From the NCBI RefSeq assembly GCF_046119375.1, contig NW_027367504.1, positions 1-57,504 of the forward strand: a stretch of 57,504 nt of DNA, given 5' to 3'. Under the pieces are notes generated by a model, which saw nothing but the letters and a program-made list of their open reading frames with translations, made no database searches and had not been told where the DNA came from. The translations under genes and the position numbers were made by a program. This document shows, piece by piece, positions 1 to 57,504 of this stretch; the stretch's first letter is position 1, and every line of letters starts with the position of its first letter. The stretch comes from Phyllobates terribilis (Eukaryota).

Positions 1-3000
1 CTTCACAATAAATGTACAATTTACTTAATGAACATTATTCCCTTCCTCTGTTACAAAAGAAGAAGAACCTTATGAGGCAATTTTGAGCAATAAAACAAAA
101 TCATTTTGGATTGTTCTGATCATTAAGCACTTGAAGACTACAAAATATTCACAACTGAGAGAATTCGATAGAACAAGCCAAATGAGAATTCCAATTATAT
201 TGATGACATACTTCTGATTCTTGCAAGCCATGGCTTCTTTCTCCTATCAACGGTGATGATGCATGTGGTGACAATGATGCCTCTCCATTTCCAAAGTTTC
301 AGGTTTGCTTTCTCATTGCCATCATGATGCCTTTTTCTAGGTTTCTCACACTTCTAATTTATTTGTAGTTGTCATGCTTTAGTTTTTCCATACACATAAT
401 TTGTTGATATTTTTCGTGTACATGTTACTTGCTTGTGAAATTTTCTACTAGCATCTCTAATCTGTATTAACCAAATAAACATTGTTTGGTGAATGCATGG
501 AGAACACTGAGCAAGAGAAGAAAGAATTTGAGAGAAATCTTGAGTTTAACAGAATAGATTCTAGGGATCTTTTCTTACTAAAGATCAAGCTAATCAATTC
601 AATTTCGTTGTACAACTAGTTTTATATCAAAATTCTCTTTTTCAGTGTCTTATGGTTCTTTGTGTTTGTCAGATGATGATGTTGATTATAGTATCTCACC
701 CCGCTCATACAGGGAATATGCAGGTATATAATTTTTGTTTGAATTCTTGTTATAAAAAATTTGAGTTTCATCTCTCTCGTTTACTCTAGATATTACATCC
801 TTCTATTGTGATGCACGCCTCTTTGCCTTCTAAACCATAATTCAAAATTTACTTAGACAATAATTATAATAATTAACAAATCATTGTTAATTCTTATATT
901 TAATTTAATGTGATAAATGAAGATATGTATAACATCCCTTTGACCTTCAACCTTCCTCCACCATCGTTTATCTTTCAGTCATTAACTACATTCAATGATC
1001 ATCATTCCATACATTGAGTGCTACATCTAACTTTTTCCCTCCCTTAGAAATAAACTCTAATTAACATACATCATCAATCACTATAAGTTACCATCTAACT
1101 TGCCCTCTACCTATAGAGTTTTTTATCTTTAATATAAAAAAATGACTTATCAACCAATATAAATAAGGCACCAAGCTACCACCTGATTATTTACAAGAAA
1201 TATCCACAATAAAAATAAAGCCATGAAGTTGATTATTGCTTCAACCTATATCATACACATCAGTATGAAACTTTCCTCCACAATGGTGAAAACAATCGTC
1301 TCTTATAAGCCTTGAGCATATGATTGAGGTGTTGTTAGAAAAGAAAAGGTACTAAACTATCCAAAAAAGATAAAACAAACACATATGCGAATGCTTAAAT
1401 ACAAATGGTTTTTTGCACTCTTTATTACTCTACATGCCAATATTTACATTACACATTAGAATCTAGCACACATTTTTCTACACATCTTAGGTTGCTATCA
1501 AGATACATTTTGCAACAAACGTATATATCTCATAATTTGACTTATACATTACCTCTTTCAACTAAATTGAATCGGAGATCTTGCACTAAATGAATCCAAG
1601 TATCTCACTGGTGAATTTAATTTCTTGCTATAAATCAATGAGTATTTTCATAATATTTCAACTTTGGACTAGAAAAAAATAAACATCGAATAGATTTAAT
1701 CTCAGCATTCACAGCTAGCTTTATTATTTTTAGAAGGTAGCAATATTACAAATCACAAATTATGAATGAACAAACAATGCTAAAATGATTAAATATTTTT
1801 ATTACAAATCGGATTGTTTATTTAGAACATATAAAGTACTTACCTATTGACTTGATGGACTCGCATGTTTTTGTTGCTGCATTGAGTGAAGAGGTAGCAA
1901 AAATGGGCATCCTCTTTTTTAGCAAGGATCGAAGCCGTCTTTCACTATTTCTGCACGGTCAACTTTCTCAAGTTTTTTATTTGTGTTACTTATATATAAC
2001 ACAATCATGTTTCTCAAGTGTTCCAGTTGTTTCTCTAGATACAACACAACCATTAGGTCAATGTAAGACAAGAACATATGTATTGATCGGCAGAAAGAGC
2101 ATAAAATAATATTTGTATCTTCTGATGAGTTTCAGGATATACAGTTCATGGAAACAAATTCTAACCTATCTAGTGTATCACATATACAAATTCATAGGTA
2201 TAATATGTCCAAAAACTTTTAAGCTACACTTAGGCAGTGTGGATCTTCTGTAGTATAGTAAGCAACAAAATGGTGTAACCCCTAAAATAAATATTAAATC
2301 ATTAAAATAAAAAATTAATAGCTAATACTTAGCCCTTTACCATATCGTACTTTCTTGATTTTTCTAGACGATTGAATTCTCAAATCAAACTATGATCCGA
2401 GTCACAAATTTTTTTGGGTAAATGTTCTTAGTCGCAATTGGATTAAAAGTATATGAGGTTGTATTGTAATCATCTATTATTCACTACTAATTGAGATTAA
2501 ATGACAAACAAATCCCGTTACAACTTTCGCTTATCTATAACCAGTGACATTGAATCTGATCCATAACCCTTCATATTCTCCAATCTACCACTCTTGTGTG
2601 GGATTGATTGGAAAAAGTTATAAAGCAAATACTGGAAAGTAACTACTTGCAATTACTACTTAGTTTCAGAATTTGATCCATAGAAAGATGTCACTATGTC
2701 ACTTCATTTGTAGCAGACCTCTACAATTTGCTGAATTTATCATCTAATGATATTATTATTGGTTTTATGAAATAGTAAAGATCAATCTATACGCCGAAAG
2801 TTGTCTAGGCAGAAGAACAATTTGAGTACCAATATGGTAGAACAATCAATATCATTAGTGCTAAAAAATTACTGAATTAAACTTGAAAAGAAAAGTTTCC
2901 AAGTCTTTCTATTTCAGGTATTCTAAAAAGTTCTTCCCATATTCCAAATCAAGAAATATTCCACCATAATTTTATCTTCTTCCAACATAATATCACTACT

Positions 3001-3545
3001 CTAAATAATTTATCTTCACCCAACACTAGTAATTCTCTTCTTTTTTCTATGTCTCTTCACCCAACACACTTATCTTTATCCAACACACTTCATCTATTTC
3101 TCTTTCCTCCTTTTAACCTCTAAATATCATACATTTTCACCGCCTTAAATCCCACAAAAAATGAAAATTAGTGTTATAATATGAGACAGGTGGAGCTATT
3201 TATTTGTGGAAAAAAATAAAGGTATGAACTTTTTATTTTTAATAATTGAAAATTAACACATGTCAATCATTCACTGGATTCTACATAACTTGTTGTGTAT
3301 CTTGCATTAGAAGATCCAAACTAACACCCAGCAAAGTGACAAATGGAAAGATATTCCTCTAAAAATAGTTCTTTATCTAACAAAATCTTCTTTTAGTAGT
3401 TAATTTTTTACGTAAGGCGTTAAATGTTTCAAGGAAGCTATTTTACATATTTTCAACATGGTTATATGACAGGGTAAAGTTCAATCAAACTGAGCTGTCG
3501 CAATTAATGTACAATCCATATAAGATCGCAAACCTTGAATAAAAG

Positions 3546-3576
3546 CTCGTGCGACTCACGGGCATTATCAGCCTAG
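3546..3576 (+). mobile_element. Helitron 3' terminus (hairpin + CTAG); 5' end not located
   Basis: ctcgtg-cgact-cacggg hairpin (3546-3562), 10 nt spacer, CTAG (3573-3576) followed by T. This is the canonical Helitron 3' signature and resembles the other cccgtgc..gcacggg hairpins in the window. Confidence 0.6.
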
Positions 3577-5379
3577 TTAATAAAAAACAACGAAGTATTA
3601 ATTATGAGGAGAAAGAAACCATTGACAGGTTGGTCATTTTCATTCAATTCAATATCAGACAATCAATATGTTCCTACTTCTATATGAAGCGTAAAATAGA
3701 GCATATACCAAATAATTAAGCACCATGAACGCATGTGGTTCAATGAAATGGAAGCATTAAAAATGAAGTACCAGGATGTGGGCATGAGCAACTAGTCCTA
3801 TAAATCAATTCTCTACACATCAAATAGTACAAACAAATAATAATAATAAGGTATGCTTGCTTCTAAGGCATATAAAGTAGTGAAGGTACAATCTATCCTT
3901 GCAAAGGGATTCAATCAACACAAATCATAGTTAGCCAAACTAGAAAATATGCAAATTCACCCTAATCAATTAATTAAAGAGAATAGATATCAAGATTAAG
4001 AATAGTATATATGATTTGCAAATATTTATAACAATAAAATGATATTAAATGATAAATTAAAATCTCAACATAATAAAATTATATGATAAAATGATAAATT
4101 AAATTAGATATATTTTTAATATATATAATTTAAAGTGATATATATATATTAAAATGTGTTTGGTATGTTACGATAAATAAAAAAATTATATATATTAAAA
4201 ACATGTCAATTAAATTAATCCGTTAAATTAAGAATCGTATATATGATTTGCAATTCTTTAAAATAGCAAAAGTTATCAATATGTATGAAATAAAATTGAT
4301 AAAATAAAAAATATCAAGATTATGATGATAATGCAACTCTAATAATATAGACATATAATAGAATTACTAAAATACTAGCGCTTAGTTAAAACAATTTGAA
4401 TACTAAAATCATGTTAAAAAATCTGTATATATATATATATATTTAGGGAGAAAATATCCACAAAACTACCATCTTAATCAATATAGAGATGTTAAAGAGA
4501 TCATGTTTGCATCATTAGGATTTGAGTTGAATTGAATTGAAGTCCGGTTGATCATTCATCAATTTTTTCAAATTAAAACATGTTGAATTACGGTCGGACT
4601 CTGCCATATACGGGTAGCCCAAACTTATCGATATTACCAAAACTAGTTTCTTTATACTATATTTATCACCGGATACTATTATAATTGAATACATATGAAG
4701 CACGGCGAAAGTGCTAGTTGTTTAGAATGTTTAACTGGATCATTTAGTTTAGAATGTTGGACGAAGATGGTGAAAATTAGTGTTTTCTAAAGGTGGTTAG
4801 AAAATTAGTGAAAGAGAGAAAAAGAAACAGTGTAACTTAAAGATGCTATAACTTTTGAGGAGAGAAATAAACTTGACAATTACGTGTAAATAATAAGAGA
4901 AAAAAGATAATATTGTAATATTATCATGGAGGGTGATAATGTATTCATACCATTAAACAAATCTGGCATGCGTCATAACAGGTTTTTACGATTGAATACA
5001 TATTCGTGTATTGATGTCCACTTTTGTAGGTATTCATATTTTCGCTTACCTGAATAGAGTTTCAGGATGACAATTCTGCCATATTCATCATGCTTTAGGG
5101 CGTTGATTCACCATTTTTTTGAAATTTAGCATCATCCATTAGGAAGACACACTCCAATGTTAACTTTGTATCAAAAAATTTTGACTAAAATAAAAATGAT
5201 ACAAATTTTAGACGTCGATAAAAATGGACAATCATTGAATTGAGGGGTAGTAAGTTAGGACAATTGATAAGCACACTATAATATTAAAGTTATTCGAACA
5301 CCATTCATTTGACGTGGGTTGCGTGGGTTGTGGATCACTATCTTCATTTGTTAATGATCTGAACGATAAAATTACACGT

Positions 5380-5571
5380 TGTTAAGCTAATGAATTGATG
5401 ATAAAATGCTATATGTATATTCAATTGAGAGATGGTTCTTATAGAATTTACATGTTTTTAAATCAGGAAAACAATTCTAAAAATTCTCTAACAAATCTTA
5501 TCTTTCCTTAGAGAGAAGATATGCTACTGATTTGATTTTTTGAAATATGGAAAGAAAATATATGGTTTATA
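5380..5571 (-). repeat. 3' LTR of Copia-1 (192 bp)
   Basis: Direct repeat of 9762-9954; abuts the PPT-like ccccctgcaacctc (5572-5585). Confidence 0.93.
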
Positions 5572-5637
5572 CCCCCTGCAACCTCAACGGGACGGACGAA
5601 CTAGGAGGCGGTGCCGGAGAGATTGAAAACGTGATGA

Positions 5638-8600
5638 TCACACTGCCTTGGTGAAGATGTCAGCTACTTGATCATTAGCGCGAACACGTCGAACCACGAG
5701 ATCTCCTGCCTGAACTTGCTCGCGCACAAAATGGTAGTCAAGCTTGATGTGCTTGGAGCGTTGATGGAAGACTGGATTGGCCGTGAGAAAGGTTGCGTTG
5801 AGGTTGTCACAAAGGAGGATTGGAGGACCGGTGACAGGAACCTTCATCTCGCCAAGTAGCTGCTGGATCCACATTAGTTCTGCCGCGGCAAAAGCGATAG
5901 CACAATACTCCGCTTCTGTGCTGGAGCGGGCCACGACCTTCTGTTTTCGAGAGGACCAGCTGATCAGATTGTCGCCGTAGTAGATGGAGAAGACGTGTTG
6001 GGAACGGCAGTCGTCGGGGTCCGAAGTCCAGCCGGCATCGGTGAAGGTGACGAGCCGCGTGTCTGTTGCTTTGCCGAAGACCAAGCCATGAGAAGCGGTG
6101 CCTTTGAGATAGCGCATGATGCGTTTGACAGCAGCCTAGTGAAGCTCAGTTGGGTTATGCATATATTGACAGACGCGGTTGACTGCGTACGAGATCTCCG
6201 GACGGGTAATTATAGCATATTGAAGAGCACCGACAATGCTGCGATATTTGTGTGGATCAGAGAACGGGTCACCGGCTTGGACAAGGCGAGAAGCTGGTTT
6301 TGCAGGCAACGCAATGGGCATTGCACCAGACATGCCACAACGGTGTAAGATGTTGTAGATGTATTTCTGCTGGGATAGGTGAATGCCAGTGGAATGGCGC
6401 TGCACTTCGATCCCAAGAAAGAATCGGAGATCACCGAGGTCTTTGAGTGAGAAGGATGTGTTGAGACGACGGATGAAGTCTTCGATGAAGGCAGAGCCGA
6501 ACCCGGTGATAATAAGGTCGTCGACGTACACTAGAACATATGTGGTGGAGGAGGTGGTGCGTCGGATGAACATAGAGGTGTCGGAATGACAAGAGATGAA
6601 GCCGTGATGTAGGAGACATTGCTGAAGCTTGTGAAACCACATCCGAGGCGCCTGTTTGAGCCCATAGAGAGCCTTTCGAAGACGACAGACGTGAGATGGG
6701 AAGGCATTGGAGACGAAGCCTTGCGGTTGATCCATGAACATGGTTTCGATGAGGTCGTCGTTGAGGAAGGCATTGTTGACATGCACTTGTCATAGCGGCC
6801 AGCCATGGGAGACCGCAACACTAAAACAACGCGAATGGAAGTGGGTTTGACGACGGGGCTAAATGTGTCAAAGTAGTCAACTCCTTCCTCTTGATGAAAC
6901 CCCTTTGCGACAAGACGAGCTTTATATCTATCCACTGAGCCATCGGGGTTCGTCTTGATCCTGTAAACCCACTTACAACCAACCACATTAGTACCAACGG
7001 GCCGGGGAACAAGGTCTCAAGTCCAATTACGCAATAGAGCATCATATTCTAACTGCATCGCATGTTGCCATTTGGGATTTTTAGTGGCATGAATAAAGAG
7101 TTTAGGTGCAATTGTGGAAGGATCATCAGCAGGTGGAGGATATTTAGTGGTGATAAAAGTTTTGGGTTTGAGATTACCTGTACGGGAGCGGACTACCACC
7201 GAATGTTCGGAACTCGGAGCCGAACGAAAATAAGAGGGAGCTCCCGGGTATGTGGGTGGTGGTGCAGATGAGGGGGTTGGTGGGTTGTGGTTGTGGAGGG
7301 GGTGCGTCGGTAGCTGGGACGGGTCAGTGGGTGGTGAGGATGGCGGAGCCGGTAAGGATGGCGGGGATAGGGTGATGGCGTATGCAAGCTGGAGAGGGAC
7401 GGTGGAAGTGGGAAGAGGCGCAACATTCTGGTTCCGAGAGTGGTCGGTAGCAGAGTTTGGGAAACGCGTCTCATCAAACATGGCGTGGCGAACAATGTAT
7501 ATTTGGAGGTAGGTATGTGGTAGCATGAGTACCCTTTGTGTTTGGGGCTGTAGCCGATGAATATGCAAGGGACGGATCGAAATTCGAGCTTCGTTTTGGT
7601 GTAAGGACGGATGAAGGGAAAGCACAGGCAGCCGAACAACTTCATAAATCCATAGTCGGGGACACGGTTGTAGAGCTTCTCGAAGGGTGATGTGAAACCG
7701 AGAGTGGGGGTGATCGTGCGGTTGTTGGCGTAAACTGCGGTGTGAAAGGCGTGTGCCCAGAATTTGAGGGGGAGATTTGAGTGGGCGAGTAGGGTAGGCC
7801 TTTTTCAGTGATGGTTCGGTTTAGTGGCTCAGCGGATCCGTTTTGTTCGGGAGTATATGGGCAAGAGACTCGGTGTTGAATACCGAGAGTGGTGAGCAAG
7901 GTAGAGACGGAGCGATATTCCCCGCCCCAGTCGGTTTGCAAGGCTTTTATTTTGGTGGAAAATGGGGTTTCAATCATTTGTTTGAATTGCATGAACATAG
8001 GATAAACTTGGGATTTATTAGATAAAAAATATATCCAAATGAACTTGGTGCAATCATCAATAAAGGAAACATAATAGCCATCACCATTTAACGAAAGACA
8101 CGAAGCCGGTCCCCATACATCGGAGTGGACTAAGGCAAAAGGTGTTGTGGACGTTTGTTGGCGACGCGGAAGAGGTTGTCGGTGGCATTTTCCAAGTTGA
8201 CACGAGGAGCAAATCTGCGACAAGTTATTTGAGGAGGTAGGAAGGGAACAAGCGGAAGCAAGATGACGTAGTACAGACTCATGGGGATGAGCAAGACAGT
8301 GGTGCCAGCATTGTAAGGTGGTTCGTTCGCCAAGGTAAGCACGGGGAGGAGGGTGGTCGGTGGTTGTAGGCTTCAATGGTGGGATGGGAAGCCGGTAGAG
8401 GCCATTTTTAAGAGCCCCTCTTAGTAACGTCTGACCCTGAAGATCCTTCACAAGACAATGATAAGGGTGAAGTTCAAGATATAAGTTATTGTCACGGCAT
8501 AGTTTTGATGCAGAGATTAGATTTTTGTGAATTTGGGGAACAAATAGGACATGCTGTAGGTTTATGTGTTTAGACAAAACATTTGATACAGGAAGAATAG

Positions 8601-9731
8601 AACGAGCTATATGCGAAATGGGAAGAGATGTACCGTTACCGATCAACATGCCATCGTTACCGTCATAGGAGTGATTGATGGATAGGCGCCCCTAGGTCAT
8701 TGGTGACATGGTGCGTCGCGCCGGAGTCCAGAACCCAGGGATCGTGAAGGCTGGAGGGAGAGGACTCGGCCAGATATGCAGACGCAGTGGACTGTGGCTG
8801 CAGATGCGAGGAGTGCTGATGCGGAGCTGGACCGTTGGCAGATGCATTGGCGCGGCGAGTTGGGGGGTAGGCGGTGACATTGTGTCGTTGATAGCAATTC
8901 CGCGCCTCATGACCAACTTTGGAGCAGATCTGACACTTGGGGCGTGAAGATTCACGCGATGGTTGACCGGCAGTGGAGGAGTTGTTGTTGTTGCGGCAAC
9001 CGCGCCAGGCGACGTTTGCTTCCGGAACCACAGATTGAAGGGCAGTGGCTTCCTCTTCTAGTCGTTGTTCCTCTTGGGAGGAGAAGGTTGAGGAGATCAT
9101 CAGATGTTAGAGCACCGCTGTGGAGGCTGAGCGCGGAACGGAACGACCCATAAGCAGGGCCGAGACCATAGACAATAAAGGTCACCAAGTCGGAATCGGG
9201 AATGACAACAAGGCATTCAAGTAGACTATCCGCAATAGCACGCTTCTTTTCAAAGTAATCAAGAATTGTAGACGAACCTTTTTGAAGCGTCTGAAGTTTC
9301 TGGCGGAGGTGCATCTGGCGAGCATTTGTTTGAGTGTGAAACATCCGTTCCAAGATGGTCCAAGCCTCATGCGATGTGGTGGCTCTGGCGACGAGACCTA
9401 GGAGCGATGTGCTGATAGTGGAGCGGATCCAGACAAAAACCAGACGGTCCTTACGAACCCAGGCAGTTGAATCTGGGTTAACGATGGTGTGGGCTGCGAC
9501 ATCGGCGGTTGCAGCGCCCATGATTTCACGAGGAGGCGCGGCGTTCGGGACAAGACAGGGGTCAAGTTCATAGGCTTCAAGAGCCGAACGAATGGTGCCG
9601 CGTCACAAGGAGTAATTTGCGCGTTCCAATCGGAGGTGAATCTTTGGAAGCTGGATTATAGGGCCGGCGTTGGAGGTTGCAGCCATGGCCAAGACTTGAG
9701 CGGATGAAGCCGAATCGGGTGGGGTAGACAT
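5638..9731 (-). pseudogene. Copia gag-pol polyprotein, disrupted by frameshifts and stops
   Basis: Gag (NYSL-stop at a Trp position, 9603), zinc knuckle CQICSKVGHEARNC, protease WVLDSGATHH, integrase VHSDVWGP and [32 protein letters not shown], RNase H SWSSRKQKVVARSSTEAEY and ADIFTKA, spread over several ORFs. Confidence 0.95.
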
Positions 9732-9761
9732 GAACAGGATCGGTGTTTTAGGCTGATACCA

Positions 9762-9954
9762 TGTTAAGTTAATGAATTGATGATAAAATGCTATATGTAT
9801 ATTCAATTGAGAGATGGTTCTTATAGAATTTACATGTCTTTAAATCAGGAAAATAATCCCTATAAATCATCTAACAAATCTTATCTTTCCTTAGAGAGAA
9901 GATATGTTACTGATTTGATTTTTTGAAATATGGAAAGAAAATATATAATTTATA
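9762..9954 (-). repeat. 5' LTR of Copia-1 (193 bp)
   Basis: Direct repeat of 5380-5571; tRNA-iMet PBS immediately adjacent at 9751-9761. Confidence 0.93.
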
Positions 9955-10069
9955 TACGTATATTACAAAACTGGGTTGGAAAAAACCTATCCAAAAACAG
10001 TGGCCAACGTAAAAAAGTTAACACTTCTATGATGTGCTCGACAAATTAATGAGAATGCGAACTATGTCT

Positions 10070-10350
10070 GAAACTGACTAATTATCATTTCACGTGAACC
10101 AATATAATATACACAGAGCGGGCGCATGTTCAAGTATTCCGTGTGTTTGGTTTGATCGATGACCTATTACCAAGTCAAAACATAGAATATACATTAAGAT
10201 AGTCCTAGCCAACACAGAACCGTTTGAATTTTCATTATTTTAATTCACAGTCAACGTTTTTGACACACGACTGTCAATTTCATCATCGCATTCATAAGAC
10301 TCCCAAGCATTATATATACACGACCCCTCACAGCAAAAAATTATAAACAT
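10070..10350 (+). promoter_or_regulatory. Probable proximal promoter of the secreted-peptide gene: W-box cluster, G-box, TATA-like boxes
   Basis: AGTCAA (reverse TTGACT W-box) at 10173 and 10249, TTGAC at 10259, further TGAC cores near 10074, 10160 and 10272, CACGTG at 10091, TATATATA at 10311 and TATAAA at 10342. Confidence 0.55.
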
Positions 10351-10431
10351 CCAATTCAACCTACTAACTTACAACTTATTGTTGTGGCAATAATAAATTT
10401 GTTGGCCAATTCAAAAAGAGGAGATTTGAGT

Positions 10432-10674
10432 ATGAGTATTAGAAGGTGTACGATAGTAAGGGTGTGGGTTATGATCTTGTTGGCAGCGTGCATTTTTGTA
10501 TCCGAAGTGCGAGTTGGTGAAGCGATAAGACCACGGTTTGGTGGAGACGACGTAGTTCGGGAATGGCTGAGGGAATATGCGACGGTGTTGATGGAGTCGA
10601 TGCCGAGGGGGACAAAACCGCCGTCTAGTAGCTCGCCATGTTCCTTCATCCGCGGCGGCAAAGGCAAATGCTAG
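10432..10674 (+). CDS. Small secreted peptide precursor, CTNIP/SCREW-like phytocytokine (80 aa)
   Basis: Intact single-exon ORF from the ATG at 10432: hydrophobic signal peptide (RVWVMILLAACIFVSEVRVGEA-IRP), variable pro-region, and C-terminal SMPRGTKPPSSSSPCSFIRGGKGKC with two Cys, resembling the xLxRGxxPPSxxxPC...C pattern of the family. The ORF track start at 10384 is a GTG. Confidence 0.8.
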   Translation: MSIRRCTIVRVWVMILLAACIFVSEVRVGEAIRPRFGGDDVVREWLREYATVLMESMPRGTKPPSSSSPCSFIRGGKGKC

Positions 10675-11809
10675 CTGATTCGAATCATTCAGAGATCATT
10701 TTTTTGATCCATTCTTAGAATTTAGTAAAAATGACTCTTTTTTTTATTTTTTTATTAGGCTACTGTGTGAACGTGCATCGTTATCTAATTTTAGTTCATT
10801 AATTAGTGGCCCAGATCAAATGTAATAAAATGATATTAATATACCTGTACACATCAAGAAGTTTGGGATAGGTTCTTTTTTTTTGGTGCAAGATGGAAGA
10901 GTTATAGTGAAAAAAAATTGTAGTAGCAAAATTATGTATATTTTGAAAAGTATTCAAAGAAATGAAAAATATCCCAAATATTCCAACTCTTAATCGTAGA
11001 TAAAAATCTAATCACATCTTTAGGTCAACAAAAATGATACCATTTCTCAATGATCTACACTTTAATTTGAAAAGAAGGCAACAAGTTATGTTAGAGACTG
11101 TATAATAAAAATAATCTAGACAAAAGATTACTAAACTAAAGCATAGTGTTGTTAAAGAACGCACCTTATTTTTTACTTTTAAACACAGTATCACTTTCGA
11201 CGCTTTTTTTGGCAGAAACTGTCGGTTCCATTCTAAAAAATATTGTGGCTTCCAAACTGACCAGTACCGCCGGTTTGTGTACAGTCAGTACTGGCAGAAG
11301 CTACTTTGCTAGTACCCTCGGGAGACTTTATCTTCCAATTGGCATCCAATAATTAAATTTTGATAAAAAAAAAATTACAATATAACACATATATAGTCTA
11401 TTATATTATATTTTGATAAAAAAATGAGATGATTTACTAGCCTATAGCATTATCAAGATGATGTGATATACTAGCATATAACACTATTTTTGGCAACATA
11501 TTAATTGATGTTATTACTTATATAGCAAAAATGAGATGAATATTGAGGTTGATTCTTTGTCGATAACCAAGTTTCACTCCATTTTGGTTTTATATACCAC
11601 TATTTTTGGCAACGTAGTAAAAGTTACATTAAATTTAAGGTACATGAAGTCTATCAATGTAAGATTGAATATGGGGCATATGCGGAGCCATCAATTGTAA
11701 AGCCGATACTTCACGATGATATCCCCACATGTATGTAATTAGGGGGGGAATGGGCACTCGTCGTCAAGAAGAACCTAAAATACAGAAATAAAGTCGATTA
11801 GGATATATA

Positions 11810-12211
11810 TACTACTAGAAATCACGGTTTTATTGATGGACTTTAGCGGTGGATTTAATTTACGTCTTAAAAATCACATTTAGCAACGGATTTGGCGATG
11901 GACTGAACACAGTCGCCAAAAATGTGAAAAATATGGCGCCTAAAGTCCCACCAGATTAGCGATGGAAAATCCGTTGCTAATCCGTCTCTATTTATGGGGG
12001 CAAGCCCGGACTAAAAAAATTATTAGATTTAGCGACAGATTTGGCAATCTATCCCTAACTTAGAGAAATTATGCTTGATTTGCGAAGGATTTCACTGCGT
12101 AAGTTGATAATCAAGCTCCAACCATAGGATTGGTGATGGATTAGTTACAGTTGTCCAAATCTGTAGCAAATCCCTCTACCTTAGCAATCCGCTGGATTAG
12201 CGTAGGTTTAG
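11810..12211 (+). mobile_element. CACTA (En/Spm) left terminus with subterminal repeats (CACTA-1)
   Basis: tACTACTAGAAA at 11810 (one mismatch to CACTACTAGAAA), followed by many direct and inverted tagcgayggatt / atccgttgcta subterminal motifs up to about 12205. Confidence 0.75.
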
Positions 12212-12918
12212 TGATGAAGGACAACTATTGGCACCTCTTACACCACCACCCTTACTCCTATGTTTCAAGGGTCATGAAGAAGCCACCTAGAAGGCCTCAA
12301 CTTGTAGAGGTTGCTGTGGGATTGTACTTGTTGTTTTATGAACTCCTATGTTTCAGACATATTTTATGTTGTTTTAAGTGTGCTTAGGACCTTAGTATTT
12401 GCATATTATGGACATGGAATGGCTGGCCCCGTTTGGGAGTATTTAAGGCTTTTTTCTTGCTTGTATTTGGTTAGATATGTTTGAATGAAAAAAGATTTTT
12501 CTCTCCAAAAACAGGTCTCATCCCTTCTTACATCCAATTAGACGTTCTTGAGAGTGTTTGAGCGATTATTGGTGTGTGCTTGCTCAGTTGTGGTTGTTTG
12601 GGTCAACTCTACCTAGATTTGGTGCTTCTCCCAGCCGTTGCTCATCGTTTTGGTGTAGGAATTCCGCAACCTTCATCAAGCCAACATGGTAGGGTTGTTT
12701 CTTCATTGTATGAGGTTCTTATGCATCTAGTTCAAGGGTTTCATGCTTGTTAGTTTCGGTTTTCCATTACTATCTCTTTCTCTTCATTTGGGTCTAAAAA
12801 GCCCTAATCTATCCCTTTTTCTCTTCATTTTTGGTAGATCACTTTGATCTCCCTTTTTTCTGTGTTTTTGGTAACATTTAGTGTCTAGATCGAGCTCCTA
12901 ACGGCTTTTCTCGTATCA
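12212..12918 (+). repeat. 5' LTR of a CRM-clade Ty3/gypsy element
   Basis: Starts TGATG (12212) and ends CGTATCA (12918), the terminus type typical of CRM elements. Degenerate iMet PBS agcTATCAGAGCC at 12922-12934. Confidence 0.7.
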
Positions 12919-14933
12919 AATAGCTATCAGAGCCAATTGACACCTTTTCTACCACAAGAACAATCCAGTTTGGCCCACACATCAAGGAAATTTCTTCACC
13001 TCTTGGCCGATGTGTTCCTGGTCATTTTGAGTCTTTTTTTCTTCATTTTATGTGTGACTTTTGGTGAGATTGTGTAGATCTAAGAGGAGGCTTGAAAGCT
13101 GGATTGAATTGAGTGTTTTGGAGGTTGTTTGAGCCTAAGGAAAATCAGGTTGGGAAGCTCACAAACCGGCCACCATCACCACTAAATTCCAGCCATAAAA
13201 CTGCCCTAAACCACCCACCAATACCACCTCTACACCACCTCACAAGGCCGGACACCACCTCCCCAAAACTACCCTCCAACCGCCCTCTAACCACCCCCAA
13301 CCACCATCCAAGATGGTTACAACCACCGGCACCCGCTACTCCCACACCTTGCACATGATCTATTATTTTCTTTTGTAGGAATTAATTTGTAAATTGTAAA
13401 TTCAAAAGAAAAAGAAGTGGATGAAAATAAAAGAAAAATAAACTAAAAAAAGAAGAAGAAAAGAACGTCCAAGTTGATCTTTATGTGTATGTAATGTGCA
13501 ACTAGGATTAAGTGTATATTATTGTTAATTAGATTAGGAGATCTACACTTAATCAAGGTCTAAGCTACAATTGAAGGAGTACCGCACCAACCCTAGCTCT
13601 TCCCTAGCGTCGCCCTTGTTCTGCGCGGAGGTTCATCAAATCATCGGGTAGGTTCATAGGCATTGCTCTCCTCAGCGCCGCGCTCCACTTAGCTAACCCT
13701 AGCTTGCACTCGTTCTCTCCTGCTGCCCTATCGTGCACGCCCACGCCTTCGCTCAAGAAAACCCTAGAGTCGCAGGTTTAACATCTTCCCGGGCAGGTTC
13801 ATTACCTCCTAAGAGCCCTTGTGCGCGCGCATCACCAACGTGGGTGCCCTAACCCTAATTGTCGCCGCTCACCAATTGCTCAAGTGTCGCGCCTCCAAAC
13901 CCTAGCATCACTAGCTAGGCCTCACTCGCTCACCGTCGGCAGGTTCATCAATCGGTTGGGCAAGTTCACAGGCCATTGCCCAAGGACATGCACATCGCTC
14001 AAGACAGTGCACATCCTCGCATCGCCCACTACTCGCCAACCTTAGTATGTGCGCTCCACACAAGCATCGGAGGTTCATAAAAACTTCGTCCAAGTTCATC
14101 GCTTTGCCTTGCCCTGGTGTGCGCACACCCTCAACTCAACCATCGGAGGTTCACCATTTCTGCGCATAGGTTCATAGTTCCTGCCGCGCGTACCAGCTTG
14201 CCAAAACCCTAGCGTGTGCGCACTACTCGCCTACTGACGCGCCTGCCTTTGGAGCTAACCCTAGCTCTTATGCGCGTTGCCATCAACAAGCCTGCACGCC
14301 CGCTCACGCCGAACCCTAGCTAAGTGGGCCCCCACTGTCCTCAGTGTCTAGCCTTCGCCTCAGCCTAACTATGCAAACCCATACCACAGCCGCACCGAGG
14401 CCACCTTAGCCTAGCCTTAAGCCATTGCCACGACCTAGCACCTTTCCGAGCATCAATCTGCTTCTCTTGAGGAAAACGGTCCCATTGGCTCAATTCGCAG
14501 CTTTGCCTAGGGTACTCCTCTTTCTTGAGTTCTAGACTTTCAAAGTTGATTGTGAATTGCATTACATACTTGCAATCTATTGCTAGATTGTTGTTTGTTT
14601 GTTTTTCTCTTGTTTTGCGTGTTTCTTTGTTATTTTTCTTCTTTTGTTGAGTCTTACATTTGAGAATTGAGTTACTGCAGATCCTACCACTTCTTGAGGC
14701 TGAGATAACACCATAATTCAGGAGCAATTGATACTCCCAACGCAACCCGTCAATCGAGCTTGTTTCAACGTCAATAGAGAGGAAGTGACTTACACATTGG
14801 GTTAGGAAACACTTGTGAGGATTTATTATTGCCTAGAATAACTTGGTTCATTGTTTGATTTGTTATGATCATGTCTCAGTCACCCATGAGAGAGTAAAGG
14901 AGTGCATCATACATTCACCCGGAGTTAGTCTCT

Positions 14934-16650
14934 ATGTTCAAGAAGATGAACGACAACTTAGACCGGATAAATGCCATGTTCGAGGCCGTTAAGACTTGCC
15001 CTACCCTACATCTCCCACTACCTACCCATTTAGGATTAAACTTTGAGATAGGAGGCTCTTCTAACCTAGCTAGTCGGTCACCATTAGGGCATCCAACAAC
15101 CGCCTATCAAGATGCCATGAATGATCCACCAATGCCTCCACTACCCGGGAAGCCACCTCAACAACCCATGTATTCGCACACTATCCCTCCAACGATCTAT
15201 ATACTGTCCTCCCGATCCCCTCAAAACTTTGGACAGTACCCTAGACCCGAGTACCCATTCCCTAACCCGACCTATGCCCCAAGGGAGTACACCCCTCATC
15301 CTTACTATCCTAACAATAGATGTGCATTTGCTCATGAATTTCAGGATTACCGAGGAAATGACATGAATTATGAAGGATGGAGAGGAGTACCTCAGCAAGG
15401 AGGACGTGAGCAAGGACATGACCAAGGAGTCCGAGAGAAAGAACAAGATGGTATAGCGAAGGTGAATGTCATGATACCACTATTCAAAGGAAAGTGTGAT
15501 TCGGATGTCTACATGGATTGGGAGACTAAGATCTAACAAATTTGTCATGCTACAACTTCCCCGAGCTTAAGAAGGTCCAATTAGCAGCCTTGGAGTTCCA
15601 TGGTTATGCAATGACATGGTGGAACAACTTTGTAAATGATAGGAGACGAACACTTGACCCGGGTGTAGTTCCTTGGGAGCAAATGAAGGCTCTCATGAGG
15701 ACCCGTTTTGTACCTCCACATCACAACCCGGGACCTTCATAAAAACTTAAGAAACTCAAACAAGTTTCAATGAGTGTGGAGGAAACCTTCAATGCCACAC
15801 AAATGGCTATGTCAAAGGCAAGTGTCATAGAGGATAAAGAAGCAACAATGGCAAGGTATCTTCGTATCCTAAACCCTTATTTGTCTAATGAGGTTGGTTT
15901 CTATCCTTATTACAGCGTGACGGAGCTCCTACACTTAGCCATCAAGGTGGAGACTAAGTTCAAGCTCCGAGGCCAGCAAGGTGGCAAGCCGAACCCTCCC
16001 TCCGACACTTGGCACAACAATGCATGTTCAGCCCCCTCCTATGGCCGTGAACCACCAAGGCCTTCTTCATATGAGCAAGGAGGATCATGGAAGGATCCCA
16101 CTAGCTCTACCTATCCTCCTATGTCAGCCAACACACCCTATCAAGGAATAAAAGGGAATGTCTCTAATCCCTCTTCTTCTCATGTTAAGTCTAGCTCCAT
16201 TGAATTCTCTAAAAGTAAGGGTAAGGGTCATTACATGCGAGATTGTCCTAACAAGAGAGTAATAATAGTCAATCAACTAGGGAAATATGACTCGAAATCT
16301 GATAGTGATGATGATAAACCCTTAGAATCTGAAATTAGGGAGCATGATAATGAATTAGGAGATGCAATTGAGATATCTTACATGGATGGAGACTCTTTGT
16401 TTTGCAACCGCACCTTGCATGCTAAATCTGATTTATGTGATGATAACCAAAGAGAGAACTTATTTCATACTAGATGCTTGGTTAAGAACAAGGTGTGTGA
16501 TGTGATCATAGATGGTGGGAGTTATTGCAACATTGCAAGCACCGAGCTTGTCTCTAAGTTGGAACTACGCCCATTCTTACATCCTAGGCCATATAGACTA
16601 CATTGGATAAATGAGTGTGGAGAATTGAAAGTGAATAAGCATATAATTTG
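14934..16650 (+). pseudogene. CRM-type gag and aspartic protease, disrupted
   Basis: IPLFKGKCDSDVYMDWETKI, KKVQLAALEFHGYAMTWW, WEQMKALMRTRFVP, degenerate knuckle GKGHYMRDC, QRENLFHTRC...IIDGGSYCNIAS...HPRPYRLHWINECGELKV; stops and frameshifts between ORFs. Confidence 0.88.
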
Positions 16651-17247
16651 CTAATTAATCATCCAAAATTCATAGAATTTATAGTATTCGTCATAAAGAA
16701 GATCTACAAGAGCGCAACATGCAAAAATCATTCAGTTTTAAACACAAGTTTCAACATAAGTAATATTAAATAATTATTCATAGTCGCAGTCACAGGCTCT
16801 TAGCAGACGTTGGTCGCAGTACGAGGGAGAGGGAAAGGGACAGCCGAACAAGGGTGAGAGGCGAGACGAGAGGGGAGGTGAGGTGAGAGGCAGCTGGTGG
16901 GACGAGAGGTGACGGCTTGACAAGATGGAGATGGGAGGTAGTAGGGACGACAAAGTTCTCATTTAAGAGGGAGAGGGGTGAGAGGTGAGAGGCGGAGGTG
17001 TGGGACGAACGAGAGAGTGGATTGCTTTTTAACTTTTAACCTAAATAAGAACACATGCTCCTTTCAAAAAAAAGAACTCATACCCCCGCCTAGAAAAAAA
17101 CGTAACGCCTAGGCGTGCGTAGCCTCCTAGGCGGCCGCCTAGGTGAGTGATTTTTTTCCCACCGCCTAGCAAAAAAGGACTATCAACTAGCCGAAACGTC
17201 AGGGTGCCACCTAGTGCCTAGGCGGTGCCGGGCTTTTTAAAACACTG
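16651..17247 (-). mobile_element. hAT transposon terminal fragment
   Basis: Minus strand begins CAGTGTTTTAAAAAGCCCGG at 17247, a hAT-type TIR, with clustered palindromic gcctaggc/cgcctag subterminal motifs at 17085-17225. The second TIR is absent. Confidence 0.7.
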
Positions 17248-17472
17248 ATTAAGGCACGATCAGAACTTGACATACCCGAGAAAATTATCTCGGCCTTCAA
17301 AGAAGACATCGAAGAAAATCCTCTTATCCTTGAAACAGACAAAGATTCCACAAATTCAGCTAATCAAAATGAAGAAGTTGAAAAAGATGCATTGCAAATC
17401 CCTCATGTTGAAGAATCACAATATGACTTTCCGTCATCATCATCAGACAAACAGGAAGAGGAACTTGACTAG
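17248..17472 (+). pseudogene. Probable C-terminal acidic tail of CACTA TNP2/TnpD transposase (CACTA-1)
   Basis: Open frame IKARSELDIPEKIISAFKEDIEEN...EEELD* starts right at the hAT end and parallels KTKARG...AY..-acidic tail of the TNP2 at 55896-56276. It is followed by a TnpA-like gene. Confidence 0.5.
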
Positions 17473-17608
17473 TGTAGAGTTCAATGTATTAGATTGTTCA
17501 TTATATGTTAACGTTTTGTAATTAGCTGCAATTCTGTTTAAACATTTTAGTATATTAAATTATTAACTATATGTCGAACTATCCATTTTAACATATATAT
17601 TTCAAGAT

Positions 17609-18340
17609 ATGAGAGGGAAGGGTTGTAGGGTGATCCCACTATAGCCGGGCACGGGCAATGTCGGGTTTGAGGCCGAGACCACGGATGGGGTAACCCGATC
17701 ATGGGTGTCCCCGAGGTTGAACCAGTCCTAGACATTCCGGTTGAGGGCGAGTAGCAACAACAGGAGGAACATGTCGTACCCGTCGAGCAGCCACGTCAGG
17801 TGCATGAGCATGTCGAGCCCCGAGCAGAGCTTGATGTCCAAGGGAGAGAAAAGTTGTATCCAAACCTCATCAGAACGGTGCTGCAAGACTGTGGACGAGT
17901 CTCCCGTTCTATGTCGGAGATCTTCATAAAGTGCTTTTTTCTGAATGGCCGAGCATGATAGTTTCTTACTTTTGAGGAGACGGATTATTACTGGGATGAG
18001 TTTAAGGTAATAGTTATCCATTTAATATTTAAGATTAGACTAATGCAGAAATGCAAACTCAAACATGTTGTTTATGTTTTGCACAAGGAATATTGGTGGG
18101 ACAAGGCGGAGTACATCGATGCCATCATCAACCGGTACAAGGACATCATTCACAAGATGAAGATAGTGAACGAGACATACCTCTGTGAGCGAGGAGATCT
18201 GGGCTGCCTGGAAGTCCTTCTGGGATTAAGAGGATGACAAGTAGAGTTCTAGTATGGATCATTCCAACCAGATGAGCGAGCCTACAAGACCCGGATCTGT
18301 CCCAGTACATCATACCGCAGGAACCCATTCCTCCATCAAG
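17609..18340 (+). pseudogene. CACTA TnpA/TNP1-like (Ptta/En/Spm type) gene fragment
   Basis: Begins MRGKGCRG; later EYWWDKAEYIDAIINRYKDIIHKMK, VSEEIWAAWKSFWD and HTAGTHS (HTGGS-like motif); several stops. Confidence 0.65.
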
Positions 18341-18728
18341 CATTATTTTGTTGATATAGTGGTATATTTATTTTTCTGCCAGACTAATAATATGTATTGT
18401 TTTTGTTAGTCTAAACAGCTCGATCCTAAGTTGTATAGTCGTCTACACTTAAAAGGACCATGTATTCTGGATGCACAAAGAACACATCTGAAACTCATTG
18501 GTGCTTGGATTTATTCTCTACTCTAAAAAATACTCATTCTCTTTGCATCTCTAATAAAAACTCTTGGACAACAGTTTAACTACAAAAGTTTATAAATTTA
18601 ATAGTTAAATTTATAAACTTTTGTAGTTAAACTTAATTAATAAATTTTATAAGTTAAATTCAACATACTTTGTATCAACTACAGTTTATAAGTTTAAAAA
18701 GTAAGCTTAAAGTTAAATAAAAGTTTAA

Positions 18729-20325
18729 GGCATTTTTGCACGGAACCACCCTTTATATGACCAAATTTGCATGGAACCACCCTTATATGTGAAATTATTC
18801 CGAACTACCCAAATTTCACTCTTTTCTTACCAGGAGACACCCTCCCCCTGTTCCGTTAGGTTTTCCATCCAAATTAACAAAAAGACAGTTATACCCTTGA
18901 CAGAATTTCAAAATTACACTAAAAATCAAAGTTAAAGTTTATAAAATAAAAATAAAAATCAAAGAAGTGGATTTCCATTCAAAAAGAAAAAGAAGTAAAA
19001 AAATAAAATCCAATTCGAACAGATCTCTTCGTTCTGCCACTAAAGGTCTTCGTCCGTCTTCGTCCGTGAAGGTCCAATTCGAACACATCTGCCTTTCTTC
19101 TTCGTTCGTCTTCAATGTGAAGGTCCAAATCTGCCTTTCGTTTTCTCGACTTCTTCGTCTTCGTACATTTCTGCCATTGAAGGTCTTCGTTTGTCTTCAA
19201 CGGTGAAGGTCCGCTGATTTCGTCTTCGTTCTTCGTTTCTCCTGTTCCGAAATTAGAGCCATCCGAGTTCTCCACTTCTCGCCCTTTCGTTTCTACCTTT
19301 CTTCAATGGTGAAGGCCCAGATCCGAGTTCTTCAGCTTTGTTCGTCTTCAATGGTGCCACCCTTTCTTCTCGATTCGAGTTCTTCAGATTCGAGTTCTTC
19401 AGCTTTGTTCATCTTCAATGGTGCCACCCTTTCTTCTCGATTCGAGTTTTCATATTTGAGTTCTTCAGCTTTGTTCGTCTTCAATGGTGCCACCCTTTCT
19501 TCTCGATTCGAGTTTTCAGATTCGAGTTCTTCACCTTTGTTCGTCTTCAATGGTGCCACCCTTTCTTCTCGATTCGAGTTTTCAGATTCCAGTTCTTCAC
19601 CTTTGTTCGAGTTCTTCAGCTTTGTTCGAGTTCTTCATATTCGACTCTTCAGATTCGAGTTCTTCAGATTCTTGCCCTTTCTTCTCGCCCTTTCTCTTGT
19701 TCTCCTGTTCCGAAATTAGGGCATCCGAGTTCTCCTGTTCCGAAATTGGGGTCATCAGAGTTCTCCAGTTCTCCACTTCTTCGTTCGTCTTTAATGGTGA
19801 AGGCCCAGATCTGCCTTTCTTCTTCTTCTCAACCTATTATCGACCTCTTCGCTGCAACCCAGATCTGCATTTCTTCTTCTCGACTTCTCCTCGACCTCTT
19901 CGCTGCAACCCAGGTTTGTTCTTCAGCTTTGTGAATGTTAACTGCTTACAGGATTGTAAATTTAACAATTTGTGAATGTACTTAACTCAGCTTTGTGAAT
20001 CTAATTAACCCAGCTTTGTTCTTAGCTTCAACCCAGCAATTATCAAAACTGTTTAATAATAAAAATTATCAAAACTTTAAAAACTGAGAAAGGAGAAGGA
20101 TGAATTAGGAAAGGGGTATATATGTCTTTTTATTGTAAATTTAACATTTTAACAGGGGTAAATTGGTCTTTTCACGGTATTGGATGGAAAATCTAACAAA
20201 ATCCGTTCATGGGTGGCTCCTGGTAAGAAAAGAGTGAAATTTGGGTGGTTCGGAATAATTTCGCATATAAGGGGTGGTTCCATGCAAATTCGGCCATATA
20301 ACGGGTGGTTCCGTGCAAAAATGCC
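18729..20325. mobile_element. Non-autonomous Mutator-like element (MULE), 1597 bp
   Basis: TIRs start GGCATTTTTGCACGGAACCACCC; about 110 bp nearly identical, weaker similarity to about 170 bp. Perfect 9-bp TSD AAAGTTTAA (18720-18728 and 20326-20334). No transposase. Confidence 0.95.
19336..19607 (+). repeat. Tandem repeat, 66-67 bp unit, about 4 copies, inside the MULE
   Basis: atggtgccaccc recurs at 19351, 19418, 19484 and 19550. Confidence 0.92.
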
Positions 20326-20370
20326 AAAGTTTAACTACAAAGTTTATAAGTTTAATTCAAAGTTTAATTT

Positions 20371-20900
20371 GTTAAATTCAAAGTAAACGTAAGTAAACTT
20401 TATTAAGTTATTTTAATTCAAACTATAATTTGTTAAATTCAAAGTAAACTTAAAGTAAACTTTATTAAGTTATTTAAATTCAAAGTATAATTTGTTAAAT
20501 TCAAAGTTAAATTTGTTAAATTCAATAAACTTAAAGGAAACTTTATTAAGTTATTTAAATTCAAAGTATAATTTGTTAAATTCAACAAAGTAAACTTAAT
20601 TTGAAAGGAACATATACAAAATTTAGTAAACTTATAACTTTGTAAATTTATGAAGTAAACTTAATTCAACAAATTTTATAAGTTAAATTCAACATAATTT
20701 GTATCAATTAAAGTTTAATTGGAAGTTTAAAAAGTAAACTTAAAGCTAAATACAAAGTTAAATATAGGTTTAAATAAAAAAATTATAAGTTTAATTCAAA
20801 GTTCAATTTGTTAAATTCAAAGTAAACTTAAGTAAACTTTATTAAGTTATTTTAATTCAAACTATAATTTATTAAATTCAAATTTTAATTCGACAAAATA
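20371..20900 (+). repeat. AT-rich degenerate tandem repeat, about 61 bp unit
   Basis: gttaaattcaaagtaaac..aagtaaactttattaagtta recurs near 20371, 20432, 20515 and 20811; related sequence at 18570-18728 on the other side of the MULE. Confidence 0.75.
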
Positions 20901-21489
20901 AATTTATTTAATTCAACAAACTTAAGTAAATTATAGTAGAATTAAAAACTGATTTAAATAGGGTTTTGGCTGTTGTAGTATTTGTTAGTTTGATAGGGTT
21001 TTGGTTGCTACCAGGACTATTATTTGTGGCTGGACTTGTTTGGGGGACTGGAATATTGACTAGAATCACTAGAGTCTGTAGAGCTCAAGCAAATTAAAGG
21101 TTTTTTGCTTGTCGTTGTCACTAGATGGTGGATGGTGTCTGTGTGGTGTTTAGTTGTGAGGTAGTGTGGTTACATATAGTCGGAGGATTGGATATTTAAT
21201 GGCAATTCAAAAAAACCTAAGAAATTAAGAGAATCTTGTGGAATGACAATTCAACAAAAACCTCTATCTTTACTTGACCAAAATCTGACGAATATGGGTG
21301 GGTTATGGGTAGTTTTGTACTGGAAAAGCACAAATTCTTACTGCAGTAACAGTCATATTCTGTGGGTGGTTTAATGCAATCTTTGACTAGTGTTTTAAAA
21401 TCTCTTTATATGAGTAACAATCATATTGTATATCAATAACAGTCATATTGTACTAAAGTTTTGTAAATGTTAGGTTTCAGGGGTATAGG

Positions 21490-21918
21490 ATGTCATCACA
21501 AATTAGATCTTTCATATATAATTACTCAAATAGTGGGGTTGAAGGGGGTATTTGTCGGTGCCAATTGAGGGCAAAAGTAAGAACATCTCATACACCCAAA
21601 AATTATGGAAGAAGGTTTCTAGGGTGCCCATTGTTAAGGTCACATGGTCCAAAAGGATGTGGATACTTCCAGTGGGTTTATGCTCCATTTCATACACAAG
21701 TAACAACCATTATCACACAGATGCTGGAACAGAATCAAGAAATGCAAAGAAGAAGTACAGTGCTTGAAGTTCAGCTGAGGGAAAAGGAAGAAGAACTATC
21801 AAGGAAAATGGCAGTTTCTAGGATGATGAGATGTGGTGTAATTATTCTTTGTTTCAGTTTAGTGGTTCATAATGTATCATGTAAATCACTCATGAATTCC
21901 TGTAATATCTTCTTATAA
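21490..21918 (+). CDS. GRF-type zinc-finger protein with coiled coil and hydrophobic C-terminus (MULE accessory ORF), 142 aa
   Basis: CRC...TSHTPKNYGRRFLGCP...GCGYFQW zf-GRF motif with four Cys, heptad-like stretch (MLEQNQEMQRRSTVLEVQLREKEEEL), hydrophobic GVIILCFSLVV; convergent with the MuDR transposase. Confidence 0.78.
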   Translation: MSSQIRSFIYNYSNSGVEGGICRCQLRAKVRTSHTPKNYGRRFLGCPLLRSHGPKGCGYFQWVYAPFHTQVTTIITQMLEQNQEMQRRSTVLEVQLREKEEELSRKMAVSRMMRCGVIILCFSLVVHNVSCKSLMNSCNIFL

Positions 21919-22962
21919 TGACAATATTGGCTTCTGATTTGACTTGTGTGTTAGAAGAATTCCACTTAATTGGAATGTGTGGTAAAGGAATCCAATGTCT
22001 ACGAGACTATAACAGTAGCACAGATATCACCAGTATTCCTGAATAGCACAAACTACCACATTAAATTAACACTTTGTGGTTCACATAATTTTACACAACA
22101 TACTTAGCGTTCAAAGATTCAAACCGGTTAAGTAGCTACATAAGGGTGATGAACCACCACAAAAGCTCAAGAGCTATACAAAATTGGGTAGCCATCACAT
22201 ACTTGTCTTGTTCCAATATTCATGGAGAATAGTTCTAGAATACTAAAAGCTTAACATAATAACATTCGACAACACATCAAGGTACACCAGTTCAATTAGA
22301 TGTGGATGATCTTGTAATTCTTCCCATTGCACTTGGTTTTGGGATATGATTAGCTCTCTTCCTGGCAGGGAACAACTTCTTCTTTGGAGCACTTCGTGTT
22401 GGGGTAGGTTGTGTAGACGGTGGTGGCTGTTGCAAATCACAATAATATTGAATTAAGCTTTGCAGTTATTGGGTATTCACCATGTTATACAAATGTTCAG
22501 AATACATTACCATTGTAGATTGTGAACTGTGTAGGGATGACTATCTCTTCAGTGACAGGAGTTGTTCTTATTGATTCCTACAATATGACATAGAAAGTAG
22601 ACAAATTTGATTCCAGTCTAAGTTAAAAAACAGACCAATTTAATAAGACATAGAAAGCAAGCTATCCATTACCAATGGTGTTAGTGACTCCTCGCTTTGG
22701 ACGAAATCATTTTCTACTGGCTGCAGTGCATACTCAATAATTGCTTGCTGCAAAATCATGAATACCGCATTTTGGCTCATGTACATATCAGAACCTCCTC
22801 TATATAGAAATAACAAGATGACATACCATATCCACCTGTTGCTCAAGGTCAGCTTGTCCTGCATCTGCCTCCTCAACTGGCTTTTGAGCTTCATTAAATG
22901 TCATTTGTTGCATAAGTAATTGACCGAACATAAGAATACAATGATACCTAAAACACAACAGC

Positions 22963-25793
22963 TTACGGTAATGCATTAACAAGTACCTTTCTTTTTGTAT
23001 ACTTCCTTTTCTGAGGTTGAATGCGCATAGTACCCTCCTTAGAGGGTCTTCCACCCTTCTTAGTGCTTGTTGGTTTTACAAGAATCTTTGTTGGATTTTT
23101 ACAAGTCTTCCTAGTATGACCCTCTTCAGAACAGTTTCCACACTTGTTCTTCCCAACTCTCAACCTTGTTTTGGTTGTCTTGCTCTCTTCTCCAGGTTCC
23201 TTCCTTCTTGATTTTCTTGGTCTTCCAGGTTGAATTACAAGATTAGGTGGATCCAAATGTGGTTGGTTAGTTCTTTCCCATTGATTCTCTCCAGGCATCG
23301 GATTAACTGATAGGGCATAAGCTTTTAGATAGGTTTCTTTTAGGTAGTAGTCATCCACAAAATCTTCAACTTTCAACCTTCTCTTTAATATAAAGCTCAT
23401 TGCATGGGTGCATGGAATTCCAGTGATATCCCACATGTTGCAACCACGTCTTTTCTGCTAAATTAACAACGTAAGTGCTAGATCCACAATCAACTTCAAA
23501 CTTGTCACCATCTTCATAGCACTTGCACCTGTATACACTATTTGTTCTCGTTGTGTCTATCATTTTCATTGCTTCTAGAGTATGCAGTCTTGTGTGTTTC
23601 ATCATCTTGTTTCTCTTGCTTATAAACATGTTCATTAGCTTTGTTCTTATCCATTCACACATCGACAATATGGCCATTTCTCGAGCCTCTAATATATAAC
23701 TATAAAAGACTCACATGCATTATTCAACAGCATATCTGACTTTGTGTAGAACTTGAATGCATGAAGAGACCATGTTAAAGGATTCTGTTGCATCAAGTAC
23801 ATCTCAGCCTTTACATCCATGTCCTTGATCAATTTCATAGTTGACTCAAAGTCTGGTTTAGTTGAAGCTTTTGCAGTAGATCAAACAACATCCTTGAAAG
23901 ATTTTCATGGTCATTGCTTTTTGAAATTGTTATGGAGATGCCTTACACATACTCTAGTGTCTGCCAAGGGAGCAAACTCGGCTACTGCTTCAATCAAATC
24001 CTACAACATTAAGAACATGTGTTAAAGCATCTTATATGTGTTCCAAACTAAATAAAATATTACAAAGTACATTGTAAGAGTACTACCTTTTGCCTGTCTG
24101 ACATGAAAGTCATAGGTTTTCCACCTATGTCATGTAACAAGTTTTCCTAGAACCAGCACCATGTTGCCTTTGTTTCTTTCTCAACTACTGCATATGCCAC
24201 TGGAAAGAGATTTTCATTTCCATCCTTAGCCACAGCTGTCAAAATTTGCCCAGTGTATGCACCCTTCAAATGGCACCCATCCAACCCTATAATTGGCCTA
24301 CATCCTCTCAAAAACCCTTCCTTGCAAGCATTCAAGCACACATAGAATCTCTGAAACTTCAATGGCCTTTTAGGACTCTCTTCTGGCCTCACAAACACTG
24401 AACATCCAGGATTTCACTTAAGGATTGTTGCAGGCATAATCCCAAACCTTTGCATATTGCTCAGGTGCAAATCCTTAGGTCATTAAAAAATCCCTTACTC
24501 TAGCCCTCCAAGCTTGATGATATGTCACAGTCACACTGTAATCCCTCTTTATAGTTAGCACGAAGCTTTTGATCCTCCAATGCGGATCATCCCTGTAGTA
24601 CTCTAAGTACTTCTCAGCAAGCATTTTGGATGTCATCTTTGTATTTTTGTCTTGCCATCCACAGTGATGGTCTGGTGAAAAAGACTTAAGCTGGAAAGTA
24701 CCATGTGAACAGATACTCCTTCCACAAGACTTAAACCCACACAACTTCACCTTGCAAGAACACCTTCTCTTTCTCCCATTTTTCAGCCCACATTCACAAC
24801 TATTCAAACAATAAGCAGACACCTTTTTGCTATCATTGTAAAGATAATAATAATCAAAACCATTCTCTAATGCATATTGCCTTCTGAAAATTTCATTGGA
24901 GATAAATCTCATGCCAGATCTCAAACAGATAATATTTCTAAAGTCCACTAAGGGATTAAATTCAGGATATCTTATCCGTTTGTTGTCATCACTTCCACTA
25001 TAACTCCTGTTATCAACACTTTCAACGCTGATGTCAAATAGGTCTTCTAGTTCAACAACATCATTCTCCTCTCTGACAGACTCATCAAACACTTCCCTAT
25101 TAACATTTTTCTCAAATTCAGTATCATCATCCTCTGATTCATCACCAAGTGAAACTTCATGGAAGGAGATATCATCTGATTCATTACTATGAGATGATTC
25201 AGAAGCTAATATATCATCATCTTCACCACTTTCTTCCTCTGAATCTTGAAGTTCTATTGATGTAGATGCAATAAACCCCAATGTTGGAGGAATTTCGGAT
25301 GAAGATTTGGTGGTTAGGGTTGTGGATTTTGTGGGGTTTTGTGTATCATTGCCACTGGAAACAAATGGGCCTACACTTTGGGTCACTCTCATAGCTTTAG
25401 AGGATGGGCTACCAATATGAGCACCAACAATGACCAACCGACCCTTTTTGAAATCCATGAAAGAGTGTGGACTTTCTTCTAAGTCTTGGACAACATACAC
25501 ATCTAGCATGTTTTTGGTACCACCACTCTTACACAATTCTAGGGTATCCCTATCAACCTTAATCTCCTCTATTTCTCTGTGCAAAGTCTCACCTGATTTG
25601 CAATACCACAATTCTCTAGCATTTAGAGAAACTCCATCCTTAAAAAATGACTCCAGCTCAATCCTTGGAAGAAAATCTGGGTCAACATCACACTTATTGT
25701 GTACACTGATTTTTTCCTATAGCAAAGACTAGGACATGGGTCCTTAGCAATGTAGAAATTTCCTCCATACAAAAACCGTATGATAACACTCAT
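22963..25793 (-). pseudogene. MuDRA-like Mutator transposase, disrupted
   Basis: N-terminal FLYGGNF...DPD...LWY; MuDR DNA-binding region LRSGMRF; IGLDGCHLKG...FPVAYAVVEKE; TFMSDRQK followed by an 86-nt GT-AG intron (24001-24086); CVRHLHNN; NNACESF; SWIM WDITGIPCTHA; knuckle CGNCSEEGHTRKTC. Frameshifts and stops throughout. Confidence 0.92.
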
Positions 25794-26559
25794 CTGACAG
25801 TAGAAACAAGTAGTTTAATTAGTTGAAATAGTATGTTATAATCAATACTATCTAATATTTTTGGTCAACAATCCTTCAATCCTATCTATTTTGTTTGGTA
25901 GAAGTACATAAATGCTATCTTGTATGTGCATAATACACTACCTTTACATGGTTTTTGACCACACATCATAACACTCCAAAATAAGCAATGCAATCACAAT
26001 AAACAATGTTAGGTCAGAAGACCCCACAACTCTACATAAGATTCTCTTAAAAAGCTTCAATCACACAGAAGAATCTTCAGATAACAATGCAGACAAACAA
26101 AATAAACTATTAAAGTAGACAAATTTACCTTTCTGCAGAATCCAAACCCAAGCAGTGAGCTTCTCCTCTTCACACACTTCGCCTCTGTTGTCCAAATCCA
26201 GCTACTTCCGTCACCCTTCGTCCTCTGTTAAATCTGCTTCCATAATTGATTTGCTCCCTCCGTCGACCCAGTAATGGCAATCGAGAAACCCCTTTGAAAC
26301 CCTAAACCGCGACTAAGCCCACCCTCAATGCAATAAATTCTTATCGAAGTCGCCCTAAACCCATAAATTTCTCTTCCTTCCTATGTGAAACTCGTAATTT
26401 GATGTGGTAGTTTGAACATAAGCGTACGAACTGGTGTTGAGCTTCGAACGCTATGTCGCCCAGCGTGCGCAATTCGGAAGTTATGAGCAACCGGAAGAAA
26501 ACCTGGTAAAAGTGGTAATTTTGGGAAGTTTCGAAGGGAAAAACTGTAAAAGCACACTA

Positions 26560-26705
26560 TTTAACGTGAAAGCTGACGGAATAGGGGTATGGGTGGTGTT
26601 TGGTAATAAAAACCTAACGTTTGGGTGGTTTCTTGAAAAATCAACTATAAAGGGTGGTTTACTGCAAAAACCGACATATAATGGGTGGTTTACTGCAAAA
26701 ACCTC
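26560..26705 (-). repeat. Terminal inverted repeat of the MuDR-like element (partner TIR not found)
   Basis: Minus strand GAGGTTTTTGCAGTAAACCACCC... with three AACCACCC motifs about 30 bp apart, upstream of the transposase; same layout as the TIRs of the small MULE. Confidence 0.75.
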
Positions 26706-26715
26706 TTTTAATTAA

Positions 26716-28617
26716 CTAGTCTTTTTGCGTCCAGACTATGCATGGTTTTTTTTTCGTTTTTTCTCTATATTTTTAAAATTTTCATTTCTATTTTATTTTA
26801 TACATCGTAATTTGATTTTTAAATATTATTTGATTTTTAATTAATAAATAATTATATAGAAGATAAAATATCGTCTTATACATGTTCTAAAAAATATTAT
26901 TATTTTATCCTTTAAATAATAAATTTGTATATAGAAGTTAAGAATCATCTTTCATACATTTTACACATCTTTTACAATTTTTCTAATTATTTATGTAATT
27001 TTAAAAAATTATAGGCAAAATCCATAATTACCAAAAATTGTGGAAAAATCTATAATTTCTGGAAAAAAAACATTCATTTAGTATTTTGTGATCATCTTAA
27101 TAATTTTTTATTACTGGGACCTTGTTGCACATGGTTCACAGTGACTTCATGTATACTAATGTTTTAACTTGTCTAATGAAGGTGATTATATTTTGTGTGG
27201 TTTGTATTATAGAAGTTGTCTATATTTCTTCTTTGAACCAATGTTAAACAGGTCTTATGTTAATCATTTAGTGTCCACTAACATAACTCCATTTTTTCTT
27301 GTAGTATTCTAATTGTTATCCTATATTATAGGAGGTATGTGTATTCTAATCATTCAGTCCTAGTCGATATAACCCTGTCATTCATGTAATGGATATCTTT
27401 GATACATGTCGTTTGTGTGCAACATAAAAACATATCACTTAAGTTACAGAATTCACAACAAAAGAGACATGAGTTAAAAGTCGTTTATAAATGTAATTAC
27501 ACTAAGATTAGTATGGACATTGAAATTGAGTTTTTACAACCTTAAAAAGACACAAAATTTTGATTAGGGCTAATTTTAGCATTTGGACTCTTATAAGTTT
27601 ATAACAACGGAAATTAGGCTGATTTTATTTTCTTCTTTGTATTACAGTGTGTAATTGATGTTCATTAGTTTTGTCATTTATTGTTTTTCTAAATGCTAAA
27701 ATTATAATATAGTAAAATCTTTTTGCCCGTGTCTATGTCAATATTTTAGCTTATATGATGAGGTTTATTTATATTTCATGTAGGTTTATTTTAACTTATT
27801 TCATATATTGTTAAATAGGTTTAATTTTAATATTGTAAATGTCTATTTAAATTAATTCTAATTGATTGTGATTATTAGTCTTTGTGGTACTTCAAAGGGG
27901 CCCTCTGTCCGACAATAACATAACATTTACATGTTTGTATGCATAAAATGAATTAATCATAAGTATTAAATGATATATTTTGATTTACATTCTTTTATTT
28001 TGATTGTGATTGTTAGTGTTTTTTAAATTCATTATTAGTCACTAATAGGAGATTTAGTGTTTTTTAGAACACCTAACTTTATTATGTCTCGTGCTTCGCA
28101 CGGGTTATAGTGAAGACCAAATATAGATTAAAATTTGATAATATTGTATATTTTAGTGTATGATTAATACATCTTTTCTATACTACATTACAAAGAACAT
28201 TTCTTGATATCTCTAGAGATATTTTAGACTTCTAAAATATAAGGTTGTGAGATTTATGAATTTAATAAATCATAGGTTGGTCAATATTTAACAAAATTTA
28301 TAATTTAATTATGATATATAGGAAACATAATTTTAATTGGGTTAGAATAAGAATCCTAAAATCCAATATAATTCTGCTTAAAAATCCTTAATTGCATATA
28401 AAAGTAAAATCATTGTTTTAGGTTATGAGATTTATTAATTTTTTAAATCAAAAAAATATTCTGAGTCATTTTATGTAATTGTGTTAATAAAGATATGATT
28501 TGCATTAAAAGTTTAATTTAATTACCTTATTATGAAACTGAATATGCATAAGTGAAGGAGAATTAAATGTGAATGAATGAATCATTTAGTATTTTTGAGA
28601 ACATCATCCTTTATAGT
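26716..28617 (-). mobile_element. Helitron-type non-autonomous mosaic (3' CTAG at 26716; further hairpin relics at about 27725 and 28088)
   Basis: Minus strand ccatgcatagtctggacgc-aaaaaga-CTAG|T. 27158-27706 is similar to 34670-35242, and 27735-27870 is similar to 45885-46025, which lies next to a clear Helitron end. Confidence 0.55.
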
Positions 28618-28826
28618 TGTGGATCGTGTGATTTGAGTACTCTTAATCCAACTAAAGAGTATTAATTTCTTTTATGCAGAAAAAGATTAAGACTTTTAAA
28701 ACAATGAATTCTAAAACGAATACTTTATTGATTCTCTTAGAAATTACAACTTCGAGGTGAAAACACAATTCTTAGTTCATCTCCTAAACTCTCCTAGATA
28801 TTGCCTAAACTCTAAATCAACAAAGA

Positions 28827-29167
28827 TGTTATATTCCGTCATTGACTAAAAGATACCCGAAAAAATGAACAAGATGTTGGAGGTTTTTATAAGGATCAAG
28901 AAATTATATAACAACATGTTTTTTATTTTACTAGAAAGTACTAGAATTGTTAATTAAGTATGATGAAAGTTGGTTTATGCTTGTATAAAATTAACCGACC
29001 TATGCACCTATAAATAGAAAGGATGTGTAACTTGGTGAATTCAATTAAAGAGAAACACTTAAGGCTTCCCTCATCTAATTATCTCTTATATAGTGTGTTA
29101 GTTTTCACATTAAATTTCCTTCATAAAGTCTTGTCAAAATTCAAATAAAGCCCTTATTTCCTCTACA
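28827..29167 (+). repeat. 5' LTR of Copia-2 (341 bp)
   Basis: Direct repeat of 33526-33867, followed by the PBS. Confidence 0.95.
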
Positions 29168-29333
29168 TTTGGTATCAGAGTCGGGGTCGGATACGGGCTT
29201 TGTTGGTAGTCGGGTACGGCGAAATTTTGCGGTATGAGATCGTAGTTGTTTCTCGGAGAGTCACAAGTTTTTCCATCGGTGTCTAGAGATCTCAAGTTGC
29301 GTTGTTGTGCTGCCGGAATAATTGCTCAGAGCA

Positions 29334-32300
29334 ATGGCAGGTATTGCGAATACGACGGGTGAAACTGAGAAGCTAAACAACAACAACTATACGTATTGGA
29401 GATCATGGATGGATTCATATCTCCAAGGGAAAGATTTATGGGAGACGGTAGTGGACACAAACACAAGTCCTACACAGGACACTCTAGCAAATGCAGAGGC
29501 TTTGCACAAACGGAAGGTATGTGCAGCTAAAGCCTTATATGTCAGTAAGGTTACTATAGAAACTAATCTAATTGAGCATATTAGATATGCTAAGATTCCA
29601 AAAGAAGAATGAGATATATTTGCATCTCTATTTTCACGGGAAAATGATGCACGGTTGCAAATGCTAGAAAATGAGATGGGGACAATTACACAAGGTCAGA
29701 TGTCCATATCTCAATACTTTATGAAGGTGAAGAATATATGTCATGAAATATCTCAATTAGATAAGGATTCGGCTATTAGTGAGGCACATATGAGGCATAT
29801 TATATACGCGGGTTAAGGCTTGAGGATAATAGCTTCATTACAGCAATAAGAGGATGGCCTGCGCAACCATCCTTGTTGGAGTTAGAGAATCTCTTGGTAA
29901 ATCAAGAGACGTTAGCAAAGTAAATGGTTCGTCTTTCCCTGCAGGATCATGAGGAGGCCCTTTACTCAAATAATGGGAAGGTTCAAAGACCGTATTGTAG
30001 GAAGAAGCCATTTGCGTTCAGGGGGGACCGAGCAGTGACAAACAAAAAGAAGCAAGAAACCCTAGGTCGAAAGCACGAGAAGGTAGGTCCTAGGAAATTT
30101 TTTGGAAAATGCTTCAAGTGTGGGAAGCAAGGTCACTTTGCTCGGGATTGTAGAGTAAGAATTTTTTAAGGAAATTCGGTGGAGGCAAAACCATGAAGGT
30201 CCCATGGAGAGGAAATTGAAGATGAATGGTACGTCGCTGCTTCATATTCAACAATAGAGGAGGAAGATCTCGCTCTGACTACTACGATAGTAGAGATTCC
30301 TTCTACAAAAGTTGTATAGCTAATAGTGTTAAGAAGGAAAGAACAACTATGAGAAGGACTGGATAGTTTATTCAGGATGCTCACATCACAAGACTGGTGA
30401 TATGAGTAAGTTTACGAAGCTACAGAAGTATGAAGAAAGAGAAGAAGTCATCATAGAAGATAATACTATGCATCCAGTACAACATATCGGAGATTTGACG
30501 GTATCACAATACAAGGGAGGTTCGAAGGTCCTAGAAGATGTATACCATGTGCCAGGTATGAAGAAGAATCTCGTGTCAGTTCCTCGGATTACAGCTAGAG
30601 GAAACTATGTTGTGTTTGGTCCAGAAGATGTCAAGGTTCTGGAAAATGCAACAATACAAGGTGAGGTTCTCATGGAAGGAAAGAATGTGCGAAAGTTGTA
30701 TGTGTTATTAGTTGGGGAAGTGTACGTAGATAAAGCTTGTCAACATGAGATAATTGACCTGTCGCATGCTCGGTTAGCTCATGTTCACTATAATCCACTG
30801 AAGGCAATGATGAATAAATCCATGGTGAAGGGGCTTCCATCTCTAGAAGTGCGTGAAGGAGTCGTATGTGCAGGATGCCAGTTTGGGAAAGCACATAGGC
30901 TGCCTTTCAAGGAGTCAAAGGTACGAGCATCGAGACCGTGGGAGTTTATACACTCAGACATGTTTGGAAAAGTGAAAACTCCATCTTGCTCTGGTAAGCA
31001 ATATATGTTCACATTTATTGATGACTTTTCAAGATATGTGTGGGCATATTTCTTGGAGCTGAAAAGTGAAGTATTCAAGAAATTCACCGTGTTTTAAGAA
31101 TCTGGTGGAAAACGAACTCGGTGAGAAGATAAGGTGTCTAAGAGATGATAATGGTGGAGAATATACCTCACAAGAGTTCGAGGAATATTTGAAGAAGCAC
31201 GGGATACGTCATCAGTTCACGTGTCCATACACACCTCAGCAAAATGGAGTTGTTGAACGAAAAAACATACATCTTGGAGAAACGTGCAGGAGCATGATGC
31301 ATGCCAAGAACGTGCAACCTCGATTTTTGGCAAATGTATGGCCACTGCAACACATGTCATCAACAGGATGCCTCAAGCAAAATTTGGATTTCAATCACCT
31401 TACCAAGCTTTGTACAAGAAGAAGCCCACAATAATACACTTTAGAGTGTTCGAATGTGTGTGTTATGTTTTTTTTCCAGAGCAGATGAGAGCTAAGATGG
31501 AAAGGAAGGCCATCAGATGCATATTTTTTGGTTATGATCAATAAAGAAAATAATGGAGGTGCATCGATCCAACAACCAATAAAGAATACGTCTCACGCCA
31601 CGTAGTCTTTGATGAAGGTTTGTCTTGGTGGGGTAATGATAATGTAGTTTTATCGTATTCAGAAAATGTTCCACAAGAAGAATGGGTGGAGCCACAGGAA
31701 GAACCATCAGTGATCAGTGATTCAGGACCGGGCATTCAGACTTCAAGGTCCCAAAGTACCTTAAGCCCTTGGAAGTCATGTGTATAGAGGTCACCTGAAA
31801 AGGAGATTATGTCCAATGGAGAAAGCTGCTCGAGTCAAGAAGATGATGCACCATCCAGGACACCACAACTTGGTAGAGTGGTTGATGATGAATCTGGTAC
31901 TCTAAGGTCTACAAGGATGAGGAAACCAAATCTAAGGTACACAGATGTAGGATATACCGATGTTGTGTTTCTTCAACATTGCTATACTTCTCTAAGCAAG
32001 GATGAAGAGCCAACTTCATACAACAAAGCAAAAGGAGTTATTGAATCGGAGAAAGTAACGAAGGAGGAAATAGACGCATTAAAGAAGAACAAGAAATGGG
32101 AACTTGTTCCAACACCTAAAGGAGTGAAGCCAATATCTTGCAAGTGGGTGTACAAGATCAAGCGGAGAAGTGATGGATCAATTGACAGGTACAAGGCTCG
32201 CTTGGTAGCTCATGGTTTCTCTCAGCAATATGGTATAGACTATGAAGAGAGCTTCTCACCAGTAGCCAAGATGACTACAGTCAGAGTACTCATATCTCTA

Positions 32301-33520
32301 GCAGCAAGCAAGTTCTGGAAGTTCTGGTAGATGGATGTGAAAAATGCGTTCCATCATGGAGATATAGACAGGAAAATATTCATGGAGCAACCAGATGGAT
32401 TCATAGACCAGAAGCATCTTGTGTATGTATGCAATTTGAAGAAAGCTCTATATGGACTGAAGCAGGCACCAAGGGCATGGTATGGGAAAATTGGAGAATT
32501 TCTCCTGTTTTGTGGTTATCAACTATCTGCAAATGACTCAATCATGTTCATCAAACAAGTTGGAAGTAAGGTCTCTATCATCCTGCTATATGTAGATGAC
32601 CTTATAATCACAAAGATGCATTGGAGGAGATCCACGAAATCAGGAAGCATCTTTCTTCGAGATTTGAGATGAAAAACTTAGGAGAGCTGAAGACATTTCT
32701 CGGGCTTGAAGTTGAAAGAAGCTCTAAAGGATTATTCGTGTGTCAGAGAAGATATGAAGAAGATTTTCTAAAGAAGTATGGGATGCAGAACTGCAAACCT
32801 ATAGACTCACCAATGGAAGTGAGACATATACTACATACAGAAGAAGGAGAAGAGTTAGAAGATGCTCGCTTCTATCAACAGTTGGTGGGCAGTCTGATAT
32901 ACTTGACCATAGCTCGGCCTGATCTAGCATACGCAGTGGGAGTTGTAAGTCAGTTTATGCAGACACCAAAGAAGCCTCATCTTGAAGCAATTCGAAGGAT
33001 AATAAAATATGTGCGACGCACAATGGAGTATGGGATACTATATGAAGATGGAGCTCAACCAGAGATTGTTGAATTTAGTGATGCTGATTTGGCAGGAGAT
33101 CCTTCTACAAGGAGATTGACTTGTGGATACACATTCAGTTTAGGATCAGTAGTTGTCTCATGGTGCAATAAGAAACAACCAACCATTGCACTGTCGTCTA
33201 CGGAAGCGTAGTATAGAGCAGTGACAATGGCCTCATAGGAGTGTACTTGGTTACTTCGGCTTGCTCAAGATTCGGGACAAGACACAAATTATATTGTGGG
33301 TATATAGTGTGACAACCAGAGTGCTATAAGGCTGGTGACAAATCCGGTATTCCATGCAAGGACAAAGCATATTGAAGTGCACCACCACTATATACGGGAG
33401 AAAGTATTAAGTGGTGAAGTCGAACTCGTGCCAATAGCCATAAATGATCAGTTGGCAGTACCAAAGTTTGGGAAGTTCAAGTCCATGCTCGGAATATGCA
33501 CTAGAGAGTCAGTAATGAGA
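29334..33520 (+). pseudogene. Copia gag-pol polyprotein, disrupted
   Basis: MAGIANTTGETEKLNNNNYTYW gag, CFKCGKQGHFARDC, integrase HARLAH..CAGCQFGK..IHSDMFG..TFIDDFSR, PQQNGVVER, RT CKWVYKIK..YKARLVAHGF..LLYVDDL, RNase H SWCNKKQPTIALSSTEA, HARTKHIEVHHHY; many stops and frameshifts. Confidence 0.96.
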
Positions 33521-33525
33521 GGGGA

Positions 33526-33867
33526 TGTTATATTCCATCACCGACTCAAAGAAATCTGACAAAATGAACAAGTTGCTAGAGGTTTTTAGAAGGATTGAGA
33601 AATTATATAACAACATGCTTTTGTATCATACTAGAAAGTACTAGAATGGTTAATTAAGTATGATGAAAGTCGGTTTATGCTTGTATAAAATTAACCGACC
33701 TATGCACCTATAAATTAGAAGGATGTGTAACTTGGTGAATTCAATTAAAGGGAAACACGTAAGGCTTCCTTCATCTAATTACCTCTTATATAGTGTGTTA
33801 GTTTCCACATTAAAATTCCTTCCTAAAGTCTTGCCAAAATTCAAATACAACCCTTATTTCCTCTACA
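33526..33867 (+). repeat. 3' LTR of Copia-2 (342 bp)
   Basis: Direct repeat of 28827-29167, preceded by the PPT. Confidence 0.95.
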
Positions 33868-34359
33868 AAAGATGACCTCTTAGAAGGAACAACCTCTTCT
33901 AAATCGATACACTAAGCTATCTATACTAAAGGCATAATCGTCGGAAACTAATCTACTAAAAGCTAGATAAAAATAATTAAATAAAACTATAAATAGTAAC
34001 AGAAACTCAAAGATACCAAAGTAGCACTAACAATCTTGATAACGAATCTAGGAGATCTCTTGAAAATCTATCTTTCCATTTATAGCAGCTTAGAAGATAT
34101 CTTTCGTCTTTTACGCGCTCGGTTTCCATCCTTTCACTTAGTTCCCTTCAGCGCGTCACTCCCTTGTATTGTTTGGAACTCTAGTTACTCATTTCCTTTT
34201 ATTTTGGTGAAGCACTTTTAAGCGCTTTGTTTCTGCTCTCGCTTGACTCGCTTCAGTCGCTTCATCTTCCTAACTCAAGCTCGTTAATTCCTTTGCTCCA
34301 ATAACCTAATTTGCTCGAATATCTATTGCTATCCTGCAATAACTCACCCCAGGTAGACA

Positions 34360-36100
34360 TTAGTATATTAATATGTTTGTTATCATTAAAATTAGAGATC
34401 ATAAATTATAGATACTATTGGCTAGTTCATATAACCAACAATAGTAGACATTGATAGGTATTTACAGTTATTATTAATTTTACCTATTATTATTTATTTT
34501 TTTGACATTCATTAGTAGTCATTAATAGATATTTTTTATTTTTAACATTAATTAGTAGTGATAAATATGTATGAATATGCGTTTAGTGTTTTTTGGTAAA
34601 CCCAACTTTAGATTATAGATTATTATTTTCTAGATTAAAGATAGATAGATTATTGCCCGTGTGTGTGCCAATGTTTTCACTTGTGTAATGATGTTGATTA
34701 TATGTTGTCTAGTTTTTATTCTTGAAGTTGTCTATATTTCTTTCAACCAATGTTAAATAGGTATTATTTTAATCATTCAATCTCCATAAATATAACTCCT
34801 TTTTTTCTTTTATTATTCTAATTGTTAACCTATATTTTACAAGACCATGTGTATTTTAATCATTTAGTCCATATAACAATTTCATTCATGTAATGGGTAT
34901 AATAGATACATGTTGTTTTGCTACCTAAAAACATATCACTTAGGATAAAGAATTCACAACAAAAGAGACACGAGTCAGAAGTCATGTATAAGTTGAATTG
35001 TACAAAGATTAGCATGACCATTGAAATTGAATTTTTACAACCGTAAGAAGACAAGACTTTTTGATTTGGGTTGATTTTAGTATTTAGGTTGTTATAAGTT
35101 TACAATAATGGAAATTAGGCTAATTTTACTTTCTTCTTTGTATATAGAGGGTGATTAGAGTGTGTAATGGATGGTCATTAGTACTGTCATTTCATGTTTT
35201 TTTGAATGCTAAAACTATAGTATATGAATGCTAAAATTATAACGTACAATATGTATTAGATAGATTAGAAGATTAGATAAGGAAAAGACGTAAACCTTTA
35301 AAAAAAAGGAAAAGAAGGTAAACAAACACAAGGAATTTAAGAAGAAGTCCTAATCTTTCTTCATTAATAGGACTTTTGGGTCCGTGCTATGCATGACCCT
35401 TTTTTTTTACGTTTTTACATGTTTTATATTACGTATATATTATTTTTTACTCTCCATTTTGTGTTATCGTGTTGTCTTATAATACCGTTTTTTAATTTTA
35501 TTTCTCTTTTTTATTTTATTTATCATGTTTGGTTATGATGGAACCCTTTTTTAAGTAATATATATTTTGTATTCATTTTAAGATACGTCATTACATTTAT
35601 TGTACCAAAATATCTAATATATGTGGAAAACATAATCTTCACGGGTAAAAATACTGAAACTCTATTTGTATTAGGAGACTGTCATTTTATATATTAAAAT
35701 ATTGAATACACACGGAGCAGTAAGCGAGGAGCAGTATGAGGCCAAGAAAATTACGCAAAAAGCATGTAGATTTAGACTCATTAAACGGTTTGTAAATGTA
35801 ATTATAATAATAAAGTATTTTTAATTATAATAGAAGTGTTTGTAATGTTTTTAAAAGTGTATAAAATTTCTTAAACAATATATTTTAGAAGATACTTAAT
35901 TCCTTTTTATAATTTTGTTACCTATTTACTTCTTAAAACTTAATTAGTATTTTTTGTTTTAGTACACACTTATCTAATCTCTTTAATCTAATTTCTTTGA
36001 AAAATTCAATTGGAATAACGAGGATATTTATTTTTTCTTAAACCTCATATTTAGTGATTTACACCTCCCCCAGTTATTCTATATATATATATATACTAGT
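34360..36100 (-). mobile_element. Continuation of the Helitron-type mosaic (module duplicated from 27158-27706; degenerate 3' ends at about 35367 and 36096)
   Basis: 34670-35242 aligns with 27158-27706. The minus strand at 35367-35399 reads gggtcatgcatagcacggaccc-aaaagt-CTAT|T, similar to the 26716 end. Confidence 0.45.
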
Positions 36101-37249
36101 CCTTTCTCGATGACCATTATTTTTCATCATTTTGTGTTAAATAATGTGTTATTTTTTCATTCGTCTTGCTTTACTAACAACTTCTTATGTCCCTTATTTT
36201 TCATTATTCGGTTTAACGTACTCTTTCAATTGGTGTGCATAGTTTTTTGGGTGCATTTCACTTGTTTTTTTAGTATTCCATTACAAAATCCTCTGTAGGT
36301 GAGTGTGTATTGTAACCAAAGTATGTAGTTTTGTTTTTTGTTGTTGGAGTTTTTCATTTAAAAAATCATTTGTCGGTGAGACTGTGCTTTAAAATAAAAT
36401 AAATCATATAGTACTATCTAGTGATATATAGTCGAAAATAAATCATGTAGTACTATATAGTGATAGCTAGTCTGCTCTTTTTTCTTCTTTTCTTTTCCTT
36501 ATTTTTTGTTGTTCTTGTGTTCTGTCATTGCATTGCCCTTTCTTCAATTATGCTCTCTAGCAACCATATGTCACAATTGTTATTTCAACTATTACACAGA
36601 AGGAACTAATAACATTTTGATGAAGGGACCAGATCAAATTTTAACCCAATCCATACTTATGTGATCAATTTCATCTCCATTTACAATGTATTTAGATGGA
36701 AAGGTTTGCATTGCAATACTTCGTCCACTTGGTGATCTTTCAAATGGATATGAGATAGCAAGTGAACATTGGTCACCAATTCATATAACGAATGTTGATA
36801 TTTATTATTTCTAAACAGCCTATCCACTTTTAGTAGTCTAAGTCCATAATATTTTTAAAAAATCTAGATAACACATACGTAGTATCGTGGAGGAAAATCC
36901 TCTTCATCAAGTGTTGTTGTTGCAGATAATATTTTTTACGAATGATAATGCAATCTCAACGACGAATACTGATAAAGATTGTTTATGTATAGCTTATCCA
37001 CTTTTAGTAGTGTCAGTCCAAAATATTAAAGGAAGAGAGCAAAAGAGCATTCAACACATATCTCCAAAAACATAGTTGAAGTGAAATACATATTATTGAA
37101 ACAAAACGTGCAAAGTGCAACTCAAAGGTGAAGGAATATATCAAAGATATAGTAGTTTAATAGGATTTTTATTGAGAAGAAATGGAAAATGACTAGTTTA
37201 TGGTAGCTTCATTCGTTTTCAATGTCAACGACATTGACCTTATGCTTCA

Positions 37250-39840
37250 AGGATCCCTTAGTGAGTGTCTTCACATTCCCGGCCTCGTCTGTAGTGGTAG
37301 CCTCCCTAATGCATCAAAATTAACCATGTAGAAAATATTATTGTATATTACTTACATAGCTGGTAGTTTTGGGATTGCACCCAAGCCTTCAATCTCTCCC
37401 TCAATTGCAGCCTCTTCGATAGTTGAAGATGCATCCTTTTTTGGCTTATCATCTTCATGTCCAGTTGGGTAAATGTTCTTTAAGAAAATGCAAGAAGTTT
37501 AGTAATCTAGGGACATGTCTATTTATGTATTGTGTGATTTTAATAGAAATTGAAGTATTCAAACAATAGTTTCATGCTTAGGGTTGTCTTACGTTTAATG
37601 GTTGCACTAGCTTCACAACTCGTGTGATCATAAAACTCTCGTATTGACCGTGGTTGTAGTATGTGTGATATCTCAATTTAAAAACATGTGTGGTACCCAC
37701 AAGCTGCCGCATATCGGGTTGATATTTAGCCCCATCGTCATCCTCCTTCGCATGATAACATAAACTATTAAATAAATTTTTTCGAATTTTTGAGCAACAT
37801 CTCGGTGTAGATTATAATTTGTAAGGGTAAGCTCTTACTATTACTCTAGAAAAGTGAAGTAGTAAATCCATAAAATGTGGATCTAAATTTTTCAATTGTC
37901 CATACATGATGTCTAGGAACTTTTTACATAGAGTGTTGGTCAAAGTAACAAATAAAAACATATGAAACCATTCTCATGCTATATCATGTCATATTTCTAT
38001 GCAGGGTAAATTAAAAAGAACTTGTATAAAGAGAACTGCACTTGGATCTTTCAATAAATTTATTTTTTTAGGTTGAAAGTGAAAAACAACTAGGGCTCTA
38101 TGTACATCTGTTTTCTACTGCAAGAAAAGCTAAGCAAGATATTGATCTAGATTTTCATTTAATTATTTATTAGAAGATGAAAATGGTTAATTAATTTTTT
38201 TCAACTATCTAAAATTTCAATAATAATGGGGATAACACATTAACATTAAGCCCACCTGCAAGTCTTCTATCATGGCCGAGACGTCTTTCTTCAACAACCG
38301 CTATTTCGTCGAACAACTTGCCAATGATTGACGTGGTATCGTCCAAGACTACCAGCCGTAGACGGTAGCTGAATTGTAGGACAATGTATTAATTTAGGGC
38401 TACTTTGCACGAAATGCAAACATATGGTGATCAAAGTCTATGAAGTCTATCAGGAAGCCAAAAAACAAATAAAAGCAAAATACCTTATGTTCAGAAATTC
38501 ACAATGCTTCTCACAGACTCACACCGTAACTGTGTCGCAACTGGGGTGAGATCTTTCTTACAACCCATTTTTGAGCATGAGTTGTAATGCTAGGCACTCC
38601 GAGGGTGGACACCCATAATAGTGACACAACATCTTAGTGTGATAGATTCATGTACAGGTGGACAACAATGCATTATGTGTTAATATTGTACAACAAATCC
38701 ATAAATGAATCTATGGATTACCTTATTGTTCACGTCATGTCGTACACGTCCTAACTCTAGGAGTTGGAGGAGAGTTCCATGGTTTTCCTGAGTGGTACAA
38801 CTCCATGCCTAAAGGCACCAAGAAACGTCAATTGTACAGCTGCATAGAAAAGAAAGTACAATTGTAAAATAAGGATTATTGTAGAAGTTGGTTCAAGTTA
38901 TTAATCTCAGGTATGTCGAGACTATCATATATTTTGTTGTTGGATGTGTTGGAGAGGTGTATACTTCCTGCATAAAAGGCAGAGAACATTAGCTGCATCG
39001 ACAAAAGGAATAGACATCGTAATGTTTGTAAGACATGGTAACATTCTTAACAGTACCTTTGTATTCTCTGATTTTCATGGATGTAAGTAATATAAAAGTT
39101 AGCGCAGTTGGATAGTCAAGCCTACTTGTTAGCTCCTCTGCAATTGAACCCCAGATAGTTGTCTCAATGTTGTGTCCCCTGGAAATGGAGAAGTGCTAGA
39201 TATCAAACAATAGGATAATTGAAAACTACGGTGGAAGGCCAATGAGAAACCCAAAAACCTTCATTCATGAGGTGGAAATCTAAGTACTTAGACCCGTTGT
39301 GCATCAGCTTCAAGTCACCCAAATTTATCAAACGTCTAACCACGTCTACAATATGTGCGAGAGTTAGTTTTCTACAAATACTTCTACGATCTATTGATTC
39401 AATGAACGGTTGCCAATGCTATATTTAAATTTAAAATTTATAAGTGATGCATATGTGCTGAATCATTTCTTAGTGATTTCCACTATCACTCTTAGGCAAA
39501 TTATCAGATTGTTATTGTAATCCCAAATTAGAGAGTGGGGAAGAAGTGTTACGAATAAAATATCTCTTTCCATTGTAGGCAATCTCCTCTATCATCGTGA
39601 GATGGAATGGAAGTTGAACAAACCCAACACTTGAACAATCAAATGTTTCAATGAGTGTGTTGCCCTCAATTTGTATGATATATGGACTGTAGCTCCACAA
39701 CGGTACGTGTCTTTGTTTGGGGAAACGGTAAAGTGACGGATGTTGTAGATTCTTCCAACTTGTAACTTAGGCCCAACAAAATGGGTCAATGGACTGCGAG
39801 CCACCCAATGGATAGCGTTACCCTGTCTTAAAGAATGCAT
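37250..39840 (-). pseudogene. Multi-exon RPA1/RPA70-like OB-fold gene remnant of the type carried by plant Helitrons
   Basis: Successive minus-strand segments: QGNAIH..LQVGRIYNIRHFTVSPNKDTYR (39.6-39.8 kb); DVV..KYLDFHLMNE; IETTIWGSIAEEL..LLTSMKIREYK; IHLSNTSNNKIYDSLDIPEI; zinc ribbon HYNSCSKMGCKKD..C; YRLRLVVLDDTTSIIGKLFDEIA; LVGTTHVFKLRYHTYYN. GT-AG introns lie between them. Confidence 0.72.
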
Positions 39841-40364
39841 TGAAATTTATTAGTGAAACCAAAAGCGGATGCTGTACTCGACTACCAATAATTGGTTTTG
39901 CTCAACTTTTTTTTAAATATGCATAAGAGCAAGTGTATAGGTTTTGGAAATATAGAAATGTAACTAACATGTTGAATGATGTTCATCAACTACAACATAT
40001 TTATTTCCCCCCAAAAACATCCTTTGACATAAAATGTGGTCCATGTTGTAAATACAAGCAAAACATTATTATAGGATTTTGGGTATGCAATTAGGGAGTG
40101 CCATATCAACTATAAAAAACCTATTAACATAAGCAAAATGAGGATAAATTCCAAAACCGTACACTAGCTCATGTAAGAAAAACCAATCTTAACAATCAAT
40201 TTACGATAATTTGCACCTGGTGACCCAATTCCAATATTCGCACCCGGTGACCCAATTCCAAAACACGAGCCCTAAACATGTACTGGTATGAGCGTAGGCT
40301 AACTGGGTAGAACAAGTATTCAAAGATATTGAAAGAAAAAACCAGTTCAGGGTACCTTTTGTTC

Positions 40365-40620
40365 AAGCAATCAAAGATCCGGAGTAAACACCAACCTGAG
40401 GGCATACTTTGGCAGGAGGCGACATTCCAAGAGCCATCACATCACGCACCAATGGAGAGAAAGGGGAGGTATGCCCGATGTGGAAAGGGTAATAGTACAT
40501 GACCATCCAACCCTCATAGAAGGCGTCCGCTCATTCATCATCATCTAGCAAATGAACAACGACAAAAGGTTGATCAGTTCTCCCTTGGTAAGGACATTGT
40601 TGACATCATCTACCTCCCTT
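40365..40620 (-). pseudogene. Remnant of a Tat/Retand-type Ty3 accessory ORF
   Basis: Minus frame ADAFYEGWMVMYYYPFHIGHTSPFSPLVRDVMALGMSPPAKVCPQV resembles the RAD..EGW..Y.YPF.IG..PFSPLV.DV...SP..L.PQ pattern recalled for Tat-lineage extra ORFs; recognised from memory only. Confidence 0.45.
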
Positions 40621-42021
40621 AAGTGAAACACCAGGGCCATAATAGAAAACGAAGGGCCGGAGAATGGATAAAGCAAGAGTGAAGGAAGCAGTTACTTACC
40701 AAGGAGAGAAATAGAAAAGGGGATGCACGAATACTTCAGGTTGATGAGACTGGAAATAATAGACATCGCGCGATAGTCGAAGCATTTGACATGATGAAAT
40801 GCAGGTTGTACATGTGGAGCCATCACAGGTAAAAGCAAAGCGCCCTTTTTTGTGACATAACTGGCGATTGCATTGGGGCAATAGTTGAGCTCAAAATCCA
40901 AAAAAGCCTAAATACGCTTTGTTAGCGGCCTAGCAGGAATTAATTGTTGATATAAACTTTGAAAAGAAGACGGTCCGATTATTAAAGATAAGGAGCGTTT
41001 GGCGAGTAACGGTCGGGTGACCACCGGATTATTCGCACCCGGTGACCCAATTCCAATATTCACATTCTTCTCTTGTATAAAACCCGTAAACTAGCTCATG
41101 TAAAAAACATGAATTATTGCTTAAGAGAAAATCCAATCTTAACAATCAATTTACGATAATTCCTTGTTTTCTGCTTGTTTTTGTCATTCACAAACGAGTG
41201 AACGTGAGTTTGATTCCAGTTTGGTCGATGGTTCCCGCAAACTAGGCAATTTAGTCTCGACGAGCAGTTTTTGCCCAAAACATTGGCAAAGAAAGGTTTT
41301 TTGGACCACTCATGATTTTTTCTGAAGCGTACCTTTTTCTTGCACATTTCGAGGCGTCAACTTGAAGTGACTCTTGATGTCACTTTTTATAATGGCAATC
41401 TCTAGTCGTTTCCCTTTTCCTTTTCTTCTATTCCTTTTTGTCTTTTCAAAACTTTGCGGACACTTTAGTCCTTTTCTTTTTTCTTCCTCATTAGGTTTTC
41501 AAGAGAACGAGAAGGTTCTTTCTTCTCAAAATTTTCTTTCTCCGACCTTTATTCTTCTTTTCCCCTTTGCAGAGCCTAGACTCATTCATACCCTTGAAAA
41601 CTGAATCTTTCTCTCTTCTTGTACAGGTTGACTTCATCTGGTATTTCAGATTGCAAGCTCTCCTTGACATCTTTGGGGAGAGAAACTTGATAATGGGTCA
41701 TGAGAATGTAGCCACCTCCTCGGGTTGCCATGAAGTACTCAAAGATGTTCAAAGTTCTCATGCGGCTAGTATAACTTTCATTTCTAGTTACAAAGCCTCA
41801 ACTTCTGTTGAACTTCAAACTCTCTTAAATGTCATTTTAGACAAGAACCTGGAGTTAGATAACCTCGGGATGACTAGCTTATTGCCAAAATATATGGATT
41901 GTAGACTTAATGCTCTACTTATCGATCTTCCATGGATCAAGATGGAGGACATGTTTTGTATACCTCCAATCCGAGTGCAGATTTTAAGAAAGCAAGTGAT
42001 GAGGGTGGAATAGGAATAGCA

Positions 42022-43690
42022 TGGAAATTAAAGATGAGAATGCAATCGATAACTGTATTCACAATATTAGGCCTATACATATAGCAAAGGATGTGAGAGA
42101 TCAGAGATATCAACCCCAAAATACTCTCTAGCCATATTTGACTAAGAGATCAACTCCACAATATTCTCTAACCATAATTGACTAAATCAGAATTACATAC
42201 AAACAATATAAGGAAAGTATTTGTATTTCCTAATACGCCCCTGGAAGTTGAACGGATTGTACGAGAGTTGCAACTTGGACAATAAAGTGTTGAATCGCGG
42301 TCGATGCATCGGTTTAGTTAAGATGTCAGCCAATTGGTTGTCAGTTGATATGTGAGAAACGCGCAACAACCCCCGTTGTACTTTCTCTTTAACAAAATAA
42401 TAGGCCAACATGATTTGTTTCATGCGGGAATGGAACACAGGGTTTGCACTAAGACTAATCGCCCCGAAGTTGTCACAGTACAAGATCGGTTGGCCGGATG
42501 AAATGTGATGAAGTTCCTAGAACAGTGACTGAATCCGTATGATTTCATAAGATGCATCCTCTAAGGCTTTGTATTCTGCTTCAGTGGACGATCTTGCGAC
42601 TGACAGTTGCTTTCTCGAGCTCCAGGAAATAGGTGTCTTTCCTAAGTAAAAGAAGTACCCAGTTCTCAAATAGTAAGTGTCTTGGTCTCCACCAAGATCA
42701 ACATAAGAATATGCGTGGTATGCTAACGGTGTCGAGGGAGAAACGTGGATACCATGGCTTTCTATACCCGCCAAATAACATAGTACCCGCTTTAGGGTAG
42801 ACCAAAGTTCATCGGTGGGACACTGCATGAACTATCTAAGATTGTTTGTCGCATATGCAATGTCTGGCATGGTGAATTGTAGTTATTGCAAGCTGCCAAC
42901 AATGGTTCTATATTCAGTGGGCGAGAAAATCGGACTACCTTGGTTTACAAGTGAGGGAGACGAGATAGATATTGGTGTTGTTTCCGGTTTTGCGTCCACC
43001 ATGCCATCCTTGACAAGCAAATCTTGCACATACTTCCGCTGAGTTAAGAAGAGTCCATCTCGACATTGTAAAACCTCTATGGCCAAATAATAAGACAAGT
43101 CTCCTAGATATTTCAAGGAGAATTTAGCTGCCAATTTGTTTATTAGTGCGTGAACTGCAAGTTTGGAACTTCTTGTTATTATTATGTCATCGACATAAAC
43201 CACCACATAGATGGTAGTTGTAGTCGTGTGGAACACAAACAAAGAAGTGTCAGCCTTTGAATTAGTGAAGCCGAGAGACGAAAGAAAGTTTGGAAGCTTC
43301 ATATACCAAATGCGGGGCACCTACTTTAGTCCATACAAAGCTTTTTATAACCAACAACTATAATCGGGCCTTGTTTTGTCAATAAATCCCTACGGTTGAG
43401 CCATGTAGACTTCTTCCGTTAGCGATCCTTGTAAAAAGGTGTTATTGCTATCAAGTTGGCATAGCAGCCATACCTTTGAAGTAGCAAGGGTGAGGACACA
43501 CATACAGTTACCGGCTTGACAATGGGACTAAGTGTTTCATGATAATCCCAACCCGGGTTTTGATGGAAACCTTTGGCAACTAATCGAGTCTTGTATCGAT
43601 CAATGGAGCCATTAGACTTGTTCTTGATCTGAAAGACCCGCTTACATCCCACAACATTCTGATTGGACAATGGTGGTACTAACACCCACG
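42022..43690 (-). mobile_element. 3' half of an Ale-like Copia (RT, RNase H, PPT, 3' LTR), cut by a CACTA insertion (Copia-3)
   Basis: WVLVPP..VVGCKRVF..YKTRLVAKGF, VVVYVDDIIIT, SWSSRKQLSVARSSTEAEY, YCDNFGA..QLADILTK; purine tract AGGGGCG, then a candidate LTR TATTAGG...TTTCCA at 42235-42022. Confidence 0.88.
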
Positions 43691-46600
43691 CACTACTAGA
43701 AAAATGATAGATAGTGATATTTATGCTTGTCATTTTTGCCGACATAATTTAGATTTTCGTCGAAAACAACGATATTATGGGAAACGTCGGGATATAGTGT
43801 ATACCTAATAGTGGCAAACATGAATGTTAAATGAATCGACTTGTGTTTTTGTCGGTAAAGATATTATGACATATTTATTCGTCACATAAATATTTCCGAC
43901 GAATATACTTTTCGAATATATTGGCGACTACAATTATCACCTATATAGACATCTACATATGTATCAAGTATTACCGACAAATATATTTGTTGAATATATT
44001 GATGACTACATTTATCAGCTATAAAGACGTCTACACATGTAGCAAGCAGTTATCAACGAATATAGTTGTCAAATATATTGGCAACCATATTTATCACATA
44101 TATAAACATCTCATTTTGTGGCAAGAAATTACCGATATATTTAATTGTCAAATACACATCTTGATCAAATAGACGTCTATAATTATCGCCAATTTGTTCA
44201 CGATACTTAAAGTCGTTGGATGTTTGAACGATCATATTCATCGGTATTAAATTCTCTAACAGTTTTATTAATCATATAATATATAGACTATAACTATAAA
44301 ATAGAGATATAAAATGTAATAAAAGTAAACATAATGGTATAATAATAATAATATTTATAAATGAGAAACTAGAATGTACCTCCATATATCACAATTCACA
44401 CAAAACAAAGAGAAATATGTCCACAACCAAATTACATGTCCATAACCAAATTACAAACAGAACTTAAACACTCAAAGCGATGTAATATTCATTCCTAAGA
44501 TAGAAAAATGCTAAATTAAAATCAAAGCAAATGAAATACATCAACAACCTGCTAATCTTCTATTCATTTCCATAGAAATTGGGAAAGTAAGAACCTGTAG
44601 CACTAGAGGGGTTGACTCCATCCACATTCGGTGCACCAGTGTTCATAAGTTGTTGGAATGGCATAATGGTCTGCATAGTCGAGGGGTTGGGATGAGACCT
44701 ACTTGTATCCATCCTTCGCAACCCGCCTTGTGGGATTTGTGAGAGTAGTTGTTGCAGTATTTTTTGTTGTTGTTGGTATGCAGTCTTATAATAATAAGCT
44801 CCGTTCCTTGATGGAGAAGGAGGAGAAGGATAATAAGGTTGTGGCGATGTAGGAGAACAATGTTGTACTACCTCAGAATGAAGATTTCCAATTGGAGACG
44901 GGGTCGTCGGTGTAGGAAAACGATGCTGCACTCCCTCAAGAGGATGGGGAGAAGTAATAACAGGAGGATTCTCAATTGGATTTGGGGCTTGAAGAGCCAC
45001 TGGATTAAGCACATTATCCGTCTTGCGGTATAGCGAACCTTGCCTATAAGTTCTTTTACTTCCACCATCTCCTGTTGTTTCTAACCAAAGCTTATTAATT
45101 TCCTCTTGACATAATTTCTCTCCTGGATGGGACTCCACCCATTTTTCACACAGAGAATGAAAAGCATCCTACAAGAAAATGATAGATAGATTCAACCAAT
45201 TGCAACGTTTAAACCTTAAATGATAAAAGACCAATTAAAATAGTTAGCAGAAATTGTGGGCTTTTAGATGTGGTGATAGATCTACAATTTTCTCTCAAAC
45301 CTATCGTTTTCCTCAGAAGGCCTACAAATTAGAAACAAACTAATATCTGCATTTATATGAGATAATACTAATTACACGAATGTACACAAGACAATATGAA
45401 TATTCTAGCTCCAATTTATAATTAAAGAATAATTCTTAATCACTAATAAATTACTATCATATGACCAAACAAAAAATCAATAATTCATCAATAGTTTCAT
45501 ATTGGTTAAGCAATCAGAATTTGTGCTCAGTCATGGGGTCAAAATCATATAACGCAAACATGCAAGGTTTGCAAAGATAATGCATCCCACCCATCCATCA
45601 CTGGCTGTACAAAAATGAAGGATAAACACAAGCAGCATAAACGCAAGCAACATAAACGCAAGCAGTTTATCACAACTGTACTAGTATCTAATTTCTATTA
45701 GGAATCATAAATGCAAGCAACACTTCAGGAAGCTTATCACACCAATTCATAATTTTTAATTTCTATAAGAAGCATTGATAAACACAAGCTATATACTGCA
45801 TTAAATTAGTTGCATTCAAGTCCCACCAAATTATATAAACAACTAGAATAATGTTGCCCGTGCTTCGCACGGGCCTTATTATATGTTAATATTTTAGCTT
45901 ATGTGATGAGTTTAATTTATGTTTCACGTAGGTGTAATTCTAGTTTATTTCATACAATATTAAATAGGTCTAATATTAATACTATAAATATATTCATGTT
46001 GGTCTAATTCTAATTTATTGTATACAATTTTAAATAGGTCTAATTATAATATTATAATCATCTATTTATTGTATACACAAACATCTATTTATATTATATA
46101 ATATACTCTCATATCAGATGATTAAGTGATATATATATCTTGTATGATATAGCTGCAAATAATTAGACATTCCAAATATTCGAGACTCAAATATTTCGAT
46201 GATTGAATTATCTATTGTGCCTATTATTTTTGTTGGGCTTAGGTGGATGGAAATATTTCGATGATTGAATTATCTATTGTGCCTATTATTTTTGTTGGGC
46301 TTAGGTGGATGGCACAAATAAGAATCTATTGATTTTGATTTTGATTATTAGGTTTTTTAGATTGAGTATTAGATGTGGGCCTTTTACATAATTAGGATAT
46401 AATTAATGTGTATTAGGATCACATTTAGTTTTTTTGCATCCCTATGATTATAGTATATTAGATAGATAGGTTGTCTGTGCCCATATATGTATGTTGAACA
46501 TTATTTATATCTTATGTGTTTGATGTAAATTACTAATCTATGCAGAAAAATGTGGTGCGAACATTTCACCAACGTGGAAGATGCAAATTTAAACACAGAA

Positions 46601-46692
46601 GAAGACGGTTGAGGTAGACCAGCCGTTTCTATGTGAGAGTCACATTTGTAACGCTTGGATGGAAAGGGAAATTGAATGAGATATTGATGGAA

Positions 46693-47572
46693 CAATCAAT
46701 TGCAAGCCAATCAATGGTCAACGGAAGTTTCAAAGACAAATGTAAGCCTATGAAAAATATGGGTCAAGGTGGCATTGAATCAACATTCAATTCATTGATG
46801 AAACGGATTTTGTGAAACAAATGCAAGGCATTCTTGTGTGAATAAGAATAAGAATTAAGATTAAGAAATTCTTGTGTGAATAAACAATGCCAATTGAAGG
46901 AATTGAAGGAATTAAGTAGGGTATTAATTAGGGCAGTCAATTACAAGCCAATCAATGGCCAACGGAAGTTCGAAAGACAAATTTAAGCCTATGTAAAAGA
47001 GCGGTCAAGGTGGCATTGGATCAGCATAAAATCCATTGATAAAACGGATTTTGTTAAACAAATGCAAGGCATTCTTGTGTGAATAAGAATAAGAATTAAG
47101 ATTAAGAAATTCTTGTGTGAATAAACAATGCCAATTGAACGAATTGAAGGAATTGAGTAGGGTATTAGTTAGGGCAATCAATGGCCAATGGAAGTTTGAA
47201 AGACAAATGTAAGTCTATGAAAAGGAGGGGTCAAGGTGGCATTGAATCAACATTCAATCCATTGATGAAACGGATTTTGTGAAACAAATGCAAGGCATTC
47301 TTGTGTGAATAAGAATAAGAATTAAGATTAAGAAATTCTTGTGTGTATAAACAATGCCAATTGAAGGAATTGAAGGAATTAAGTAGGGTATTAATTAGGG
47401 CAATCAATTACAAGCCAATCAATGGACAACGGAAGTTTGAAAGACAAATGTAAGTCTATGAAAAAGAGGGGTCAAGGTGGCATTGAATCAACATTCAATC
47501 CATTGATGAAATGGATTTTGTGAAACAAATGCAAGGCATTCTTGTGTGAATAAGAATAAGAATTAAGATTAG
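46693..47572 (+). repeat. Tandem array A, about 241 bp unit, 3.7 copies
   Basis: Units start at 46693, 46934, 47175 (short deletion) and 47401; each contains the duplicated aattcttgtgtgaataa motif. Confidence 0.93.
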
Positions 47573-47670
47573 GATTAGAGTTTGTTGCTACATTTGGTGA
47601 ATTAGAATTTTGCAAACTAAAAATGCTTAAAAAACATCTCTTCATTTTACTGAAATGATCAAATTATGAA

Positions 47671-48699
47671 ACTACATCATCCATTTATGAATGAAATCCT
47701 TTATTAACTAAAATAATTTTACATTCTTACTCCTACAATCTGAATTCTAAACAATCAAAAAGGACAAAATCAACACATTTTATAAGTATTACTCCAATAA
47801 TCTGAATTCTTAACAATCAAAGACAAGACAACATATGAAATTAAATAAATGATATTACAGTAAATTGAAAGGGGAAAACTAGACAAAACCTGCTACTTGT
47901 TTTCCTTAACGAATCGGAGCTTCCAAGCTTAGATTTTCTTCAAACTATTAGTGAAATCAACGAACTCCACAAATCAAAACCACATAAATTGAAATATAAA
48001 ACTTAGGTAAAAAAACTACATCATCCATTTATGAATGAAAGCGTTATTAACTAAAATAATTTTACATTCTTACTCCTACAATCTGAATTCTAAACAATCA
48101 AAAAGGATAAAATCAACACATTTTATAAGTATTACTCCAACAATCTGAATTCTTAATAATCAAAGACAAGACAACATATGAAATTACATAAATGATATTA
48201 CAGTAAATTGAAAGGGGAAAACTGGACAAAACCTGCTACTTGTTTTCCTTAACGATTCGGAGCTTCCAAGCTTAGATTTTCTTCAAACTATTAGTGAAAT
48301 CAACGAACTCCGTAAATCAAAACCACATAAATTGAAATATAAAACTTAGGTCAAAAAACTATATCATCCATTTATGAATGAAAACGTTATTAACTAAAAT
48401 AATTTTACATTCTTACTCCCACAATCTGAGTTCTAAACAATCAAAAAGGGCAAAATCAACACATTTTATAAGTATTATTCCAACAACCTAAATTCTTAAC
48501 AATCAAAAACAAGACAACATATGAAATTACATAAATGATATTATAGTAAATTGAAAGGGGAAAACTGGACAAAACCTGCTACTTGCTTTCATTAACGAAT
48601 CAGAGCTTCCAAGCTTAGATTTTCTTCAAACTATTAGTGAAATCAACGAACTCCGCAAATCAAAACCACATAAATTGAAACATAAAACTTAGGTCAAAA
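47671..48699 (+). repeat. Tandem array B, 343-344 bp unit, 3 copies
   Basis: acta(c/t)atcatccatttatgaatgaaa starts at 47671, 48015 and 48358. Confidence 0.95.
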
Positions 48700-49613
48700 T
48701 GAAATTGGGTTATCACTTACCAAATAGTCTACCTTCGAGAGATCGAAGTGCGGGATGGCAATGGATGTGAACACCACTGACAGGGATTTATAGCAACGAT
48801 GATAGGCGTTTCAACCCTTCAAATGCTGCACAAACGAAGGAGAGGAAGATGGAAAGGCACAAATTAGGAAATTCAAGACTGCATTGATGCCGAAAAACTG
48901 TCGTTCAAACATTCATGTCTTTGACTCTAAAACTGCAAAGGAAAATCAATGCAAGCATTTGAAGTGGTGATTCAAGTGAATGGTGATCTAGGCCCAATTC
49001 GTATGGAAATTCGCCCGACCCAATAAACATGTACAATGTACAATAAGTAGAGCATTAATTTGGCCATACAATGCCAAAAAAGAAAGGCACAATAGCCCGT
49101 GCGTAGCACGGGCTATTGAAGACTTGTGTGCTTCGCACGGGCTTGTGTTTGGGTTGTTAGATCTTTGTATAAGTGAAAACATATATTGAGGCAACATTCT
49201 CCTTACAAATTAATAGAATAATTTGTTGCTTTAACATACAATGTGCATTGTCGATCAAGCACATATTTGGAATGAAGCTTTTTTTATTACGTAACTTGTG
49301 ACCATGTGTGATAGTCCATGGATTATTGTACATTACATTGTTTTTTATTATGTATGTAAGATTTCTTTGTTATTATTTGAGCCTATTTTTTAAAGTTTTA
49401 AATTCCATTTCATCCACTATATTAACTAACATCGTAAAATGACAACAAACTATATACACATATTAAGAATTGAAGGTAATAGAAAAGATGGAAGAAAACA
49501 TGCAGAAGAATAAAAAAATTTAGGACTAAATTGACATTAAGTTTGACTTTGCTTTGATATTGATCATTTTTCCCAATCATAAAACCACTCAATTTTTTTA
49601 TTCGTATTTATAC

Positions 49614-51050
49614 ATTCATGGTAATGGCTGCTCTTATGGGACTACATGCGTGCATTCATTTCTGTATTTATAGAGTGATAGAGATTATGCTTTGACTTCT
49701 GCAAAGAAGGGTCAGAACATTATAAGAGAAAAAGGTTTAAGGCGGTTTTGAGAGTGAGAATATTTAATTTTATTAAAGGATATGAAATGAATTACGTGGA
49801 GTCTTGGAATTCAAAGAGACATGAAGTTAATTTTAATTAATTTGACTATTTATCTTCTATAATCAAGTAGAGGTTAATACAAGTTCTATTTTATTTGAGA
49901 GTTTTTCATTTTTCTTTCGCATTTATTTCAAAAATGATCAATATCAAAATTAGGATGTTGAGAATATGCTTAAAAAACTCAACTTTATAAGGATTATGAT
50001 ATGATATGGTGTATAGATTCATGGTGATGGACTCTCTTATAGGACTGTATGTGTGTGTTCATTTATTTATTTATAGAGTAATGGAGGTGATGCTTTGACT
50101 TGTGCAAAGAAGGGTCGGAACATAGAAAGTGCAAAGGTTCAATGCGGTTTCAGAATAAAAAAAATTTTTATTTAATAGTAATAAAGGATAAGAAGTGAAT
50201 TATGTGGACGCAAAGATTAATTTACTTAATTTGACTATTTATCTTTCCTAATTGAGTAGAAGGGTAATGCAATTTTCATTTTATGTGAGAGATTCATGGT
50301 AATGGCCGCTCTTATGGGACTGCATGGGTGCGTTCATTTCTGTATTTATAGAGTGATAGAGCTTATGCTTTGACTTCTGCAAAGAAGGTTCGGAACATAA
50401 AAAGCGAAAAGGTTTAAGGCGTTTTTGAGAATGAGAATATATAATTTTACTAAAGGATATGAAATGAATTACATGGAGTCTTGGAATTCAAAGAGACATG
50501 AAATTAAATTTAATTAATTTGACTATTTATCTTCCATAATCATGTAGAGGGTTAATACAACTTCTATTTTATTTGGGAGTTTTCGTTTTTCTTTCGCATT
50601 TATTTCAAACATGATCAATAATAAAAATAAGGGTATGTTGAGAAATATGCTTAAAAACTCAACTTTATAAGGATTATGATATGATATGATGTATAGTTCA
50701 TGGTGATGGGCTCTCATATAGGACTGTATGTGTGTGTTCATTTATTTATTTATAGAGTAATGGAGGTAATGTTTTGACTTGTGCAAAGAAGGGTTTGAGC
50801 ATAGAAAGAGCAAAGGTTCAAAGCGGTTTCAGAATAAGAAATGATTTTTATTTAATAGTAATAAAGGATAAGAAGTGAATTATGTGGACTCTTGGAATTC
50901 AAAGGGACGCGAAGCTTAATTTACTTAATTTGACTATTTATCTTTCCTAATTGAGTAGAAGGCTAATGCAATTTTCATTTTATGTAAGAGATTTAGTTTT
51001 TCTTTCACACTTATTTCCAAAAAGATGATTAAAGAAAATAAGGGGAACTG
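49614..51050 (+). repeat. Tandem array C, 678-bp dimeric higher-order unit, about 2 copies
   Basis: attcatggtaatgg at 49614 and 50292; variant (a/g)ttcatggtgatgg at 50017 and 50696, giving an A-B-A-B pattern. Confidence 0.9.
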
Positions 51051-52644
51051 GAGAAATTTAAACAAAATCCAAGTTGAGTTTGAGGGCATATTTCTCAAAT
51101 CGATTTGATCTAATAAGAAAATCGAGTTTCTGATGTAGAGGGTCCCGTAGTGGGCAACTACAGAGCATACTTCTCAAATCAATTTAGATCTAAGAAGAAA
51201 ATCGAGTTTATTTAGATCTAAAAAAGAAAATCGAGTTTCTGATGTAGAGGATTCCGTATGTGGGCAACACAGAGCATACTTCTCAAAAGAGAGGAAGAGA
51301 GATGAAGAGAGGAAGATATTCTTACCCAATGGAGAATGTCTCTGTTTATAGGCTAAGTAGGAGGGATTGGGCTATTGGGCTAACCAAATTGGACCGAACA
51401 AATTGGACTGATTAATAGGAATTCTAGAGGTTAATGATGTCAAACAATAAGGAGGGTATTAATAATGCCAAACAATACCAATTTTAATAGTATATTAAGA
51501 TATAAACAATTTCCATTTGTATTTCTCGAAAGAAAATACTTACCAAATTCTTTTGGGCTCGATCATCGGTGTAGGTTCCTTTCTTTTTGCTATGATACAT
51601 TGCCGTAATACGTTCTTCTTGGGTCATTCTTCTACCATACTCTTTCTCCTACAAATTTCACAATTTGATTACTCAGTATATATGTTAGAAGATAAAACAA
51701 TTGATAGTAACAAATTTAAGTCGAACTTACAATTTTTTCAACATTTTCACACACAGATACATAACCTCCTGTATAATTAGAAAACCCACCCGGTCCTTCA
51801 ATTGCTCGGGTCTTCTTGTTAGTGTCACTAATACGCTTGAACTTTGCATCATTATCCAAATACCTTTTCATAGTAACCCAGTTTTCAGGACTTACAAATG
51901 CTGGTTTCTGATTTGTAGCTCGAGCATCATAAAAAGTATTCCTTAGGTGTTGGCTGCACTTGGTCTTCCAAATAGCATTTATCTTTGTTGCATGATGATC
52001 TTTCCAAAAGAAATGCTTCTACAAATTTAATGATGTCAAAATACACCTGATATATATCCCTTTTCTATATAGGTCAAAGAAAAAAAAATTACTACTTAAT
52101 CAAGATTTATATATTATATGTATGTATATATATGAAATTCTATCAGCACAAAAGTTTTTCACTTCACTTTAGATAGCAACCTGCATATTGGAATAACAAA
52201 AAAATTAAAGTAATTAGAATAATATGAAATTAATACTTCCTCTGTTCATTACTGTAGGTTGTTGGATTCTATACAAGAATTAAGAAAAAAAATAACTTAC
52301 ACATTATTAACTATATATCTATCTATTATATATAATAGCTAGGATGTTTTTATGGTAGTAAATGTACACAATTAACTCTCCTTCTTTCATCACAAGTCAC
52401 CATAGAATAGATGCTCTTGTGAATTGAGGTTTATGGATGAAGACTGAATAAACATGAATACAGAAAGATCAATTCTATGATGAATATATATAAGTTCAAC
52501 ATATATATCAAATAAGACTATAATGAAGATCTAAACTAGAAAGAAGTTGAAACGAGTAATACATATATACGGCTGAACACACAAATATACTGGTTAAAAT
52601 TCTATGCCATATTTGAACATATACAAGCTTATACTTTGGTTTGA

Positions 52645-53132
52645 AGAAACTGCTGAACACACACATATATACTGTTGAACACACACATATCAGTTCTATG
52701 ATGAGCATGGTTGGGTGACCAATGTGAAGCAACAAGTACCCTTGTTTTCCTGAATAAAGTTTACTCATAAAACATCAATTAACCTTATGCAAGGAAAGTA
52801 TCAATTCCATTAACCAACAAAAAAGTCGCATTTCACATTAAGCTCATGCAATGACTGGAAACAAATTCAGAAAACTGTTGAACACACACATATATACTAC
52901 TGAACACACACATATCAATTCTATACTGAGCATGGCTGGGTGACCTATGTGAAGCAACAAGTACCCTTGTTTTACTAAATAAACTTTACTCACAAAACAT
53001 CAAATTCCCTTATGCAAGGAAGGTATCAATTCCATTAAACAACAAAAAAGTCACATTTCACATTAAGCTCACACAATGACTGCAAACAAATTCAGAAAAC
53101 TGTTGAACACACACATATATACTGCTGAACAA
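52645..53132 (+). repeat. Tandem duplication, 225 bp unit, 2.2 copies
   Basis: aaactg(c/t)tgaacacacacatatatact starts at 52647, 52872 and 53097. Confidence 0.92.
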
Positions 53133-54251
53133 ACTAGAATAATGAAGGAGAGTGTAGGATGAAACAACTACATACACATTTCCCTTAGGACGAAGTCTTG
53201 CCCTCCCCAATGCATCCTTATCGAGCTCATCTCCAGAGTCATCTGACTTGAAGCTCACACGCGGAATCATCAACTTTTCAACTTCTGGTTCTAGGGAGAG
53301 GTTGGAGTTTTGGTTTTGAAATACAGGAGAACTCTGATTCTGAGTAGGAATTTGTCCATATCATCCACATTCACATGAATGGTGGCATTAGGATCTCCAT
53401 TTTGACTTCCAGGACTAACTAGCAGAGCTCTCATTCTCCCCGAATTCATTTTCAATAAAGAGGGATGGAAGAGTAAGGAGAAGTGAATTAGAATGTTAAC
53501 TAAGAATAAAAGGAAGTATGATGCTCCACGTTTCATTAACCGTTTGTCAATGTGAGTGGACAGTTACTAGCTAATTAGACTGAAATTTATTAATTAGAAG
53601 TAAATTCAAAATTCAGTAAAATAAAATTAACCTTTGATTAGGCACACCAAGTGAATTGAAGGGGTCGACGTCTTTCATGTTGCTCCCCAGCTGCCTTTTG
53701 ATGTTGGTGCCCGGCAGTGCTCGATGGTGAATCTGATTTTATCAAGGGAGTAGAACAGAAGGGCGTCTTCCACTATCTCTGTAATCAAGAAGCTCAAAGC
53801 CTCCGACCCATTTGGTTCTGGTTCTGGTCTGGTCCGGTCCGATCGGAGGAGCCACGGTAGAAGAAAACTGAGGAGGATGAGGCGGATTTTGGTTCTGGTC
53901 AGTTCGATTGATGTTAAAAGAGGATGACGAGGCAGACGTTTCTGAGGATATGGGGGTTTCAGATCTGTTCGATCGGAGTAGAGCTTCGGTTAAGGATGAG
54001 AAGAGAAGAGAAGGGAAGATCCATTTACAGGGTTTCAGATCTGGTACGATGGGAGATCTGGTACGATGGGAGATCTGGTTCGGTTTGAGGATGAGAAGAG
54101 AAGAGAAGAGGAGATTTGGTACGATGGGAGCTTAGGTTAGGCTAGTGAATTATGGGCGGGAATTGAAGGCAGAGTATGGGCAGCGGCTGATTTTGTTAAA
54201 AAATACTTTCATCTAATATTGCCGAACGTTATCTAATATTGCCGAACGTTA

Positions 54252-54576
54252 GGCTCCGTTCGGCAATATTAGATGAAAGTATTTTTTCATCTAGATGAAA
54301 TTAGGTAGATGAATAAAAAGTAGATTAAAAGGTAGATGAATTGTGGCATTTTATCTTCATCTAGATGAAAAAACCTTCATCTCATGGGGGCTAGATGAAA
54401 GAATTTCATCTTTATCTAGATGAAATTGGAAAAGGTAGATGAAATTGCAATCTGATAATGAAGAGATGAAATTGTGGCTGAAACTAGGCGTTCGTTTGGA
54501 AGAGGTAGATGAATGAGCATGTTTCATCTAATTTCAGCCCATTCATCTAGATGAATGGGTTGAAACGAACGGACCC
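54252..54576. mobile_element. Tourist-like (PIF/Harbinger) MITE, 325 bp
   Basis: TIRs GGCTCCGTTCGG / reverse complement GGGTCCGTTCGT (10 of 12 match); TTA TSD at 54249-54251 and 54577-54579; internal palindrome TTCATCTAGATGAA at 54286, 54356 and 54542. Confidence 0.8.
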
Positions 54577-55895
54577 TTAAATTAATGGCTCGTATTCACC
54601 AATTAAATATAAATGATTTCAGTCTCTATTTTGTATATAAATTAGCGAAGGAATATGTACATTAATTTTTTGGTATGTTTGATAAAAAAAACTAAAGTAC
54701 ATTAAAATAATTTTATTATATTCAATTTTCAATTTCAGTCTCCAATTATTGTTGGCTAAATCTTTATTATTCGATTCTTACTTTTTAAATGATTTTTTTT
54801 AATTTATATTTGGCAAATGTTAAATATGCGGTTAGGCGTGTGATGATAATCTTGGATACAAGTTGTTAATTGTGGGGTCAAGAGGCTCTTCCCCTTGACC
54901 CCTGCTTTTTATTCGTGGTCCAAAACAAATTAGTTCAACGAGTATGCATTCCACACTTCCCGAAAATCAGATCCGAGCCTAACATGTAATCTCGTCTCCC
55001 ACTAGTAAATCACGTTACTACTAAAATATAGTTGATGACACCAAAATCACCAACAACAAATTTAATTGCACTAGTAAAAATATGTTTCAAAGATTATAGG
55101 CACCTACTTGTGAGCTTTTTGTTCAATTATTTACTAGTTTAACTAGTTTCATCTTACAACTTCATTACGAGTTTTCTTAACCTTAATAATATTTACCATT
55201 TTCTTTTGACTTGTTATTAAGAATATATTTTATTTGTATTTGAAAATATTACAACTAAATATTTATATATAATAACTAAAAAATGTAAAACATAAACGTG
55301 TCTATTTTTAGCATTAAGGGTTAGCAAATCACAATTGGACTCAAGCCCTATATTTATGTAGATTATTTTTAATTATTTTAAATTATAAAACATATGCTTA
55401 TTGAATGAGAGTGTTCCATAAAGAATGATTCTTTTTTTGGTAATCAATTATCTCATTTGAGTCTTCCCCAAAGATATAGTGGTTTGGAACTCATTAGAAA
55501 TATACAAGAGAAATCAAATATTCATATTTAATTATTTATAAAAACATCCAACTAAATTATATGTGAGGCAAGTATTAATAATATGAAGTGCAAATACTCA
55601 TAAGGAGTCCAAATAGAAAATATGACAAGAAAACAAAGGACATGCAAGTAAGGGAAACAAATTTATTTACTGCCACCAAAGTCCCCACTAGACACATTGC
55701 CTCTACCGGGAAGTCGCCACCGAAGACCACCATCTTCAAAAACAACAAACTGAAAACAAGTAATAAAATATGGGGTATTTACATAAATAGTTATATAAAT
55801 ATGGCATTGCTAACCGCTCAGAACTAATGTTAAGAGATAAAATCAATATATAATATGTTTATAACTAACCTGTGTGTGGAGCACTATATAATAAA

Positions 55896-57504
55896 TCAAT
55901 CTCCGTTTGGTCTCTCACTTGCTTCTTCTTCTTCAAATACATATTCAGACTCTGAAGCAGCGCTAGATTCATCACCTTCTTCATCAAGATGCGCACCTTC
56001 TACACCAAATTCGTCCAAGATCAGCTCATCATCATCTTCAACAATAATAACTTCTCCACTTGGATCGCTTAAGTTTTCCATGATTAGCTCTTCTTCATCG
56101 ACAATTATTGGAATCTCGACAACATCTTTGGGCGGGTAAGCTACTTCTAGGGTATCACTCCATCTCTTATCAATTTTTCCTCTAGCTTTTGTTTTACATA
56201 CAACCCAATAGTCAGCTCTATTCCGCTTTGCACCTTGATATGATGCATAATAAACTTGCAAAGATAAACGGGTCATTTCTTCTATATAACCTCTTATGAT
56301 TAATCTCTACGAGATCGTATTTCTCATGCACCTTCATCTCCTTTGGATGAAACCAACAACACTTAAAAAGCACAATTTGCTTTGCAGAGACTCCTGTATA
56401 GTCTAATTCAATTATATCTTCAAGAAGACCATAATACTAAGATTCTTTTCCTTCAGAATTGAGAGTTGTAATACATACTCCACTATTCATCGTTGATTTC
56501 CCTTCTCCTCTTTGCAATGTGTGAAAGGTATAGCCATTTATTTCATAAGCAGGATACACCTTTACCAAGACACTCGGACCTACTGACAGGCTTTGTAATA
56601 ATGCATCCTCCATGTGCTTGTCTTTGACCTATTTAAAAAACAACTTAGTCAATTAAATGCATTTTATTTTAGGTAAAACCTTACCATATATAATACGTAC
56701 ATGTGTTTTAAACCAATGAGTGAATATATTATCAAAGTCCGTATCTTTTTCCCCGCCAATCTCTTTTGAAAACGTCCTAGAATACTCATTAAATAACATT
56801 AGTGTACATGTAGAACAAATCAATCAAATCAAATCAAATAAAAGGATCAGTACTAAAAGACATTGGAGATACTTACTTGGCACATTCTTCAGTTTCATCA
56901 CAATTTAACAAAATATATGTCTCAATCGCATGCTTCTCAATTTGATCATTAATCCATCGAGTTGTCAATTTACCAAAACCGCGGCCCGGATAATTAAACA
57001 CAGAAAATTGCTCCAAGTCGCATTTAGAAGTGCTAGAATCATTTTTCTCAGATTTTTTTCTTTTTGAGATGGAGGTGGTTTGGTGCCTGGAGTATTGGTT
57101 GGCTAATGTTGAGATTTCTTCCATATGGTAAGAGGAGCATATTGAAGCTTCAACATGTGCTTTATTGCTAATCATTTTCCTCAAGTGATATAAAAACCTG
57201 TTCAGACGTGGTCATATGATATTAGAAATATATATAAACAATTATTATAGAATGATAAAGAAAAAACACTCTCAAATGGATACATCCAACGGTATTCTAC
57301 CGGCCCTGCAATTTTTGCTTCATAAGGCAAATGAATTAGCAAGTGCTCCATTGAATCAAAGAATGATGGAGGGAATATTTCTCTCCAACTTGCACAACAA
57401 TAATGGAATAGTGGAATCCAACTCTTGCTTTCGTGCATCTAATAGTGTCGGTGAGCACAAGGCATGAAAAAATTGACTTAATTCAGCAAGAGGCCCGCAA
57501 AAAC
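55896..57504 (-). pseudogene. CACTA TNP2/TnpD transposase, 3' half (DUF4218/DUF4216-type regions), disrupted
   Basis: FPPSFFDSMEHLLIHLPYEAKIAGPVEYRWMYPFE; NKAHVEASICSSY; NGYTFHT..TMNSGVC..YYGLLEDIIELDY..VLFKCCWF; QVYYASY..YWVVCKTKARG plus acidic tail; stops and frameshifts. Confidence 0.92.

What the first reader, a model, noticed from the sequence alone, without database searches (positions are those of the whole stretch)
10432..10674. Lone host gene: a divergent CTNIP/SCREW-like Cys-looped phytocytokine precursor in a TE field
Seen: an intact 80-aa ORF with a signal peptide and C-terminal RGTKPPSSSSPCSFIRGGKGKC (C-x9-C); it is the only convincing non-TE gene in 57 kb. Established: CTNIP/SCREW peptides are small secreted, two-Cys, stress-induced signals perceived by the LRR receptor kinase HSL3/NUT. 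Inference: this copy replaces the eponymous CTNIP pentamer with CSFIR, losing Asn and Pro, and has PPSSSS rather than PPSG. It could be a lineage-specific ligand variant with altered receptor specificity. Genes this short are easily missed by annotation.
Basis: partly seen in the sequence, partly recalled or inferred. Interest (0 to 1): 0.8.

Follow-up and report, generated by a model that had tools for sequence, protein, structure and literature searches.

The report
Divergent plant CTNIP/SCREW peptide gene
The 80-codon reading frame is an intact, unannotated plant gene of the known CTNIP/SCREW family of small secreted stress-signalling peptides; it differs at three normally conserved receptor-contact positions, and its activity is untested.

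Summary
The ORF at 10432-10674 (+) is exactly as described: 80 aa, signal-peptide-like start, C-terminal C-x9-C.

It is a true CTNIP/SCREW homologue. An exhaustive phmmer search hit CTNIP-type precursors, one of them a carrot protein in the published "confident" CTNIP alignment. A profile of 120 family proteins, built without the window, scores the ORF at 53.5 bits; the best of 4000 shuffles scores 12.8. The same profile scores Arabidopsis CTNIP4 at 66 bits. The Arg-x10-Cys-x9-Cys register equals CTNIP4 R47/C58/C68.

- Asn is not conserved in the family (N/Y/H/F).
- PPSSSS occurs elsewhere.
- The real oddities are Arg in place of the near-invariant Pro62, Thr-Lys in place of Pro49-Val50, and a stop directly after Cys2.

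Related species hold the ORF without indels, plus several paralogues. One paralogue fragment differs at 10 of 30 bases but still encodes PRGTKPPSS, so the peptide region is under selection.

No RNA run holds the gene. Receptor binding is inferred only.

Caveat: the scan's index files this wholly plant-like window with poison-frog genes, so it may be a plant contaminant contig.

Verdict: a new, divergent member of a known family, of modest interest.

The parts
10311..10318 (+). TATA-like box (TATATATA), about 115 bp upstream of the ATG; candidate core promoter
   Evidence: Read directly from the sequence. No upstream ATG lies between it and the start codon. Inference only; no transcript data.
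10432..10674 (+). Single-exon CDS of an 80-aa CTNIP/SCREW-family prepropeptide (stop TAG at 10672-10674)
   Evidence: ORF; phmmer hits at E 8e-7 to 7e-4 in 1.84 billion proteins; family HMM 53.5 bits, E 6e-15; same HMM scores AtCTNIP4 at 66 bits; no indels in the ORF in three related species, while the flanks are full of indels.
10432..10524 (+). Predicted signal peptide, residues 1-31 (MSIRRCTIVR / VWVMILLAACIFV / SEVRVGEA, then IRP)
   Evidence: charge, hydrophobicity, -3/-1 rule. It aligns with the family's signal peptide and the conserved A-x-RP junction. The four listed non-synonymous differences in relatives are conservative and all lie here.
10525..10602 (+). Variable propeptide, residues 32-57, with the family's EWLRE...LMES block
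   Evidence: Alignment to carrot KEWLREFEAPLLLES and other members.
10603..10671 (+). Putative mature 23-aa peptide PRGTKPPSSSSPCSFIRGGKGKC (net charge +5), equivalent to CTNIP4 residues 46-68
   Evidence: The register is identical to the minimal high-affinity CTNIP4(46-70) peptide. A paralogue fragment in a related species encodes LPRGTKPPSS despite 10 of 30 base differences. The processing site is inferred.
10639..10671 (+). Cys70 to Cys80 loop (CSFIRGGKGKC), predicted intramolecular disulfide; Ile73 = CTNIP4 Ile61, Arg74 stands at the Pro62 position
   Evidence: The 9-residue spacing meets the published 9-11 criterion. Loop length 9 occurs in 35/109 members. The need for the disulfide was shown for CTNIP4/SCREW2 only.

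Best explanation
This is an intact single-exon plant gene for a divergent member of the CTNIP/SCREW phytocytokine family. Shown here: homology over the whole precursor, the same Arg-x10-Cys-x9-Cys register as Arabidopsis CTNIP4, and conservation of the coding frame and peptide sequence in related species. Inferred from the family: the first 31 residues act as a signal peptide; the propeptide is cut just before Pro58-Arg59; the released 23-residue basic peptide closes a Cys70-Cys80 disulfide loop; and it binds the acidic groove of an HSL3/NUT-type LRR receptor kinase and recruits a SERK/BAK1 co-receptor to trigger stress signalling. The Arg47 anchor, the Ser53 equivalent, the Pro-Pro-Ser core, Ile61 and both cysteines are kept. 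Pro49-Val50 has become Thr-Lys, Pro62 has become Arg, and there is no residue after the second Cys, so affinity or receptor choice probably differs from canonical CTNIPs. My odds: family membership about 0.95; a working secreted ligand about 0.6.
For: - ORF and anatomy.
- Exhaustive phmmer: five CTNIP-type precursors at E 8e-7 to 7e-4 in 1.84 billion proteins.
- One hit, carrot KZN09686, is in the published CTNIP_confident alignment.
- A profile search finds 280 family proteins across eudicots.
- An HMM built without the window scores the ORF at 53.5 bits, against at most 12.8 for 4000 shuffles, and scores AtCTNIP4 at 66 bits.
- Relatives: the ORF is gap-free in three other species while the flanks carry many indels. 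Alignments of divergent paralogues stop at the stop codon. One paralogue fragment has 10/30 base changes but 9/10 identical residues; none of 200,000 neutral simulations reached that.
- ORF G+C is 52% against 27-35% in the flanks.
- Function of the family: PMC9191895, PMC13585564, PMC13261660.
Against: - No RNA run of the labelled species holds any word of the gene, though those runs are small (about 0.2 Gb).
- Pro62, called one of the two most conserved ligand residues and the one that keeps the peptide turn (preprint 10.64898/2025.12.22.696113), is Arg here.
- P62W lowered NUT binding 2- to 7-fold.
- Pro49, which H-bonds NUT Q120, and Val50 are replaced.
- The ORF sits on a tree branch about 8 times the median length.
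- Nucleotide divergence of the ORF from its orthologues (3-7%) is no lower than that of the flanks.
- The list of differences in relatives was truncated, so dN/dS and the state of codon 74 in relatives are unknown.
- No SignalP run was possible.
Confidence: 0.75

Rival explanations
1. It is a family member by descent, but this copy is a silent or decaying relic in a transposon-rich region. The Pro62-to-Arg and Pro-Val-to-Thr-Lys changes would then be damage, and the open frame is short enough to have survived by luck.
For: - No RNA support.
- Very long branch.
- Changes at contact residues that matter in CTNIP4/SCREW2.
- A copia insertion lies 478 bp upstream.
- The ORF is no more conserved at the base level than its flanks.
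Against: - The frame is intact and gap-free in three other species, while the flanks are riddled with indels.
- The unusual Thr-Lys is kept in a paralogue through mostly synonymous change.
- The listed differences in the mature part are synonymous (G37, P69), and the non-synonymous ones are conservative changes in the signal peptide.
- The ORF has a coding-type G+C rise.
Confidence: 0.2
2. It is a working ligand that has been retargeted. The altered contact residues fit a co-evolved HSL3/NUT, or the sister NUT-like (NUTL) receptor clade of dicots whose pocket residues differ. Alternatively it acts as a competitive antagonist that binds but recruits the co-receptor poorly.
For: - The changes fall on receptor or co-receptor contacts: P49, and I61-P62 in the hydrophobic pocket.
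- The Thr-Lys variant is conserved among paralogues.
- Ligand-receptor co-evolution is documented: MtHSL3 responds only to its own CTNIP.
- Pocket residues are reported to diverge in the NUTL clade.
Against: There is no receptor sequence from this plant and no binding data. Whether Arg74 is shared by relatives is unknown. The same facts fit plain drift.
Confidence: 0.2
3. It belongs to another small-peptide family that shares the Pro-rich core, such as IDA/IDL, rather than to CTNIP/SCREW.
For: - The feature-based atlas search puts it next to clusters carrying Pfam PF27884 'IDL5'.
- IDA/IDLs and SCREWs share a PVPxSGPN/S core.
Against: - It has the two-Cys loop and lacks the C-terminal His-Asn end of IDA-type peptides.
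- All significant sequence hits are two-Cys CTNIP-type proteins.
- PF27884 also marks some of those CTNIP-type hits.
Confidence: 0.03
4. It is a chance open reading frame in AT-rich intergenic DNA.
For: The window has 43 ATG-started ORFs of 80 aa or more, so length alone means nothing.
Against: The HMM score of 53.5 bits compares with 12.8 for the best of 4000 shuffles and 8.8 for any other ORF in the window. The frame is conserved in relatives.
Confidence: 0.01

Closest known systems
Arabidopsis CTNIP4 / SCREW2 (AT2G31345), ligand of HSL3/NUT with BAK1/SERK
   Same: Both are small precursors with a signal peptide, an A-x-RP junction, a variable propeptide and a C-terminal peptide. The register is identical (R47...C58-x9-C68 against R59...C70-x9-C80). 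The Ser53 equivalent and Ile61 are kept, and both peptides have net charge +5. Pairwise identity is 29% over the full length.
   Different: Window against CTNIP4: Thr-Lys for Pro49-Val50; Ser-Phe for Thr59-Asn60; Arg for Pro62; Ser for Asn56. There is no His69-Asn70 tail, and His69 makes a salt bridge in the complex. Function was shown only for the Arabidopsis peptide.
Daucus carota KZN09686 / DCAR_0102430 (P0004), listed in the published CTNIP_confident alignment
   Same: It shares KEWLREF...LLES and RG..PPSSSSPC with the window; phmmer E is 4.6e-6. In a weakly supported tree the window groups with this carrot and other Apiales proteins (support 0.57).
   Different: The carrot protein has the canonical GPV and CTNIP motifs and a 25-residue tail after Cys2. 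Identity is only about 42%.
Saponaria officinalis RND81_14G132000 (P0002)
   Same: It is the best small-protein phmmer hit (E 8e-7). It has AIRP after the signal peptide, Phe at C+2 and a 9-residue loop. It was the only one of the 109 members tabulated that also ends exactly at the second Cys.
   Different: It keeps Pro at C+4 (CTFIPGGTGHC), and its core is GSGTGSGSNP rather than PPS.
IDA / IDA-LIKE peptides (ligands of HAESA, HSL1 and HSL2)
   Same: They share the Pro-rich PxPPS-type core that occupies the equivalent receptor groove. Pfam 38.1 'IDL5' (PF27884) marks neighbouring clusters.
   Different: IDA/IDLs are linear, have no Cys loop and end in His-Asn. The window peptide has the loop and no such end.
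Monocot DEP peptides (DEPR1 ligands; CTNNP motif)
   Same: They are single-disulfide looped peptides perceived by receptors of the NUT superclade.
   Different: DEPs have Asn at the Ile61 position, a longer N-terminal part and a larger loop. The window has Ile and the short 9-residue loop, so it is SCREW-type.

Membership tests
CTNIP/SCREW | Small precursor (<150 aa) with an N-terminal signal peptide | tested here: met
   80 aa. The n/h/c regions and the -3/-1 rule fit, and the region aligns with the family's signal peptide and A-x-RP junction. Heuristic only; SignalP was not available.
CTNIP/SCREW | Two C-terminal cysteines spaced 9-11 residues apart (the filter used for the 'confident' set in PMC9191895) | tested here: met
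   Cys70 and Cys80 are 9 residues apart.
CTNIP/SCREW | Significant sequence homology to curated or experimentally studied members | tested here: met
   phmmer hit to carrot KZN09686, which is in the published confident alignment. An HMM built without the window scores it at 53.5 bits, E 6e-15, and scores AtCTNIP4 at 66 bits.
CTNIP/SCREW | N-terminal anchor Arg and core Ser in register (Arg47, Ser53 of CTNIP4; Arg-x10-Cys) | tested here: met
   The Arg-to-Cys distance is 11, as in 106/109 members. Ser at the Ser53 position occurs in 100/109.
CTNIP/SCREW | Pro-Val after Arg-Gly (Pro49-Val50); highly conserved but not used as a family criterion | tested here: not met
   The window has Thr-Lys. 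T occurs in 3/109 and K in 0/109. Thr-Lys is conserved in a paralogue fragment of a related species.
CTNIP/SCREW | C-[TS]-x-I-P motif: Ile61 in the hydrophobic pocket | tested here: met
   Ile73; I occurs in 96/109. Ile61 is critical for binding and function.
CTNIP/SCREW | C-[TS]-x-I-P motif: Pro62; highly conserved, and 6/109 sampled members also lack it | tested here: not met
   Arg74; P occurs in 103/109 and R in 0/109. No C..IR variant appears in the published alignments. Arabidopsis members already vary elsewhere in the pentamer (CSHIP, CTHIP), so I treat this as a conserved residue and not a defining one.
CTNIP/SCREW | Intramolecular disulfide needed for activity | not testable with these tools
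   Shown for CTNIP4/SCREW2 only.
CTNIP/SCREW | Perception by HSL3/NUT with a SERK co-receptor | not testable with these tools
   No receptor sequence of the source plant is available, and there are no binding data.
CTNIP/SCREW | Stress- or elicitor-induced expression | tested here: inconclusive
   No RNA run holds the gene's words, but only a few small runs exist. Two TTGACY W-box matches lie within 260 bp upstream, which is not significant.
IDA/IDL | Linear peptide ending in a conserved His-Asn, without a Cys loop | tested here: not met
   The ORF ends ...GGKGKC with a two-Cys loop and no His-Asn.
Monocot DEP | CTNNP motif (Asn at the Ile61 position), larger loop, longer N-terminal region | tested here: not met
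   The window has Ile73 and a 9-residue loop.

The most novel reading that the evidence does not exclude
The gene represents a lineage-specific CTNIP subfamily (core RGTKPPS, loop CSFIR, no tail) that is kept by selection. It would signal through a receptor pocket different from canonical HSL3/NUT, for example the dicot NUT-like clade, or act as a natural antagonist that binds but recruits the SERK co-receptor poorly.
Probability: 0.2. Interest if true: 0.55.

Novelty: new member of a known kind. Interest (0 to 1): 0.3.

Why it matters
CTNIP/SCREW peptides and HSL3/NUT are a recently solved ligand-receptor pair, and structures now say which ligand residues matter. This gene is a natural test of those rules. 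It lacks Pro62 and the Pro-Val dipeptide but keeps the Arg anchor, the Ser, the Ile and the disulfide, and it appears to be under selection. It could also be a candidate ligand for a receptor with a diverged pocket, such as the dicot NUT-like clade. It is one more example of a short peptide gene that annotation misses. If the contig is a plant contaminant in an animal assembly, the practical value is as a contamination flag. The finding does not change what is known about the family.

Tried and rejected
- The word-based protein search with the single ORF found nothing. Only the exhaustive HMMER search and the profile search worked.
- Pfam-A (local copy) gave only noise, PycTM at E 0.23. The local library lacks PF27884, so that model could not be tested.
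- The top phmmer hit, P0001, is an 899-aa protein with six repeats resembling EWLxE..L...PG.K. I judged it a summed compositional match and not a relative.
- W-box enrichment in the promoter is not significant: 2 sites in 260 bp, and 71 in the window against 75 expected.
- The bacterial-type promoter and terminator scan is irrelevant here.
- Rfam found nothing in the window.
- Exact-sequence look-ups for the window's ORF and for two copia ORFs found no record, so the source organism could not be named.
- dN/dS could not be computed, because the only read-laying run listed 40 differences and left 86 unshown.
- The tree gives only weak placement (support 0.57-0.67).
- The primary DEP paper is not in the library.

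Full report
**Observation.** Searches show an ATG-to-TAG ORF at 10432-10674 on the + strand.
- A TATA-like box lies at 10311-10318, and no upstream ATG follows it.
- The first 31 residues have the three parts of a signal peptide: charge +3, a 13-residue hydrophobic core, then Gly at -3 and Ala at -1 before IRP. This is a heuristic reading, since no SignalP was available.
- The ORF is 52% G+C, against 35% upstream and 27% downstream.
- Length alone is not evidence, because the window has 43 ATG-started ORFs of 80 aa or more.

**Surroundings.**
- A copia element with LTRs at 5380-5571 and 9762-9954 (93-94% alike) and gag, integrase and RT domains ends 478 bp upstream.
- Repeat contigs of a related species break exactly at 9954/9955.
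- High-copy sequence resumes near 11120.
- Other large ORFs are plant MuDR transposase (24475-25611) and Ty3-type gag (15770-16654).
- The copia integrase's named relatives are all from angiosperms, at 52% identity at best.
- So the gene sits on a unique island of about 1.2 kb in a plant transposon field and is not inside an element.

**Family.**
- A word-indexed search and Pfam were blank.
- An exhaustive phmmer search of 1.84 billion representatives gave five small plant proteins at E 8e-7 to 7e-4. They come from Saponaria, carrot and Hevea, plus one from an unnamed public assembly.
- They share the whole layout: signal peptide, A-x-RP, EWL[RK], ES[LM][PQ][RK]G..PPS..SPC..I.G.G..C.
- The carrot hit is, residue for residue, the entry Dcarota_9721_KZN09686 in the published CTNIP_confident alignment of Rhodes et al. 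2022 (PMC9191895).
- A profile search returned 280 relatives across eudicots, nearly all named 'hypothetical'.
- An HMM built from 120 of them, without the window sequence, scores the ORF at 53.5 bits (E 6e-15). The best of 4000 shuffles scores 12.8 bits and the best of 962 other window ORFs scores 8.8 bits.
- The same HMM scores Arabidopsis CTNIP4 at 66 bits.
- The window's Arg59-x10-Cys70-x9-Cys80 matches CTNIP4 Arg47-x10-Cys58-x9-Cys68 exactly.
- The 9-residue Cys spacing passes the published 9-11 filter.
- Family membership is therefore well supported.

**What is and is not unusual.** In 109 two-Cys members the consensus is [QP][RK]GPVPPS..[SN]PCT[NYHF]IPG...C.
Phe is ordinary, and the Medicago peptide that activated MtHSL3 reads CTFIP.
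- PPSSSS also occurs in carrot.
- Arg at the Pro62 position is a real rarity: P 103/109, R 0/109, and no C..IR form in the published alignments.
- Thr-Lys at Pro49-Val50 is also rare (T 3/109, K 0/109).
- A stop directly after Cys2 is shared only with the Saponaria protein.
- These positions matter in the solved complexes:
  - Pro49 H-bonds NUT Q120.
  - Ile61-Pro62 insert into a hydrophobic region, and P62W lowers binding 2- to 7-fold (PMC13261660).
  - A preprint names Ser53 and Pro62 as the most conserved ligand residues, with Pro62 keeping the turn (10.64898/2025.12.22.696113).
- Kept in the window are the Arg anchor, the Ser53 equivalent, Ile61, both cysteines and a net charge of +5 that suits the acidic groove.
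- In a FastTree of the family the ORF sits on a branch about 8 times the median length, weakly next to the carrot and other Apiales CTNIPs.

**Conservation.** Contigs of four runs from three other species were laid on 9900-11300 at 80% identity or more.
- The closest copies differ by 3-7% and cover the ORF without a single gap, while the flanks carry many indels and replaced segments.
- Two species hold further copies that are 10-16% divergent. Their alignments lie within the coding sequence and end at 10672-10676, at or just past the stop codon.
- One such contig continues upstream with 30 bases that differ from the window at 10 positions yet encode LPRGTKPPSS against MPRGTKPPSS. None of 200,000 neutral simulations kept 9 of 10 residues.
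- So the peptide-coding part, including the odd Thr-Lys, is under purifying selection in this lineage.
- Of the eight ORF differences the tool listed, four are synonymous (L16, A18, G37, P69). Four are conservative changes, all in the signal peptide (I3M, A18V, F22L, S24C).
- The list was truncated, with 86 differences not shown. I therefore could not compute dN/dS or see whether Arg74 is shared.

**Expression.** No RNA run of the labelled species holds any sampled word of the gene. Those runs are small (about 0.2 Gb), and family members are typically stress-induced, so this is weak negative evidence. Two W-box matches upstream are not more than chance.

**Mechanism.** Homology, register and selection are shown. 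The rest is inferred from CTNIP4/SCREW2:
- secretion;
- cleavage before Pro58-Arg59;
- a Cys70-Cys80 disulfide;
- binding to an HSL3/NUT-superclade LRR receptor kinase;
- SERK recruitment.

The altered contact residues make unchanged affinity for a canonical HSL3 unlikely. A co-evolved receptor, the dicot NUT-like clade or an antagonist role are open possibilities. A silent relic remains a fair rival (about 0.2).

**Provenance caveat.** The scan's own index places this window in one 'genome' with many poison-frog genes and at least two other plant Mutator pieces. Everything in the window is angiosperm. A run labelled as a different organism holds 151- and 200-base stretches identical to it. 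The odd length of 57,504 bases looks like a whole small contig. It may be plant contamination of an animal assembly; I could not test this.

**Verdict.** This is a new, divergent member of a known peptide family, of modest interest unless the variant residues prove to redirect receptor choice.

Noticed in passing
whole window (1-57504): The scan's index files this window under the same 'genome' as many poison-frog genes and two plant Mutator pieces, yet all recognisable content here is angiosperm (CTNIP gene, copia, MuDR, Ty3 gag). A run with another organism label (X3) holds stretches identical to the window. It may be a plant contaminant contig in an animal assembly, or the index lumps two genomes.
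   Followed up: partly
window 5380-9954: A copia-type LTR retrotransposon on the minus strand. Its LTRs lie at 5380-5571 and 9762-9954 and are 93-94% alike. Gag, integrase and RT domains are split over several ORFs, so it is an old, broken copy. Its right end at 9954 coincides with the break point of repeat contigs in a related species.
   Followed up: partly
window 46696-51057: There are three long-period tandem arrays: 241 nt x 3.7, 343 nt x 3.0 and 411 nt x 1.9. They lie inside the 45.8-51.5 kb insertion that another first-reader note calls Helitron-ended. TTGACT recurs at irregular spacings of about 135-255 bp between 49543 and 50930.
   Followed up: no
window 24475-25611 (-) and 15770-16654 (+): These ORFs have no hit in the local Pfam copy. 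A feature-based atlas search places them with plant MuDR transposase (DBD_Tnp_Mut) and Ty3-type gag/zf-CCHC clusters.
   Followed up: partly
proteins P0003, P0187, P0227: These are Cys-less plant precursors with two to four tandem copies of an SLQ[RK]GPVPPSxPNP unit. They share the CTNIP core but lack the loop, and some carry Pfam 38.1 PF27884 'IDL5'. They hint at a continuum between IDA-like and CTNIP-type precursors.
   Followed up: no
protein P0001: This 899-aa protein has six repeats resembling the window's EWLREYATVLMESMPRGTK stretch. It topped the phmmer list at E 4e-10 through summed repeats. I judged it a chance or compositional match.
   Followed up: no
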